64,000 nucleotides of DNA, taken from an uncultured Actinomycetota bacterium. GTDB taxonomy: Bacteria > Actinomycetota > Actinomycetes > Propionibacteriales > Nocardioidaceae. Below, in pieces: positions 1 through 64,000 of the stretch. The notes below the pieces were generated by a model, which had not been told where the DNA came from, ran no database searches, and saw nothing but the letters and a program-made list of their open reading frames with translations. Position numbers and translations under genes: made by a program. Numbering within the stretch: the stretch's first letter is position 1; each line of letters opens with the position of its first letter. The DNA lies in the NCBI GenBank assembly GCA_963723945.1, contig CAVRSW010000025.1:6962-70961 (forward strand), given 5' to 3'.

Positions 1-140
1 TCCTCACCCCGGGGGTCGCAGCCCGCCTCGAGGTCCATGGACCACCCGACCGCGAACTGGGCCACCACCAGCGCGACCGTCAACCAGTGGAGTCCCTTCG
101 TGACCAGGCCGTAGCCGTCCGGTCCGGTCCGCCAGCGCAT
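1..140 (-). CDS. Cytochrome b561-family membrane protein, N-terminal part (runs off window start)
   Basis: Manual translation from ATG at 140 gives MRWRTGPDGYGLVTKGLHWLTVALVVAQFAVGW, with the typical YGxxxxxLHW start of cyt b561. A TAGCAT -10 lies 6 nt upstream (leaderless). Not in the supplied ORF track. Confidence 0.7.
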   Translation of the reverse strand, partial: MRWRTGPDGYGLVTKGLHWLTVALVVAQFAVGWSMDLEAGCDPRGE

Positions 141-158
141 GGCGACATGCTAGGGGGC

Positions 159-668
159 TCAGTAGTAGCCGGTCTCGCCGTCCAGCAGCTCGCGGACCAG
201 GTCGAGGTGGCCGGCGTGCCGGGCGGTCTCCTCGAGCATGTGGAGCAGCATCCAGCCCAGCGACGAGCCCGCCGAGGGGAACTGGCCGCCCGTGCCGAGG
301 TCGTCGAGGTCGTGGGCCCCGATCACCTCGTCGCTGCGCCGGCACTGCGCGTCGTACGCCGCCAGCACCTCGGCGAGCGACCGATCACCGACTGCGAACT
401 CGGAGTCGTCGACGCCGTCCCAGCCCGGGCCCTGGACGTCGCGGCCCAGGAAGGCGTGCTCGAACCACAGCTGCTCGGCCCAGGTCAGGTGGGACACGAT
501 CCCGGCGGCGGTCATCAGCGGGGACGTCGGGATCACGCTGCGGCGGGCGTCCTCGTCGGAGAGACCCTCGCACTTGAGGACGACGATCCCGCGCTGCAGG
601 TCGTACCAGCCGAGCAGCGCGGTGCGCTGGTCGGAGGCGAAGGCAGGACGCTCGCGGATGGGTGGCAC
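159..668 (-). CDS. DinB/DUF664 family protein
   Basis: HLTWAEQLW and WMLLHMLEETARHAGHLDLVRELLDG motifs (DinB His triad). Confidence 0.85.
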   Translation of the reverse strand: MPPIRERPAFASDQRTALLGWYDLQRGIVVLKCEGLSDEDARRSVIPTSPLMTAAGIVSHLTWAEQLWFEHAFLGRDVQGPGWDGVDDSEFAVGDRSLAEVLAAYDAQCRRSDEVIGAHDLDDLGTGGQFPSAGSSLGWMLLHMLEETARHAGHLDLVRELLDGETGYY

Positions 669-673
669 GGCGG

Positions 674-1258
674 TCAGCCTCGCGGCGGCGACGCGTCGGG
701 CGCAAGCGGACCGCCCGCGAGCCGCGGATGGGTGCCGGGTCGGGTGCGGCCGTAGCGGCCGCGGTAGTAGAGCAGCGCGTCCTCGGCGTCCGTCGCCCCC
801 AGGCCGACCACCCGGCCCACCACCAGCAGGTGGTCGCCGGCGTCGTGGACGGACTCCGTGCGACAGTCGACGTGGCCGAGCCCACCGGCCAGCAGCGGGG
901 ACCCGGTGACGGGCGACGGGCTCCAGTCGACGTCGCGGAACCGGTCACCGCCCCGGGCGGCCATCCGCTCCGAGAGCCACTCCTGGTCGGCATCGAGCAG
1001 GTTGACGCAGAACTTCCCCGAGGCCTCGATCGTGGGCCAGGCCCGGGCGCCGCGCCCGGTGGAGAACAGCACCAGCGGCGGGGCGAGCGACACGGAGAGG
1101 AAGCCCTGCACGGTCATGCCGACCGGGCCGGCATCACCGGTCGCCGTCACCACCGTCACGCCGGTGGCGAACCGCGACAGGACGTCGCGGAAGCGGGACG
1201 CGGTGATCGCGACGTCCCCCTCCCCGTCTCCGGCATGCACGGTCGGCAAGTCTGGCAC
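674..1258 (-). CDS. Flavin reductase family protein (HpaC/RutF-like)
   Basis: FRDVLSRFATGVTVVT, SVSLAPPLV and DAGDHLLVVGRV motifs. Start trimmed to GTG 1258; the longer 448-aa ORF runs into the luxR gene. Confidence 0.85.
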   Translation of the reverse strand: MPDLPTVHAGDGEGDVAITASRFRDVLSRFATGVTVVTATGDAGPVGMTVQGFLSVSLAPPLVLFSTGRGARAWPTIEASGKFCVNLLDADQEWLSERMAARGGDRFRDVDWSPSPVTGSPLLAGGLGHVDCRTESVHDAGDHLLVVGRVVGLGATDAEDALLYYRGRYGRTRPGTHPRLAGGPLAPDASPPRG

Positions 1259-1314
1259 GGCCGCGTGCGCCCCGGCCCGGCGGTGCGCGGGCCGGGCCGA
1301 GGATCCGCCACCCG

Positions 1315-4203
1315 TCAGTCCACCCGGTCCAGGGAGGTCACCCACGTCGCGATCTCGGAGCGGCGGCCGAGGCCGAGCTTGGCGCTGATGTGCTCCAGGT
1401 GGGAGCCCGCCGTACGGACCGTGATGCGCAGCTGCTCGGCGATCTCGCGGTTGGTGAGCCCCTGGGACACCAGCCGCGCCACCTCGAGCTCGCGGAGCGT
1501 CAGCGGCGACCAGGGCTGGACGGCGTCGTGCTCGTCGAGGCGCGACCCCAGCTGGTCGCACGCGTCGAGCAGCGCGGTCGCGCCCTGCGCGGACGCGTCC
1601 GTACGCACCTGCTCCACGAAGCCGCTGGCCTCGGTCCGGCGGTTGGACGCGAGTCCGCACCGGACCAGGTCGAGGGCGCACCACTGGCCATCCCACCATC
1701 GCCCCCGGGAGGTCCACGCGTCGTGGGCCGCGCCGAGCAGCGAGCGCGCCTTGCCGGTCCGGCCGGCGGCGAGGTGCACCAGTCCGGCGGAGTGGTCGAC
1801 CGCCGGGAGGGTGCCGGGGATGCCGCGGGCGCGCAGGTCGGCCGACACCCGGTCGACCCACTCCTGGGCGGCGGCCGGGTCGGGCACGGCGAGCCGGGCC
1901 CTGGTCCCGGTCACCAGCATCGGGAACAGGTTGGCCGCGTCGGTGACCTCGTGGCAGGCGGCGTAGCCGACCTCCGTCAGCTCGACAGCGGTCGGCGCGT
2001 CCCCCTCGAGGAGCCGGCACTCGGCCAGCCCCCAGAGCGCGGGGGCGAAGCGCTGCAGCTCCCCCATCTCGACGCCGGCCTGACGGGCCTCCTCCAGCAG
2101 TCGGGTCGCCTGCGCGAGGTCACCCCGCCCCATCGCCACGAAGCCCGCCACGTGGAGCGCGGTGATCCGGGTGGTGATGCCCCCTTCCTGGTCGTCGAGC
2201 CGCTGCCGCGCCAGCGCAGCAGCCTCGTCCCACCGGCCCACGCACCAGGCGACGTGGGCGCGGTGGCTGGTCATGTAGGCGCGATGGTTCGCCTGCTCGG
2301 TACGGGTGGCGTAGTCGATGCCCTCCGCGAGCCAGTACTCCGCCCGGTCGTACTCGACCAACGTCGACGCCGAGGACCCGATCATGCGGTAGCCCCGCGC
2401 CGCCTCCGCCTCCAGCCGGAGCTCGCGGGCCGTGCGTACCGCACGCTCGAGCTGCTCCCAGCCCTCGTCCATCCGCCCCGCGAACACCAGGACGCTGCCG
2501 AGCGTGGCGGCGGTGTTCACGCGCACCAGCTCGTCCTGCGCCCCCTCCGCCGCGAGCGCCGCCTCGCCCGCCGCGATCGCCTCGTCGAGGCGGTCGTCGA
2601 CCAGGAACGCGGCGGCCCGGGCCGCCAGCAGTGTGGCCCGCACCTGGTGCCGGCGCGGTTCGTGGTCGGGTTCGCCGGGCCCGGCGAGCTGGGCGAGCCC
2701 CGCCTCCAGCAGTGCCAGCCGGGTCGGAAGCGGGTCCCCCAGCAGGTGCCGGGCGGCGACGAGCGACGGCAGCAGCGCGGCCGCCCCCACCCGGTCGCCG
2801 CGGGCGAGGAGGATCGCCCGCGCGCGCTCGTGGTCCGCGGCCGCCTGGGCGTTGTGGTCGGTGGCGGCGGCCTCTGCCGCCCGCCGCACCAGCAGCGGCA
2901 CCAGCCGTGCCTCGTCACCGTCGCGCAGGCAGCGGATCGCCCGGTGGAGCAGGTCGAGGGCCTCGTGGTGGGCCGACAGTGCACTGGCCCGTTCGGCGGC
3001 GGCAGCAGCCGCCGACGACGCCTCGGCCAGCTGGCCGGCGGCCTCGTGGTGCGCCGACCGGTAGCCGTCCCCGCCCAGCTCGGGACGGCGCCGCGCGAGC
3101 TCCGCGACCCGGGCATGCAGGACGCGGCGGGTCGCGAGCGGCGCGGTGCGGCCGATGGCGTCCCGGATCAGGGCGTGGCGGAACCCGAACCATCCGCTCC
3201 CCTCCGCCTGGAAGAACTGTCGCTCGACGAGCTCGTCGACGCTGTCTGCCACCACGAGGTCGGGTTGCTCGACCACGGAGGCGATCAGCTCGAGGTCGAA
3301 GCTGCGGCCGACGACGGCCGCCGCGACCGCCACGTCGCGTGCCGGCGTGGAGAGCACGCCGAACCGCTGGCCGACCGCGTCCGCCAGCGTCTCGGGGACG
3401 TACGACGGATCGGCGGACAGGTGGCCCTGCACCAGCGCCTTCACGAGCTCCTCGACGTGCAGGGGCACGCCGCCCGAGCGCCGCTGCACGAGGTCGACGA
3501 GTGCGGGGGACGCGACACGCTGCGGCAGCAGCTCGGTCACCATCCGCGCCGTCTCCTCGGTGGTCAGCCGGGTGAGCGGGACCTCCTCGGCCATCCGTTG
3601 CAGCAGCAGCCGCGAACGCCACGCGCGTACCGGCAGGTCGGGATCCAGCTCGTCGGTGCGCACCGTCCCGACCACCAGCATCGGCCGCGACCGCAGCCGT
3701 CGGGCGAGGTGCGTGATGACGTCGAGGCTCAGCTCGTCGCACCAGTGCAGGTCCTCCAGGGACAGCAGCACCGGGCCGTCGTCGGCGAGGGCGAGCAGCC
3801 GGGCGACGGCGTCGAGGACGAGCAGTCGTCGCTGGCGGTGTGCGTCGCCGGAGCCGGCCGACGGCGCGGGAAGAGCGCCCAGGTCGTCGACCAGGGCCCG
3901 TCCGACGCCGACGACACCGGGGTCGTCCGCGCGCGACATCGAGTGACCCAGGTCCAGCAGCAGGCCCGCGGTGAGCTCGACGTCCTGCGGGAACGCCGCC
4001 GCACTCCACACGACGAAGCCCCGGGCGGTGGCCAGGTCGTGGAGCGCCTGCAGGAAGCGGGTCTTGCCGATCCCCGCCTCGCCGGTGAGCAGCAGCAGCC
4101 GGCCCTCGCCGGCACCGACGGCGACGACGAGGCGTTCCGCAGCGGTGAGCGGCCCACCCCTCCCGTGCAGCGAGGGCCTGACCAGCTCCGGAGCCCCACC
4201 CAT
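1315..4203 (-). CDS. Large ATP-binding LuxR-family (LAL/STAND) transcriptional regulator
   Basis: Walker A GEAGIGKT, Walker B LEDLHW, TPR-like middle region and C-terminal LuxR HTH (LTLRELEVARLVSQGLTNREIA). ATG at 4203. Confidence 0.9.
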   Translation of the reverse strand: MGGAPELVRPSLHGRGGPLTAAERLVVAVGAGEGRLLLLTGEAGIGKTRFLQALHDLATARGFVVWSAAAFPQDVELTAGLLLDLGHSMSRADDPGVVGVGRALVDDLGALPAPSAGSGDAHRQRRLLVLDAVARLLALADDGPVLLSLEDLHWCDELSLDVITHLARRLRSRPMLVVGTVRTDELDPDLPVRAWRSRLLLQRMAEEVPLTRLTTEETARMVTELLPQRVASPALVDLVQRRSGGVPLHVEELVKALVQGHLSADPSYVPETLADAVGQRFGVLSTPARDVAVAAAVVGRSFDLELIASVVEQPDLVVADSVDELVERQFFQAEGSGWFGFRHALIRDAIGRTAPLATRRVLHARVAELARRRPELGGDGYRSAHHEAAGQLAEASSAAAAAAERASALSAHHEALDLLHRAIRCLRDGDEARLVPLLVRRAAEAAATDHNAQAAADHERARAILLARGDRVGAAALLPSLVAARHLLGDPLPTRLALLEAGLAQLAGPGEPDHEPRRHQVRATLLAARAAAFLVDDRLDEAIAAGEAALAAEGAQDELVRVNTAATLGSVLVFAGRMDEGWEQLERAVRTARELRLEAEAARGYRMIGSSASTLVEYDRAEYWLAEGIDYATRTEQANHRAYMTSHRAHVAWCVGRWDEAAALARQRLDDQEGGITTRITALHVAGFVAMGRGDLAQATRLLEEARQAGVEMGELQRFAPALWGLAECRLLEGDAPTAVELTEVGYAACHEVTDAANLFPMLVTGTRARLAVPDPAAAQEWVDRVSADLRARGIPGTLPAVDHSAGLVHLAAGRTGKARSLLGAAHDAWTSRGRWWDGQWCALDLVRCGLASNRRTEASGFVEQVRTDASAQGATALLDACDQLGSRLDEHDAVQPWSPLTLRELEVARLVSQGLTNREIAEQLRITVRTAGSHLEHISAKLGLGRRSEIATWVTSLDRVD

Positions 4204-4250
4204 CCGACCAGCCTGCCACCGATCCCCGTACGCCGCCCAGTGCCGGCTCC

Positions 4251-4266
4251 TCGGGCATTCTCCCGA
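4251..4266. promoter_or_regulatory. Palindromic candidate operator TCGGG-N6-CCCGA in the luxR/osmC divergent region
   Basis: Inverted repeat tcgggcattctcccga, plus a second palindrome cggggacaccccg at 4364-4376. Confidence 0.3.
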
Positions 4267-4483
4267 TGACCGCTCGGGCGCTGCCACCGGACGCTGGGTC
4301 CGTGGAGAAGCAGCCGTGGTCCCGAGCGAGGGCCGTCCCCGCCCACGACACGGTCGTCGGCTCCGGGGACACCCCGTGCCTTGCCCGGGCGCGGCCGACG
4401 GCGTCGTGAGCGCCGCGGGCTGCGGCCACCCCACACACCCGGCGCCGGACCGACCGGCGCCGACCCACGAGAAGGAGCACCTC

Positions 4484-5056
4484 ATGAGCATCACCACCAC
4501 CCCCGCCCAGCCGCGCAACGGCGTCGACGTCCCGACGCTCTTCGCCACGATCGACGCGGTGAAGGGCGACCCGGAGATCGCCGACTTCCAGTTCCGGGTG
4601 CGCAACCAGTGGCAGGGCGGGACGCACAGCCGGTCGGAGTACCACGACTTCTTCGGCGCGAAGCAGGAGCTGGCGCACGAGCAGGTCACGGTCGTCGAGA
4701 GCGACCACCCCGCCGTCCTGGTCGGCGGCGACCGCGCACCCACCCCCGTGGAGTACCTGCTGCACGCCATCGCGGCATGCCTCACCTCGGGCATCGCCAA
4801 CGTCGCCGCGGCGCGCGGCGTCACGCTCACCCGGGTCAGCTCCACCGTGACCGGGGACATCGACCTGCTCGGCATCCTCGGCCTGTCCGACCACGTCCGC
4901 AACGGCTACCAGAAGCTGCAGGTCACCTTCCACGTCGAGGGTGACGCCGACGACGAGACGCTGCGGGCCATCGTCGAGCAGTCGCGCCGCCGGTCGGCCG
5001 TCTACGACGCGCTGACCAACCCCACACCCGTCCACATCGAGGTCGTCACGGGGTGA
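4484..5056 (+). CDS. OsmC family protein
   Basis: DHPAVLVGGDRAPTPVEYLLHAIAACL motif; SD gaaggag upstream of ATG 4484. Confidence 0.88.
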   Translation: MSITTTPAQPRNGVDVPTLFATIDAVKGDPEIADFQFRVRNQWQGGTHSRSEYHDFFGAKQELAHEQVTVVESDHPAVLVGGDRAPTPVEYLLHAIAACLTSGIANVAAARGVTLTRVSSTVTGDIDLLGILGLSDHVRNGYQKLQVTFHVEGDADDETLRAIVEQSRRRSAVYDALTNPTPVHIEVVTG

Positions 5057-5114
5057 CCCGGACGACCTGCTCGGGCCGGTCCGGCGACCCCGTCGGACCG
5101 GTCCAGAAGGGAAC

Positions 5115-6386
5115 ATGATGAGCAACACGATCGACACGGTGGTGATCGGCGCGGGACATGCCGGCCTGGCCGTCAGCCACCTGCTCGGCCGCGCCGGCCG
5201 CGACCACGTCGTGGTCGACCGCGGCCGCCTCGCCGAGGCCTGGCGGAGCGAGCGATGGGACTCGCTGCGCCTGCTGACCCCGCGCTGGATGACCCGGCTC
5301 CCGGGATGGCGCTACACCGGCCTGGGCCAGGAGGGGTTCATGCCGAGCGGCGAGCTGGTCCGACACCTGGAGCGGTACGCCGCCACGTCGGGGGCCCCGC
5401 TCGAGCTCGGCCGGGAGGTCTTCTCGGTCGCGCGGGCCGGCACCGGCTACCGCGTGGTCGCGGACTCCGCCAGCTGGGTGGCGCGCAACGTGGTCGTGGC
5501 CACCGGCCCGACCGGGCGCCCGCACGTGCCGGCCACCGCCCACGAGCTGCACCCGGACGTCGACCTGCTGCCGGCGCTGCGCTACCGCAACCCCGGCCAG
5601 CTGAAGCCGGGCGGAGTCCTCGTCGTCGGCGCGTCCGCGTCCGGCGTCCAGATCGCCGACGAGCTGGCGCGGGCCGGCCGTCGCGTCGTGCTCGCGTCGG
5701 GCAACCACTCCCGGATGCCCCGGCAGTACCGCGGCATGGACCTCCACTGGTGGCTCGAGCGCACCGGACGCCTGGCCACCACGATCGACACCGTCGGCGA
5801 CCCCCGGCGGGTCCGGGGCGAACCCTCGCTCCAGGTCGCCGGCCGGGCGCCGGACGACCCGCGAGGCGAGGTGGTCGACCTGGCCACCCTCCAGGCGCTC
5901 GGGGTCGAGGTCACCGGACGGCTGCGCGCGTTCGCGGGTGGGGTGGCCACGTTCGCCAGCGACCTCGCGACCACCGTCGGCGAGTCGGAGCGTCGCCAGA
6001 CGCGCTTCCTCGACCTCGTCGACGACCATGTCGCGGCCAGCCACCTCGGGAACGAGGTCGGACCGGCGGTCCGGCCCGAGCCCGTCCCGGTCCCGTTGAC
6101 CCGGCCCCGGATCGACCTCCGGGCCGAGGGGATCGGCACGGTCGTGCTCGCCACGGGCTACGCGCCGCACCACCCGTGGCTCAAGGTGCCGGTCATGGAC
6201 CGGCGCGGCGCCATCCTGCAGCGACGCGGCGCGACCCCGGCCCCGGGGCTGTACGTCGTCGGGCAGCGGTTCCAGCACCGTCGGGACTCGGCGACCCTCG
6301 ACGGGACCCGCCACGACGCGCAGGACGTGGTGGCGGCGATCTGTGCCGACGACAGCGCGGCCCTCCGTGCCCTGGAGCTCCGATGA
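5115..6386 (+). CDS. Flavin-containing monooxygenase (CzcO/FMO-like) oxidoreductase
   Basis: GAGHAG FAD motif, WRSERWDSLRLLTP, second Rossmann motif VLVVGASASGVQIADEL, and LATGY. Confidence 0.85.
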   Translation: MMSNTIDTVVIGAGHAGLAVSHLLGRAGRDHVVVDRGRLAEAWRSERWDSLRLLTPRWMTRLPGWRYTGLGQEGFMPSGELVRHLERYAATSGAPLELGREVFSVARAGTGYRVVADSASWVARNVVVATGPTGRPHVPATAHELHPDVDLLPALRYRNPGQLKPGGVLVVGASASGVQIADELARAGRRVVLASGNHSRMPRQYRGMDLHWWLERTGRLATTIDTVGDPRRVRGEPSLQVAGRAPDDPRGEVVDLATLQALGVEVTGRLRAFAGGVATFASDLATTVGESERRQTRFLDLVDDHVAASHLGNEVGPAVRPEPVPVPLTRPRIDLRAEGIGTVVLATGYAPHHPWLKVPVMDRRGAILQRRGATPAPGLYVVGQRFQHRRDSATLDGTRHDAQDVVAAICADDSAALRALELR

Positions 6387-7567
6387 GCGGCCGCGGTACC
6401 TCCTACGACGTGATCGTGGTGGGCGGCCGGGTCGCCGGCGCCTCCACCGCGATGCTGCTGGCCCGGGCGGGTGCCCGGGTGCTGCTGCTGGAGCGCGGCC
6501 GGTACGGCACCGACACGTTGTCGACGCACGGCCTGATGCGGGCCGGCGTGCTGCAGCTGTCGCGGTGGGGGCTGCTGGACCGCCTCGCCGCGGCCGGCAC
6601 CCCACCGGTGCGGAGCACGACGTTCCGGATCGCCGGGGAGCCACCCCTGGAGATCGCCATCGCCGACCGGGCGGGCGTCGACGCGTTGTACGCCCCGCGC
6701 CGGCACCTGCTCGACCGGCTGCTGGTCGACGCGGCCGCCGAGGCCGGCGCGGAGGTGCGTCACGGCACCCGGGTGACCCGCCTGCTGCACGACTCCCGAA
6801 GCCGGGTCACCGGCGTCGAGATGGTGGACAGCACCGGCGTCGAGACGACGGCGACGGCGACGTACGTCGTGGGCGCCGACGGCATCCGGTCCCTCGTCGC
6901 GGACGGCGCGGGGGCGCGCGTGCTCGAGCGGGGCCGGCACGCCAGCGCGGTCCGCTACGCCTACGTCCGCGGCCTCGACGTCCCGGGCTACGAGTGGGGG
7001 TACGGCAACGGTGCGGCAGCGGGCCTGATCCCCACCGACGACGGCGAGCACTGCCTCTTCGTCGCGACCTCGCCGCACCGCATGCGCACGCTGCGGCTCG
7101 GGCGGTCGGCCGACGAGGTGCTGCACCGCCTGGTGGGACTCGCCGCGCCGGACCTGCTCGGGCCGCTCGGCGGGGCCCGGCGGGTCAGCCGGCACCACGG
7201 CTGGGCGGGCCTCCCGGGTTTCCGGCGCCAGCCGTGGGGGGCCGGGTGGGTGCTCGTGGGCGACGCCGGCTACTACAAGGACCCGATCGGCAGCCACGGC
7301 ATCACCGATGCGCTGCGGGACGCCGAGCTGGTGACCCGCGCGCTCCTCGACGCCCTCGGTGGGCGGGACGAGGGTGCGGCCCTCACCGACTACCACCGCA
7401 CGCGGGACGACGTGTCGCAGCAGCTCCTGGACATCACCGACGCGGTCGCGTCGTACGCGTGGGACACCACCGAGGTGCAGCGGCTGCTGCGCCGGCTCAG
7501 TGCCGCCATGAACGACGAGGTGGAGCTCCTGGAGGCGTTGCCCGCTCCGGCCGGGGCGCTGACCTGA
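6383..7567 (+). CDS. FAD-dependent oxidoreductase/monooxygenase (FAD_binding_3 / FixC-like)
   Basis: GGRVAG, GADGIRS and LVGDAGYYKDPIGSHGITDALRDA motifs; ATGA overlap with the upstream stop. Confidence 0.85.
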   Translation: MSGRGTSYDVIVVGGRVAGASTAMLLARAGARVLLLERGRYGTDTLSTHGLMRAGVLQLSRWGLLDRLAAAGTPPVRSTTFRIAGEPPLEIAIADRAGVDALYAPRRHLLDRLLVDAAAEAGAEVRHGTRVTRLLHDSRSRVTGVEMVDSTGVETTATATYVVGADGIRSLVADGAGARVLERGRHASAVRYAYVRGLDVPGYEWGYGNGAAAGLIPTDDGEHCLFVATSPHRMRTLRLGRSADEVLHRLVGLAAPDLLGPLGGARRVSRHHGWAGLPGFRRQPWGAGWVLVGDAGYYKDPIGSHGITDALRDAELVTRALLDALGGRDEGAALTDYHRTRDDVSQQLLDITDAVASYAWDTTEVQRLLRRLSAAMNDEVELLEALPAPAGALT

Positions 7568-7599
7568 CGGCGACCGGTGACCCCGAGGCCGGCGCGGGG

Positions 7600-8175
7600 T
7601 CAGCGGAAGCCGTCGGCGATCCCCTGCACCCGCGCGAGGTAGCCGTCCCAGTCGTAGTCGCCGGGCAGGTTGGAGTTGTCGGCCCGGAGCCCGACGGCGC
7701 CGTCGATCCCCTCCCGCAGGATGTCCATCTGGCCGGCGTGCCGGTTGGTCTCGGCGATCATGTGGACCAGCAGCCTGCCGAGCGTGACCTGGTTGCGCTC
7801 CGGTGGCCACCACGGCACCGCGCCGTGGTCGTCGAGCTCGTGGTCGGCGAAGGTCCGGGCGGACTCCTCCCAGGCCAGCCTGTAGAGGGCGACGATGTCG
7901 TCCCGCGACTCGTCGGCCCTGGCCACGAGGTCGTCGTGGGGGTCGGCCTCCGGGTCGTCGAACGGCGTCGGGACGGGGAGGTCGCGCCCGAAGCTCGACA
8001 CGAAGTAGCCGAGGTCGACGTAGGCGAGGTGCTTGACCACGCCGAGCAGGTTGGTGCCGGTCGGGGTCAGCGGCCGGCGTACGTCGTAGTCGCTCGCGCC
8101 CTCCAGCTTCCACAGGACCGACTCGCGGATGGTCTGCAGGTAGTCGATCAGGACGTCCTTCTGGGACTGCATCAC
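7600..8175 (-). CDS. DinB/DUF664 family protein
   Basis: RPLTPTGTNLLGVVKHLA and LVHMIAETNRHAGQMDILREGIDG motifs. Confidence 0.88.
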   Translation of the reverse strand: MMQSQKDVLIDYLQTIRESVLWKLEGASDYDVRRPLTPTGTNLLGVVKHLAYVDLGYFVSSFGRDLPVPTPFDDPEADPHDDLVARADESRDDIVALYRLAWEESARTFADHELDDHGAVPWWPPERNQVTLGRLLVHMIAETNRHAGQMDILREGIDGAVGLRADNSNLPGDYDWDGYLARVQGIADGFR

Positions 8176-8561
8176 GCCTCCTTACGGTAGGGGGTCAGCA
8201 CGCAGAACTCGTTGCCCTCGGGGTCGGCGAGCACCGCCCAGCCGCGGTCGGGCGCCGTCCGGCGGTCGTCGACCATGGTGGCGCCGAGGCCGAGGATCCG
8301 CTCGACCTCCTCCTCGCGGCTGCGGTCGGTGGGCCGGACGCACAGGTGCATCCGGTTCTTGACGGTCTTGGGCTCGGGCACCTTGAGGAAGAGCAGGAAG
8401 CGGTCGTCGGGGCCGATCAGGCCCCACTCCTCCATGCCGGGGCCCGCGCCCTCCTCGTCGTCGTGGTCGATGACGAAGTCGTCGAGCACCTGCGCCCACC
8501 AGAGCGTCTGGGCGTAGGGGTCGGCGGCGTCGATGCAGAAGTTGGAAGCGCGGGAGGCCAT
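8172..8561 (-). CDS. VOC/glyoxalase family protein
   Basis: VPEPKTVKNRMHL and WAVLADPEGNEFCV motifs. Confidence 0.88.
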   Translation of the reverse strand: MASRASNFCIDAADPYAQTLWWAQVLDDFVIDHDDEEGAGPGMEEWGLIGPDDRFLLFLKVPEPKTVKNRMHLCVRPTDRSREEEVERILGLGATMVDDRRTAPDRGWAVLADPEGNEFCVLTPYRKEA

Positions 8562-8668
8562 GCCGGCCACCCTGCCACCGGGCACCGACGGCCCGCCAAC
8601 GGAATAGTGCGGCCCGATCCGTGTTGCCCCGGGAGACCGCAGACGGCCCGACCCCAGGAGGAGCAGCA

Positions 8669-9601
8669 GTGCGTGCAGCGATGTTCGAGAGCTACGGCGG
8701 ACCCGAGGTGCTGACGGTGGGTGAGCGTCCCGACCCGGTCGTCGGACCCGATGTCGTGCTGGTCCGGGTGCGGGCCACCAGCGTCAACCCGGTCGACTGG
8801 AAGGTCCGCGAGGGCTTCCTGCAGGAGCGCTACCCCCACCACCTTCCGATCACCCCCGGCTGGGACGTCGCCGGCGTCGTCGAGAAGGTCGGCCCCGCCG
8901 TCGTCACCGGCGTGCGGGAGGGCGACGAGGTGTGGGGTTACGTACGCCGCGACGACATCTCCCACGGCACGGCGGCCGAGCTGGTGGCCGCCCCCGAGCG
9001 CACCGTCTCCCGCAAGCCCGCCGGGCTGTCCTTCGAGGAGGCTGCCAGCGTGCCGCTCGCCGGGTTGACCGCGTGGCAGTCCCTGGCCGAGGCGCTGCAG
9101 GTGTCCGCGGGCGACCGCGTGCTGGTCCACGCCGCCTCGGGCGGAGTCGGCCAGATGGCGGTGCAGGTCGCCGCCGCCCTGGGCGCCGAGGTGATCGGCA
9201 CCGCCTCCCCCGGCAACCACGACCTGGTCCGCGCGCTCGGCGCCACCACCGTGCTCGACCACGGAGCCGGGCCGGTCAGCGAGCAGCTCGCCGGCCTCGG
9301 CGGACCGGTCGACGCCGTGCTGGACCTGGTCGGCGGCGACGCCCTCGCCGACGCCCCCGGCCAGGTCACCGACCCCTCCCGGATCGTGTCGGTGATCGAC
9401 CCGCAGACCGTGATCGGGATGGGCGGCCGCTACGTCTTCGTCCGACCCGACCGAGACCACCTCGACGCGCTCGCGGCTCTGGTCGACGAGGGGAAGCTGC
9501 GGGTGACGGTGGCCCGGACCTTCGACCTCGACGACATCGCCGAAGCGCACCGGCTCTCCCAGGAGGGCCACCCCGGCGGGAAGATCGCGATCCGGGTCTG
9601 A
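8669..9601 (+). CDS. NADP-dependent quinone oxidoreductase (MDR family)
   Basis: YGGPEVL, SVNPVDWK, PLAGLTAWQ, HAASGGVG and GKI motifs; SD aggagg before GTG 8669. Confidence 0.88.
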   Translation: MRAAMFESYGGPEVLTVGERPDPVVGPDVVLVRVRATSVNPVDWKVREGFLQERYPHHLPITPGWDVAGVVEKVGPAVVTGVREGDEVWGYVRRDDISHGTAAELVAAPERTVSRKPAGLSFEEAASVPLAGLTAWQSLAEALQVSAGDRVLVHAASGGVGQMAVQVAAALGAEVIGTASPGNHDLVRALGATTVLDHGAGPVSEQLAGLGGPVDAVLDLVGGDALADAPGQVTDPSRIVSVIDPQTVIGMGGRYVFVRPDRDHLDALAALVDEGKLRVTVARTFDLDDIAEAHRLSQEGHPGGKIAIRV

Positions 9602-9707
9602 GGGCGACGCGATCTGGTCGTCCAGCCGTTGACCGCTGGCACGACGGGGAGAAGACTCGATCCTCCAGGGGCCCGACCCCGGGCTCCGCTCAGGAGGGAG
9701 TGGACCC

Positions 9708-10235
9708 ATGAGGGGGACACACATAGCACTTGCGGCCACGCTCGGCGTGGTCCTGGTCGGCGCCTCCGCCGCCACCGCCGGTTCCGGCGGCGACGACGAC
9801 TCGCGGACCAAGCTCAAGGGTTACGCGGAGGTGCCGGCGATCTCGACCACGGGCAGCGGTCGGTTCAAGGCCGAGATCGAGGACGACACGATCACCTACG
9901 AGCTGAAGTATCGGGACCTGACCGCCCCGGTGCTGCAGTCCCACATCCACTTCGGCCAGTTCTCCGTCAACGGCGGCATCTCCGTCTTCCTGTGCAGCAA
10001 CCTCGGGAACGGCCCAGTCGGCACGCCGACGTGTCCGGGCCCGTTCGAGGGGAAGGTCACGGGCGAACTGACGGCCGCGGACGTGATCGGGCCGGCAGCC
10101 CAGGGGATCACGGCCGGGGAGCTCGAGGAGCTGCTGGATGCGATCGACGCGGGTGTCGCCTACGTCAACGTGCACAGCGAGCTGTTCCCCTCGGGCGAGA
10201 TCCGGGGCCAGCTCGACGAGGACGACGACGACTGA
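9708..10235 (+). CDS. Secreted CHRD-domain protein
   Basis: Signal peptide, EVP, SHIH and YVNVHSELFPSGEIRGQ motifs; SD aggagg. Confidence 0.88.
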   Translation: MRGTHIALAATLGVVLVGASAATAGSGGDDDSRTKLKGYAEVPAISTTGSGRFKAEIEDDTITYELKYRDLTAPVLQSHIHFGQFSVNGGISVFLCSNLGNGPVGTPTCPGPFEGKVTGELTAADVIGPAAQGITAGELEELLDAIDAGVAYVNVHSELFPSGEIRGQLDEDDDD

Positions 10236-11979
<1,744 letters not shown>

Positions 11980-11990
<11 letters not shown>

Positions 11991-12717
11991 CAAGGCGCTG
12001 GACCGAGCCGGGCTTGCGGAAGTAGAGCACCAGCGACTTGCCGATGAGCGGGTCGAGCACCCGGCCGGCGGCGCGGAGCACGGCGGGCTGCTTCGTGATC
12101 TCCCAGACCAGCAGCCGGTGGTAGGCGCGGACGAGCGGGTGGTCGGCGTCGTCGACCCCGACCGCACACTTGAGCCACCAGTACGGTGCGTGCAGGCCGT
12201 GGACGTGGTCGCGCCCCTCGAGCACCAGCCCGGCCGACGCGGCCTTGGCCTCGAGCTCCTCGCTGGTGTAGATCCGGATGTGTCCGCCCGGGGTGTCGTG
12301 GTAGGCGCGGGAGAGCTTCCAGCAGATCGCCTCGGGCAGCCAGCGCGGCACGGTGAGGGCCACCGTGCCCCCGGGCCGGGTCACGCGGACCAGCTCCGCG
12401 ATCGCCGCGCCGTCGGCCGGGACGTGCTCGAGGATCTCGGCCGCGACCACGCGGTCGAACTCGCCGTCGGCGAACGGCAGCGCCAGCGCGTCGCCCTCCT
12501 TGACGTCGGCCTCGGCGCCCGCCGGCACCTCGCCGGCTTCCCGCATGGCGGCGAACCACTCGCGCACCGTGGCCAGCTCGTCGGCGTCCTGGTCGAAGGC
12601 GATGACGTCCGCACCGCGGCGGTACATCTCGTACGCGTGGCGCCCGGCTCCGCACCCCAGGTCGAGCACCCGCTCGCCCGGGCGCAACCCGAGCCGGTCG
12701 AAGTCGACGGTCAGCAC
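11980..12717 (-). CDS. Class I SAM methyltransferase; probable MMP 3-O-methyltransferase
   Basis: MLTVDFDRLG, VLDLGCGAGRH, EILEHV and GGHIRIY motifs; overlaps both neighbours. Confidence 0.8.
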
Positions 12718-13934
12718 AGCCTCTCCTCGTACGCCTCCACCACGGCCTCGGCCACGGCGTGCCAGCTGAAGTGCTCGCGTACCCGGCGCCGCCCGGCCTC
12801 ACCCATCCGGGCGCGGCGCTCGGGGTCGTCGAGCAGTGCGCCGAGTGCCTGCTCCAGCTCGCCGACGTCGCCGGGCTCGACCAGGTCAGCGCACTCGCCG
12901 TCCCGGCCGACCACCTCGGGGATCGCGCCCGCCCGCGACACGACGAGCGGTGTGGCGCACGCCATCAGCTCGGCCGTCGGGAGGCTGAAGCCCTCGTACA
13001 GCGAGGGCACGCACGCCACCTCGGCCGAACCCATCAGGTCCACCAGCTCGTCGTCGGGGAGCCCGTGCCGGAAGCGCACCGCGTCGGTGATGCCGAGCTC
13101 GTCGACGATCTGCTCGGTCCGGCCGCCGGGGACAGGGCGGGTCACGAGCACCAGCTCGAGGGCCGGCCGCTCGACCCGGAGCTTGGCGAACGCCTCGAGC
13201 AGGGTGGCGATGCCCTTCATCGGGGCGTCGGCGCTGGCCATGGCCAGGATCCGGCCGGGCACCCTCGGGACGGTCGGCGGCCGGAAGCCCTCGTCGACGC
13301 CGAGCAGGATCACCCGGGTCCGGGCGGGGTCGACGCCGAAGTCGCGGACGACGTCGCGCCGCGACGCCTCCGAGGGCGTGATCACCAGCGGCATCCGGCG
13401 GGCGATGCGCGCCTGCATCCGGACGAAGCCGTACCAGCGCCGGACCGCCCAGCGCCGGCGCCGGGTCTTCGCCTGCGCGAGCTCGATCCGTCGGTCGAAG
13501 GTGATCGGGTGGTGGATCGTCGCGACGACGGGAAGTCCGGCCCGCTCCACGTCGAGCAGGCCGTCCCCGAGGGTCTGGTTGTCGTGGACGACATCGAAGT
13601 CGTCGACCCGCTCGGCCAGCAGCCGGGCCACCCGGCGACTGAAGCTGCGGGGCTCGGGGAAGCCGCCGACGCACATCGTGAGGAACTCGCGGACGTCGAC
13701 CAGGTCGCGGAACTCCCGCAGCCGGGGCACCCGGAACGGGTCGGGCTCCCGGTACAGGTCGAGGCTCGGGACCTTGGTCAGGCCGACACCGGGGTCGAGG
13801 TCGGGGTAGGGCTGGCCGGAGAACACCTCGACGGTGTGGCCGAGCGCAACCAGCTCACGACTCAGGTGGCGGACGTACACGCCCTGGCCGCCGCAGTGCG
13901 GCTTGCTGCGGTAGGACAGCAGAGCGATCCGCAT
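12711..13934 (-). CDS. manT: GT4 glycosyltransferase; probable alpha-1,4-mannosyltransferase ManT homologue
   Basis: MRIALLSYRSKPHCGGQGVYV and PSLYEGFSLPTAELMAC (GT4 E-X7-E motif). Confidence 0.75.
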   Translation of the reverse strand: MRIALLSYRSKPHCGGQGVYVRHLSRELVALGHTVEVFSGQPYPDLDPGVGLTKVPSLDLYREPDPFRVPRLREFRDLVDVREFLTMCVGGFPEPRSFSRRVARLLAERVDDFDVVHDNQTLGDGLLDVERAGLPVVATIHHPITFDRRIELAQAKTRRRRWAVRRWYGFVRMQARIARRMPLVITPSEASRRDVVRDFGVDPARTRVILLGVDEGFRPPTVPRVPGRILAMASADAPMKGIATLLEAFAKLRVERPALELVLVTRPVPGGRTEQIVDELGITDAVRFRHGLPDDELVDLMGSAEVACVPSLYEGFSLPTAELMACATPLVVSRAGAIPEVVGRDGECADLVEPGDVGELEQALGALLDDPERRARMGEAGRRRVREHFSWHAVAEAVVEAYEERLC

Positions 13935-14036
13935 CGACAGCGATCCTTCCCCCGTGGGTACCGGTCGGTAATCGGCACCGATCATGACAGGTCGTCCCGC
14001 GCCCCCGCGCACCCGCCCGGACCGCGCCCCGGTCGG

Positions 14037-15008
14037 TCAGCTTCCCTCGCTGGAGTGGCCGGGGAAGACGTGGGCCGAGGGGTCGATGGCCACCGCGGCG
14101 TTGTTGACGGCGGTCGCCGCCTCGCCGAAGCCCACCGCGATCAGCCGGACCTTGCCGGGGTACTCGGTGACGTCGCCGGCCGCGAAGACCCGCTCCAGGC
14201 TGGTCTGCATGCTCGGCGAGACGACGACGTGCCGCTTCTCGACCTCGATCCCCCACTGCTGCAGCGGTCCGAGGTCGGCGATGAAGCCGAGCGCCGCCAC
14301 GACGGCCTGTGCGGGCCTGGCGACCGGCTCCTCCTTGTCGACGCTGATCTCCACCTCCTCCAGGACCCCGTCGCCGCGCATGGCGGTGACCTGCGCCCGG
14401 GTGATGATCTCCACCGAGCTGTCGCGCACCGCCTGCACGGTCCGCTCGTGGGCGCGGAAGGCGTCGCGCCGGTGCACCAGCGCCACCGAGCGCGCCACCG
14501 GCTCGAGGTGGAGCGCCCAGTCGAAGGCGCTGTCCCCGCCCCCGACGATCACGACGTCCTTGTCGACGTACGGCTGGAACGACGGGACGAAGAACTCCAG
14601 TCCCCGACCGAGCCAACCGTCCCCCGCGGGGAGCGGCCGGGGGCTGAACTTGCCGATGCCGGCGGTGATGATGACCGCCCCCGCGTGGACCTCGGTGCCG
14701 TCGTCGAGGCCGACCGTCACCGAGTCCCCGTGGTGCTCGAGGGTCTGCGCGGTGCGGTCGAGGTGGTAGACGGGGCGCGCGGTCGAGGCCTGCGCCACCA
14801 GTCCCTCCACCAGCTCCTTGCCCTTGACCGTCGGGAAGCCGGCCACGTCGAGGATCGCCTTCTCGGGGTACATCGCCGTCACCTGGCCGCCGAGCTCGGG
14901 CAGGCTGTCGACGATGGCGACGCGCAATCCGCGGAACCCCGCGTAGTAGGCGGCGTAGAGACCGGTGGGGCCGGCTCCGATGATCAGCACGTCGGTGTCG
15001 GTCTCCAC
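14037..15008 (-). CDS. Ferredoxin--NADP+ reductase type 2 (TrxB-like flavoprotein)
   Basis: GAGPTG, GGQVTAMYPEKAILDVAGFP, GGGDSA, YPGKVRLIAVGFGE and FPGHSS motifs; no CxxC. Confidence 0.88.
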   Translation of the reverse strand: METDTDVLIIGAGPTGLYAAYYAGFRGLRVAIVDSLPELGGQVTAMYPEKAILDVAGFPTVKGKELVEGLVAQASTARPVYHLDRTAQTLEHHGDSVTVGLDDGTEVHAGAVIITAGIGKFSPRPLPAGDGWLGRGLEFFVPSFQPYVDKDVVIVGGGDSAFDWALHLEPVARSVALVHRRDAFRAHERTVQAVRDSSVEIITRAQVTAMRGDGVLEEVEISVDKEEPVARPAQAVVAALGFIADLGPLQQWGIEVEKRHVVVSPSMQTSLERVFAAGDVTEYPGKVRLIAVGFGEAATAVNNAAVAIDPSAHVFPGHSSEGS

Positions 15009-15115
15009 GAGCCGATCCAACACCTGCGGCGGGGGCTTCTCAACCGGCGCGCCCACCGCACACCCGCCCGCCTGTCGCGCTCGGTGCCTAGGATGCGGCT
15101 CGTGGAGACCCGGCG

Positions 15116-15655
15116 ATGACCGACCCCGAGCAGGTGTGGGGCGCCCTGAGCCGCGACCCCCGGGTGCCGGACCAGGCCACGATGCGCGCCTCGGACGCCG
15201 ACCGCGACGTGGTCCTCCAGGTCCTGACCGAGGCGTACGCCGACGGCCGGCTCGACCGGGACGAGCTCGACGCCCGGACCGCCGCGACCCAGGCGGCGCG
15301 GACCGTGGGTGACCTGGTGGCACCGCTGGAGGGTCTGGTCAGCGCACGTCCCGCGGCGGGACGGGGCGCGCTGGTCCCGGCCGCGGAGCTCCAGCAGCGC
15401 GCCGTCGAGTCGTGGCGCAAGGACCGCCGGGAGGCGCTGTGGGGGCTGCTGTCCGTCTCGGCGATCGTGTGGACGCTCTGGCTGGTCACCTCCGGCATCG
15501 GCAGCTTCCCGTGGCCGGCGTTCGTGACGCTGGCGGCACTGCTCAACCTGGGCCGGATCCAGGTGCAGCGCCGGGACATCGTCCGCGAGGAGCTGCGACG
15601 CCTGGAGAAGAAGCAGCGCAAGGACCTCGAGGAGCGCCGGGAGGACGACGAGTGA
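15116..15655 (+). CDS. DUF1707 (SHOCT-like) plus 2-TM domain protein
   Basis: MRASDADRD..AYADGRLD..ELDAR motif and C-terminal IVW..FPWP TM pair. Confidence 0.85.
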   Translation: MTDPEQVWGALSRDPRVPDQATMRASDADRDVVLQVLTEAYADGRLDRDELDARTAATQAARTVGDLVAPLEGLVSARPAAGRGALVPAAELQQRAVESWRKDRREALWGLLSVSAIVWTLWLVTSGIGSFPWPAFVTLAALLNLGRIQVQRRDIVREELRRLEKKQRKDLEERREDDE

Positions 15656-16317
15656 GCACCCTGCACACGATCCGGGCCCACCCGTCGGCGGTGCTGCTGG
15701 CCGGCCAGCTGCTGGCGGTCCTGGTCTACCCGTTCCTCGGCACCTCGACAGCGGGTCGGGCGCTGCTCGGCGCCGTCGGGACGGTCCTGGTGATCGTCGC
15801 CCTCTACGCCGTGCGTCGCACCCCGGCGCTGGCCTGGATCGCGGTGCTGCTCGGAGTGCCGGCCCTGGCCTGCAACCTGCTCGAGATCGTGTGGACCGGC
15901 AACGAGGGGCTGCTGCTGGCCTCGGCCCTGCTGCACGCGCCGTTCTACTTCTACGTCTCCTACGGGATGATCCGCTACCTGTTCCACGACGAGAAGGTCA
16001 CCCGCGACGAGCTGTTCGCGACGGGCGCGGCGTTCACCGTCGTCGCGTGGGGCTTCGCCTACCTCTTCCAGGCGGTCCAGGTGCTGGCACCGGGGTCGTT
16101 CATCGGGGTCGGCGCCGACCACCGGGGGACGTGGTTCGAGCTGCTCTTCCTGTCGTTCACCAACCTGACCAGCGTGGGTCTCTCCGACATCGTCCCGGTG
16201 CTGCCCCACGCGCGGTCACTGGTGATGGTCGAGCAGGTCGCGGGCGTGCTCTACGTCGCGCTGGTGGTCGCCCGGATGGTGGGGCTGACCGTCACCCGCC
16301 CCGCGAACCGGCCCTGA
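15652..16317 (+). CDS. Ion channel family protein (Ion_trans_2-like pore)
   Basis: Several TM helices and pore helix/filter LSFTNLTSVGLSDIVP; GTGA overlap with the upstream gene. Confidence 0.8.
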   Translation: MSTLHTIRAHPSAVLLAGQLLAVLVYPFLGTSTAGRALLGAVGTVLVIVALYAVRRTPALAWIAVLLGVPALACNLLEIVWTGNEGLLLASALLHAPFYFYVSYGMIRYLFHDEKVTRDELFATGAAFTVVAWGFAYLFQAVQVLAPGSFIGVGADHRGTWFELLFLSFTNLTSVGLSDIVPVLPHARSLVMVEQVAGVLYVALVVARMVGLTVTRPANRP

Positions 16318-16324
16318 CCGGCGC

Positions 16325-16690
16325 TCAGGCGTCCCAGCCGTCGGGGCGGTGGCGCACCGGCAGCTTCGCGACCACCAGCCGGTACGACTCGTCGACGGCC
16401 TCGAGCAGCTCCTCGTCGGGGATCGCGCCGCAGAGGGCGAGGTCGTTCCAGCCGGACCGGCCGAGGTAGGCCATCACCGTGGCGTCGCCGGGATACCGGG
16501 CGAGCCACTCGTCGGCGGCCTCGCGGCTCGGTCCGCCCTTGACCCCCACCCCGTCACCGCCCAGGAAGGCGAAGATCTTGCCGGACCCCTCGGGCCCCAC
16601 CTTGATCACGGGGTGGTCGTGCTCCCACGGGTGGTCGGGCCAGGCGCCGGGCTTGGCGAGGCAGTAGGCCTGCAGGGTGGCGACGTCCAC
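16325..16690 (-). CDS. MmcQ/YjbR family DNA-binding protein
   Basis: YCLAKPGAWPDHPW, KIFAF, MAYLGRSGW and VDESYRLVVAKLP motifs. Confidence 0.85.
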   Translation of the reverse strand: MDVATLQAYCLAKPGAWPDHPWEHDHPVIKVGPEGSGKIFAFLGGDGVGVKGGPSREAADEWLARYPGDATVMAYLGRSGWNDLALCGAIPDEELLEAVDESYRLVVAKLPVRHRPDGWDA

Positions 16691-16693
16691 CGG

Positions 16694-17248
16694 TCAGTCC
16701 TCGTCGTCGTCCTCGTCCAGAAGGCCCTCACGGCGCGCCTCGGCGACGATCCGGCGGACCTGGGTGAGCGAGCCGCAGTCGTCGTCGATCTGCCGGTTGC
16801 GCTCGGCCGCGAACTGCTCGCCCAGCTCGGCCAGCACCTGCGCCCCGACCTCCTCGCGAGCGGGGTTGAGGATGGTCAGCTCCTCCTCGGTGAGGTGGTG
16901 GTTGACCACGCCGGCCAGCTCCTCGACGGCGTCGTCGAAGGCCTGGGTGTCGGTGCCCTTCAGCTCCAGCACCGCCAGCAGCGCCTCGTGGCCCTCGGCG
17001 TGCTCCTCCTCGCCGTGCTCGGCCTCGTGCTCGCCCACGGCGCGCTTCTTCCGCAGCTTCGGGTAGACGTGCTTCTCCTCGGCGAGGGCATGGGCGACGT
17101 GGAGCGCGGCGAACGCCCGGCGGACGGCGTCGCGGTCCTGGCTGCGGTCGCGCAGGTCTCGCAGCAGCGTCTCGAACCGCCGGTGGTCGTCGAGGATCAG
17201 GTCGATGACGTCACCCTGCACGGGGCGACCGAGGTCGATGGCAGTCAT
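16694..17248 (-). CDS. Hemerythrin-domain protein
   Basis: DH, HALAEE..YP, EEH and HHLTEEE motifs; TAGGCT -10 (leaderless). Confidence 0.88.
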   Translation of the reverse strand: MTAIDLGRPVQGDVIDLILDDHRRFETLLRDLRDRSQDRDAVRRAFAALHVAHALAEEKHVYPKLRKKRAVGEHEAEHGEEEHAEGHEALLAVLELKGTDTQAFDDAVEELAGVVNHHLTEEELTILNPAREEVGAQVLAELGEQFAAERNRQIDDDCGSLTQVRRIVAEARREGLLDEDDDED

Positions 17249-17326
17249 GGCTCCGAGCCTAGTCAGCGGCCGCCGGCGTGCCTTGACCCCTTGGGGTGAC
17301 GCGCGGGTCCGGGGCTCTGGATCTCC

Positions 17327-17414
17327 GATTCATCACGTGAAGCAGGCGAGTCGCGGCTTCGCACGGCGTACCCACCATGTGAAGTGCTGACTCGACCTCT
17401 TCACGTGATGAATC
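17327..17414. repeat. 88-bp imperfect palindrome with perfect 16-bp terminal inverted repeats (MITE/REPIN-like)
   Basis: GATTCATCACGTGAAG (17327-17342) and CTTCACGTGATGAATC (17399-17414); the inner arms also pair (CGAGTC/GACTCG, CTTC/GAAG). Confidence 0.8.
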
Positions 17415-17468
17415 TGCGACGCCGCGGACCGGGACGAGCCGTCGTCGGTGTGGTCGGGCGCAGGCACG

Positions 17469-17903
17469 TCAGTCGAGGCAGAACTCGTTGCCCTCGGGGT
17501 CCTGCATCACGATGTGGCCGGCGGCCATCGGCGGGCCCGGCTCGTGCCGCTCCACCCGGGTGGCACCGAGCCCGACCAGCCGCTCCGCCTCCGCCTCCAG
17601 CGCCGCCATCCGCTGCTCGCCCTGGAGCCCGGGGGCCGCGCGGACGTCGACGTGGACGCGGTTCTTGACCGCCTTGCCCTCGGGCACCTGCTGGAAGAAG
17701 AACCGGGGGCCGGCACCGGCCGGGTCCTCGCTGGCCGAGGCCATGTTGCGCAGGTGGGGCGGCAGCGTCTCGCGGAACGCGTCCCAGTCGTCGAAGCCCG
17801 GCGGCGGGGGCGGCAGCCGGTAGCCGAGGACGTCGTTCCAGAACAGCGACAGGGCAGCAGGGTCCGCGCAGTCGAAGGTCACCTGGACGGTGCGGGCAGT
17901 CAT
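17469..17903 (-). CDS. VOC/glyoxalase family protein
   Basis: QVTFDCADP, VPEGKAVKNRVHVDV and MQDPEGNEFCLD motifs. Confidence 0.9.
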   Translation of the reverse strand: MTARTVQVTFDCADPAALSLFWNDVLGYRLPPPPPGFDDWDAFRETLPPHLRNMASASEDPAGAGPRFFFQQVPEGKAVKNRVHVDVRAAPGLQGEQRMAALEAEAERLVGLGATRVERHEPGPPMAAGHIVMQDPEGNEFCLD

Positions 17904-17941
17904 GTCGTCCTACCTTTCGTGGCCGCGCGCTTCGTCGCGGA

Positions 17942-18017
17942 CGCTCACGTGGTCGCCGGCACTCGCTGCGCTCGCCCAGCTCCCGCTCACGTGGTCGCCG
18001 GCGCTCGCTGCGCTCGC
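17942..18017. repeat. Two 34-bp direct repeats (42-bp period), REP-like, next to a hairpin at about 18038-18067
   Basis: cgctcacgtggtcgccggc[a/g]ctcgctgcgctcgc at 17942 and 17984; hairpin agcactccgagc..gctcggtgct. Confidence 0.75.
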
Positions 18018-18073
18018 GCGCTCCTCGCTCGTCGGAAGCACTCCGAGCTCGTTCCTCGCTCGGTGCTCCCTCC

Positions 18074-20197
<2,124 letters not shown>

Positions 20198-20204
20198 GGC
20201 ACCG

Positions 20205-20226
20205 AGACTACGACGCACCACTGACA
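20205..20226 (-). promoter_or_regulatory. RecA-NDp / PafBC-type DNA-damage promoter of uvrB (leaderless)
   Basis: Minus strand TGTCAGTG-N8-TAGTCT, 7 nt before the ATG; matches the mycobacterial tTGTCRgtg-N8-TAnnnT motif. Confidence 0.8.
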
Positions 20227-20274
20227 GCCGTTGGCGTCGGCGGTCGGGACCGGGTCGGGGCTACCGTGCCGGGC

Positions 20275-21051
20275 ATGCCCCTGCGACTCCGCTGGAAGCT
20301 GGCCGTGGTGACCGGGGCCGGGTCGGGCCTCGGCCGCGAGCTGGCGGTGGGACTGGCCCGCCTCGGCGTGCGCGTCGTGGTCGCCGATCGCGACCCCGAG
20401 GCCGCGGCGGCCACCGCGGACCTGGTGCGGGCGGCCCGGGTGCAGGCGTTCGTGGTGCAGGCCGACCTGACCGACGAGGGCGACGTCCGGATGCTCGCCG
20501 CGCGGGCCCGGGACCTCGGCGGCGCCGACGTCCTGGTCAACAACGCCGGGGGGTGGACCCCCGGCGACGCGCAGTTCCCCGACGCACCGGCCGACGCGTG
20601 GTCCCGCACGCTCGACCTCAACCTCCGCACCCCGATGCTGCTGACGCAGCTGTTCCTGAGCGACCTTCCGGCACCTGACGACGGCACCGACGCGGCACCG
20701 GCGGTGGTCAACATCGCCTCCAGCGCGGCCGTCGGCACCGGCGGCTACGGCTCTCCCGAGTACGCCGCCGCGAAGGCGGGACTGGTCCGGCTGACCACGG
20801 CCCTGGCCGACCCGGACACCCGGCGCCGCGCGCGGGTGATGGCGGTGGTGCCCGGATGGATCGGGCTCGACCGCGCCGTGGCGCAGTGGGAGGACCTGCC
20901 GGCCGCCGAGCGGGAGCGGCTGGACCCGCTGGTCCCGCCCGAGCACGTCGTCCGGGTCGTCCTCGACCTGGTCGCCTCGGGCGAGGCCGGACAGGTCGTC
21001 GAGCTGCCCGGCGGCCGCGAGACGCTCGCCCGGACCGCCCGGGGGCGCTGA
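20275..21051 (+). CDS. Short-chain dehydrogenase/reductase
   Basis: TGAGSGLG, NNAG and YAAAK motifs; TACCGT -10 before ATG 20275. Confidence 0.88.
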   Translation: MPLRLRWKLAVVTGAGSGLGRELAVGLARLGVRVVVADRDPEAAAATADLVRAARVQAFVVQADLTDEGDVRMLAARARDLGGADVLVNNAGGWTPGDAQFPDAPADAWSRTLDLNLRTPMLLTQLFLSDLPAPDDGTDAAPAVVNIASSAAVGTGGYGSPEYAAAKAGLVRLTTALADPDTRRRARVMAVVPGWIGLDRAVAQWEDLPAAERERLDPLVPPEHVVRVVLDLVASGEAGQVVELPGGRETLARTARGR

Positions 21052-21103
21052 GGCGTCCGGCAGGGATCTTGTCGAGGCCCGCCCGGCGATGTCACGCTGG
21101 AGC

Positions 21104-21865
21104 ATGGATCGGGTCGACGCCGGACACCTCACCCGGGAGGTCATCGCGACCCCGGCTCCCCGCGGCGGGGTCGCCGGCTTCGCGGCCTGGGTCGCGCAGG
21201 AGTGCCCGCAGGGGGGCCGGGTGCTCAACATCGGCGCGGGCAAGAACCTCTCCGGCCGGCTCCGCCCGGTCCGGCGCCGTGCCGGCTGCCTGGTCGGCAT
21301 CGACCCGGACTCCGCCATCCACGACAACGACACCCTCGACGAACGCCACCAAGCCACCCTGCAGGAGTACGCCCGGCAGGACCCGGAGCCGTTCGACCTC
21401 GCCTTCTCCGTCTTCGTGCTCGAGCACGTGAGCGACCCGCGCACCTTCGTCGACGCCGCCGCGCGGGTGCTGCGGCCGGGCGGCGTGCTGATGGGACTCA
21501 CCGTCAACAAGTGGCACTACTTCGGGCTCGCGACCTGGGCGGCGACCCGGACAGGTGTGTCCGAGCCGCTGCTGCGCCGGCTGCGCCCGGCCGAGCAGGT
21601 GGCCTCCTACCACTTCGCCACCGAGTACCGGATCAACACCATCCGCGCCGTGACGTCCCACCTGCGCCACAGCGGGTTCGCGTCGGTCGAGTTCCGCTGC
21701 TGGGACCTCCCCACCCTCTACGAGCCCTACCTCCCTCCCCGGGTGCGCGGGTTCGCCACGGCGTACGACCGCTGGGTCTACCGGATCGGGTCACCCCACC
21801 TGATGGGCCACCTCACCTTCCTGGCCCGGATGCCGGACGCCGGGGCCGTCGCTGACGGTCGCTAG
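21104..21865 (+). CDS. Class I SAM-dependent methyltransferase
   Basis: VLNIGAG, GIDPD, FVLEHV and VLRPGG motifs. Confidence 0.8.
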   Translation: MDRVDAGHLTREVIATPAPRGGVAGFAAWVAQECPQGGRVLNIGAGKNLSGRLRPVRRRAGCLVGIDPDSAIHDNDTLDERHQATLQEYARQDPEPFDLAFSVFVLEHVSDPRTFVDAAARVLRPGGVLMGLTVNKWHYFGLATWAATRTGVSEPLLRRLRPAEQVASYHFATEYRINTIRAVTSHLRHSGFASVEFRCWDLPTLYEPYLPPRVRGFATAYDRWVYRIGSPHLMGHLTFLARMPDAGAVADGR

Positions 21866-21874
21866 ATTGGCCGC

Positions 21875-23134
21875 GTGCCCGTCCAGCCCTCCGCCGCCGA
21901 CCGGGTCTTCCGCGCGCTGCGCCGGGTCCTGCTCACGCTGATCGGCGTGCAGCTCGCGCTGGCGGTCGGGATGTCACTGGTCGACTCCTACCGGCGGCGC
22001 AACAAGAAGCCGAAGCCGTTCCCGACGACGCCGCCACGCGAGGTGTCCGTCGGCGACGGGACGATCACGACGTACACCTTCGGCCAGGACCTCTACGACG
22101 ACATGCTGGCCGCCATCGAGGGCGCCCGTCGCCAGGTCCTGTTCGAGACCTACATCTGGAAGGGCGACGAGGTCGGCGAGCGGTTCAAGACCGCCCTGGC
22201 GGACGCGGCCGCCCGCGGGGTCGAGGTGCACTGCATCTACGACTCGTTCGCCAACCTGGTCGTCTCGCCCCGCTTCAAGCACTTCCCGCCGTCGATGAAG
22301 GTGCTCCCCTACCCCTTCTACAACGCCGGCTGGCGGTTCCTCGACCTGCGTCGCTACGGGCGCGACCACCGCAAGATCCTGGTCGTCGACGACTCGGTCG
22401 GCTTCGTGGGTGGCTACAACATCGGGGCCGCGTACGCCACGGAGTGGCGCGACACGCACATCCGGGTGACCGGGCCGGCGGTGTGGGACCTCAAGCGGGC
22501 GTTCGCCGACTTCTGGAACCTCAACCGGCGCCGGCTGCTCGGCGCCAGCGCGCGTCCGCTGCTGCTCGAGACCGCCGCCGAGTGGGAGCCGCAGATCCGG
22601 GTGCACCGCAACGTGCCGCGGCTGTGGATGTTCCCGATCCGCGGGATGTACCTCGAGGCGATCAACCGGGCCGGGCGCAACATCTGGATGACCCAGGCCT
22701 ACTTCCTCCCCGACCAGGACTTCGTCGACGAGCTGGTGGCGGCGGCGGAGCGTGGTGTCGACGTACGCCTGCTGGTGCCCTTGAAGTCCAACCACGTGGT
22801 CGCCGACTGGATCTCGCGCGGCTACTACGCCCAGCTGCTGCGCGCCGGCGTCCGGATCCTGCGGTTCAAGGACGCGATGGTGCACGCCAAGACCGCCACC
22901 GTCGACGGCAGCTGGTCGACGGTCGGCACCGCCAACATCGACCGGCTGAGCCTCACCGGCAACTACGAGGTCAACGTCGAGGCGATCGACGAGTCGTTCG
23001 CCCGGGCGCTGGAGGAGATCTTCCAGCTCGACCAGACCAACTGCCTGGAGCTGACGCTCTCGGAGTGGGAGGCACGTGACCTCCACCGACGGTTCACCGA
23101 GGCGATGCTGACGCCGTTCCGGCCGCTGCTCTGA
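21875..23134 (+). CDS. Phospholipase D family / cardiolipin synthase-like protein
   Basis: Two HKD motifs: HRKILVVD and HAKTATVD. Confidence 0.9.
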   Translation: MPVQPSAADRVFRALRRVLLTLIGVQLALAVGMSLVDSYRRRNKKPKPFPTTPPREVSVGDGTITTYTFGQDLYDDMLAAIEGARRQVLFETYIWKGDEVGERFKTALADAAARGVEVHCIYDSFANLVVSPRFKHFPPSMKVLPYPFYNAGWRFLDLRRYGRDHRKILVVDDSVGFVGGYNIGAAYATEWRDTHIRVTGPAVWDLKRAFADFWNLNRRRLLGASARPLLLETAAEWEPQIRVHRNVPRLWMFPIRGMYLEAINRAGRNIWMTQAYFLPDQDFVDELVAAAERGVDVRLLVPLKSNHVVADWISRGYYAQLLRAGVRILRFKDAMVHAKTATVDGSWSTVGTANIDRLSLTGNYEVNVEAIDESFARALEEIFQLDQTNCLELTLSEWEARDLHRRFTEAMLTPFRPLL

Positions 23135-23966
23135 GCTGCGCGTCCGCGACCAGGATCCGCGCCGAGACCACGCCCACGAGGGCCAGCCCGGCGACGTAGC
23201 CGACCGCAGCCGGGCTCGACCACTCGAGCGCGTCGCCGTAGCGCACGAGCGCGACCGCCTGCAGCACCACGAAGGTCGCTCCCGTCCAGCCCAGCGGTCG
23301 TACGCCACCGACGTCGTCGACCAGCCGGGCGTGACCGGCCGCCCACCCGAGCCCGACCAGCCACGCGCCCACCGCTCGCGCGGTGAGGTCGGTCAGCGGC
23401 CACGCCCAGAGCACCGCCGCGGTCGTCGGCGCCACCAGCAGCACGACGCCGGTGCCGAGCAGGACGACGGCGAGCACGACCAGCATCACCCGCAACCCGG
23501 TCGCGAGCGGGACCTGCGGCGGCGCCGTCCCCGAGCCCGCCCGGTCCGGCCGGGTCTGCCGCCACGCGATCACCAGCATCGCCACGGGGACGACGGCGTA
23601 GATCGCCAGCCACCCCCAGGTCACCAGCCGGGCGGTGACCGGCTGGTCGGACCCGAGGTGGAACTTGTCGAGGTGGACCAGCGTCACCACCAGCGTCAGC
23701 GTCGTGAAGACGAAGACCGTCCAGACCGACAGCCGTGCGTGGCCCCAGACCGCCGCCCGGGACCCGGCGACCTCGAGCACGGCGCTGGACCAGTAGGAGG
23801 CGCCCAGGAAGACCGCGGTCATCGGGACGTCGATCGTCCAGGCGAACCAGTCCTCCGTACGCAACGGGAAGACGAACAGCTGCAGCCCGGCCAGGAAGAC
23901 CAGGAACGCCGCCAGCTGCAGCAGCCGCCGCATCGACGGGATCAGTGGTTCCTGCTCATGCGCCAT
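23094..23966 (-). CDS. Multi-pass membrane protein of unknown function with an internal two-fold repeat
   Basis: About 8 hydrophobic segments; FAWTIDVPMTAVFLGA resembles WAWPLTDLTARAVGA; overlaps the trxB-like stop. Confidence 0.7.
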   Translation of the reverse strand: MAHEQEPLIPSMRRLLQLAAFLVFLAGLQLFVFPLRTEDWFAWTIDVPMTAVFLGASYWSSAVLEVAGSRAAVWGHARLSVWTVFVFTTLTLVVTLVHLDKFHLGSDQPVTARLVTWGWLAIYAVVPVAMLVIAWRQTRPDRAGSGTAPPQVPLATGLRVMLVVLAVVLLGTGVVLLVAPTTAAVLWAWPLTDLTARAVGAWLVGLGWAAGHARLVDDVGGVRPLGWTGATFVVLQAVALVRYGDALEWSSPAAVGYVAGLALVGVVSARILVADAQLRAAAGTASASPR

Positions 23967-25665
23967 CCCGGTGACCACCTTCGCCCTTGCCCTCCCGCGG
24001 GTGCTCGGCGAGGTAGCCGTGCACCAGCGAGATCACGGTCGCGCCGTCGCCGACGGCGGTCGCCACCCGCTTGATGGAGCCCGCCCGGACGTCGCCGATG
24101 GCGAAGACCCCCGGCAGCGTGGTCTCGAGCGGCCGGCGCATCGCGGCCTGCGGGTCGTCGTCCGGGTCGGGGCCGGTGCGGACGAACCCGGTGCGGTCCC
24201 GCAGCACCGACTCGGGCAGCCACGACGTCCGGGGCACCGAGCCGATCAGGACGAAGAGGCCGGCCGCCTCGAGCTCCTCGGTGTCACCCCCCTCGGGGTC
24301 GCCGACGGTGACCGCCGCCAGGCACTCGTCGACCTCACGGCCACCCTGTACGGCTGCCCGGTAGCGGATGCTCACGTTGCTGGTGGCCTCGAGCTGGGAG
24401 ATCAGGTACTCCGACATGCTCGCGGCCAGTGAGGGGCCGCGCACGAGAAGTGTCACGTGCCGGGCGTACTTCGCGAGGTGCAGCGCCGCCTGGCCCGCGG
24501 AGTTGCCGCCCCCGACGACGTACACCGGTTCGCCTGTCATCGACGGGGCCTCGGACACCGCGGCGCCGTAGAACACACCGCGCCCGATCAGGCGCTCCAG
24601 CACGGGGACCTCGAGCCTCCGGTAGTCGACCCCGGTGGCGACCACGACGGCGCGGGCGCGGACCACGCTGCCGTCGGCCATCGACACCGTGCGCAGGTCA
24701 CCCTCGACCCCCAGCCCCTGCACCGGACGCATGAAGGAGTACTCCGTGCCGAAGGTCCAGGCCTGCTGGAACGACCGGTAGGCGAGGTGGGCACCGCTGA
24801 TCCCCCGGGAGAAGCCCGGGTAGTTGCGGATCAGCGAGCTGGTGCCGGCCTGGCCACCGACCGCCTGCTGCTCGACGACCAGCGTGGACAGCCCCTCGGA
24901 GGACGCGTAGACCGCCGCCGCGAGGCCGGACGGTCCCGCGCCCACGACGACCACGTCGTAGACCCGGTCCGGGGAGAGTGGCGCCATCAGCCCGAAGGCC
25001 TCGGCGATCTCGAGGTCGGTCGGGTTGACCAGCGTCGTCGGCGGGGAGGTGAACGACAGCACGACGACCGGCAGGTCCGGGTCCTCCAGACCGAGCCCCG
25101 AGAGCATCCGGTCGCTCGCGTCGGTCCCCACCTGGTGGAAGGCGACCGGGATGTGGTTGCGTCCGAAGGAGTCGCGCAGCGAGTGGGTCCGCTCGTCCCG
25201 CGCCTCGCCGATCAGCCGCACCGCCTCGAAGCCGAGGCCCTGGGCGAGGTGCCAGTCGTCGAGCGCGTCGGTGAGGGCGCCGTGGAACTCCTCGTCACGG
25301 GATCGCTCGGGTCGCAGCACCAGCAGCTCGGCGTGCCCGTGGGCGATCGCCGAGAACACCGCGGACGTACTGGCGAAGTCTCCCCAGATCGCGGCGACCA
25401 CTCGCTTGGCCGACGGGTGCAGGGCGTACGCCCGGCGCAGGAAGACGAGGCCGTCGCGGTCGTGGGGGCCGTAGCAGCCGATGACCAGGGCGACCTGACG
25501 CCCCCACCTGCGCAGCCCCTCGAGCACGGCTCTGGCGTGCTGGTAGTCGGCGCAGACGACCACCTCGTAGTCGGCGCCGTAGCGCCGTCGGAGCTCGGAT
25601 CCGAGCACCTCGCGCGACGTGGCGTCGGAGGTCGCGAGCATGATGACAGGATCTGTGTCCCCCAT
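23956..25665 (-). CDS. Thioredoxin-reductase-like FAD oxidoreductase with N-terminal receiver-like domain
   Basis: GAGPSG, GGQAGTSSLIRNYPGF, GGGNSAGQ and GDVRAGSIKRVATAVGDG motifs; GVFYGAAVSEA replaces CxxC. Confidence 0.85.
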   Translation of the reverse strand: MGDTDPVIMLATSDATSREVLGSELRRRYGADYEVVVCADYQHARAVLEGLRRWGRQVALVIGCYGPHDRDGLVFLRRAYALHPSAKRVVAAIWGDFASTSAVFSAIAHGHAELLVLRPERSRDEEFHGALTDALDDWHLAQGLGFEAVRLIGEARDERTHSLRDSFGRNHIPVAFHQVGTDASDRMLSGLGLEDPDLPVVVLSFTSPPTTLVNPTDLEIAEAFGLMAPLSPDRVYDVVVVGAGPSGLAAAVYASSEGLSTLVVEQQAVGGQAGTSSLIRNYPGFSRGISGAHLAYRSFQQAWTFGTEYSFMRPVQGLGVEGDLRTVSMADGSVVRARAVVVATGVDYRRLEVPVLERLIGRGVFYGAAVSEAPSMTGEPVYVVGGGNSAGQAALHLAKYARHVTLLVRGPSLAASMSEYLISQLEATSNVSIRYRAAVQGGREVDECLAAVTVGDPEGGDTEELEAAGLFVLIGSVPRTSWLPESVLRDRTGFVRTGPDPDDDPQAAMRRPLETTLPGVFAIGDVRAGSIKRVATAVGDGATVISLVHGYLAEHPREGKGEGGHRDGA

Positions 25666-25778
25666 GGCCGCCCCCTCCCCTTGGCAACCCCGGTCAATCC
25701 GCGACCACGCTACCGGCGGGCGCCGCGACGCGCGAGGGCATAACGGGCCGTGCGGGTCCGCCCCGCGGGCGATCCGCG

Positions 25779-26723
25779 TCAGGCAGGGAGGTGGGTGCGA
25801 GGAGCCATCCGCGGGCCGAGCCGGGGCCGGTGGAGGCCGGCCAGCGACACGAGGTGCTGGACCCGGCCGCGATGGGGCCGGTACGGCTCGAGGAACTCCT
25901 CGAGCTCGTCGTCGTCGAACGCGGCACCCGTGAGCGCCCACCCGATGTCCTTCGCGACGTGGTAGTCGCCGAACGACACCGCGTCGGCATCGCCCATCGC
26001 GCGCATCCGTACCTCGGCGCTGGTCCAGCGGCCGATCCCCGGCAGCGACTGCAGCGCGCGGTCGGCCTCGGCCGCACTCATCGTGGTGGTGCGCTCGATC
26101 GCGTGGGCCACCCGCGCGGCCATCACCACGGCCTTGGAGCGGCCGGGGTCGATGTGCATCTTCAGCCACTCCCACGACGGGACGTTGCGCAGCGTCTCGG
26201 GGTCGGGCTGCACCCAGACGCCGAGGTCGTGGCCCGGCCCGGGGGCGCGGTTGCCCCAGCGGTGCACCAGGTTGCGGAAGCCGGCGAAGGCCTCCTGGCC
26301 GGTCACCTTCTGCTCGATGATCGCGGGGACGAGCGCCTCCATCACCAGGCCGCTGCGGCCGATCCGCCAGTCGCGGTGGTGACGCCACACGTCGGCGATG
26401 ATCTGGTGGTGGGGCTCGAAGCCGGTCGGGTCGTCGTCGGCGCCGAGCAGCCCCGGGACCGACTCCAGCGCCCAGTCGGCACCCTCTCCCCAGGCGGCCG
26501 TGTAGACGGCGCCGTCGCGCAGCCGGGTGTCGACCATCAGGGTGGCGTCACCCTCGGGGGTGCGCAGGCCCCGCCAGTGTCGCCCCTGGAAGTCGACCTT
26601 GTAGGTCGGGTCGGCGCCGCCGTGACGCTGCTGCCCGAGGATCGCGCCCACCGGGACCGGCCACGAGGGCTCCCAGAGCCGGGTGCTGCCACGAGGGCCG
26701 GCGGCGTCGGTCACGGAGGTCAC
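25779..26723 (-). CDS. AlkA-like HhH-GPD DNA-3-methyladenine glycosylase family protein
   Basis: AIIEQKVT, HhH motif LPGIGRWTS and GDYH; TACCCT -10 before GTG 26723. Confidence 0.85.
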   Translation of the reverse strand: MTSVTDAAGPRGSTRLWEPSWPVPVGAILGQQRHGGADPTYKVDFQGRHWRGLRTPEGDATLMVDTRLRDGAVYTAAWGEGADWALESVPGLLGADDDPTGFEPHHQIIADVWRHHRDWRIGRSGLVMEALVPAIIEQKVTGQEAFAGFRNLVHRWGNRAPGPGHDLGVWVQPDPETLRNVPSWEWLKMHIDPGRSKAVVMAARVAHAIERTTTMSAAEADRALQSLPGIGRWTSAEVRMRAMGDADAVSFGDYHVAKDIGWALTGAAFDDDELEEFLEPYRPHRGRVQHLVSLAGLHRPRLGPRMAPRTHLPA

Positions 26724-26818
26724 ACCCGGAGGGTAGGCCACCGGACCCACCGCGGGTCAGACCCCGTGGGTGAAGTTTCACGTCCGCGGGGGCCGCCCCG
26801 GTGATCTATGGTGCGTGC

Positions 26819-27679
26819 GTGGCAGATCCCGACCGGCCCGACCGCCGTGACCTCGAGTCCGGCATCGAGACCGACTTCCGGCAGCAGATGTCGTACGGCG
26901 ACTACCTCTGTCTCGACCAGCTGCTGTCCGCGCAGCGGCCGCAGAGCGACCCGCCGATGCACGACGAGCTGCTCTTCATCGTCCAGCACCAGACCAGCGA
27001 GCTGTGGCTGAAGCTGATGGTCCACGAGCTGCGGTCGGCGAGGGCCTTGCTGGCCACCGACGACCTGGCCCCGGCCCTCAAGCGGCTGGCGCGGGTCAAG
27101 CACGTCCAGCACACGCTCACCGACCAGTGGTCGGTGCTGGCCACGATGACCCCGAGCGAGTACGCCCAGATCCGGCCGTTCCTGGCGACCTCCTCGGGCT
27201 TCCAGTCAGCCCAGTACCGCGAGGTCGAGTTCCTGCTCGGCAACAAGGACGCCGACATGCTGCCCGTCCACGGCCACGACCCGGTCGCGCGGGAGGTGCT
27301 GGCACAGCTGCTCCACGAGCCGTCGCTCTACGACGAGTTCCTGCGCCACCTCGCACGGGGCGGCTACCCCGTACCGCCGGAGCTCGTGGAGCGGGACTGG
27401 TCGGTGAAGCACCAGGCCCACGCCGGCCTGGTCGACCTGTTCGCGACCGTCTACGCCGCACCGGAGCAGCACTGGGGCGTGTACGAGACCTGCGAGGAGC
27501 TCGTCGACCTCGAGGACAACTTCCAGGAGTGGCGGTTCCGGCACCTGCAGGTCGTGCAGCGCACCATCGGCCACAAGACCGGCACCGGTGGGTCCTCCGG
27601 CGTCGCGTTCCTGCGCCGGGCGCTCGACCTGACCTTCTTCCCCGAGCTCTACGAGGTGCGCACCCGCATCGGTGGGTGA
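26819..27679 (+). CDS. kynA: Tryptophan 2,3-dioxygenase
   Basis: YGDYL..LLSAQ, HDELLFIVQHQTSELW, SSGFQSAQYR and GTGGSSGV motifs. Confidence 0.95.
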   Translation: MADPDRPDRRDLESGIETDFRQQMSYGDYLCLDQLLSAQRPQSDPPMHDELLFIVQHQTSELWLKLMVHELRSARALLATDDLAPALKRLARVKHVQHTLTDQWSVLATMTPSEYAQIRPFLATSSGFQSAQYREVEFLLGNKDADMLPVHGHDPVAREVLAQLLHEPSLYDEFLRHLARGGYPVPPELVERDWSVKHQAHAGLVDLFATVYAAPEQHWGVYETCEELVDLEDNFQEWRFRHLQVVQRTIGHKTGTGGSSGVAFLRRALDLTFFPELYEVRTRIGG

Positions 27680-27683
27680 GGAC

Positions 27684-27705
27684 TGTCCGCCCTCGCGGCT
27701 AGCCT
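27684..27705 (+). promoter_or_regulatory. Candidate RecA-NDp/PafBC-type promoter of ligB (leaderless)
   Basis: TGTCCG-N10-TAGCCT then 6 nt to GTG 27712; one mismatch to TGTCGG-N10-TAnnnT. Confidence 0.55.
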
Positions 27706-27711
27706 GACGGC

Positions 27712-29232
27712 GTGCTGATCGCCGACCTGGTCTCCACCTCCGCTGCCGTGGCCGCCACGCGTTCGCGCAAGGCCAAGGTGGCCGCGCTGGCCGAGGCGCT
27801 GGCCGCAGCCGATCGTGACGAGCTGCCCCTGGTGACCGCCTACCTGGCCGGGTCGCTGCTGCAGCGGCGCACCGGCCTGGGCTGGCGCGGGCTCCGGACC
27901 CTGCCCGACCCCGCCGACTCGTCCTCCCTCACCGTGCAGGAGGTGCACGACTCGTTCGACCGGCTGGCCGCGCTCGAGGGTGCGGGATCCCAGCAGGCGC
28001 GGGCGCAGGCGGTGGCCGACCTGTTCGGCCGGGCCACGGCCGAGGAGCAGCGGTGGCTGGGCGGGCTGGTCACGGGCGAGCTGCGGCAGGGCGCCCTCGA
28101 CGCCCAGGTGCAGGAGGCGCTGGCCGCGGCCGCCGGCGTGCCGATCGCGGCCGTCCGGCGGGCCGCGATGCTGGCCGGCTCGACCGTCGCGATCTCCGCG
28201 ACCGCATTCGAGGGCGAGCGGGCCCTCGCCGCGATCGGGCTCGAGGTCGGCCGCCCGGTACTGCCGATGCTCGCCGCGAGCGCGCCCGACGTCGCCGCCG
28301 CCGTCGCGAAGGCGGCCCCGGACGGCGTACCCGTCTCGGTCGACACCAAGCTCGACGGGATCAGGATCCAGGTGCACCGCTCCGGCGACGAGGTCGTGAT
28401 CGCCACCCGCAGCCTCGACGACATCACCCACCGGCTCCCCGAGGTGGTCGCGCTGGCCAGGTCGCTGCCGGCCGAGCGGTTCGTCCTCGACGGCGAGGCG
28501 ATCGCGCTCGACGAGTCCGGGCGGCCGCGCCCCTTCCAGGAGACCGCGTCCCGGACGGCCATGGACGCCGGGGTCGAGGTCACCGGCTACTTCTTCGACC
28601 TGCTCCACCTCGACGGCCGCGACCTGCTCGACGCGCCGGGGTCGGAGCGGGTCGCGGCGCTGGAGGCACTGGTGCCGGAGGCGTCACTGGTGCCGCGCAT
28701 CGAGACCGCCGACCCCGCGGAGGCGCAGGCCTTCGCCGACCAGGTCCTCGCCCGCGGGCACGAGGGCGTGGTCGTGAAGAGCCTGGGCGCCCCCTACGCC
28801 GCCGGCCGCCGCGGTGCCGGCTGGGTCAAGGCCAAGCCCGTCCACACCCTCGACCTGGTCGTGCTCGCCGTCGAGTGGGGATCCGGCCGCCGCCACGGGT
28901 GGCTGTCCAACATCCACCTCGGCGCCCGCGACCCCGGCTCGGACTCCTGGGTGATGCTGGGCAAGACCTTCAAGGGGATGACCGACGAGATGCTGGCCTG
29001 GCAGACCGAGCGCTTCCTGGCGCTCGAGACCTCGCGTGAGGGCCACGTCGTCCACGTCCGGCCCGAGCAGGTCGTCGAGATCGCCTTCGACGGCCTGCAG
29101 CGCTCCAGCCGCTATCCCGGCGGGCTGGCGCTGCGCTTCGCCCGCGTGGTGCGCTACCGCGACGACAAGAGCGCCGCCGAGGCCGACACGATCGAGAACG
29201 TGCGGTCGATGTCGGTTCCGCCGGCGGGCTGA
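27712..29232 (+). CDS. ligB: ATP-dependent DNA ligase LigB
   Basis: KLDGIRIQ, LDGE, FFDLL, EGVVVK, WVKAK and LRFARV..RDDK motifs. Confidence 0.92.
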   Translation: MLIADLVSTSAAVAATRSRKAKVAALAEALAAADRDELPLVTAYLAGSLLQRRTGLGWRGLRTLPDPADSSSLTVQEVHDSFDRLAALEGAGSQQARAQAVADLFGRATAEEQRWLGGLVTGELRQGALDAQVQEALAAAAGVPIAAVRRAAMLAGSTVAISATAFEGERALAAIGLEVGRPVLPMLAASAPDVAAAVAKAAPDGVPVSVDTKLDGIRIQVHRSGDEVVIATRSLDDITHRLPEVVALARSLPAERFVLDGEAIALDESGRPRPFQETASRTAMDAGVEVTGYFFDLLHLDGRDLLDAPGSERVAALEALVPEASLVPRIETADPAEAQAFADQVLARGHEGVVVKSLGAPYAAGRRGAGWVKAKPVHTLDLVVLAVEWGSGRRHGWLSNIHLGARDPGSDSWVMLGKTFKGMTDEMLAWQTERFLALETSREGHVVHVRPEQVVEIAFDGLQRSSRYPGGLALRFARVVRYRDDKSAAEADTIENVRSMSVPPAG

Positions 29233-29250
29233 TCGCGCCACACTGGATCG

Positions 29251-29505
29251 ATGACCGCCGTCCTGCTGGCCTTCGTCGACGGGTCCCAGCAGTTCGTCGA
29301 CGACGCCCACGTGCACGGCGTACGCGACGGGATGCTGCAGCTCGCGGCCGGCGAGCCGGGGGCGGGCCTGGACGTGGAGGTCGTCCGGACGGTGCCCCTG
29401 GTCGACCTCTCCTTCGCGGAGACCCACGCCGGGGACGCCGACGGCGACGAGAGCGACACCTCGATGGGGTCGACGTGGTTCATGTCGTCGGACAGCGACG
29501 GGTGA
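29251..29505 (+). CDS. Small acidic hypothetical protein
   Basis: 84-aa ORF filling the ligB-tetR gap, with GC-rich third codon positions. Confidence 0.5.
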   Translation: MTAVLLAFVDGSQQFVDDAHVHGVRDGMLQLAAGEPGAGLDVEVVRTVPLVDLSFAETHAGDADGDESDTSMGSTWFMSSDSDG

Positions 29506-29531
29506 GGCCCGCCGAGACTGTCGTCACACGT

Positions 29532-29556
29532 GTGCAACTGCGAGTTGCACTAATCT
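29532..29556 (+). promoter_or_regulatory. TetR autoregulatory operator abutting a leaderless -10
   Basis: Perfect palindrome GTGCAACT-gcg-AGTTGCAC (29532-29550), then TAATCT and 6 nt to ATG 29563. Confidence 0.7.
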
Positions 29557-29562
29557 GGCCGC

Positions 29563-30246
29563 ATGGCAGAGCGGGCTCCCGAGACCGACGGCCGGCGTAC
29601 CGCCGCCGCTGCTCGCCGCCGCAAGCGCGAGGCCGAGATCATCGGCGCGACCCGCGCGCTCTTCGACCGCAGCGGCGTGCGGGACGCCCAGATCGACCAG
29701 ATCGCGCAGGCCGTCGGGGTCAACCGCGCGATCGTCTACCGGCACTTCACCGGCAAGGAGGAGCTGTTCGCGCTGACCCTCGTGGAGTACCTCGACGAGC
29801 TGCGCGAGGCCCTCACCGAGGCCGACGCGGCCGGCGGTGACGCGGCCGACCGGCTGACCCGGATCACCGAGGCGTTCGTCGACTACGGCGTGGCCCACCC
29901 CGCGTTCGTCGACTGCGCGCAGACCCTGATGCGACGTACCGGCCCCGAGCTGCTCGAGGAGATGTCGGAGTCGGCGGTGTGGCGGCTGGGCCGGGCGATC
30001 TCCACCTGCCTGGCGGTCCTCGAGTCGGCGCTCGAGGCCGGGGTCGAGGCCGGCGACTTCAGCGTCGACGACCCGACCCTGCTCGCGAACACGCTCTACG
30101 CCAGCGGGCTCGGTGCGCTGCAGCTCGCCCGGGTCGGGATCCTGGTCAAGGAGTCCTCCCCCGGCGTCCCGACCGTCGGCCGGGTCTCGCCCGAGCAGGT
30201 CCGCGACTACCTCGTCGCCAGCGCGCTCGCCCTCGCCACCCGCTGA
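29563..30246 (+). CDS. TetR family transcriptional regulator
   Basis: HTH IAQAVGVNRAIVYRHFTGKEEL. Confidence 0.92.
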   Translation: MAERAPETDGRRTAAAARRRKREAEIIGATRALFDRSGVRDAQIDQIAQAVGVNRAIVYRHFTGKEELFALTLVEYLDELREALTEADAAGGDAADRLTRITEAFVDYGVAHPAFVDCAQTLMRRTGPELLEEMSESAVWRLGRAISTCLAVLESALEAGVEAGDFSVDDPTLLANTLYASGLGALQLARVGILVKESSPGVPTVGRVSPEQVRDYLVASALALATR

Positions 30247-30247
30247 C

Positions 30248-30322
30248 GGTCGAGTCGCCACTCGCGCGGGTCGAGTCGCCGACCCGGCTGGCAGCTCGAC
30301 CCGCCGGGGTGGCAACTCGACC
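30248..30322. repeat. Nested REP-like element (2 direct + 2 inverted 12-bp units, 21-bp period) between convergent genes
   Basis: ggtcgagtcgcc at 30248 and 30269; ggcagctcgacc at 30290 and ggcaactcgacc at 30311. Confidence 0.75.
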
Positions 30323-30330
30323 GGTCGGGA

Positions 30331-31611
30331 CTACTTCTCGAGGATGGCGACGACGCCCTGGCCGCCGGCGGCGCAGATCGAGATCAGCACCCGGCCCGAG
30401 CCCTTCTGGTCCAGCAGCTTGGCGGCGGTCGCCAGGATCCGGCCGCCGGTGGCCGCGAACGGGTGGCCGGCGGCGAGCGAGGAGCCGTTGACGTTCAGCT
30501 TCGCGCGGTCGATCGAGCCCAGCGGCGCGTCGAGGCCGAGCCGCTCCTTGCAGAAGATCGGGTCCTCCCAGGCCTTGAGCGTCGAGAGCACCTGCGACGC
30601 GAACGCCTCGTGGACCTCGTAGAAGTCGAAGTCCTGCAGCGAGAGCCCCTCGCGCTGCAGCATCCGCGACACGGCGTACGCCGGGGCCATCAGCAGCCCC
30701 TCGGCCCCGTGGACGTAGTCGACCGCGGCGGTCTCGTAGGACCGGACGAAGGCGAGCGTCGGCAGGTCGTGCTCGGCGGCCCAGTCCTCGGAGGCCAGCA
30801 GCACCGCCGAGGCGCCGTCGGTCAGCGGGGTGGAGTTGCCCGCGGTCATCGTCGCCGCCAGGCCCTTGCCGAAGACCGGCTTCAGCCTCGCCAGCTTCTC
30901 GACCGACGAGTCCGGCCGCAGGTTGTTGTCGCGCTCGAGCCCGCGGAACGGCGTGACCTGGTCGTCGAGGAAGCCCGCGTCGTACGCCGCCGCGAGCCGC
31001 TGGTGGGAGGTCGCCGCCAGCTCGTCCTGCTCCTCGCGACCGATCTGCCACTCCAGCGCGGTCAGAGCGGCGTGCTCGCCCATGGACAGCCGGGTGCGGG
31101 GCTCACCGTTCTGCGGGATCTCGAGCCCGATGTCACCGGGGCGGATCGCGCCGAGCGCCTTGATCCGACCGACGGTGTCGCGCGCGGCGTTCACCTTCAT
31201 CAGCTTCTTGCGCAGCTTGTCGCTGATGGCGACGGGCGCGTCGGAGGTGGTGTCGGTGCCGCCGGCGATGCCCGCATCGATCTGGCCGAGGGCGATCTTG
31301 TCGGCCACCTGGATCGCCGCCTGCAGGCCGGTGCCGCAGGCCTGCTGGATGTCGGTCGCAGGGGTCTCCGCCGAGAGCCGCGAACCGAGCACCGCCTCAC
31401 GGGTCAGGTTGAAGTCGCGGGCGTGCTTGAGCACGGCGCCGGCGACCACCTCCCCGAGCCGGGCGCCCTGCAGCCCGAAGCGGGTCACCAGGCCGTCGAT
31501 GGCCGCGGTGAGCATCTCCTGGTTGGAGGCGTCCGCGTAGGCGGTGTTGGAACGGGCGAACGGGATCCGGTTGCCGCCGACGACGGCGACGCGACGTGTG
31601 GTGGTCTCCAT
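30331..31611 (-). CDS. fadA2: Acetyl-CoA C-acetyltransferase (FadA2-like thiolase)
   Basis: QQACGTG, HEAF, GHPFAATGGR and CAAGGQG motifs; divergent from fabG4. Confidence 0.88.
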   Translation of the reverse strand: METTTRRVAVVGGNRIPFARSNTAYADASNQEMLTAAIDGLVTRFGLQGARLGEVVAGAVLKHARDFNLTREAVLGSRLSAETPATDIQQACGTGLQAAIQVADKIALGQIDAGIAGGTDTTSDAPVAISDKLRKKLMKVNAARDTVGRIKALGAIRPGDIGLEIPQNGEPRTRLSMGEHAALTALEWQIGREEQDELAATSHQRLAAAYDAGFLDDQVTPFRGLERDNNLRPDSSVEKLARLKPVFGKGLAATMTAGNSTPLTDGASAVLLASEDWAAEHDLPTLAFVRSYETAAVDYVHGAEGLLMAPAYAVSRMLQREGLSLQDFDFYEVHEAFASQVLSTLKAWEDPIFCKERLGLDAPLGSIDRAKLNVNGSSLAAGHPFAATGGRILATAAKLLDQKGSGRVLISICAAGGQGVVAILEK

Positions 31612-31727
31612 GGACCCCATTGTGACTCACCAGTAACGTGGACCGGAACCGTCTGAGTCACACGTCACCCTGAGGCCCACCTCACGAACTGTGGACGCCG
31701 AGTTACACGAGGAGTTACATACCGGCC

Positions 31728-33059
31728 ATGAGCGACAAGTACCAAGTCTTCGTCCGCACCCCGATCGGCAAGCTGCTGGTCAAGAACCTCGGCCTGCCCG
31801 ACCCGACGCCGCTGCGGCGCTACGAGGCGGGCGCCCCGCTCGTCGCCGGCACCGTCGCGGTGGGCGGCACAGGCCGGCTCGCTGGGTCGCTGCCCGGGCT
31901 GCTCGACCTGCTCGGCATCGCGTCGACGACCGCACCGGACCACGCGCAGAGGTACGCCGGCCTGGTCTTCGACGCCACCGCCCTGACCGACGCCGGCGAG
32001 CTCGGCGCGCTCCGGGCCTGGTTCACCCCGCTGCTCCGCAGCCTCGAGACCTGCCCGCGGATCGTCGTGCTCGGCACCCCGCCGGAGCACGCCACGGGCT
32101 CCGAGCGGGTCGCCCAGCGGGCGCTCGAGGGCTTCACCCGCTCGCTCGGCAAGGAGGTCGGCCGCGGCGGCACGGTCCAGCTCGTCTACGTCGCCGAGAA
32201 GGCGGAGGCGGCGGTCGCCTCGACGCTGGCCTTCCTGCTGTCCCCGAAGTCGGCGTACGTCTCGGGCCAGGTCGTCCGGGTCGGCACCCACACCCGGGAC
32301 GCCGCCGAGGTCGAGGACTGGATGCGCCCGCTCGCCGGCAAGGTCGCGCTGGTGACGGGAGCGAGCCGCGGCATCGGCGAGCAGATCGCCCGCGTGCTCC
32401 ACCGCGACGGCGCGACTGTCGTCGGGCTCGACGTCCCGCAGGCCGCCAGCGAGCTGCAGTCGCTGATGGGCGAGCTGGGCGGCGACCACCTCACCCTCGA
32501 CATCACCGCCAAGGACGCCCCGCAGCGGATCGCCCACCACCTCAAGGAGAAGCACGGTGGCGTGGACGTGGTCGTCCACAACGCCGGCATCACCAAGGAC
32601 AAGAAGCTCGCCAACATGGATGAGGTCCGCTGGGACGCGGTGCTCGGCGTCAACCTGGTCGCGCCGGAGCGGATCACCCGCGAGCTGCTCGACCAGGGCG
32701 TCGTCAACGACAACGGCTCGATCGTCGGCGTCGCCTCCATCGCCGGGATCGCGGGCAACGTCGGGCAGACCAACTACGCCGCGTCCAAGGCCGGCGTCAT
32801 CGGGCTCGTGGAGTCGCTGCGCGACGAGCTCAAGAACGGGATCACGATCAACGCGGTCGCGCCCGGCTTCATCATCACCCAGATGACCGCGCAGGTGCCG
32901 TTCGCGACCCGCGAGGTCGGCCAGCGGCTCAACGCGATGGCCCAGGGCGGGCTGCCCGTCGACGTCGCCGAGACCATCGCCTGGTACGCCAGTCCCGGCT
33001 CGACCGCCGTCAACGGCAACGTGGTCCGCGTCTGCGGCCAGATGATGCTGGGGGCCTGA
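31728..33059 (+). CDS. fabG4: High-molecular-weight 3-oxoacyl reductase (FabG4-like)
   Basis: N-terminal extra domain plus SDR motifs TGASRGIG, HNAGIT and YAASK; C-terminus RVCGQMMLGA. Confidence 0.88.
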   Translation: MSDKYQVFVRTPIGKLLVKNLGLPDPTPLRRYEAGAPLVAGTVAVGGTGRLAGSLPGLLDLLGIASTTAPDHAQRYAGLVFDATALTDAGELGALRAWFTPLLRSLETCPRIVVLGTPPEHATGSERVAQRALEGFTRSLGKEVGRGGTVQLVYVAEKAEAAVASTLAFLLSPKSAYVSGQVVRVGTHTRDAAEVEDWMRPLAGKVALVTGASRGIGEQIARVLHRDGATVVGLDVPQAASELQSLMGELGGDHLTLDITAKDAPQRIAHHLKEKHGGVDVVVHNAGITKDKKLANMDEVRWDAVLGVNLVAPERITRELLDQGVVNDNGSIVGVASIAGIAGNVGQTNYAASKAGVIGLVESLRDELKNGITINAVAPGFIITQMTAQVPFATREVGQRLNAMAQGGLPVDVAETIAWYASPGSTAVNGNVVRVCGQMMLGA

Positions 33060-33062
33060 GCC

Positions 33063-33914
33063 GTGCCCGGACTCCCCCTGGTGCTCAGGGCCGCCCTCCC
33101 CTCCATCCCGGGCGTCAACCAGCTGCCGGGCGTCCGCAAGGACCCGGACGCCGACCCGACCTCACTCTCCCTGCGGCGCGCGGGGGTACGCATCGACCGA
33201 GAGCAGGCGGCGGCGTACGCCCGGGTGTGCGGGTTCCCGGAGAAGGACAGCGTCCCGCTCCCCTACCCGCACCTGCTGGCGTTCCCGCTCCACATGGAGG
33301 CGATGACCAGCCCGCGGTTCCCCTACCCGGCCGTCGGGACGGTGCACCTCGAGAACTCGATCACCGGCCACCGGCCGCTCCACCCGGGCGAGGTCGTCGA
33401 CGTCGCGGTGCGCGTCTCGTCGCCGCGTGCGCACGCCAAGGGCAAGGTCATCGACTTCGTCGCCGAGGTGCGGGCCGGCGACGAGGTGGTGTGGGAGTCG
33501 ACCTCGACGTACCTCCGGCGGGGCCGTGGCGACGAGTCCGCCCCGGCCGGCCTGACGCTCCACGACACCCCCGAGGGCACCATCGAGTGGCGGCTGCCCG
33601 GCGACCTCGGCCGGCGGTACGGCGCGGTGTCGGGTGACCGCAACCCGATCCACCTCTACCCGGTGACCGCGAAGGCGCTGGGCTTCCCGCGCCAGATCGC
33701 GCACGGTATGTGGAGCCTCGCCCGCTGCGTCGCGGCCCTCGAGAACCGGCTGCCCGAGGCGGTCACGGTCGACGTCGCCTTCAAGAAGCCGATCCTGCTG
33801 CCCGGCACCGTGGCGTTCGGCCACGAGGAGGCCGACGGCCGGCAGACCTTCGCGCTGACCCGGCCCAGGGACGGCGCCCCCCACCTGGTGGGGCGCGCGG
33901 TGCCGGTGGGGTGA
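33063..33914 (+). CDS. htdX: Double hot-dog MaoC-type 3-hydroxyacyl-thioester dehydratase (HtdX-like)
   Basis: YGAVSGDRNPIHL and IAHGMW hydratase-2 motifs; synteny with fabG4/fadA2. Confidence 0.82.
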   Translation: MPGLPLVLRAALPSIPGVNQLPGVRKDPDADPTSLSLRRAGVRIDREQAAAYARVCGFPEKDSVPLPYPHLLAFPLHMEAMTSPRFPYPAVGTVHLENSITGHRPLHPGEVVDVAVRVSSPRAHAKGKVIDFVAEVRAGDEVVWESTSTYLRRGRGDESAPAGLTLHDTPEGTIEWRLPGDLGRRYGAVSGDRNPIHLYPVTAKALGFPRQIAHGMWSLARCVAALENRLPEAVTVDVAFKKPILLPGTVAFGHEEADGRQTFALTRPRDGAPHLVGRAVPVG

Positions 33915-33930
33915 GGCTGCGGGGGGCGTG

Positions 33931-33958
33931 CGGTTTCCCCGCCTAAGCGGGGAAACCG
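33931..33958. terminator. Perfect 12-bp hairpin between convergent genes
   Basis: cggtttccccgc-ctaa-gcggggaaaccg. Confidence 0.6.
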
Positions 33959-34015
33959 AGACCTGCTGGCGCAAGCAACACCCAGGAAGTCGACGACTCG
34001 CCCAGCAAGTCCGGC

Positions 34016-35008
34016 TCAGGAGTGGCCGGCGGCGGCCCAGAGGCGGGCCTCGCCGGCCTCGTCCATGCCGGTGGGCGGGCGGTCCTCGCGGCTGACCCGG
34101 ATCCCCTCGCGCTGCAGCCACGTCCAGGTGTCGGCCACCGTCAGCGCGATCGGCCGGCACCGCAGGCCGGCGGCGTGGGCGGCCGAGGTGTCGCAGTCGT
34201 GGAGCGCGGCGAGCTCCCCGGTCGGCGGCGTCCAGATCGGCAGCTCGGTCCACGGCGAGACCCCCGAGGCCTCGACGACGTCCGGGGTCAGCCACACCAG
34301 CTCGGCGTCGGAGCCGGTGACGCGGACGCACTCCCCGAGCAGCTCGCCGATGGTGGTGTGACCGGGGCGGCTGACCGCGTTGTACGTCCCGACCGGCCGG
34401 TGGTCCAGCACCCAGTCAGCGAGGTCGCGGGCGTCGACGAGCTGCAGCGGCCGGTCGGGCGGCCCGGGCACGGGCACCCGCCCGCCGCGCTCGATCCGGT
34501 GCAGCCAGAACGGCAGCCGCCCGACGATCTCGTACGGGCCCAGGATCAGGCCGGCGCGCAGCAGCGCGACCGGTCCGTCGAACTCCGCCGTCGCCGCCAG
34601 CTCGCCACCCCGCTTGGCGGCCGCGTAGTCGACGGCGTCGCCCGAGTCCGGGTCGCCGTCGACCACCAGCGCCGACTCGTCCGCCCCGGCCGGGGGCGGC
34701 CACGCGTAGACCGACCGGGACGACACGTACGTGTAGTGGCCGGCCCGTCCCGACAGCAACCGGGCGGTCCCGCGGACGGCCGACGGCGCCCACGACCAGG
34801 TGTCGACCACGGCGTCGAAGGTGTCGTCACCCAGGGCCCGCGCGACCCCCTCGTCGTCGAGCCGGTCGGCGTGACGGACGTCGACACCGGGCGTCTCGAC
34901 GCCGCTGGTGCCGCGGTTGAGCGTCACGACGTCGTGGCCGCGGGCGAGCGCCGCCTCGACGAAGCAGCGGCCGACGTGGTGGGTGCCACCGAGCACGAGG
35001 GTCCTCAT
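34016..35008 (-). CDS. NAD-dependent epimerase/dehydratase family protein
   Basis: LGGTHHVG, YVSSRSVY, YAAAK and QLVDARDLA motifs. Confidence 0.85.
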   Translation of the reverse strand: MRTLVLGGTHHVGRCFVEAALARGHDVVTLNRGTSGVETPGVDVRHADRLDDEGVARALGDDTFDAVVDTWSWAPSAVRGTARLLSGRAGHYTYVSSRSVYAWPPPAGADESALVVDGDPDSGDAVDYAAAKRGGELAATAEFDGPVALLRAGLILGPYEIVGRLPFWLHRIERGGRVPVPGPPDRPLQLVDARDLADWVLDHRPVGTYNAVSRPGHTTIGELLGECVRVTGSDAELVWLTPDVVEASGVSPWTELPIWTPPTGELAALHDCDTSAAHAAGLRCRPIALTVADTWTWLQREGIRVSREDRPPTGMDEAGEARLWAAAGHS

Positions 35009-35074
35009 GCCCGAGATGCTGTCGCGCCCGGCGCGCTGCCGGAAGGGTCGTTCACCCAGAGCGGAACCGGACGG

Positions 35075-36409
35075 TCAGCGGGAGCGGCCGAAGGTGTGGG
35101 TGGTGGTGCCGAGCCGTGCGGAGGTCGGTGCCGTGGCCCGACGCTGGCTGAACACGGCGGTCGCCGGGTTCCAGGTGCCGAGGTCGGTACGCCCGTTGGC
35201 GTCCCAGTCGCCGGTCACCGGCAGGTCACCGCGGGTGCCGAACGGAACCTCAGCGGTCCAGGTCAGGCCGTCCCGGTCCACCAGCCGGAGCGTGAACACC
35301 GCCGCCGCCTGGTCGTAGACACCCAGGTCAGTGACGCCGTCGCCGTCCCAGTCCCCGGTGACCGGCACGTCGGTGACGTCGCCGAGGTCGACCGGGCTCG
35401 TGGTCCCGTCGCCGGCCCGGAGGACGAACCGGCCGGACCTGGCACGGCGTACGCCCACCTCCCAGCTGCCGTCGCCGTCCCAGTCGCCGGCGAGCGGCAG
35501 GTCGCGCGGCTTGCCGAGGACGATGCTGGTGACCCCCGCCGCGGTCCGCAGCGAGAAGGTCCGGGTGCCCGGCGTCCGGACACCCACGTCGCTGTAGCCG
35601 TCGCCGTCCCAGTCACCCACCACCGGCTGGTCGGTCGACGAGCCGAAGCTGACGACCTTGGGGCCCCGGTCGGGCCGCTGGATCCGGAACTGCGAGGGAG
35701 CGCCGCGCCGGAACACCGCCACCTCGGCCTTGCCGTCGCGCAGGAAGTTGCCCGCGAGCGGCACGTCGACACAGTTGCGCGACGCCGGGGTGGTGCCGAA
35801 GCTGAACGCGCTCCCGTCGAACCACGGCCAGCGGACGCTCCCGCTGGAGGTGCGCTCCTCGAAGTGCAGGTGGGCACCGAACGAGTTGCCGGTGTTGCCG
35901 ACGGTCCCGACCTGGGTGCCCTGGTCGACCGTCTGCCCGACGGCCACGGTCACGGCGTTCATGTGGGCGTAGATCGTGGTCTCGCCGCTGGGGTGCTCGA
36001 TCATCACCCAGTGGCCGTACGACGTGGTCCAGCGCTCGGCGCGCGTGACGACACCGGGGGCGCTGGCGACCACCGGGTCGTCCTCGTCGTCGGTCCGGTT
36101 CCAGTCGACCGAGTAGCGGCTGGGGCTGTGGCTGTCGCGGGTGCTGCCGTTCCAGCTCTGGCCGCACGGGAACGGCATCTGGAACCGGGTCTGCGGCGCC
36201 GTCGAGGCGCGCGCCACCGCCCGCTCACCGGCCAGCGGCTCCGCCGCCCGGTCCGGGGCCAGACCGGGTCGGCTCCCCAGCGGCGTCGGGTCGGTCGCGG
36301 TGGCCGCGGCGGACGGGAGGGCGGCCAGGGCGCCGCACGACAGCACCATCAGCGTCGCCACGGCAGCGCGGACAGGGTGGCGGACGGGCCGGCACACACC
36401 AGGGGTCAC
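35075..36409 (-). CDS. Secreted M23 peptidase with C-terminal VCBS/FG-GAP-like repeats
   Basis: Signal peptide, HSPSRYSVD, IYAHM and AHLHFE motifs; GDWDGDG x3 plus GDWDANG. Confidence 0.85.
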   Translation of the reverse strand: MTPGVCRPVRHPVRAAVATLMVLSCGALAALPSAAATATDPTPLGSRPGLAPDRAAEPLAGERAVARASTAPQTRFQMPFPCGQSWNGSTRDSHSPSRYSVDWNRTDDEDDPVVASAPGVVTRAERWTTSYGHWVMIEHPSGETTIYAHMNAVTVAVGQTVDQGTQVGTVGNTGNSFGAHLHFEERTSSGSVRWPWFDGSAFSFGTTPASRNCVDVPLAGNFLRDGKAEVAVFRRGAPSQFRIQRPDRGPKVVSFGSSTDQPVVGDWDGDGYSDVGVRTPGTRTFSLRTAAGVTSIVLGKPRDLPLAGDWDGDGSWEVGVRRARSGRFVLRAGDGTTSPVDLGDVTDVPVTGDWDGDGVTDLGVYDQAAAVFTLRLVDRDGLTWTAEVPFGTRGDLPVTGDWDANGRTDLGTWNPATAVFSQRRATAPTSARLGTTTHTFGRSR

Positions 36410-36522
36410 AGCAACCTCATCAGGGCTCAGGAGTCACAGGGTGCGATCACCGTAGGTGCACCAGGAGGAGGCTGTCCTGAAACCACATACCTGTGATTCG
36501 AAACTGGCCCCGGAGCGGCCGG

Positions 36523-37386
36523 TCAGGACCGGTCGATCCGCCGGATCAGCCCCTCCTGCGCGACGGTCGAGACGAGGGTCCCGTCCTGGGTGAACACGCG
36601 CGCCAGCGCCAGCCCGCGGGCACCTTGCGCCGAGGGCGAGTGCTGGTCGTAGAGCCACCACTCGTCGGCCCGGAACGGCCGGTGGAACCACATCGCGTGG
36701 TCGAGGGAGGCCGGCTGCAGCCCGGGACTGCCGATGGTCACGCCGTGCGGCACCAGGGTGGCGCCGAGCAGCGTGAGGTCGCTGGCGTACGTGAACGCCG
36801 CGAGGTGCTCGATCGGGTCGTCGGAGAGCTGGCCGTTGACCCGGATCCAGAGCCGGGCCCGGGCCGGCTCGGCGGGGTCGTCGGGCAGCCCCTTGCCGGA
36901 GATGCCGACGTAGCGGACGTCGAGCGCCGCCCACTCCCGGGCGAACCGGTCGCCCTCCGCGCGGCCCTGGGCGCGCACCAGGTCGGCGAGCGCCACGCCC
37001 TCCTCGGGTCCGGGCGTCTCGGGCATCGCGTCCTGGTGGTCGAAGCCGTCCTCCTCGACCTGGAAGCTCGCGGTCAGGAAGAAGATCGCCCGGCCGTGCT
37101 GGCGGGCGACGACTCGGCGGGTGGCGAAGGAGCGCCCGTCGCGCAGCTGCTCGACGTCGTAGACGATCGGGACGGCGGTGTCGCCCGGGCGCAGGAAGTA
37201 GGAGTGCAGCGAGTGCGTGCGGAACCGGGGGTCGACGGTCCGGCAGCCCGCGATCAGCGCCTGCGCGGCCACCTGCCCGCCGAAGACCCGCTGCAGGCTG
37301 GTGTCGGGCTGCTGGCCGCGGAACAGGTTGCGGTCGATGTCCTCCAGCGAGAGCAGCTCGACGAGCTCCTCGGCGGATGCGGGCAC
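36523..37386 (-). CDS. tesB: Acyl-CoA thioesterase II
   Basis: RVFGGQVAAQAL, SLHSYFLRPG, RDGRSF, ASLDHAMWFH and QEGL motifs. Confidence 0.9.
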   Translation of the reverse strand: MPASAEELVELLSLEDIDRNLFRGQQPDTSLQRVFGGQVAAQALIAGCRTVDPRFRTHSLHSYFLRPGDTAVPIVYDVEQLRDGRSFATRRVVARQHGRAIFFLTASFQVEEDGFDHQDAMPETPGPEEGVALADLVRAQGRAEGDRFAREWAALDVRYVGISGKGLPDDPAEPARARLWIRVNGQLSDDPIEHLAAFTYASDLTLLGATLVPHGVTIGSPGLQPASLDHAMWFHRPFRADEWWLYDQHSPSAQGARGLALARVFTQDGTLVSTVAQEGLIRRIDRS

Positions 37387-37387
37387 C

Positions 37388-38326
37388 TCAGCCCCTTCCG
37401 TCGTCGTCGGAATCGGGGTCGGGCCCGTCGAGCCCGGCGAGGAACTGCTCGACCTGGGCGCCGATCTCGTCGCCCGTCGGGAGCGGCTGGTCGGTCGCGA
37501 GCAGCCCCTGACCGCTGTCCTGTCCCCGCTCGAAGGTGTCGTACTGCTGCTCCAGCGCGGCCACCACCTCGGCGACGTCCTCGTTCGTGGAGAGGTAGCG
37601 CGTGACCTCCGCCTCGCGGTCCTCGGCCTCGGCCCGCAGTCCGGAGAGGTCGACGGTGAGCCACGCGGCCCGCTCGACGTGCTCGAGCAGCGAGATCGAC
37701 GCGGCCGGGTAGTCGAGCTGGGCGAGGTAGTGCGGGATGTGCGCGACGTAGCCCATCGCGTCGTGGCCCCACTCCCCCAGCCGCACCTCGAGCACGGCCT
37801 GGGCGCTGGACGGGATCCGCAGCTCGCCACGCCACCGGCTCTCCCCGGTCAGCAGGTCGGGGTCGTTGGCGTGCTGGGTGATCGCGATCGGCCGGGTGTG
37901 CGGCACCGCCATCGGCACCGAGCCCAGCGACACGACGCGGTGGACGCCGAACCGCTCCACCACCGTCCGCACGCCGCGGCAGAACGCCTCCCAGCGGATG
38001 TCGGGCTCCGGGCCGTGCAGCAGCAGGTACGGCGTGCCGCCGGTGTCGTGGCAGAGCCGGACCACCAGCCGCGGCGGCTCGTAGCTCGCGTAGTGGTCGC
38101 GCACGAACGACATCGGGGGCCGCCGCGCGCGGTAGTCGTGGAGCTGGTCCACGTCGAAGGTGGCGACGACCCGGGTGTCGGCGAGGTCGACGAGGTGCTG
38201 GGCGGCGCGGGCCGCCGCGTTGCCGGCGTCGAGGAAGCCGTCGAGCACGAGGACCATCGGCAACCGCTCGAGACCCTCGAGCTCGGGCACGTCGTCGACG
38301 ATGTGGACCAGGGTCGGCTCGGTCAC
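37388..38326 (-). CDS. PAC2 family (proteasome assembly chaperone-like) protein
   Basis: GFLDAG, DYRARRP, GPEPD..WE, PMAVPHTRP and PHYL motifs. Confidence 0.88.
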   Translation of the reverse strand: MTEPTLVHIVDDVPELEGLERLPMVLVLDGFLDAGNAAARAAQHLVDLADTRVVATFDVDQLHDYRARRPPMSFVRDHYASYEPPRLVVRLCHDTGGTPYLLLHGPEPDIRWEAFCRGVRTVVERFGVHRVVSLGSVPMAVPHTRPIAITQHANDPDLLTGESRWRGELRIPSSAQAVLEVRLGEWGHDAMGYVAHIPHYLAQLDYPAASISLLEHVERAAWLTVDLSGLRAEAEDREAEVTRYLSTNEDVAEVVAALEQQYDTFERGQDSGQGLLATDQPLPTGDEIGAQVEQFLAGLDGPDPDSDDDGRG

Positions 38327-38505
38327 GACAGTTCCTCAAGCACGTCCGCGATCCTACGACCCGGCGGACCCGGACCGGGTGGCTGCACCCTTGCCGTGAC
38401 CCTGTCCCGACCTGCTCGAGAGGGGGGTCTATGCTCCCCCGACCGGGTTCACGGGGCCCGGCGGCGGCTCCGCTGCGGGGACGGAACCACCTGATCGCTG
38501 TCCAG

Positions 38506-38584
38506 ATATCACTCTCCCCACCCCCCCAGCACAACCTCCCAACACCCCCCAAATAATCCCCCCACCCCCCTCAGGAGCCCCCCC
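38506..38584 (+). repeat. C-rich, nearly G-free leader with multiple C6-C7 runs
   Basis: C4, C7, C3, C6, C6 and C6 runs with only one G in 38506-38572; C7 between SD aggag and ATG 38585. Confidence 0.7.
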
Positions 38585-39598
38585 ATGTCTCCATCGTTCT
38601 CCCGTCGCGCCCTCATCCGCAACGCCGTCGGCGTCGGCGCCGCCGCTGCCGTGACCCGCGGAGCGGTCCTTCCCGAGCCCGCCGCCGGTGCGGCCGCGCC
38701 GTACCTGCCGTACGGCGCCGGTTCGTACTTCCGGACCCCGGTGTCCGGGTTCGCAGTCGACGCCGCGCGCACGACCAGCTTCCGGTCCTTCATGAAGACC
38801 CACCCCGACCAGAAGCAGATCCCCTACCCCCGCTTCACCGGCCTCGACGGCAACCAGTGGGGCACCACCACCCACGTGTCGACGGCCTCCGACCCGGTGT
38901 GGAGGCTGAAGAACCCCCGCAGGGAGACCCAGGTGCTGGCCACCCAGGGGTTCCACATGGCCGACGCGGTCGCTCAGCGGGTGCCCACCGGTACCCAGGA
39001 CCGGCCATTCCTGATCGTCGACCCGGTCTTCGGCTACTCGCTGTTCTGCGCCGACGTGGTCCCCGACCGTGCGACCCGCACGATCACCGTGTCGGCCTCG
39101 GCGGTCTTCCACCACTCCTCGAACGGCCTGGACAAGCGCAACCCGCGCAGCAACGACGCGCGCAACTTCGCCTCGCGCGGCCGCATCCCCGACGCCATGG
39201 CGATCCGGCCCGACCTGCTGAAGGCGGGCATCGCCAACGGCACCGGGCTCGGCCACGTGCTGCACGCATTCTTCGTCGAGACGCTCACCTCGGCGGGGCA
39301 CGTGCATCCCATGGTCGGCTCCGAGGGCGACAAGGTCGGCTGGGGCGCCGAGGGCGACCGGATCGCCATCCGTTCGACCCTGGACCTGAAGGCCCGGGGT
39401 CTCACCGATGCCGCCCTGGTCATCGCACGGACCCTGCAGACCCACGGCGCCTACCTCGGCGACAACAGCGGCAGCAGCACCATGCTCAAGGGCGTCCAGA
39501 CGACGCCGACCTACAACCCCTACGCCGGGACCAACATGAAGGCCGACTGCCTCAAGGCGCTCACCTGGGACGACTTCGTCGTCCTCAAGCGCGCCTGA
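38585..39598 (+). CDS. Tat-exported protein of unknown function
   Basis: SRRALI twin-arginine signal with AxA site, SD aggag and strong C-ending codon usage. Confidence 0.8.
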   Translation: MSPSFSRRALIRNAVGVGAAAAVTRGAVLPEPAAGAAAPYLPYGAGSYFRTPVSGFAVDAARTTSFRSFMKTHPDQKQIPYPRFTGLDGNQWGTTTHVSTASDPVWRLKNPRRETQVLATQGFHMADAVAQRVPTGTQDRPFLIVDPVFGYSLFCADVVPDRATRTITVSASAVFHHSSNGLDKRNPRSNDARNFASRGRIPDAMAIRPDLLKAGIANGTGLGHVLHAFFVETLTSAGHVHPMVGSEGDKVGWGAEGDRIAIRSTLDLKARGLTDAALVIARTLQTHGAYLGDNSGSSTMLKGVQTTPTYNPYAGTNMKADCLKALTWDDFVVLKRA

Positions 39599-39610
39599 CC
39601 CAGCGGTTCG

Positions 39611-41113
39611 CTACCGCCTCTCGGGGGCTGGCCGCGGCGAGGTCTCGTCGCGCGCGAGCCGACTGTGGCGGGCGCCGTACCCGAAGTAGACCACCAGGCC
39701 GAGGCCCATCCACACCAGGAACCGGACCCAGGTGCCGCCGGTCAGGTTCAGCATCAGGTAGAGGCACAGCAGCACCGCGAGCGCCGCCACCACCGGCGCG
39801 GCCGGCACCCGGAAGGCCCGGGGCAGGTCGGGGCGGGTGCGGCGCAGGATCACGACGCCGACGCTGACCAGCATGAACGCGAACAGGGTGCCGATGTTGA
39901 CCAGCTCGGCGAGCGTCTCGAGCGGGACGAACCCCGCGATGGCGGCCACCCCGACGCCGGTGATCGCGGTGAAGACGTACGGCGTCCCGAACCGCGGGTG
40001 CACCTTGGCCAGTCCGCGGGGCAGCAGCCCGTCGCGGGCCATCGCGAAGCCGACCCGGGTCTGGCCGAGCATCAGGATCATCGCGACCACGACCAGGCCG
40101 ATGCAGGCGCCGACGGCGATCACGTCGCCCATCCAGTCGGCACCGTTGACGGCGAAGGCGGTCGAGAGCGGAGCGGCGTCCGCGGGGTCGATCGTCTGGT
40201 AGTCCTGCATGCCGGTCACCACCAGGCTGACCGCCATGTAGAGCAGGGTGACGATGGCCAGCGAGCCCAGGATCCCGCGCGGGACGTCGCGCTGCGGGTT
40301 CTTCGTCTCCTCGGCGGTGGTGGCGACGATGTCGAAGCCGATGAACGCGAAGAAGACCACCGCCGCGCCGGCCACGACGCCCGCGAGCCCGTAGATGCTG
40401 GGCTCGAGGCCGAACACGGAGCTGATCAGCGGGATGTCGAGGAAGCCGCCCGCGGCCTCGGGGGTCGGCTCGGCGGGCGGGATGAACGGCGAGTAGTTCT
40501 CGGCCTTGACGTACTGCAGGCCGGCGACGATGACGAAGAGGACGACGGCGAGCTTGATCGCGACGACGACCTGGTTGAGCCGGCTGGAGAACTTGATCCC
40601 GACGATCAGCACGGTCATCACCGCCAGCGCGACCAGCACGGCGGGCAGGTTGATCAACCCGTCCTCGGCGGAGGCGAAGGCCGTCGGGATCTCCAGCGGC
40701 GTCCCGACGAGCAGGGTCTGGAGATAGCTGGAGAAGCTGGTCGAGAGGGCCGCGGACCCGATGGTGAACTCCAGGACCAGGTCCCAGCCGATGATCCAGG
40801 CCACCAGCTCGCCGAACGTCGCGTAGCTGAACGTGTACGCGCTCCCGGCGACCGGGACCGTCGAGGCGAACTCGGCGTAGCACAGCGCCGCGAGCGCGCA
40901 CGCGACGCCGGCGATGGCGAAGGACAGCGCGATCGCCGGGCCCGAGTTGGACGCGGCGACGGTGCCAGTGAGGACGAAGATGCCGGCGCCGATGATCACG
41001 CCCACGCCGAAGACGATCAGGTCGAGCGTGCCGAGGGTCTTCTTGAGCCTGTGCTCCGCCTCCTCGGTCTCGGCGATCGACTGCTCGACGGACTTGGTGC
41101 GCCACACGTTCAT
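39611..41113 (-). CDS. APC-family amino acid permease
   Basis: GVIIGAGIF, CYAEFAS..PVAGSAY and FFAFIGFD motifs; TAGGTT -10 before ATG 41113. Confidence 0.93.
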   Translation of the reverse strand: MNVWRTKSVEQSIAETEEAEHRLKKTLGTLDLIVFGVGVIIGAGIFVLTGTVAASNSGPAIALSFAIAGVACALAALCYAEFASTVPVAGSAYTFSYATFGELVAWIIGWDLVLEFTIGSAALSTSFSSYLQTLLVGTPLEIPTAFASAEDGLINLPAVLVALAVMTVLIVGIKFSSRLNQVVVAIKLAVVLFVIVAGLQYVKAENYSPFIPPAEPTPEAAGGFLDIPLISSVFGLEPSIYGLAGVVAGAAVVFFAFIGFDIVATTAEETKNPQRDVPRGILGSLAIVTLLYMAVSLVVTGMQDYQTIDPADAAPLSTAFAVNGADWMGDVIAVGACIGLVVVAMILMLGQTRVGFAMARDGLLPRGLAKVHPRFGTPYVFTAITGVGVAAIAGFVPLETLAELVNIGTLFAFMLVSVGVVILRRTRPDLPRAFRVPAAPVVAALAVLLCLYLMLNLTGGTWVRFLVWMGLGLVVYFGYGARHSRLARDETSPRPAPERR

Positions 41114-41165
41114 GCGAGTCAACCTAGGACGTCCCGTCCGGGCTCCGCATCCCCGGTCCGGCCCG

Positions 41166-42386
41166 TCAGCCGGACGCCTCGAAGGTGTCGGCGATCAGCT
41201 CCCCCGCGAGCCCGGCGAGCTCGTCGGCGGTGACCCCGAAGTCGCGCTCCAGCAGCCGGGAGACGTCACGGTCGCGGAACGCTCGCTCCGAGGCCACGGC
41301 GTCCAGCAGGTCGTACGGCGCCCGCGCGTCCCGGTTGGTCTCGAGCCAGCGCATCGCGAACCACGCGATCCCGTACGCCGTGCCGGAGCCCGCGCTGCGG
41401 AACTCGGTGTCCGACGGCATGGCGGTGACGCCGTCGCCGTCCTCGGCGGCCCGCACCGCGGACGTCGCGATCTGGAAGGTGGTGTCGCCGCGCCACGACG
41501 CCCACTCCGCGAGGCCCTCGACGATCCAGAGCGGCATCCGGCGGTCGCGCTGCCCGATCGCGACGTGCGCGAACTCGTGGCGGATCAGGTTGAGCAGGAC
41601 GTCGTCGGTCTGCCGCAGCATCTCCGGCACCAGCACCACCCGGGACGCCACCGGGTCGCCGTCGCGGTCGTCGACCTCCCGCGCGATGCCACCGAGCCGC
41701 TCGATCTCCTCCGGCCGGAAGCCGTCGTCGCGCAGCGTGTCGATCGTCGACGGCGCGAGCACCACCACACCGTGGTCGAGGGGGAACGGTACGTAGCTGC
41801 TGGTCGCCGCGCGCGCCTCCTGGGCCAGCCGCAGCAGCCGGTCGCCCTGGTCCGCGGAGCGCCGGTCGAGGACCAGGATCACGCCGTCGCCCTTCCTGAC
41901 CCGTGCGCCGGCGAGGGTCCACGGAGCCGCCACGACCTGGGACGGCGCGAACCGGTCTCGCAGCACCCGCCAGCCGTGCTCGCCCTGCTGCAGCTCCAGC
42001 ACGTGGCTGGCCGCGACCGGCCGCGGGTCGAAGCCCTCGAGCCGGACCAGGAGCTGGGCGGACACCCGAGTGACGACGCCCTCGTCGACACGGTCGATCG
42101 AGCTCACGTCGTACGTCGCGGTGGCGACCGGCAGGTCGCCGAGTGCCTCGAAGGCGGCGACCTGCGACCGGCGGTCGTCTCCCGCCACGGTCGTGGCGAC
42201 GAACGCCGGCAGCCGGTCGGCGCGGATCGCCCGGGCGCGGCGGGCCAGCAGCCGCTCGACCTGCCGCTGCGACGCGACGGCCGGAGCCGGCTCCTCGGCG
42301 GGCTGGTCGGGGGACGACGGGCTGCCGGTGCATCCCGCCAGGAGCCCCGCCACGAGGGCAGCAGTGAGGGGCGTCCCGGGAGTCAC
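41166..42386 (-). CDS. Lipoprotein with HEXXH (gluzincin / peptidase MA-like) domain
   Basis: Lipobox LLAGC, HEFAH and downstream WIVEGLAEW. Confidence 0.75.
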   Translation of the reverse strand: MTPGTPLTAALVAGLLAGCTGSPSSPDQPAEEPAPAVASQRQVERLLARRARAIRADRLPAFVATTVAGDDRRSQVAAFEALGDLPVATATYDVSSIDRVDEGVVTRVSAQLLVRLEGFDPRPVAASHVLELQQGEHGWRVLRDRFAPSQVVAAPWTLAGARVRKGDGVILVLDRRSADQGDRLLRLAQEARAATSSYVPFPLDHGVVVLAPSTIDTLRDDGFRPEEIERLGGIAREVDDRDGDPVASRVVLVPEMLRQTDDVLLNLIRHEFAHVAIGQRDRRMPLWIVEGLAEWASWRGDTTFQIATSAVRAAEDGDGVTAMPSDTEFRSAGSGTAYGIAWFAMRWLETNRDARAPYDLLDAVASERAFRDRDVSRLLERDFGVTADELAGLAGELIADTFEASG

Positions 42387-42412
42387 GCGCCACACAGTGG
42401 TCCGTCCGCTCC

Positions 42413-44317
42413 TCAGTGCGGCTGGTCGACGTCGAGCGCCGGATGGGCGCCCGCGAGGGCGGTGACGTCCTCGACGATGCCGCGGGCGAGGGTCTGCGCG
42501 TCGAGGCCGATCCGCTCCAGGATCACCGCGCGCTTGGCGTGGTCGAGGAACTCCTGCGGGATGCCGTGCAGCCGGAACGGGGTGGTGACACCGGCGTCGT
42601 TGAGCTCCTGCAGCAACCGGGCCCCGGTGCCGCCGACCCGGCCGTTGTCCTCGAGGTGGACGACCAGGTCGTGGTCGCGCGCAAGGTCGACCAGGGCCGG
42701 GTCGACCGGCTTGACCCAGCGCGGGTCGACGACGGTGACGCCGATCCCCTGGGCGACCAGCCGCTCCCCCACCTCGACGGCGGTGGCGGCCATCGACCCG
42801 ACGCCGACCACGAGGACGTCGCGGGTGCCGTTGCGGAGCAGCACGTCGACGCCGCCGACCCGGTCGACGGCCGGGATGTCGTCGGGCGGCGGACCCTTCG
42901 GGAAGCGCACCACCGTCGGGGCGTCGTCGACCTCGACCGCCTCGCCGAGCAGCTCGCGCAGCCGGGCGCCGTCGCGCGGGGCCGCCAGGCGCAGACCGGG
43001 GACGACCTGGAGCACCGACATGTCCCACATGCCGTTGTGGCTGGCGCCGTCGTCGCCGGTCACGCCGGCCCGGTCGAGCACGAAGGTGACGCCGCAGCGA
43101 TGCAGCGCGCAGTCCATCAGCACCTGGTCGAAGGCCCGGTTGAGGAAGGTCGCGTAGACGGCCACCACGGGGTGCAGGCCGCCCATCGCGAGGCCGGCCG
43201 CGCTGGTCGCGGCGTGCTGCTCGGCGATCCCGACGTCGAAGGTGCGTTCGGGGAAGTGGGACTGGAAGCGGTCCAGCCCGACCGGGTGCATCATCGCGGC
43301 GGTGATCGCGACGACGTCCTGACGGCGCCGGCCGATGCGGACGATCTCGTCGGCGAAGACGTCGGTCCAGATGTCGCCCTTGGGGTCCTCCTCGCCGGTC
43401 TCGACGTCGAAGGGTCCCGGGGAGTGGAACTGGTCGGCCTCGTGCTTCTCGGCCGCGTCGTAGCCGAACCCCTTGCGGGTGAGCGCGTGGACGATGACCG
43501 GTCCGTCGAATCGCTTGGCCTGCGCCAGCACCTGCTCCATCGCGGCCAGGTCGTGGCCGTCGACCGGGCCGACGTACTTCAGGCCGAGGTCCTCGAAGAG
43601 TCCCTGCGGGGCGAGCGCGTCCTTCATGCCCTTCTTGACCGCGTGCAGCACGTCGTACGTCGCGGGGCCGATGCCGCGGACGGCCTTCAGCCGCTTCTTG
43701 ATCAGGTCGAGGACCTGCTCGTAACGGGGGCTGGTGCGCAGCCCGGTGAGCGCCGTGGCCAGGCCGCCGACGGTCGGGGTGTAGGAGCGGCCGTTGTCGT
43801 TGACCACGATCACCAGCCGGCTGGTGCGGGCGATCGCGATGTTGTTGAGGGCCTCCCAGGCCATGCCGCCGGTGAGCGCGCCGTCGCCGATCACGGCGAC
43901 GACGTGGCGGCCCTCGCCGCGCACCGTGTAGGCCTTGGCCAGACCGTCGGCGTAGGAGAGCGCGGTGGAGGCGTGGGAGTTCTCGACGATGTCGTGCTCG
44001 GACTCGGCCTGGCTGGGGTAGCCGCTGACGCCACCCTCCTGGCGGAGCCGCTCGAAGCCGGCCATCCGGCCGGTGAGCAGCTTGTGGACGTACGCCTGGT
44101 GGCCGGTGTCGAAGACCACGCGGTCGGTCGGGCTGTCGAAGACCCGGTGGATCGCCATGGTCAGCTCGACCACGCCGAGGTTGGGACCGAGGTGGCCGCC
44201 CCGCGGAGCGCAGGTGCGGACCAGGAAGTCACGGATCTCGCTGGCGAGCTCGTCGAGCTGGTCGGCCGAGAGGTCGCGCAGGTCACGCGGCGAGGTGATC
44301 GACTCGAGGCGGCCCAT
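42413..44317 (-). CDS. dxs: 1-deoxy-D-xylulose-5-phosphate synthase
   Basis: [39 protein letters not shown] and DRAG motifs. Confidence 0.97.
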
Positions 44318-44391
44318 GGGAGTCGAGTCTAGGGGCCCCCGCCGCGCGATGGCCCGTTGGCGGCGGCCCTCCCGGCGAGCGCCCGTTCGGG

Positions 44392-45045
44392 TCAGCCGCG
44401 GTCCTGCCACGTGCAGAGGCAGGCCTTGTTGCCGTCGGGGTCGGCCAGCACCCAGAACGACGGCGCCTCGGCGTCGCTGGCCAGGGTGCCGCCGGCCGCG
44501 AGCGCCGCGTCGATCCGGGGCTGCACCTGCTCCGGCGGGAGCCAGACGTCGACGTGGAACCGTTGCCGGGGCTCCTCGTGGTCCTCGGTGTCCTGGAACC
44601 ACAGGGTGGGGACGTCACCGGTCCCGCTCCTCACCGAGTTGCCGGTGAGCTCGCCGTCGAGCACCGCCGCCCAGAACGGGCCGATCCGGTCCGGGTGGGA
44701 GGTGTCGATCGCGAGCTCGACCTCCTGCAGGCTCGCCGTGTCGGGGCGGGCGCCCGCCTCGGCCGCCAGTCCGCTCACGGTGCGCGCCAGGTCGAGGTCG
44801 CGGGAGGTGATGCCGCCGACGTCGTGGCTGGCCAGCGCGACGTCGAGCCGGCCCCACCGCAGGTCGAGGTCCGGGTGGTGGTTGGCGGCCTCGGCCGCCT
44901 CGCCGACCTGCTGCGTCAGCTGGGCGGCGGAGGCGAAGTCGTCGGTCGCGTACCGGGCCCGCAGCACGCCCAGCACCAGCCGCCAGTCATCGAGTCCGGC
45001 GTCGGCCACCTGTCGTGCGGTCAGCTTCTGCTTCGGGTCGCTCAT
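44392..45045 (-). CDS. Pterin-4a-carbinolamine dehydratase / VOC fusion protein
   Basis: N-terminal [10 protein letters not shown] and [11 protein letters not shown]; C-terminal RFHVDV and [11 protein letters not shown]. Confidence 0.85.
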
Positions 45046-45908
45046 GTGACGAGTCTGGCGTAGAGACCGGACCGGAGGAACCCCGGGACGACGGCACTCG
45101 CCGACCGGGTGAGCGGCAGCTCGGGCACGCTGGCGCCGTCGACGAAGACCATCTGCCGGCCCTCCCGGCACTCCACGTCGTCGTCACCGAGGTCGGTCGC
45201 GGCGACGAAGAACCGCATCCGGTCGTGGCTGCCGTAGACGTCGGTGTGGTCGACCCGCGCCTCGCCGACCAGCGTCAGCGACTCGGGGGCCACCCTCACG
45301 CCGGTCTCCTCGGCCAGCTCCCGCACCGCTCCGGCGAGGAACGTCTCGCCGTCGTCGAGGTGACCGCCCGGGAGGCCCCAGCGACCGGGGTCGAGGATCG
45401 GGTTGTCGTCGCGCTCCTGCATCAGCACGGCGCCCGTCGGCGCCACCAGTCCCACGCTGGCGAAGCGGCGCGACGGCGCCCCGCCGAACCGGTCGCGGTA
45501 GGCGGGCGAGTCGAGCAGGTCGGGGAGCTGCATGGTCGCCGCGACCAGCAGCGGCAGGTCGAACAGGCGGCCTGGCTCGACGAAGACCATCTGCCGGCCC
45601 TCGCCGCAGGTCACGTCGGCGTCGGAGACGTCCGCGTACACCACGAACAGCTCGTAGGTGTCGACGCCGCCGCACGGGTCGGAGTGGAACCGGGTGCGGC
45701 CCAGGCTGGCCAGGTCGTCGGGTGCGACCCGGAGGGCGGTCTCCTCCTCGAGCTCGCGGACCGCCGCCTCGACGAAGCCCTCGCCGTCCTCGAGCCGGCC
45801 GCCGGGCAGTCCCCACAGGTCGGGGTGGACCGGCGCGTGCTCGTCACGCTCCTGCATCAGGACCCGTCCGTGCGGGTCGACAACGGCCACGCTCGCGAAG
45901 TGGTGCAC
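45042..45908 (-). CDS. Tandem two-domain Nudix hydrolase
   Basis: Two Nudix boxes, GRLEDGEGFVEAAVRELEEETAL and GHLDDGETFLAGAVRELAEETGV; LMQERD and CxEGRQMVFV are duplicated. Confidence 0.9.
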   Translation of the reverse strand: MHHFASVAVVDPHGRVLMQERDEHAPVHPDLWGLPGGRLEDGEGFVEAAVRELEEETALRVAPDDLASLGRTRFHSDPCGGVDTYELFVVYADVSDADVTCGEGRQMVFVEPGRLFDLPLLVAATMQLPDLLDSPAYRDRFGGAPSRRFASVGLVAPTGAVLMQERDDNPILDPGRWGLPGGHLDDGETFLAGAVRELAEETGVRVAPESLTLVGEARVDHTDVYGSHDRMRFFVAATDLGDDDVECREGRQMVFVDGASVPELPLTRSASAVVPGFLRSGLYARLVT

Positions 45909-45912
45909 CGGC

Positions 45913-46566
45913 TCAGCCCTCGTACGGGATCTCGGTACGCCAGTCGGCGACGTCCTGGTGGGCGGCCGCGTGGATCGCCTCGGCGACCCGGTCGGGCGTG
46001 AACGGGCCCTCGCGGCCGAGCGTGCCGCGGACGGTGACCGAGACCGCCCGGATGCCGTCGGGCTCGAGCGTGGCGTCGATGCTGCGGACCAGGTTGCGCA
46101 ACCCGGCCTTCTGCACGCCCAGGCTCGCCGCCCGGTGCCACGGCTCGTCGGCCGCCATGCTCCCGGTCGCCGTGACCCGGGCGCCGGCGGACATGTGGGG
46201 CCGGGCGGCCTGCAGCGTCGTCAGCAGTGCCCCGACCCCGAGCGTCACGTCGGTCAGCAGGTCGGCGACGCTGAGCTCGAGCGGGTCCTGCTCCCGGAAG
46301 GCACTCGGGTTGAAGTGGAGGACGTCGACGCCGCCGAGCTCGCGGGCCAGCCCGGCCACCGCCTCGGTGGCGGCGTCGTGGTCGGTCAGGTCGGCGATCC
46401 GCCGGGCCGTGGTCGCGCCCAGCTCCTGCAGCTCGGCGGCGAGGTCGCGCAACGCATCGTCGTCGACACCGAGCAGGCCGACGTCGTGGCCGTCACGGGC
46501 GAACCGGCGGGCGACCGAGCCGCTGACCCCGGGGCCGGCGCCGACGACGAGGATCACGGGTCTCAT
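45913..46566 (-). CDS. SDR family oxidoreductase (atypical)
   Basis: VGAGPGVS, LHFNPS and SLGVQKAGLRNL motifs. Confidence 0.8.
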   Translation of the reverse strand: MRPVILVVGAGPGVSGSVARRFARDGHDVGLLGVDDDALRDLAAELQELGATTARRIADLTDHDAATEAVAGLARELGGVDVLHFNPSAFREQDPLELSVADLLTDVTLGVGALLTTLQAARPHMSAGARVTATGSMAADEPWHRAASLGVQKAGLRNLVRSIDATLEPDGIRAVSVTVRGTLGREGPFTPDRVAEAIHAAAHQDVADWRTEIPYEG

Positions 46567-46602
46567 GCCCGGGACGCTACCCCGACCGGGGCGTGGGCGC
46601 GC

Positions 46603-46974
46603 TCACAGCCGGGCCACGTAGCGGCGCCCACGCAGCGCCTCCTCGACGAGCCCGACGGCCCGGCGTACGGCCATCAGCCGCGCCTCCTCGAGCTGGAAGG
46701 TCGAGATGGCGGCGTCGACGACGGCCGGACCCGCCACCTGGGCGAGGTCGGCCCGCGCCTCGCTCAGGCCGCGTCGGCAGGCCGCCTGGTTGGCCTCGAC
46801 GTGGAGCACCGCGAACCGGGCCAGGACCACGACGTGGCGCCGCAGCCCGGCGTAGCGGCGGTAGTCGGGCGGGCAGAGGTCGAGCAGCCAGCTCGCCGCC
46901 GTGGCCTCCCAGTCGGGGGCATCGGGCGGCCGCACCTCGCGCGGCCAGCCGGGTGGTGCGACGTGGGTGGACAT
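46603..46974 (-). CDS. Hypothetical protein (actinobacterial type), LexA box in promoter
   Basis: 123-aa ORF PPGWPREVRPP..WLLDLCPPDYR..LRRH with a leaderless TAGCAT promoter. Confidence 0.75.
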   Translation of the reverse strand: MSTHVAPPGWPREVRPPDAPDWEATAASWLLDLCPPDYRRYAGLRRHVVVLARFAVLHVEANQAACRRGLSEARADLAQVAGPAVVDAAISTFQLEEARLMAVRRAVGLVEEALRGRRYVARL

Positions 46975-46980
46975 CCCCCC

Positions 46981-47002
46981 ATGCTATCGAACAGGTGTTC
47001 GG
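46981..47002 (-). promoter_or_regulatory. LexA SOS box directly abutting the -10 element
   Basis: TCGAACAGGTGTTCGG (46987-47002), one mismatch to TCGAAC-N4-GTTCGA; on the minus strand followed by TAGCAT-N6-ATG. Confidence 0.85.
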
Positions 47003-47006
47003 ATCG

Positions 47007-47576
47007 TCACTCCCCCAGCGCCTCTCGCACCCGCGCCAGCCGCTCGCCCCGCAGACCGGTCGCGTCGTGGCGCCAGAAGACGTCGGGATAGACCACGCGG
47101 CCGCGGGCGCCACGGTCGTCGAGGACCGCGACCTGGAAGGCCGGCCCGGGGATCCGCTCGGTCGGGCGCAGGAAGCCGCGGGCGAGGGCGGGCCCGAATC
47201 CGCGCCTCCCGTAGTAGCCCGGGTCGCCCTCCAGGAAGACGTACGCCGCACCCCGCTCGCGGGCCGCCTCGAGCGCGGCCGCCACCAGCCGGCCACCGAG
47301 CCCGGCGCCCTGCCGGTCGGGGCGTACGCCGAGCGGGCTCAGGCACAGTGCCCGGACCAGCGCCTCGTCGTCGACCCAGCACTCGTCGAGGGCGACGTGG
47401 CCGACCACCTCGTCGCCGTCGACCGCGACCAGCTCGAGCTCCATCCGGCCGGTGTCCCGGAGCTCGTCGACCAGCTCGGCGACCCCGTCCTGAGGGCCGA
47501 ACGCCGCCCGCACCACCGCGTGGATCGCTGCCGCGTCGCCGGCGCGTGCCTGACGGATCTTCGTGCCCTTCGTCAT
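47007..47576 (-). CDS. GNAT N-acetyltransferase (YhbS-like)
   Basis: LSPLGVRPDRQGAGLG and LEGDPGYYGRRGF motifs. Confidence 0.88.
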   Translation of the reverse strand: MTKGTKIRQARAGDAAAIHAVVRAAFGPQDGVAELVDELRDTGRMELELVAVDGDEVVGHVALDECWVDDEALVRALCLSPLGVRPDRQGAGLGGRLVAAALEAARERGAAYVFLEGDPGYYGRRGFGPALARGFLRPTERIPGPAFQVAVLDDRGARGRVVYPDVFWRHDATGLRGERLARVREALGE

Positions 47577-47618
47577 GTCCGGACCCAACCAGCCACCGGC
47601 GCCGCGGGCAACGCGATT

Positions 47619-48023
47619 TCACCCGGCGAGGAAGGAGAACCGCACCTCGCGGTCGGGGTTGTCGACGTTGAGGTCGACCAGGCAGATGCTCTGCCAGGTG
47701 CCGAGCGCCAGCCGGCCGCCGAGGACCGGGACCGTGGCGTACGGCGGGACCAGCGCGGGCATGACGTGGCTGCGGCCGTGGCCGGGGGTGCCGTGACGGT
47801 GCCGCCAGCGGTCGTCCGCGGGGAGCAGGTCCGCGAGCGCGGCGAGCAGGTCGTCGTCGCTGCCGGCGCCGGTCTCGAGGATCGCGACGCCGGCCGTGGC
47901 GTGCGGGACGAACAGGTGGAGCAGGCCGTCACCCCGGTCGGCCACGACGTCGGCGCAGTCGCGGGTCAGGTCGAGCACGCGGTCGGTGTCGCCGGTGCGG
48001 TAGCTGCGGGTCTCGGTGTGCAC
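47619..48023 (-). CDS. YjbQ (UPF0047) family protein
   Basis: HATAG, HGRSH and LALGTWQSI motifs. Confidence 0.9.
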   Translation of the reverse strand: MHTETRSYRTGDTDRVLDLTRDCADVVADRGDGLLHLFVPHATAGVAILETGAGSDDDLLAALADLLPADDRWRHRHGTPGHGRSHVMPALVPPYATVPVLGGRLALGTWQSICLVDLNVDNPDREVRFSFLAG

Positions 48024-48058
48024 TCCCCCGATCGTGCCACCTCTGGTTGGCTGGCCCC

Positions 48059-48856
48059 ATGGACGTGCAGTCGCTGGCCTTCCGCACCGAGCTGGCCCTG
48101 CTGCAGCGCGCGGGCAGCCTCGTCGAGGACCGGGGCGACCACGTCGTGGTCCGGACGCCCACCAACCCGACCTACTACTGGGGCAACTTCCTGCTGCTCG
48201 CCGTCGCGCCCGACGACGTCGCACGGGTCGAGCACTGGAAGCGGGTCCACCACGCGGAGTTCCCGGACGCCGGGCACGTGTCGCTCGGCATCGACCGACC
48301 TGGATCGGTGGTCGACGACACCGCGGTGCTGGTGGAGGCGGGCATGCGGGTCGAGGAGGTGGTGGCGATGACCGCCTCCTCCGTGCACCCGCCGGCACGG
48401 CCGGCGCGGGACGCGGAGATCCGGGTGCTGGCGGGCGACGCGGACTGGGAGCAGCAGCTCGACCTGATGGTCGAGGGTGAGGACGACGCCCACATCACGC
48501 GCGACTTCGCCGCGCGCAAGGTCGCGGCCAACCGGGAGCTCACGGAGGCCGGAGCCGGGGCGTGGTGGGGCGGCTTCGTGGACGGCCGGCTGGTCGCCTC
48601 GCTCGGCATCTTCACCGCCGGCGAGGGGCTGGCGCGGTTCCAGTCGGTGAAGACCCTCGCCGACTTCCGCAACCAGGGACTGGCCGGCGCCCTGGTCGTC
48701 GCGGCCAGCCGGTACGCCGCCGCCGAGCTCGGCGCGGGGCGGCTGGTGATGGCCGCCGACCCGTCGTACTCCGCGATCCGGGTCTATCGCGCCGTCGGCT
48801 TCACCGAGGGCGGGACCCACCTCGAGGCCACGCTCGCGCCGGGATCGGCGTCGTGA
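48059..48856 (+). CDS. GNAT N-acetyltransferase
   Basis: NPTYYWGNF, ARFQSVKT..FRNQGLA and VYRAVGF motifs. Confidence 0.85.
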   Translation: MDVQSLAFRTELALLQRAGSLVEDRGDHVVVRTPTNPTYYWGNFLLLAVAPDDVARVEHWKRVHHAEFPDAGHVSLGIDRPGSVVDDTAVLVEAGMRVEEVVAMTASSVHPPARPARDAEIRVLAGDADWEQQLDLMVEGEDDAHITRDFAARKVAANRELTEAGAGAWWGGFVDGRLVASLGIFTAGEGLARFQSVKTLADFRNQGLAGALVVAASRYAAAELGAGRLVMAADPSYSAIRVYRAVGFTEGGTHLEATLAPGSAS

Positions 48857-49860
48857 TCCGCCGGGCCAGGGTTGCCGTCGCGGCCTGCCTCGCGCTCGCC
48901 GCCTGCGGCGGGCCGGACGCGGCGCCCTCGTCCGGTGAGGGCGAGCCGTCCGCCTCGTCGTCGTCCCCCGTTGCGGAGGCACCGGCGGTGCCGGTGGAAG
49001 GGGGCCCGGTCGGCGTCACGGCCGCGTTCGACGGGACGGTCTGGGTGGTGAGCCCGGGCACCGGCACCGTGTCCCGGATCCCGCCGGGCGCCGACGAGCC
49101 CGACCTGGCGGTCCACGTCGGGGAGCTGCCGCTGCGTGCGGTGGCGGCGGACGGCGCGGTGTGGACCACCGTCTTCGGCGACAGTGAGCTGGTCCGGATC
49201 GACCCCGGGCGCGGCCGCGTGGCGCACCGGATCCGGACCGGCGCGGAGCCCGAGGGCGTAGCGGCCGGGTTCGGGCTGATCTGGGTGGTCACCCAGGGCG
49301 CGGGCGACCTGCTGCGCGTCGACCCCGAGCTCGGCGAGATCATCTCCCGCACCGACATCGGAAAGGGCGCCCGGCTGGTGGAGGTCGGCCACGACGCCGC
49401 GTACGTCGCGCAGTTCGAGCAGGACCGGGTGCTCCGCGTCGCACCCGGCAGCGGTCGTATCACCGCGCGCAGTCCAGAGGTGTGCGACGGGCCGCAGGGC
49501 ATGGCGGAGACCGGGGACCTGCTGTGGGTCGCCTGCACGCCGGACGACCTCGTCGTCGGCCTGGACCCGGTGTCGCTGCGGGTGCGGGAGCGGGTGGAGG
49601 TGCCCGGCCAGCCGGACTCGGTCGCCGTCGACGCCGACGGCTCGCTGCTGGTCGCGGCCTCCGACGGCCCCACGCTGACCCGCGTCGACCCCGCCGAGGC
49701 AGCCGTCATCGGCACGCTCGCGCTCTCCGACGAGCTCCCGCTCTACGACGAGGCCAACCTCGACCTCGCGCTCGCCGACGGCGAGGCGTGGGTGTCGTCG
49801 TACGTCGCCGACCTGGTCCACCACGTACCGCTCACGGACCTCCCCGGCTCGGGGTCGTAG
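48853..49860 (+). CDS. Beta-propeller lipoprotein (Vgb/YncE-like)
   Basis: Lipobox LAAC and repeated P.GV...G.VWV....G.L.R.DP blades. Confidence 0.75.
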   Translation: MIRRARVAVAACLALAACGGPDAAPSSGEGEPSASSSSPVAEAPAVPVEGGPVGVTAAFDGTVWVVSPGTGTVSRIPPGADEPDLAVHVGELPLRAVAADGAVWTTVFGDSELVRIDPGRGRVAHRIRTGAEPEGVAAGFGLIWVVTQGAGDLLRVDPELGEIISRTDIGKGARLVEVGHDAAYVAQFEQDRVLRVAPGSGRITARSPEVCDGPQGMAETGDLLWVACTPDDLVVGLDPVSLRVRERVEVPGQPDSVAVDADGSLLVAASDGPTLTRVDPAEAAVIGTLALSDELPLYDEANLDLALADGEAWVSSYVADLVHHVPLTDLPGSGS

Positions 49861-49861
49861 C

Positions 49862-51199
49862 GTGTCGGCCGTGACCGACGCTGCCGCCACCGACGACGCG
49901 GTCGTCGGGCTGACCCGCGAGCTGATCCGGCTCGACACCACCAACCGCGGCGCCTCCGGCACCGAGACCCTCGCCGCCGAGCTGTTGCGCGACCACCTGG
50001 CCGCCGCCGGCGTGGAGGCGGAGCTGGTGGCGCGGGAGCCGTCGCGGGCCAACCTCGTGGCGAGGATCCCGGGGACCGACCCGGACGCGCCGTCGCTGGC
50101 CTTCGTCGGCCACACCGACGTGGTCCCGGTCGACGGCCAGGAGTGGACGCACCCACCCTTCGAGGCGGTCGTCGACGACGACGGCTGGCTGTGGGGCCGT
50201 GGCGCCATCGACATGAAGAACGAGGTCGCGGCCCGCGCGGTCGCGATGGCGGCGCTGGCGCGGGAGGGCTTCCGGCCGCGGGGCGACCTGTGGTTCGTGG
50301 CGGTCGCCGACGAGGAGGACGGCAGCGCGGACGTGGGGATGCGCTGGCTGCTGGAGCAGCGGCCCGACATCCGGCCGTCGATGGCGATCAACGAGGGCGG
50401 CGGTGCCCGGCTCGCCCTGGCCGACGGCCGGGCGGCCCTCGCGATCGCGGTCGGCGAGAAGGGCACCTGCCCGGTCCGGTTGGTCGCGCTCGGCGAGGCC
50501 GGCCACGCCTCCATGCCCGGGGTCGGCGACAACGCCGTCCCCCACCTGGCGACGCTGCTCACCCGGATCGGGTCCGGGATGCCCGACCCGGTCCACGACC
50601 CCGTGGTCGACCACACCCTGGAGGTGCTGCTCGGCCGCCCGGTCGGCGACCTCGGGGCCGACCTCGTCGAGGCCGCGGCGCTGCACCCCGCGCTCGGCCA
50701 CGAGCTGCCGGCGCTGCCGGGGACGACGATGGCGCCGACCATGCTCGCGGGGTCGACGGCTCGCAACGTGATGCCGGCCCGGGCGTCGGTCGAGCTCGAC
50801 TGCCGGACGTTGCCCGGCACCAGCCCCGACGACGTGCTGGCGGCGGTGCGCGGCCGGCTCGGTGACGACCTGCGGTTCCGGCTGGAGCGGCCCGAGGAGA
50901 TGGTGCCCGGCAGCGCGTCGGCGCCGACCGGTCCGCTGCCCGACGCGGTGGCCCGCTGCCTGGCCGAGCTCGACCCCGAGGCCCTGCTGCTGCCCGTCCT
51001 CTGCACGGGCTTCACCGACTCGGTGCACCTGCGGGCGGCGGCCGGCACCGCGGCGTACGGGTTCAGCCCGTTCCGGACGACGCCGGCGGAGGTGCTCGCC
51101 GAGGGCTACCACAACGCGGACGAGCGGGTGCACGTCGACGACCTGCGGCTCTCGGCCCGGTTCCACGTGATGCTGGCGCGGCAGCTGCTCAGCGGATGA
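49862..51199 (+). CDS. M20/M25/M40 metallo-hydrolase (ArgE/DapE-like)
   Basis: GHTDVVP, WGRGAIDMK, ADEE, GEKG and HNADER motifs. Confidence 0.9.
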   Translation: MSAVTDAAATDDAVVGLTRELIRLDTTNRGASGTETLAAELLRDHLAAAGVEAELVAREPSRANLVARIPGTDPDAPSLAFVGHTDVVPVDGQEWTHPPFEAVVDDDGWLWGRGAIDMKNEVAARAVAMAALAREGFRPRGDLWFVAVADEEDGSADVGMRWLLEQRPDIRPSMAINEGGGARLALADGRAALAIAVGEKGTCPVRLVALGEAGHASMPGVGDNAVPHLATLLTRIGSGMPDPVHDPVVDHTLEVLLGRPVGDLGADLVEAAALHPALGHELPALPGTTMAPTMLAGSTARNVMPARASVELDCRTLPGTSPDDVLAAVRGRLGDDLRFRLERPEEMVPGSASAPTGPLPDAVARCLAELDPEALLLPVLCTGFTDSVHLRAAAGTAAYGFSPFRTTPAEVLAEGYHNADERVHVDDLRLSARFHVMLARQLLSG

Positions 51200-51824
51200 C
51201 CGCGACGTCGATCGTGGTCACCTGACCCGGGCGCTCCTTCCGCACGGTCACCCGGACGTCGTCGCGGGCCATGACGAACCGGGACTCCCCGTCCTGCTGC
51301 ACCTGCCACCCGTCGAGGTCGCGGAACGCGGCGGTGTAGTCGCTGAATCCCTGCTCGCCGTCCCCCGAGACCCCGGCCGTGCAGGAGGTCGGGGTCCCGC
51401 CGAGCGGGCCGTAGATCGGCGCCCGGCGCGGCAGCTCCTGCCACGTCTGGTCCACCTCGGCGGGAAGTCGGAGCTCGGCGTTGGGGCCGTTGCACGTGAA
51501 CGTGCGGCTGGTCTCCACCAGTCGGTCGCGGCTCTCGTCCTTCCCCAGCGCGTCGGCTGCGAGTCCGCCGACGACCATCACCACGACGCTGCCGAGCACC
51601 ACCCCGACCTGGGTCGACGTCCGCACCCCAGGCCACACCACGACGGCGATCGCCCCGACCAGCACCGGGATCGGGACGACCAGGAAGGCGAGGTCGGCGA
51701 ACGACCCCCCGCCGTACTCCACCGCGAACCCGTAGACGACGGACACGCCCAGCACCGCGAGGGCGACGGCGGCCAGCGAGACGACGAGGGCGATGCCGAG
51801 GCGGGCGCGGCTCCTGGTGTCCAT
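51189..51824 (-). CDS. Membrane protein of unknown function (3 TM + extracytoplasmic domain)
   Basis: Three hydrophobic segments, then a soluble domain with two Cys. Confidence 0.65.
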   Translation of the reverse strand: MDTRSRARLGIALVVSLAAVALAVLGVSVVYGFAVEYGGGSFADLAFLVVPIPVLVGAIAVVVWPGVRTSTQVGVVLGSVVVMVVGGLAADALGKDESRDRLVETSRTFTCNGPNAELRLPAEVDQTWQELPRRAPIYGPLGGTPTSCTAGVSGDGEQGFSDYTAAFRDLDGWQVQQDGESRFVMARDDVRVTVRKERPGQVTTIDVAVIR

Positions 51825-51929
51825 GGCAGCAGCGTGCCCCCCACCGCGTACCCACCGCATGGGTTCGGCTACTCATCTGCCGCAACGGCGGTCAGGCGCG
51901 GCTCGTCCTGAACCGGCAGACTCTCACGC

Positions 51930-52232
51930 ATGGACGTGGACCAGGTCGCCGAGCACCTCGCCGGCCTGGACGGCGTCCGGGAGCAGCGACGGGACGGACG
52001 GCGCGGCTGGTACGTCGGCGGCCGGCTGGTCGCCCGGGTCGAGGACGACGAGACGATCGTGGTGCGCAGCGACCTCGCGGCGCGCGAACGGCTGGTCGAC
52101 GCCCATCCCGACACGTTCTCGGTGACGCCGCCGCTGGAGGCGCACATGAAGGTGCTGGCCGACCTGCGCCGCGGCGACCCGGCCGCGATCCGCGAGGCGC
52201 TGACGGCGGCCTGGGAGCTGCAGCGCCGCTGA
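51930..52232 (+). CDS. Hypothetical protein, MmcQ/YjbR-like
   Basis: WYVGGRLVAR, RERLVDAHPDTF and LTAAW pattern. Confidence 0.6.
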   Translation: MDVDQVAEHLAGLDGVREQRRDGRRGWYVGGRLVARVEDDETIVVRSDLAARERLVDAHPDTFSVTPPLEAHMKVLADLRRGDPAAIREALTAAWELQRR

Positions 52233-52259
52233 GGGTCCCGCTCCCTCGGCTGGGTCGGC

Positions 52260-52559
52260 TCAGTCGGACAGGGCCCGCTCGACCCGCTCCACCTTGGCCG
52301 TGAGCTGGCCGTCGTACCCGGGCCGGATGTCGGCCTTGAGCACCAGCCCGACCCGCGGCGAGGCCGCCGACACCGCCTCGACCGCCTGCTTCACCACGGC
52401 CATCACCTCGTCCCACTCCCCCTCGATGTTGGTGAACATCGCGTTGGTCTCGCACGGCAGCCCGGACTCCCGGACCACCCGGACGGCCGCGGCCACCGCC
52501 TCGGAGACCGAACCGGTCTCGTCGGCGGCGGTGGGGCTGATGCTGAAGGCGACGATCAT
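52260..52559 (-). CDS. Thiamine-binding (MTH1187/YkoF-like) protein
   Basis: MIVAFSISP, SGL..ETNAMFTNIEGEWDEVM and KADIRP motifs. Confidence 0.88.
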   Translation of the reverse strand: MIVAFSISPTAADETGSVSEAVAAAVRVVRESGLPCETNAMFTNIEGEWDEVMAVVKQAVEAVSAASPRVGLVLKADIRPGYDGQLTAKVERVERALSD

Positions 52560-52664
52560 GCGGACAACCTACGAGGAGCGTGGGGGGCATGCGCTGCGCC
52601 GGACCCGAGCGAGGCGGAGCTCGAGCCACTCCCCTCTGGCCTAGACTGCAGACGTGGGACAACC

Positions 52665-53348
52665 ATGAGCAGGCCATTACGGCTGGCCATCGTCGATGAC
52701 TACGCCGTGGTCATTGCAGGAGTCGCTTCGTTCTTGGCGGCCGAGCGGATCGACGTGGTCGAGACCGGGGCGTCGATGCCCGTCATCAGCGACGTCGACA
52801 TCGTCCTCTACGACACGTTCGGCCAGATCCAGGGCCACGGCATCGATCTGGAGGACTTCGTCCGCGACAGCGGCGCGAAGGTGGTCATCTACAGCTGGAA
52901 CCTCGAGCCGGAGATCATCCAGCAATCGGTGGCCGCTGGTGCCAGTGGCTACCTCTCGAAGGTGCTCACCGGCCCCGAGATCGTCGCTGCGCTCGAGCGG
53001 GTGATGGGCGGCGAGGTCGTCATCCTCCCCGGTGACTTCGAGACGAGCGTGGCCGGCGCGGGCGACTGGCCGGGCCGGTCCGCGGGGCTGTCCCCGCGTG
53101 AGGCCGAAGTGGTGGCGTTGATCACCCAGGGGCTGAGCAACCAGGAGATCGCCGATCGCGTGTTCGTCAGCATCAACTCGGTCAAGAGCTACATCCGCAA
53201 CGCCTACCGCAAGATCGGCGTCGAGCGGCGCTCGCAAGCCGTGGTGTGGGCCGTGGAGAACGGCTTCAAGCCCGACACCCTGCGCACCGTGGACCCTGCA
53301 CTCCTGTTGCGCCCCACGCGGCTGGCATCCCGACCTTCCACGTCCTAG
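52665..53348 (+). CDS. Orphan NarL/LuxR-type response regulator
   Basis: IVDD, DIVLYD and GYLSK receiver motifs; LSPREAEV..GLSNQEIA HTH; no adjacent kinase. Confidence 0.88.
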   Translation: MSRPLRLAIVDDYAVVIAGVASFLAAERIDVVETGASMPVISDVDIVLYDTFGQIQGHGIDLEDFVRDSGAKVVIYSWNLEPEIIQQSVAAGASGYLSKVLTGPEIVAALERVMGGEVVILPGDFETSVAGAGDWPGRSAGLSPREAEVVALITQGLSNQEIADRVFVSINSVKSYIRNAYRKIGVERRSQAVVWAVENGFKPDTLRTVDPALLLRPTRLASRPSTS

Positions 53349-53680
53349 ACGCCCCACGCGAGGCGCGGAGGGCACGACCGCTCGGCCGCATGAGCGCACG
53401 GCGCGTGCTGTGGCACGCCCAAAGGGATGTGGTGCGCTCTGCCGGAGTGGTGCCAAGGTCCTGTCCGTACTTGGGAGCGCCAGACCCTGGTCCGCGCCGC
53501 CAGGGTCGGCGTGCTCGCTCCTCGCCCGGTGTCCCCCGCCTGGGCGAGGAGCCCCCCAGGTGCCCCGACGGGTGCCACCGGCCCGGGCACGCCCATCGGC
53601 AGGACGACATCCGGCCCTCGGTGGTGCGCTCCGCGGGGTCCTCGGTCTCGACCGTGCCGACCCCACAGGCGCGCCGGCGC

Positions 53681-54280
53681 TCACAGACCCAGTCGCTCGT
53701 ACGCCGCCGCGAGCCGTTCGGCAGCCCGGTCCTTGACCGCCTGGTACTGCGAACCGCCGTGGGCGTCGATGGCCACGAACAGCGGACCGAAGTCCTTGAC
53801 CCGGAACTTCCAGAGGCACTCCGGCATCAGGTCGGTCCAGACGACGTCCTCGATCTCCTCGATCTGCTGGGTCTCGGGGCTGGCTGCGCCTCCGGTGATC
53901 GCGAGGTAGACGCTGCCGGCCTCCTGCAGCTGGGTGACCGACTGGGCGCTGAGGCCGCCCTTGCCGACGATCGCGCCGACGCCGAGGTCGAGGACGCAGC
54001 CGCCGGTGAACCGGTCGCTGCGCATCGACGTCGTGGTGCCGACCGAGACCGGCACCCACCGGTCGCCGTCGCGGCGCACGCTCGGCGCCGTGTGCAGGAA
54101 CACCGCTCCCTCGAAGTCGATGTCGGGCCGCTGCCCCTCGTCGAAGAGCCGGATCAGGGAGGCGTCGCGGACGCCCCACACGATGCCGTCGAGCCACACC
54201 TCGTCGCCGAGCCGGAGCTCGCGTAGGTCCTCGGCACGCAGCGGCGGCGTCAGCCGCACCTGCCTCGCCTCAGTAGCCAT
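53681..54280 (-). CDS. Class I fumarate hydratase / L-tartrate dehydratase-like beta (C-terminal) subunit
   Basis: LRLGDEVWLDG..RD, GTTTSMR, IVGKGG, LMPECLW and FGPLFVAIDAHG motifs. Confidence 0.9.
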   Translation of the reverse strand: MATEARQVRLTPPLRAEDLRELRLGDEVWLDGIVWGVRDASLIRLFDEGQRPDIDFEGAVFLHTAPSVRRDGDRWVPVSVGTTTSMRSDRFTGGCVLDLGVGAIVGKGGLSAQSVTQLQEAGSVYLAITGGAASPETQQIEEIEDVVWTDLMPECLWKFRVKDFGPLFVAIDAHGGSQYQAVKDRAAERLAAAYERLGL

Positions 54281-55190
54281 AGGTCACCGCCCCGTCCGCC
54301 GCGACCGTGGCCCGGGCACGCTCGCCGCGCCAGCACTGGATGTTGACGGCCACCGGGTTGGAGGAGATGTGGGTGGCGGCGTACTCGACGTGGACCGCGA
54401 ACGAGGTCGTCGCGCCGCCCAGGCCCTGCGGCCCGATCCCGGTCGAGTTCAGCACCTCCAGCAGCTCGTCCTCGAGCGCGGCGATCTCCGGCTCGGGGTG
54501 CGGCTCCCCCACCGGCCGCAGGATGGCTCGCTTGGCCAGGGCAGTCACCAGGTCGGAGGTACCGCCCAGCCCGACCCCCACCACGGTCGGTGGGCAGGGC
54601 CGCGGCCCTGCCTCGACCACGCTGTCGAGGATGAAGCGCTTCACCCCGGCCACGCCGTCCGCGGGCTGGAGCATCTTCATGAACGACATGTTCTCGGAGC
54701 CCGACCCCTTCGGCACGATCAGGATCTCGACCTGGTCGCCACCGTCGTCGAACTCGACGTGCACGTCGGGGATGCCGACGCCGGTGTTGTCCTGGCGGTT
54801 CTCGCGGGTGAGCGGGTGCACGATGCTCGACCGGAGGTGGTGTCGGCCGGTCGCGCGGGCCACGCCCGCGCGCAGTGCCTCGACCAGACGGGCGCCGTTG
54901 ACCGCGGCCTCGGTGCCGATCCGGACGAAGAACACGCAGATCCCGGTGTCCTGGCACACGATGATCCCGGACTCGTCGGAGACGGAGATCGCCTCCACCA
55001 TCACCTCGAGTCGGCGTCGCGCGCCCGCCTCGACCTCGGCATCCTGGGTACGCCGGACCGCCGACCGTACGTCGGGCGGCAGGTCGGTCAACGCCTTCTT
55101 GTAGAGCGCGGCCGAGACCTCGACCAGGTCCTCGTAGGCCTGGTCGTCGTCCCACCGCACCCGTGCGGGTCCGGTCGCTGTCGTCGTCAT
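54270..55190 (-). CDS. Class I fumarate hydratase / L-tartrate dehydratase-like alpha (Fe-S) subunit
   Basis: CQDTG, KGSGSEN, PCPP, GIGPQGLGG and NIQCW motifs (three Fe-S Cys). Confidence 0.92.
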   Translation of the reverse strand: MTTTATGPARVRWDDDQAYEDLVEVSAALYKKALTDLPPDVRSAVRRTQDAEVEAGARRRLEVMVEAISVSDESGIIVCQDTGICVFFVRIGTEAAVNGARLVEALRAGVARATGRHHLRSSIVHPLTRENRQDNTGVGIPDVHVEFDDGGDQVEILIVPKGSGSENMSFMKMLQPADGVAGVKRFILDSVVEAGPRPCPPTVVGVGLGGTSDLVTALAKRAILRPVGEPHPEPEIAALEDELLEVLNSTGIGPQGLGGATTSFAVHVEYAATHISSNPVAVNIQCWRGERARATVAADGAVTYGY

Positions 55191-55203
55191 GTGCTCCTCC
55201 TGG

Positions 55204-55584
55204 TCAGGTGGGGTCGAGGGCTGAGTAGGTCAGGGTGGCCGCGCCGATGAGGAACAGCACGACGCAGAGGCCGGCGATCCCGGCGACCCAGCGGGCGCGG
55301 GAGCGCGGTTCGGTGCGGTAGTCGCGGACGAGCACCGCCATCCCCGCGGCCGCGTGCAGCAGCGCGGCAGCCAGCATCACGGCGTCCCACGCCACCCACA
55401 GTGCCGTCGTCCACCGCTGCGCGATGAAGGTGGCGCCGGTCTCGGCGACGTCGTGGACGAGGTGGGTGAGCGCGAAGTGGCCCAGGGCCAGCACGGCCAG
55501 CAGCACTCCGGTGACCCGGATCGTCAGGTAGCCGGCGCGCCGGTGCAGCCGCGTCGTACGGACTGCGGGGCTGAGGACCGCCAT
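55204..55584 (-). CDS. SdhD-like hydrophobic membrane anchor
   Basis: RVTGVLL..LGHF, LLHAAAG and VRDY motifs; SD gggagg 8 nt upstream. Confidence 0.85.
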   Translation of the reverse strand: MAVLSPAVRTTRLHRRAGYLTIRVTGVLLAVLALGHFALTHLVHDVAETGATFIAQRWTTALWVAWDAVMLAAALLHAAAGMAVLVRDYRTEPRSRARWVAGIAGLCVVLFLIGAATLTYSALDPT

Positions 55585-55585
55585 C

Positions 55586-56098
55586 TCACGCACCTCCCGT
55601 CACGATCGGGGCGAGGATCACGGCCGACCCCGCGACCGTGCCGACCAGCGAGACCACGACCACGCCGCCCAGCACGCGGGTCGCGGCGCGGGCGCCGAGG
55701 TCGAGCAGGTCGACGGCCACCAGCCGCAGCCCGTTGAGGGCGTGGAACAGCAGCGCCAGCAGCAGGCCGCACTCGAAGACCCGCATCACCGGGGTGCCGT
55801 AGAGCGCGTGCACCTCGTCGAAGCGGGCGGGCGAGAGCGCGTAGAGCGAGACGTCGAGCAGGTGCAGCACCAGGAACGCGAAGATCGCCACGCCGCTGAC
55901 CCGGTGCGCGAGGTGGGCCCAGCGGTTGGCCTCCGCCCGCTCGGCAGGGAGCCGGGCCAGCCGGGCCAGGACGCCGCGGCCGGGCCACGCACCGCCGTCG
56001 ACCGCGCGGGCGCCGCGCAGCACCACGACCACCGTGCCGGCCACGACCACGTTGACCGCCACGAAGCCGGCGACGAAGAGCGCCTGGGCCGCGGTCAC
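55586..56098 (-). CDS. SdhC-like cytochrome b556 subunit with an extra N-terminal helix
   Basis: HRVSGV..FLVLHLLD and FHALNGLRL motifs; GTG 56098 overlaps the flavoprotein stop. Confidence 0.85.
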   Translation of the reverse strand: MTAAQALFVAGFVAVNVVVAGTVVVVLRGARAVDGGAWPGRGVLARLARLPAERAEANRWAHLAHRVSGVAIFAFLVLHLLDVSLYALSPARFDEVHALYGTPVMRVFECGLLLALLFHALNGLRLVAVDLLDLGARAATRVLGGVVVVSLVGTVAGSAVILAPIVTGGA

Positions 56099-57819
56099 GA
56101 ACCGACCCCCTCGGGTGAGGTGCGGCTCAGGGCGACCGGCCGGAGCTCGGGCGCGAGCGAACCGTCGGGCGCCTGCCGCTGCACCACCTGCCGCAACCAG
56201 GTGGCGTCGTCGCGGTCGGGGAAGTCGGCCCGGGCGTGCGCCCCGCGGGTCTCCTCGCGCAGCTGCGCGCCGAGCACCACGGAGCGGGCCACGGCGACCT
56301 GGTTGCGGACGTCGAGGTACTCCTGCCAGGCCCGGTTGAAGCGCCGGTCGGGCGGCACGCCGACCGCCTCCAGCCGCTCGCGTACGCGGTCGAGCCGGTC
56401 GGCGGCCCGGTCGAGGCCGGCCCGGTCGCGGACCACGCCGCAGCCGGTCCACATCGCGTCCTTGACCTCGTCGGTGAGCAGGAACGGGTCGGTCCCGCCG
56501 GGGTCGGTGACGACGCCGGTCGCCCCGGCCACGACCTGCGCGACCGCCGTGCGGTCGACCGGCTTCCAGCCCCGGTCGGGCGCCAGGGCGGCGGCGGTGT
56601 CGCCGGCCCGGGCTCCGAAGACCGTCGACTCGGCGACGCCGTTGCCACCGAGCCGGTTGGCTCCGTGGACACCACCGGCGTCCTCGCCGGCCACCAGCAG
56701 CCCGTCGAGCTCGGTCCGGCAGTCGGGGTCGACCAGCACGCCGCCCATGTGGAAGTGCGCGGTCGGCGAGACCTCGACCGGGCCGGTGGCGAGGTCGCTG
56801 CCGATCTGCCGGGTGCGGGCGACCATGCCCGGGAACCGGCGCTCCACCTCCCCGGCGCCGAGGTGGGAGATGTCGATGAAGACGCCGCCGGCCCCGGAGC
56901 CGCGGCCGGCCATGATCTCCAGGTAGCTCGACCGGGACACGACGTCGCGCGTGGAACGCTCCAGCCGCTCCGGGTCGTAGCGCTCCATGTAGCGCTCGCC
57001 GGCGGCGTTGCGCAGGTGCGCTCCCGCGCCGCGCAGCCCCTCCTCGAGCACCGCGCCGGTCATCAGCGAGCGGCCGGCGAGGAGCCCGGTGGGGTGGAAC
57101 TGCATCATCTCCATGTCGCGCACCGGCAGGCCGGCCCGCAGGCACATCGCCAGCCCGTCCCCGGTCTTCTCCCGGGCAGGGGCCGCGATCCGGTACATCG
57201 TCGCCGCCCCTCCGGTGGCCATCACGAGCACCCGGCAGCGGACCAGCACGAACACCCCGCGGCGTACGTCGAGCGTGACGACGCCGCCGAGGCCGCCGTC
57301 GACGTCGCGCACCAGGTCGAGCGCCCGGTAGTCCTCCAGCTCGCGGACGCCGATCCGGAACATCTGGTCGCGCAGCCGCGACATGATCTCGATGCCGGTG
57401 AGGTCACCGCGGTGGACCGTCCGGTCGAACGACTGGCCGGCGAACGCCTTCTGCTTGATCCGGCCGTCCGGGCGCCGGTCGAAGAAGCACCCGACGCGGG
57501 TCTCGAGCTCGTGGATCACGCGCGGGGCGTCGTTGACCAGCGTCCACGCCAGCTCCTGGTCGTTGAGCCACGAGCCGCCCTCGAGGGTGTCCGCGAAGTG
57601 GCGCTCGACCGAGTCGGCGGGGTCGAGCACCGCGTTGTAGCCGCCCTGGACCATCCGGGTGCACCCCGAACGGCCGACCGCGCCCTTGCTGATCACGGTC
57701 ACGTCGAGGGTGGGCGCGGCGTCGTGGGCGTGCAGGGCGCACATCAGCCCGGCGCCACCGCTGCCGATGATCGCGACGTCGGTGTGCAGCTCCTCGACGT
57801 GGGGTCCGGTGGTCGTCAT
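56095..57819 (-). CDS. Succinate dehydrogenase/fumarate reductase-family flavoprotein (divergent SdhA-like paralogue)
   Basis: GSGGAG, RSGCTRMVQGG, QFHPTG, RDVVSR, HFHMGG, HGANRLGGN and ETRGAHAR motifs. Confidence 0.92.
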   Translation of the reverse strand: MTTTGPHVEELHTDVAIIGSGGAGLMCALHAHDAAPTLDVTVISKGAVGRSGCTRMVQGGYNAVLDPADSVERHFADTLEGGSWLNDQELAWTLVNDAPRVIHELETRVGCFFDRRPDGRIKQKAFAGQSFDRTVHRGDLTGIEIMSRLRDQMFRIGVRELEDYRALDLVRDVDGGLGGVVTLDVRRGVFVLVRCRVLVMATGGAATMYRIAAPAREKTGDGLAMCLRAGLPVRDMEMMQFHPTGLLAGRSLMTGAVLEEGLRGAGAHLRNAAGERYMERYDPERLERSTRDVVSRSSYLEIMAGRGSGAGGVFIDISHLGAGEVERRFPGMVARTRQIGSDLATGPVEVSPTAHFHMGGVLVDPDCRTELDGLLVAGEDAGGVHGANRLGGNGVAESTVFGARAGDTAAALAPDRGWKPVDRTAVAQVVAGATGVVTDPGGTDPFLLTDEVKDAMWTGCGVVRDRAGLDRAADRLDRVRERLEAVGVPPDRRFNRAWQEYLDVRNQVAVARSVVLGAQLREETRGAHARADFPDRDDATWLRQVVQRQAPDGSLAPELRPVALSRTSPEGVGS

Positions 57820-58514
57820 CGCGGCACCCTCCCGGTCCGTACGGCGCGGATCGCGGCTGCGGGGTCGAGGCCCTTGGGGCAGACCTCCGAGCAGGCGTAC
57901 ACGAAGTGGCAGCGGTCCACCCCGTCGGGGCCGGTCACCACCTCGAGCCGCTGCTCGGTCGCGGCGTCACGGGAGTCGTGGAGCAGCACCGTGGCGCGGG
58001 TCAGTGCCGCGGGCCCGAGGAAGGTCCGCCCGGCGCCGGCCACCCCGCATCCGGAGAAGCAGGCGCCGCACTGGATGCAGTCGAGGGCAGGGTCGATCGC
58101 CCGACGCTCCGCACCGTCGGGCGGTACGACCGCGGGCTCGTCGAGGTCCTCGCGCGGCACCAGCCAGGGCGTCACCCGGACCCACTCCTCCCAGAACGCC
58201 GCGGTGTCGACGACCAGGTCGCGCACCACCGGGAACCCGGCGGCCGGCTCGACGGTGACCTCGTCGGCGTCGTCGCGGATCGGGGCCTGGCAGGCCAGCG
58301 CCGCCCGGCCGTCGACCCGCACCGTGCAGGTGCCGCACATCGCGACCCGGCACGAGAACCGGAAGCCCAGCGTCGGGTCGTGGTCGCGGTAGACCGCCAT
58401 CAGCGCGTCGAGGACGGTCATCGGCGCGAACCGCTCCACCTCGAACTCCGAGCGCGACCCGGGCTCCGACCGGCGGACGCGGACCCGCACCGCGCCCTCG
58501 GCGCGGGCCGTCAC
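57816..58514 (-). CDS. SdhB-like iron-sulfur subunit
   Basis: CRVAMCGTC..C [2Fe-2S], CIQCGACFSGC [4Fe-4S] and CHFVYACSEVCP [3Fe-4S] motifs. Confidence 0.92.
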   Translation of the reverse strand: MTARAEGAVRVRVRRSEPGSRSEFEVERFAPMTVLDALMAVYRDHDPTLGFRFSCRVAMCGTCTVRVDGRAALACQAPIRDDADEVTVEPAAGFPVVRDLVVDTAAFWEEWVRVTPWLVPREDLDEPAVVPPDGAERRAIDPALDCIQCGACFSGCGVAGAGRTFLGPAALTRATVLLHDSRDAATEQRLEVVTGPDGVDRCHFVYACSEVCPKGLDPAAAIRAVRTGRVPR

Positions 58515-59257
58515 ACGACCTCCGTCCGGGTCACGGCGGCCCGGTGGGCGTGCCGGACGTGTGCCCGCGCGGCGCGGCCGGCCCCGGCGGCGTCCCCGGC
58601 GAGGACCGCCGCGAGGATCCGCGCGTGCTCGGTGCGGGAGCGACGGGCCCGGCCCGGGACCCGCAGCGTGGTGCTCATGCTGGTCCGCATCATCTCGTTG
58701 AGCACGTCCTGCACCTGCTCCATGAACCGGTTGCCGGACGCGCGGACGATCGCGAGGTGGAAGGCCGCGTCGAGCCGGCCGAGCTCCTCGTCGTCGACGT
58801 GGTCACCGAGCCGGTCGCCCTGCCAGGCGAGCTCGAGCGCGTCGAAGGCGTCCTGCACCTCCCGGAGGGCGCGGGTGTCCTGCTTGTCGGCCGCCCACGT
58901 CGTCGCCGGCACCTCGAGCGCCTCGCGCATCATGAACAGCTCGGAGAGGTCGTGGTGGTGACGCGCGAGCGACGCGCGCAGCCGCCGGCTCGTCTCGGGC
59001 TCCGCGACGAACACGCCGCGGCCGTGGACGACCTCGAGCCGCCCCTCCACCTCGAGCGCGGTGACCGCCTCGCGGACCGACGGCCGGCTGACCTGCAGCA
59101 GCTCCGCGATCTCCCGCTCCGACGGCAGCCGGTCGCCCGGTGCGAGCCGGCGCTCGTCGATCTCGCGCAGGATCTCCTCGCGGATGCGCAACGTCAGCCG
59201 ACGCGGCCCGATCACCTGCCAGGGCTGGGTCGGGCCGAGACCCCGCGTGCTGTCCAT
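58511..59257 (-). CDS. GntR/FadR (FCD) transcriptional regulator
   Basis: LPSERE..VSRPSVREA wHTH; FCD motifs REALE, DAAFH..ASGN and EH. Confidence 0.92.
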   Translation of the reverse strand: MDSTRGLGPTQPWQVIGPRRLTLRIREEILREIDERRLAPGDRLPSEREIAELLQVSRPSVREAVTALEVEGRLEVVHGRGVFVAEPETSRRLRASLARHHHDLSELFMMREALEVPATTWAADKQDTRALREVQDAFDALELAWQGDRLGDHVDDEELGRLDAAFHLAIVRASGNRFMEQVQDVLNEMMRTSMSTTLRVPGRARRSRTEHARILAAVLAGDAAGAGRAARAHVRHAHRAAVTRTEVV

Positions 59258-59274
59258 GGACACCCCTTCGTCAT

Positions 59275-59340
59275 GACGGTTTTGACTACTAACCAGATCC
59301 ACTTTAGTGTTTTAAAAGAGATCTGACCACTGACCACTTC
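59275..59340. promoter_or_regulatory. AT-rich divergent promoter region with paired heptamer repeats (candidate GntR operator)
   Basis: tgactac-taaccag (59283-59296) and tgaccac-tgaccac (59324-59337) flank the AT-rich core actttagtgttttaaaag. Confidence 0.55.
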
Positions 59341-59388
59341 CGGAACGGGTCCCGACAGGTCACCCGGCCGGCGTTACGAGGAGAGACG

Positions 59389-59691
59389 ATGACCGTTTCC
59401 GCACCAGGGTTCCTCGCCCACCGCACCGGCGACGCCGTCGCCGTGGCGGTGCAGGACCTCGAACCAGGAGCCGTCGCCGGCGGCTACCTCGACAGCGACC
59501 AGGTCGAGGAGGTCGAGCTGCGCCACCAGGTCCCGCTCGGCCACAAGCTCGCGCTCCGCGACGTCGCGGAGGGCGAGGAGGTCATCGAGTACGGCCTGCC
59601 GATCGGTCGGGCCACCGCGCCCATCGAGCGCGGCGACTACGTGCACACCCACAACGTGAGGAGCGTCAAGTGGCAGACCAGCGTCGCCTGA
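59389..59691 (+). CDS. suyA: (2R)-sulfolactate sulfo-lyase alpha subunit (SAF domain, UxaA family)
   Basis: H..GDAVAVAV, VPLGHKLA, IEYG..IG and VHTHNVRSVKW motifs; directly upstream of suyB. Confidence 0.8.
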   Translation: MTVSAPGFLAHRTGDAVAVAVQDLEPGAVAGGYLDSDQVEEVELRHQVPLGHKLALRDVAEGEEVIEYGLPIGRATAPIERGDYVHTHNVRSVKWQTSVA

Positions 59692-60830
59692 CCGGCTACC
59701 GCCGCCCCGACGGAACCGTCGGCACCCGCAACCACGTCGCGATCCTCCCGGTCGACGACCTGTCCAACGCCGCCGCCGAGGGCGTCGCGTCCCTGATCCC
59801 CGGGACCCTGGCACTCCCCCACGCGTTCGGTCGCCTGCAGTTCGGCGAGGACCTCGAGCTCACCTTCCGCACCCTGATCGGCGTCGGCTCCAACCCCAAC
59901 GTGGCGGCCGTGGTCGTGATCGGCATCGAGCCGAACTGGACCGCCCGGGTCGCCGACGGCATCGCCAAGTCCGGCAAGCCGGTCCACGCGATCTCGATCG
60001 AGGGCCGGGGCGACCTCAAGGTCGTCGAGGAGGTCTCGCACGTCGCCCAGCAGTTCCTGCAGGACGCCAGCGAGCTCCAGCGCGAGCCCGTCGAGCGCTC
60101 CGAGGTGCTGCTGACCATGAAGGACGGCGAGTCCGACACCACGACCGGCCTCGGCTCCTGCCGGGTCACGGCGTACCTCGTCGACAAGTGGGTCGACGAC
60201 GGCGGCACGGTGATCTTCGGCGAGACCAGCGAGCTGACCGGCGGCGAGCACCTGGTCGCCGAGCGCTGCGCCACCGACGAGGTGCGGGCCCGGTTCCAGT
60301 CGCTGTACGACGACTACATCGACATGATCGAGCAGACCGGTGCCAACCTGCTCGGCTCCCAGCCGACCCAGGGCAACATCGCCGGCGGTCTCTCCACGAT
60401 CGAGGAGAAGGCCCTCGGCAACATCGTGAAGACCGGCAGCCGGCCGATCGTCGGCGCGCTCGGCGCAGCCGAGGCTCCCACCACCGCCGGCCTGCACTTC
60501 ATGGACACCTCGTCCGCGGCCGCCGAGTGCGTGACCCTGATGACCGCCGCGGGCGGCGTGGTCAACATGTTCCCGACCGGCCAGGGCAACGTGATCGGCA
60601 ACCCGGTGCAGCCGGTGGTCAAGATCACCGCGAATCCGAAGACGGCAGCCTCCATGGCCGACCACATGGACGTCGACTGCTCGGGCGTGCTCGCCTCCAC
60701 CACCTCGGTCGAGGAGGCCGGCGAGCAGCTGATCGACATCGTCGAGCGCACCATCAACGGCCGGATCACCTGCGCCGAAGCGCTCAACCACCGCGAGTTC
60801 ACCCTCACCAAGCTCTACCGCAGCGCCTGA
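59670..60830 (+). CDS. suyB: (2R)-sulfolactate sulfo-lyase beta subunit (UxaA family)
   Basis: Motifs I recall as SuyB-clade: LPVDDLSNAAAE, PHAFGRLQFGEDL, GETSELTGGEH, MDTSSAAAE and HREFTLTKLYRSA. Confidence 0.85.
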   Translation: MADQRRLTGYRRPDGTVGTRNHVAILPVDDLSNAAAEGVASLIPGTLALPHAFGRLQFGEDLELTFRTLIGVGSNPNVAAVVVIGIEPNWTARVADGIAKSGKPVHAISIEGRGDLKVVEEVSHVAQQFLQDASELQREPVERSEVLLTMKDGESDTTTGLGSCRVTAYLVDKWVDDGGTVIFGETSELTGGEHLVAERCATDEVRARFQSLYDDYIDMIEQTGANLLGSQPTQGNIAGGLSTIEEKALGNIVKTGSRPIVGALGAAEAPTTAGLHFMDTSSAAAECVTLMTAAGGVVNMFPTGQGNVIGNPVQPVVKITANPKTAASMADHMDVDCSGVLASTTSVEEAGEQLIDIVERTINGRITCAEALNHREFTLTKLYRSA

Positions 60831-60837
60831 GGGCAGG

Positions 60838-60873
60838 GACCGGCCCGACGACGGATCCGTCGCCGGGCCGGTC
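60838..60873 (+). terminator. 36-bp near-perfect palindromic hairpin after suyB
   Basis: gaccggcccgacgacgga|tccgtcgccgggccggtc (one mismatch), followed by an AT-rich tract at 60883-60920. Confidence 0.6.
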
Positions 60874-60941
60874 ACCCCACACCTCATTCTCGCTCTTTTT
60901 ACTTAAATTACACTACTACTCTCCCCGAGGACGGACACGAC

Positions 60942-61922
60942 GTGGACACCATCGACCGACCGGCACCGGCCACCGCGGCCCGCGTCGTCGTCGCCGAGGG
61001 CGTGTGGGGCGCTCCGCTCGAGCAGCTGGCGCGGGTGCACGACGTCGTCAGGCTCGACGCCGCGGAGACCTCGCCGGCCCGCGACGACGGGCTGGCCGGG
61101 GCCACCGCACTCGTGGTCCGCAACCGCACCCGGGTCACCCGTGAGCTGCTCGAGGCCCACCCCGCGCTGCGGGTCGTCGCCCGCGCCGGCGTCGGCCTCG
61201 ACAACATCGACCTCGACGCCGCCGACGACACCGGCACCGTCGTGCTCTCGCCCCGCGGCGCCAACGCGCGCAGCGTCGCCGAGCACGCCCTCGGCCTGGC
61301 GCTCGCGGTGCAGCGCCACGTGGTCGCCCTCGACCGGCAGTGCCGGGCCGGCGCGTGGGACCGGCGGCCGGGTCGCGAGCTGCTCGGCGGCACCTGGGGC
61401 GTCGTCGGGGCCGGGGCCACCGGCCGTGCCTGCGCCGACCTCGCCGCCGCCCTCGGGATGCGCGTCGTCGCCCACGACCCGTACGCCGACCCGTCCGACC
61501 TGCGCGGCCTCGAGCTGGGTGACCTGCACGAGGTGGCCGCCGCGGCCGACGTGCTGTCGATCCACCTGCCCGGCGGGCCCGGGACCACCGGCCTGGTCGA
61601 CGACGCGCTGCTGGCGACCATGAAGCCCACCGCGATCCTGCTCAATCTCGGCCGCGGCGAGATCGTCGACGAGGACGCCCTCGTACGCGCGCTGCAGGAG
61701 GGCCGGCTGGCCGGCGCCGGGCTCGACGTCCGGGCCACCGAGCCGCCCGTGACCGGCGTCCTGGAGACGCTGCCCACGGTGGTGCTCACCCCGCACGTCG
61801 CGGGCCTCACCGAGCAGAGCCAGCAGCGGATCACCCAGGTGCTGGCCGCCGAGCTCGCCACCGTGCTCGGCGGCGGCACGGCCACCGCGGCCGTCGGGCG
61901 CCATCGGGAGCTGGTCCGATGA
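60942..61922 (+). CDS. D-isomer-specific 2-hydroxyacid dehydrogenase (SerA-like, no ACT domain)
   Basis: ARAGVGLDNID, NARSVAEH, GAGATG, NLGRG, LDV..EP and TPHVAG motifs. Confidence 0.9.
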   Translation: MDTIDRPAPATAARVVVAEGVWGAPLEQLARVHDVVRLDAAETSPARDDGLAGATALVVRNRTRVTRELLEAHPALRVVARAGVGLDNIDLDAADDTGTVVLSPRGANARSVAEHALGLALAVQRHVVALDRQCRAGAWDRRPGRELLGGTWGVVGAGATGRACADLAAALGMRVVAHDPYADPSDLRGLELGDLHEVAAAADVLSIHLPGGPGTTGLVDDALLATMKPTAILLNLGRGEIVDEDALVRALQEGRLAGAGLDVRATEPPVTGVLETLPTVVLTPHVAGLTEQSQQRITQVLAAELATVLGGGTATAAVGRHRELVR

Positions 61923-62971
61923 ACGACGTCCGGACCGTCGGCACCCTCCGCCACCTCGCCACCCGGCTGCTGGCCGCGAGCGGGCTGCCCGACGCGCGCG
62001 CCGCCCGGACCGCCGAGGTGCTCCTGCTCGCCGAGTCGTGGGGCGTGGGCTCGCACGGCCTGATGCGACTCCCCTACTACCTGTCGCGCCTCGCCGCCGG
62101 CGGCCACGACCCGGCGGCCGACCTCGAGACCGCACAGGACTCCGGCCCCGTGGTGTCGCTCCGCGGCCACGCCGGCCTCGGCCACTGGCAGGCCTGGACC
62201 GCTGCCGAGCTCGCCACCGAGCGGGCCCGGCAGTACGGCGTCGCCGCGGTGACCGTCTCCGACTCGGGCCACTGCGGCGCGCTGGGCGCGTACGTGCTGC
62301 CCGGCCTGCAGGCCGGCCTGGTCACGATCGTCGTGTCCAACGGCCCGGCCGCCATGGCCCCGTGGGGGTCGGCCACCGCCGAGCTCTCCACGTCGCCGAT
62401 CGCGGCGGGGGTGCCGTGCCGTCCCCGACCGATGATCGTCGACATGGCCCTGAGCAACGTCGCCCGGGGCAGGATCGCCGCACGCGCCCGGACCGGCGAG
62501 CAGCTGCCCGAGGGGTGGGCGCTCGACGCCGAGGGCCGCCCGACCACCGACGCCGCCGTCGCGCTCCGCGGTCTGCTCGCCCCGCTCGGCGGCGCCAAGG
62601 GGTTCGCGCTCGCGCTGCTGGTCGAGTCGCTCACCGGCGGTGTCGTCGGTCCGGCGCTGTCGCGCGACGTCAGCGACATGTTCGCCGCCGACCAGGTCGC
62701 CCGACCGCAGCGGATCGCCCACACCCTGATCACGCTCGACCCTGCCCGGCTCGACCCGGACGGTGGCGACGGCGCCCGTAGCCGCCTCGACGCCCTCGCC
62801 CGCAACGTCACCGGGGCCGGCGCCCGGCTCCCGGGTGCCTCGCGCCGGCTGCCCGCCGAGATCCCGGACGACGAGCCGGTGGCGCTCGACCCCGACCTCG
62901 ACCGCGAGCTGGCCGGCTGGGCCGCCCGACTCCTGACCGTTTCGACCACCACCGGAGGGACTGCCCGATGA
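61919..62971 (+). CDS. Ldh_2 family (ComC/AllD-like) dehydrogenase; candidate (R)-sulfolactate dehydrogenase
   Basis: GVGSHGLMRLPYY, SGHCGALG, STSPIA, VDMALS, GWALD..G.PTTD and GGAKG motifs; ATGA overlaps. Confidence 0.85.
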   Translation: MNDVRTVGTLRHLATRLLAASGLPDARAARTAEVLLLAESWGVGSHGLMRLPYYLSRLAAGGHDPAADLETAQDSGPVVSLRGHAGLGHWQAWTAAELATERARQYGVAAVTVSDSGHCGALGAYVLPGLQAGLVTIVVSNGPAAMAPWGSATAELSTSPIAAGVPCRPRPMIVDMALSNVARGRIAARARTGEQLPEGWALDAEGRPTTDAAVALRGLLAPLGGAKGFALALLVESLTGGVVGPALSRDVSDMFAADQVARPQRIAHTLITLDPARLDPDGGDGARSRLDALARNVTGAGARLPGASRRLPAEIPDDEPVALDPDLDRELAGWAARLLTVSTTTGGTAR

Positions 62972-63807
62972 CGACCAGGACCAGGACCAGAGGCCGCGGG
63001 ACGCGGACGGCGGGGCACGACGCCCCGCACGCCGGACCGATCCTCTCGGTCTCGCACGCCCAGCTCGGGTACGTCGTGGACGGTCAGCCGACCGTCGCCG
63101 TCCGCGACGCCAGCTTCGAGGTGCAGCGGGGCGAGAAGATCATGCTGCTCGGACCGTCCGGCTGCGGGAAGTCGACGCTGCTCAAGGCCGTCGCCGGCTT
63201 CCTCGAGCCGTTCGGCGGTGACCTGCGGGTGACGGGCGAGCCGGTCACCACGCCGGGCCCCGACCGCGCCGTCGTGTTCCAGGAGTTCGACCAGCTGTTC
63301 CCGTGGCGTACGGTCCGCGGCAACCTGGTCTACCCGCAACGGGTCAACGGCCGCTCCAAGGCCGAGGCGGGCGCCCGGGCCGACGAGTACCTGCGCCTGA
63401 TGCAGCTCGAGCACGCCCGCGACCGCTACCCGCACCAGCTCTCCGGCGGCATGAAGCAGCGGGTGGCCATCGCCCGCGCCCTCGCGCTCGACCCCGCGCT
63501 GCTGCTCATGGACGAGCCGTTCGGCGCACTCGACGCGCAGACCCGGTCACGGCTCCAGGGTGAGCTCAACGACGTCGCCGAGCGCACCGGCGTGACCATC
63601 CTCTTCGTCACCCACAGCATCCAGGAGGCGGTCTTCGTCGGCCACCGCGTCGTGGTGCTCTCGAAGCCGCCCTCCACCGTCGTCGACGTGGTCGACGTCC
63701 GCGGCCTCGACGACCCCGCCGACCCGGCGTTCACGGAGGCGATGCAGCGGCTGCGCGGGCTGCTCTCCGAGGACGGCGCCGAGACCGAGCACGCCTCGTT
63801 CGAGTAG
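62968..63807 (+). CDS. ABC transporter ATP-binding protein, nitrate/sulfonate/taurine (TauB/SsuB) type
   Basis: [40 protein letters not shown] and FVTHS motifs. Confidence 0.92.
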
Positions 63808-63815
63808 GAGCCGAC

Positions 63816-64000
63816 ATGACCGAGACCACTGCCACCGTCGAGCCCACCACGACCTCGACCCCGCCACCCACGCCGAGCCGCCGGAAGCGCCGCGGGTGGG
63901 GCAGCCTGCCGACCTTCCCCCGACGTGCCGCCATCGTGATCGGCCTGCTGGCCGTCTGGCAGCTGTACGTCGTGATGTCGGGCGTCAGCCCGCTGCTCGT
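63816..64000 (+). CDS. ABC transporter permease (TauC/SsuC-type), N-terminal part (runs off window end)
   Basis: SD aggag, ATG 63816; [35 protein letters not shown] matches the first TM of such permeases. Confidence 0.7.

Follow-up and report, generated by a model that had tools for sequence, protein, structure and literature searches.

3-Sulfopropionate is the sulfur look-alike of succinate, and the chemistry of SuyAB, of the SlcC/ComC pair, and of TauE is established for relatives of the proteins described here. It forms as an end product when sulfoquinovose, DHPS, and homotaurine are metabolised in the gut and the environment; PMC11489063 describes it as a natural bacterial product, and that 2024 paper and a 2026 review call the mechanism of its breakdown unclear. 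PMC11489063 also cites a thesis (Mayer) for a route from 3-sulfopropionate through sulfoacrylate to sulfolactate in homotaurine metabolism of Roseovarius nubinhibens ISM, with the same intermediates as those considered below but with no genes in the citing passage. The literature searched yielded no genes for this route. The sequence-only reading of the present locus had known of no characterised version in Actinobacteria; the chemistry, though not the genes, had been proposed in the thesis cited there.

In the SuyAB-SlcC-ComC pathway of Chromohalobacter salexigens, Paracoccus, and Cupriavidus pinatubonensis, SuyAB is fed by HpsN or by a sulfosugar pathway. The present locus shares the enzyme families, gene order, GntR regulator, and TauE of that pathway, but belongs to a soil actinobacterium, in which an SDH-like complex together with a hydratase would supply SuyAB. 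The complex in turn has the four subunits, the fold, the three Fe-S motifs, the catalytic His/Arg set, and the anchor His and Arg residues of E. coli SdhCDAB and FrdABCD, but at about 33% identity, and it is an accessory complex encoded in the order gntR-B-A-C-D-hydratase.

Layout of the locus

All 13 genes of the locus in the window (the whole 64,000-nucleotide stretch analysed) were confirmed as real, in place and in order. Together with a conserved upstream block they are as follows.

53681..54280, minus strand: class I Fe-S hydro-lyase beta subunit, F1 type (PF05683)
54270..55190, minus strand: class I Fe-S hydro-lyase alpha subunit, F1 type (PF05681)
55204..55584, minus strand: SdhD-like membrane anchor (PF01127; start at 55584 read from the sequence)
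55586..56098, minus strand: SdhC-like membrane anchor (PF01127; TIGR02970 above cut-off)
56095..57819, minus strand: SdhA/FrdA-like flavoprotein with C53, R55, and E259 (PF00890 and PF02910)
57816..58514, minus strand: SdhB-like iron-sulfur subunit (Fer2_3 and Fer4_8; TIGR00384 above cut-off)
58511..59257, minus strand: FadR-type GntR regulator, heading the left arm (PF00392 and PF07729, GntR and FCD)
59282..59336, plus strand: conserved block upstream of suyA, candidate promoter and FadR-type operator
59389..59691, plus strand: SuyA, predicted sulfolactate sulfo-lyase alpha (SAF domain)
59670..60830, plus strand: SuyB, predicted sulfolactate sulfo-lyase beta (PF04295 and PF20629)
60942..61922, plus strand: D-2-hydroxyacid dehydrogenase, SlcC-like (PF00389 and PF02826)
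61919..62971, plus strand: Ldh_2 dehydrogenase, ComC-like (PF02615)
62968..63807, plus strand: NrtD/SsuB/TauB-type ABC ATPase (family match, below curated cut-offs)
63816..64000, plus strand: ABC permease, cut by the window edge (goes on to the end of contig C25, then C26)
C26, 290-1276: SsuA-like binding protein, 3' of the permease
C26, 1365-2120: TauE, 3' of the binding protein

Gaps between adjacent genes range from -22 to +13 nt, except for 131 nt in the divergent region and 111 nt 3' of suyB, which bears out the earlier description of a tightly spaced, GntR-headed, divergent two-arm locus. Contig C25 ends 459 nt beyond the window, at residue 175 of a relative's permease, and C26 starts at residue 177 of the same reference; we infer the join from this protein continuity, the contig ends having no overlap. 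The binding protein and TauE exporter predicted to lie beyond the window were both located on C26, and this locus contains no homotaurine aminotransferase or aldehyde dehydrogenase. The ATPase, earlier called TauB-like, is indeed an ABC ATPase, but TauB specificity did not hold up, the protein being under all curated cut-offs.

The FadR-type regulator likely acts on the 131-nt divergent region and in this way governs both arms. The regulator has partners at 49-57% identity in 7 actinobacterial GTDB loci, and the block at 59282..59336, which reads TTGAC, 17 nt, TAG.GT, then GAG(G/A)TC(A/T)GACCACTGACCA, is retained in 5/6 aligned suyA upstream regions. A promoter scan of the block returned 0 sites, the block being under the scan threshold.

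The SDH-like complex and the Fe-S hydratase

The sequence of the flavoprotein places it in a clade of accessory complex II enzymes, and it is likely a 3-sulfopropionate dehydrogenase. It falls under every curated SDH, FRD, NadB, and TfrA cut-off, and its predicted model matches E. coli FrdA with a TM of 0.89, the active-site loops of the model being unreliable (pLDDT <50 at 54-60, 124-140, and 387-391). The catalytic H242, E260, R291, H355, and R389 are retained. The FAD-anchoring His of canonical complex II, including the E. coli enzymes, is however replaced by Cys53, both in the window and in 79/79 GTDB relatives covering the site; Arg55 is added and is invariant in the clade; and the Thr of the (T/S)-E-x-x-R-G motif, which belongs to the canonical dicarboxylate site (His-His-Arg-Arg-Glu plus Thr/Ser) and which we take to bind the distal carboxylate, is replaced by Glu259 (80/80 GTDB and 8/8 plasmid relatives). 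An acid in the anion pocket is odd for a sulfonate substrate; it is unexplained and counts against the 3-sulfopropionate assignment.

As in complex II, the flavoprotein is accompanied by an iron-sulfur subunit with the three cluster cysteine motifs and by membrane anchors, in which R66, H79, and H119 (SdhC-like) and H36, H41, and H77 (SdhD-like) are each kept in 17/17 related anchors. The best NCBIfam model for the flavoprotein is the methanogen TfrA, yet at 537 bits against a cut-off of 718. The SdhB-like subunit, at 232 aa, is short and spans only 4-213 of the 488 positions in the TfrB model, and the membrane anchors are present whereas TfrAB is soluble; on these grounds a TfrAB identity was rejected. 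NadB was also rejected, since the protein has KAFAGQ where NadB has the Glu of its REGGH motif; the host genome's own NadB is on C37. Separate sdh and fumarase loci, which the sequence-only reading had asked for, were found, with sdh on C27 and frdABCD plus a class I fumarase on C13, and the flavoprotein locus is thus an extra copy.

The class I Fe-S hydro-lyase is likely a sulfoacrylate hydratase. Its alpha subunit exceeds the PRK06246 fumarate hydratase cut-off (332 bits over 276), and the beta subunit is under all curated cut-offs. The three cluster cysteines and the catalytic Asp/Thr motifs are present. With two-subunit class I fumarate hydratases and L-tartrate dehydratases the enzyme shares CQDTG (42/42 F1 proteins), PKGxGSEN, CPP plus a third Cys, and GKGG, but it has GTTTS for GPTTS (beta aligned with M. 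jannaschii fumarate hydratase beta, 7XKY_B), G-[IV]-R-D for T-A-R-D, and LRSS for LRPN, and unlike those enzymes it is tied to suyAB. G36 and T82 of the beta subunit are F1 traits. Retention of the fumarase catalytic motifs in F1 fits a 2-hydroxy acid product.

The relatives carry two hydratase types, F1 and F2. In the proteobacterial sample, suyB is in the genome for 12/12 F1 (7 adjacent) versus 8/26 F2 (0 adjacent); in the GTDB set the figures are 20/30, the other 10 F1 genomes having no suyB match, and 0/13. The Fisher P of about 5e-5 for this association overstates it because kin genomes are not independent. More widely, the clade's flavoprotein gene is nearly always followed by a gene for an alkene hydratase, of which there are four kinds. 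Ten GTDB loci have an argininosuccinate-lyase-like protein next to the dehydrogenase, and 9 of these lack the Fe-S hydratase. The second-best NCBIfam model of this protein is XcbC, the aspartase/fumarase-superfamily enzyme of bacterial coenzyme M synthesis that converts phosphosulfolactate to sulfoacrylate (PMC9457059). XcbC is biosynthetic and eliminates phosphate; its relative takes the place of the hydratase in related loci, whereas the window locus has no such gene.

SuyAB and linkage to sulfonate genes

The window SuyAB likely splits (R)-sulfolactate into pyruvate and sulfite, by analogy with its characterised relatives. SuyB is 58% identical over 389 aa to that of the C. pinatubonensis HN-2 hpsRNOUP-suyAB cluster, against about 40% or less for other UxaA subfamilies, which by pairwise identity points to orthology; SuyA is 41% identical to its counterpart there, and many close SuyB relatives are automatically named sulfolactate sulfo-lyase beta. 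The pair has the split UxaA-family form (SAF and GD_AH subunits), a form that alone is not unique to SuyAB (PMC6336799).

Directly after suyAB come the families of the SlcC/ComC racemase pair (PF00389/PF02826 and PF02615), in the order suyA-suyB-slcC-comC common to the window and Paracoccus Merri and at 42-44% identity to the Paracoccus and Methylobacterium pairs. The D-2-hydroxyacid dehydrogenase is likely an SlcC-like (S)-sulfolactate dehydrogenase and the Ldh_2 protein likely a ComC-like (R)-sulfolactate dehydrogenase, the best NCBIfam model of the latter being L-sulfolactate dehydrogenase (183 bits where the cut-off is 500, with a model from another lineage). Six full-flank loci (L006, L007, L025, L030, L032, and L040) have suyB and neither dehydrogenase, which makes it likely that SuyAB takes up the product of the hydratase without an intervening step. 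The earlier assignment of two sulfolactate-type dehydrogenases stands for the families but not for a main-line role, a sulfolactate racemase side entry being most likely.

The predicted linkage of the SDH-like arm to sulfonate genes (suyAB, tauE, YeiH/SuyZ, sulfite oxidases, comA) was found in several bacterial phyla and in haloarchaea; Mo-enzymes also recur as neighbours. The counts, some of which include the unpublished genomes G022/G211 and G214, place suyB within 10 kb (fetched flanks) in 22/80 GTDB loci and anywhere in the genome, at >=55% identity, in 40/80. Among 200 other genomes of the host family, 2 have the flavoprotein clade and 6 have suyB, and in both clade carriers (one being G022) suyB is no more than 3 kb away. 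Searches of species genomes located the clade in 34/401 alphaproteobacterial and 13/400 gammaproteobacterial ones, its proteins now being annotated as fumarate reductase or L-aspartate oxidase; in P. versutus the module lies inside an hps/suy island, and Roseovarius nubinhibens is absent among the 120 matches listed.

The C53/R55/E259 signature also occurs in 5 Chloroflexia/Thermomicrobiales loci and in all 17 SAR202-type loci, none of which has a sulfonate gene in its neighbourhood or gave a suyB match in its genome, and a proteobacterial branch instead carries CoA ligase, enoyl-CoA hydratase, PrpD, and glutamate mutase. The clade may therefore act on several substrates. Tentatively, and with more doubt than confidence, one may picture a complex II family that is widespread, binds its flavin through a cysteine, and couples organosulfonate oxidation to the quinone pool, with sulfoacrylate as a sulfur-cycle hub on which four unrelated modules act: the F1 hydratase and the argininosuccinate-lyase-like enzyme would give sulfolactate for SuyAB, while the F2 hydratase, which is remodelled, and a pair made up of CoA ligase and enoyl-CoA hydratase would add water at the sulfonate carbon, directly giving sulfite along with malonate semialdehyde, that is, C-S cleavage without a sulfo-lyase, in SAR202 and many marine Alphaproteobacteria.

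In the published proteomics of Paracoccus wurundjeri on sulfofucose (PMC12421959, supplement 2), a cluster that agrees with the P. versutus module in gene order and in protein masses rises by log2 4.3-9.9 (20- to 960-fold) and SuyB/SlcC/ComC by log2 5.4-8.4, whereas housekeeping SdhA is 0.46 lower (log2) and FumC is not raised. We infer orthology of this cluster to the module from gene order and masses, not from sequence, and its hydratase is of the F2 type. Sulfofucose is not a known source of 3-sulfopropionate. For these reasons the induction is evidence of no more than a response to a sulfonate or to sulfite.

Proposed route and alternative substrates

We consider it probable that the locus encodes a route from 3-sulfopropionate through sulfoacrylate and (R)-sulfolactate to pyruvate and sulfite. 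The ABC transporter would likely import a three-carbon sulfonate; the membrane complex would oxidise 3-sulfopropionate to sulfoacrylate, with electrons running from FAD along the three Fe-S clusters into menaquinone; hydration by the Fe-S hydratase would yield (R)-sulfolactate, to which L-malate geometry corresponds by CIP rules, as had been stated; SuyAB would likely release pyruvate and sulfite; and TauE would export the sulfite. The SlcC- and ComC-like dehydrogenases would convert (S)-sulfolactate via sulfopyruvate to (R)-sulfolactate, and in this way sulfolactate from other microbes would enter the same line. The TCA-mimicking interpretation first put forward is supported, as this is not the sole sdh/fum locus and the linkage is not absent.

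A C4 sulfonate, e.g., sulfosuccinate (including the sulfite adduct of fumarate), is an unlikely substrate. It would be dehydrogenated, hydrated to sulfomalate, oxidised and decarboxylated to sulfopyruvate, and reduced to (R)-sulfolactate for SuyAB, which uses both dehydrogenases in line; however, the pair matches the SlcC/ComC racemase in families and order and is missing from the six suyB loci above, and the decarboxylase, for which an oxaloacetate-decarboxylase-like gene in L006 and L027 could stand, is absent from nearly all loci. The extra charged group could account for the invariant Arg55, and sulfofucose induction could reflect sulfite damage; on bacterial sulfosuccinate desulfonation, the literature searched gave only a surfactant review.

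It is quite improbable that the module runs in reverse, with sulfolactate dehydrated to sulfoacrylate and the complex, as in fumarate respiration, disposing of electrons by reducing this to 3-sulfopropionate. The close association with an importer and with SuyAB, whose removal of sulfolactate is irreversible, argues against it, as does the complete degradation with sulfite release that PMC12421959 reports for Paracoccus. Loss of the flavin-anchoring His is common to reductases, TfrA being the best model, but Cys53 could still bind FAD covalently; the frdABCD in the genome and the induction when sulfolactate forms inside the cell also fit the reverse direction.

A spare succinate dehydrogenase and fumarase lying by chance next to an operon for sulfolactate, or a dehydrogenase that acts on some unrelated succinate analogue lacking a sulfonate, would account for the catalytic residues kept, the fumarate hydratase score of the alpha subunit, and the clade loci without sulfonate genes. 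We hold this, too, to be quite improbable in view of the linkage, which recurs across many phyla and in many arrangements of the genes, and of the altered pocket, the sulfosugar induction, and the second, His-bearing SdhA in each of the four Chloroflexia and one Thermomicrobiales genomes tested. Very improbable is an oxidation of L-cysteate (the amino sulfonate that corresponds to aspartate) like that catalysed by L-aspartate oxidase (the automatic name of many relatives), with Glu259 binding the amine and sulfopyruvate passing via ComC to SuyAB: it accounts for the acid in the pocket, but Phe126 of the SDH/FRD motif is retained where NadB has Glu, and the nearly ever-present alkene hydratase is left unexplained.

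With 3-sulfopropionate as the preferred substrate, the locus supplies candidate enzymes for the missing steps of its breakdown, and culturable and harmless carriers of these are Methylobacterium radiotolerans, Paracoccus versutus, Prauserella rugosa, and Rhodococcus jostii. The sulfosugar-induced Paracoccus cluster, which the authors of that study linked to the Krebs cycle (PMC12421959), would be reinterpreted, and, if the assignment is true, the family would include a complex II with a non-dicarboxylate substrate.

Gene Content and Extent of the Locus

The 13 genes proposed by the sequence-only reading were all recovered by gene calling on the window and profile searches, in the order and with the families claimed. 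The left arm consists of gntR, sdhB, sdhA, sdhC, sdhD, and the hydratase alpha and beta genes, and the right arm of suyA and suyB, encoding the sulfolactate sulfo-lyase SuyAB, followed by genes for a D-2-hydroxyacid dehydrogenase, an Ldh_2 dehydrogenase, an ABC ATPase, and a permease. The intergenic gaps range from −22 to +13 nt, with the exceptions of gntR–suyA (131 nt) and the gap after suyB (111 nt). The G+C content (0.737) is in line with that of the genome, which comprises 3.2 Mb at 77% completeness and 73% G+C. A LuxR-type regulator at 52665–53348 was considered as a locus member and dropped, as it clusters with no genes of related loci.

The permease is interrupted by the end of its contig, C25, on which the window spans positions 6962–70961. 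When a relative's permease from an unpublished genome (L002) is used as the query, residues 1–175 match the end of C25 and residues 177–245 the start of contig C26. The binding protein and sulfite exporter that had been expected beyond the 64 kb follow there, as an SsuA-like protein, also matched by proteins of three comparison loci (L003, L004, and L031), and then TauE. Because the permease continues onto the contig that carries these two genes, the locus likely has 15 genes; public contigs extend beyond the C25 end, and the probable join to C26 is drawn from the continuity of the permease.

The SDH-like arm is an extra copy in its own genome. The separate housekeeping loci presupposed by the sequence-only reading are present, namely sdhCAB on contig C27 and, together on contig C13, frdABCD and a class I fumarase, and NadB is located on C37. 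The C13 genes (112539–116816, L083) represent an E. coli-type frdABCD and class I fumarase in an actinobacterium, and they hint at low-oxygen growth of the source organism. Two sulfite-oxidase-family genes are also found, on C27 and C31.

Upstream of suyA, a TTGAC-17 nt-TAG.GT element and a GAG(G/A)TC(A/T)GACCACTGACCA block are kept in five of six aligned regions, which include suyAB loci without the SDH arm and one row from the unpublished L002. We take the block to resemble a FadR-family operator; a promoter and terminator scan returned no sites and did not call it. A strong G+C hairpin lies 3' of suyB (window 60838–60873 and 60885–60920), followed by an A+T-rich tract, and from its sequence this region could act as a terminator or a processing site and supply an internal promoter to the dehydrogenase and ABC genes.

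The Flavoprotein Clade and Its Neighbors

The structure predicted for the flavoprotein has an FrdA-like fold (pLDDT 85, TM 0.89), while its score is below every curated cut-off, the top model being TfrA (537 vs 718 required). It retains H242, E260, R291, H355, and R389 of E. coli FrdA but has Cys53 in place of the FAD-anchoring His, plus Arg55. Both substitutions are fixed in the 79 of 79 GTDB relatives covering these positions, and Glu259 replaces the Thr of the MTEG motif in 80/80 GTDB and 8/8 plasmid relatives. This Thr contacts the carboxylate on the side that a sulfonate would occupy, so that the Glu259 change is found at the expected place; an acid is not the residue expected for a sulfonate pocket. 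Arg55 might compensate for Glu259, which the model cannot show because the active-site loops have pLDDT values below 50; locating the two residues by structure prediction thus confirmed the fold, with loops too uncertain to go further. The anchors retain at least four conserved His residues and the quinone-site Arg, suggesting a haem-bearing and quinone-linked complex.

A GTDB scan gave 583 relatives over about half of the collection. The best 80, which were kept, come from Actinomycetota, Bacillota, Chloroflexota including SAR202, Planctomycetota, Proteobacteria, and haloarchaea, and the closest kin of the window's locus among them are Nocardioidaceae. The proposed co-occurrence with sulfonate genes is borne out, with suyB lying within the fetched flanks of 22 of these 80 loci, several of which are cut short, and suyB of at least 55% identity being present in 40 of the 80 genomes. 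TauE, YeiH/SuyZ exporters, sulfite oxidases, ComA, and Ldh_2 are recurrent neighbors. The window's SuyB shares 58% identity with its counterpart in the C. pinatubonensis hps-suy cluster, compared with about 40% for other UxaA subfamilies. Among 200 other genomes of the family, two carry the clade and six carry suyB, and in both clade carriers (one being the unpublished G022) suyB is at most 3 kb away.

The module is also found on plasmids, in the order sdh-fum-tauE-suyAB-dehydrogenases-gntR in Methylobacterium radiotolerans, inside an island with hpsNOP, suyABZ, and a sulfite oxidase in Paracoccus versutus, and with suyAB-like genes and tauE in Natribaculum luteum. A sulfate exporter and TauE are encoded near the module in M. 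nodulans, Pseudomonas MPC6, and Pseudorhizobium NT-26, where no suyAB was found within 12 kb; around the Sulfitobacter S190 module, neither TauE, a sulfate exporter, nor suyAB was found within 12 kb. In Rhodococcus jostii RHA1, a well-studied, culturable actinobacterium, the flavoprotein (74%) and suyB (70%) are about 19 kb apart on a plasmid (NC_008269.1:795288-817041).

Two further gene sets accompany suy genes. Four family relatives (G183, G191, G142, and G027; L103–L106) have suyAB without the SDH arm, together with a FAH-family protein, a cupin, an oxidoreductase-like protein of ~355 aa, a creatininase-like hydrolase, and a D-2-hydroxyacid dehydrogenase, and two of the four also carry an ABC importer; this set probably represents a further sulfonate pathway into SuyAB that has yet to be described. 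At L002:1-3582, L104:10978-16395, L108:48-3871, and L003:11818-13472, the suy genes are adjoined by a molybdopterin enzyme with a fused 4Fe-4S/membrane subunit; it is a candidate sulfite:quinone oxidoreductase and was not found in the window's own genome.

The clade signature also occurs apart from sulfonate genes. Five Chloroflexia/Thermomicrobiales loci carry it in the midst of genes for folate metabolism and replication, and neither a sulfonate gene nor suyB was found for them; sulfonate genes and suyB were likewise not found for part of the Planctomycetota. That the clade is the sole SDH of Chloroflexia was ruled out by a second, His-bearing SdhA in five of five genomes; for five further genomes, the motif reading covered part of the matches. 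L014–L016, L018, and L019 combine such a second SdhA with a module of the window's hydratase type among dnaN, recF, fhs, and folD, without sulfonate genes. For the 17 SAR202-type loci, all of which carry the signature, neither a sulfonate gene nor suyB was found, though five of them have a sulfite oxidase and rhodanese. SAR202-type loci L064–L078 and L081, in whose genomes suyB was not found, fall into two arrangements: some combine rhodanese, cupin, and sulfite oxidase in the absence of an Fe-S hydratase, and the others carry the second hydratase type (F2, see below), often adjoining glycine-reductase-B-like genes. A proteobacterial branch (L047–L062, L036, L063, and L066) has IclR, a CoA ligase, enoyl-CoA hydratases, and PrpD, with glutamate mutase added at some loci, and its FAG motif is changed to LAG; this branch may act on other acids.

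Hydratase Types and the Likely Dehydrogenase Substrate

Four kinds of alkene-hydrating module accompany the dehydrogenase: the Fe-S hydratase type of the window (F1), a second Fe-S hydratase type (F2), an argininosuccinate-lyase-like (ASL-like) protein, and a CoA ligase with enoyl-CoA hydratase. F1 retains the motifs CQDTG, PKGSGSE, and GTTTSxRM, and F2 has C[GA]DTG, HKGGLFG, and TATASFRF; the alpha subunits are 34% identical and the two types form separate clades.

In evenly drawn sets of 401 alphaproteobacterial and 400 gammaproteobacterial genomes, the two centre genomes of which were not random picks, the clade is carried by 34 and 13 genomes, respectively. Forty of 49 matches were fetched (seven close to contig ends and two already in the set were omitted), and a hydratase was called in all but two. 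With kin not being independent, suyB is present in 12/12 F1 genomes (7 adjacent) vs 8/26 F2 genomes (0 adjacent) in this sample, and in 20/30 F1 vs 0/13 F2 in the GTDB set. The ASL-like gene occurs in 10 GTDB loci, nine of them without F1, and its protein matches ArgH first and XcbC next among NCBIfam models, below cut-off; the product of XcbC is sulfoacrylate, according to PMC9457059. In six loci whose flanks are complete, suyB occurs without either dehydrogenase. Taken together, the tracking of suyB with F1, the XcbC resemblance, and the dehydrogenase-free loci make sulfolactate the likely product of F1, which in turn makes sulfoacrylate its likely substrate and 3-sulfopropionate that of the flavoprotein complex. 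The pathway could instead run in the reductive direction.

Possible upstream enzymes are sporadic: a class III aminotransferase (L063 and L066), an SSADH-type aldehyde dehydrogenase (L090), and an iron alcohol dehydrogenase (L030 and L040), none of these three kinds being present in the window's locus. Malonate-semialdehyde dehydrogenase was considered as a marker of F2 loci; it is weak as such because it is scarce, with full genes in two plasmid loci (L087 and L088), a 75-aa fragment in L091, and none in the 26 sampled F2 loci. A ThDP enzyme of the 2-hydroxyacyl-CoA lyase/acetolactate synthase-like group recurrently adjoins the module in Proteobacteria (L085:15726-17351, L087:6930-8558, L138, L149, and L172).

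Published Induction Data and Overall Assignment

PMC12421959 describes, for Paracoccus grown on sulfofucose, an induced "cluster 3" that contains TauE alongside fumarate and tartrate genes and that its authors connect to the Krebs cycle. The log2 changes, for which several of the glucose values look imputed, are +5.5 for the Fe-S subunit, +4.3 for the anchor, +9.9 for the flavoprotein, +6.1 and +7.3 for the hydratase, +8.4 for LysR, and +5.8 to +9.8 for the ABC parts. SuyB, SlcC, and ComC (the latter two being sulfolactate dehydrogenases) change by +6.3, +5.4, and +8.4, compared with −0.46 for the housekeeping SdhA and an unchanged FumC. The gene order and masses of cluster 3 (e.g., 36.24/36.24, 64.35/63.92, 34.73/34.95, and 24.56/24.55 kDa) agree with those of the P. 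versutus module, from which, and not from sequence, we infer orthology. The induction ties the module to growth on a sulfonate and does not name the substrate; the inducer may be sulfolactate or sulfite. The cluster 3 hydratase is of the F2 type, unlike the F1 of the window. The order suyA-suyB-slcC-comC given there, with SlcC as PF00389/PF02826 and ComC as PF02615, is found in the window with the same families.

Background on SuyAB itself is given by PMC6336799 and PMC11382572. According to PMC11489063, 3-sulfopropionate degradation is unreported except in a thesis (Mayer) on R. nubinhibens, with sulfoacrylate and sulfolactate as intermediates, and PMC12890257 describes the B. wadsworthia mechanism as unclear. 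In a search for R. nubinhibens among Roseobacter relatives, it is absent from the 120 matches listed of at least 8000, which is no evidence of true absence. No gene assignment for 3-sulfopropionate oxidation was found in the open literature. The chemistry was thus anticipated by the thesis route, and the genes appear unpublished.

We consider it highly probable that the locus is a real, conserved organosulfonate locus, and rather likely that its main line leads from 3-sulfopropionate to (R)-sulfolactate. The flavoprotein complex would oxidize 3-sulfopropionate to sulfoacrylate, F1 would hydrate the latter to sulfolactate, and this would then enter SuyAB.
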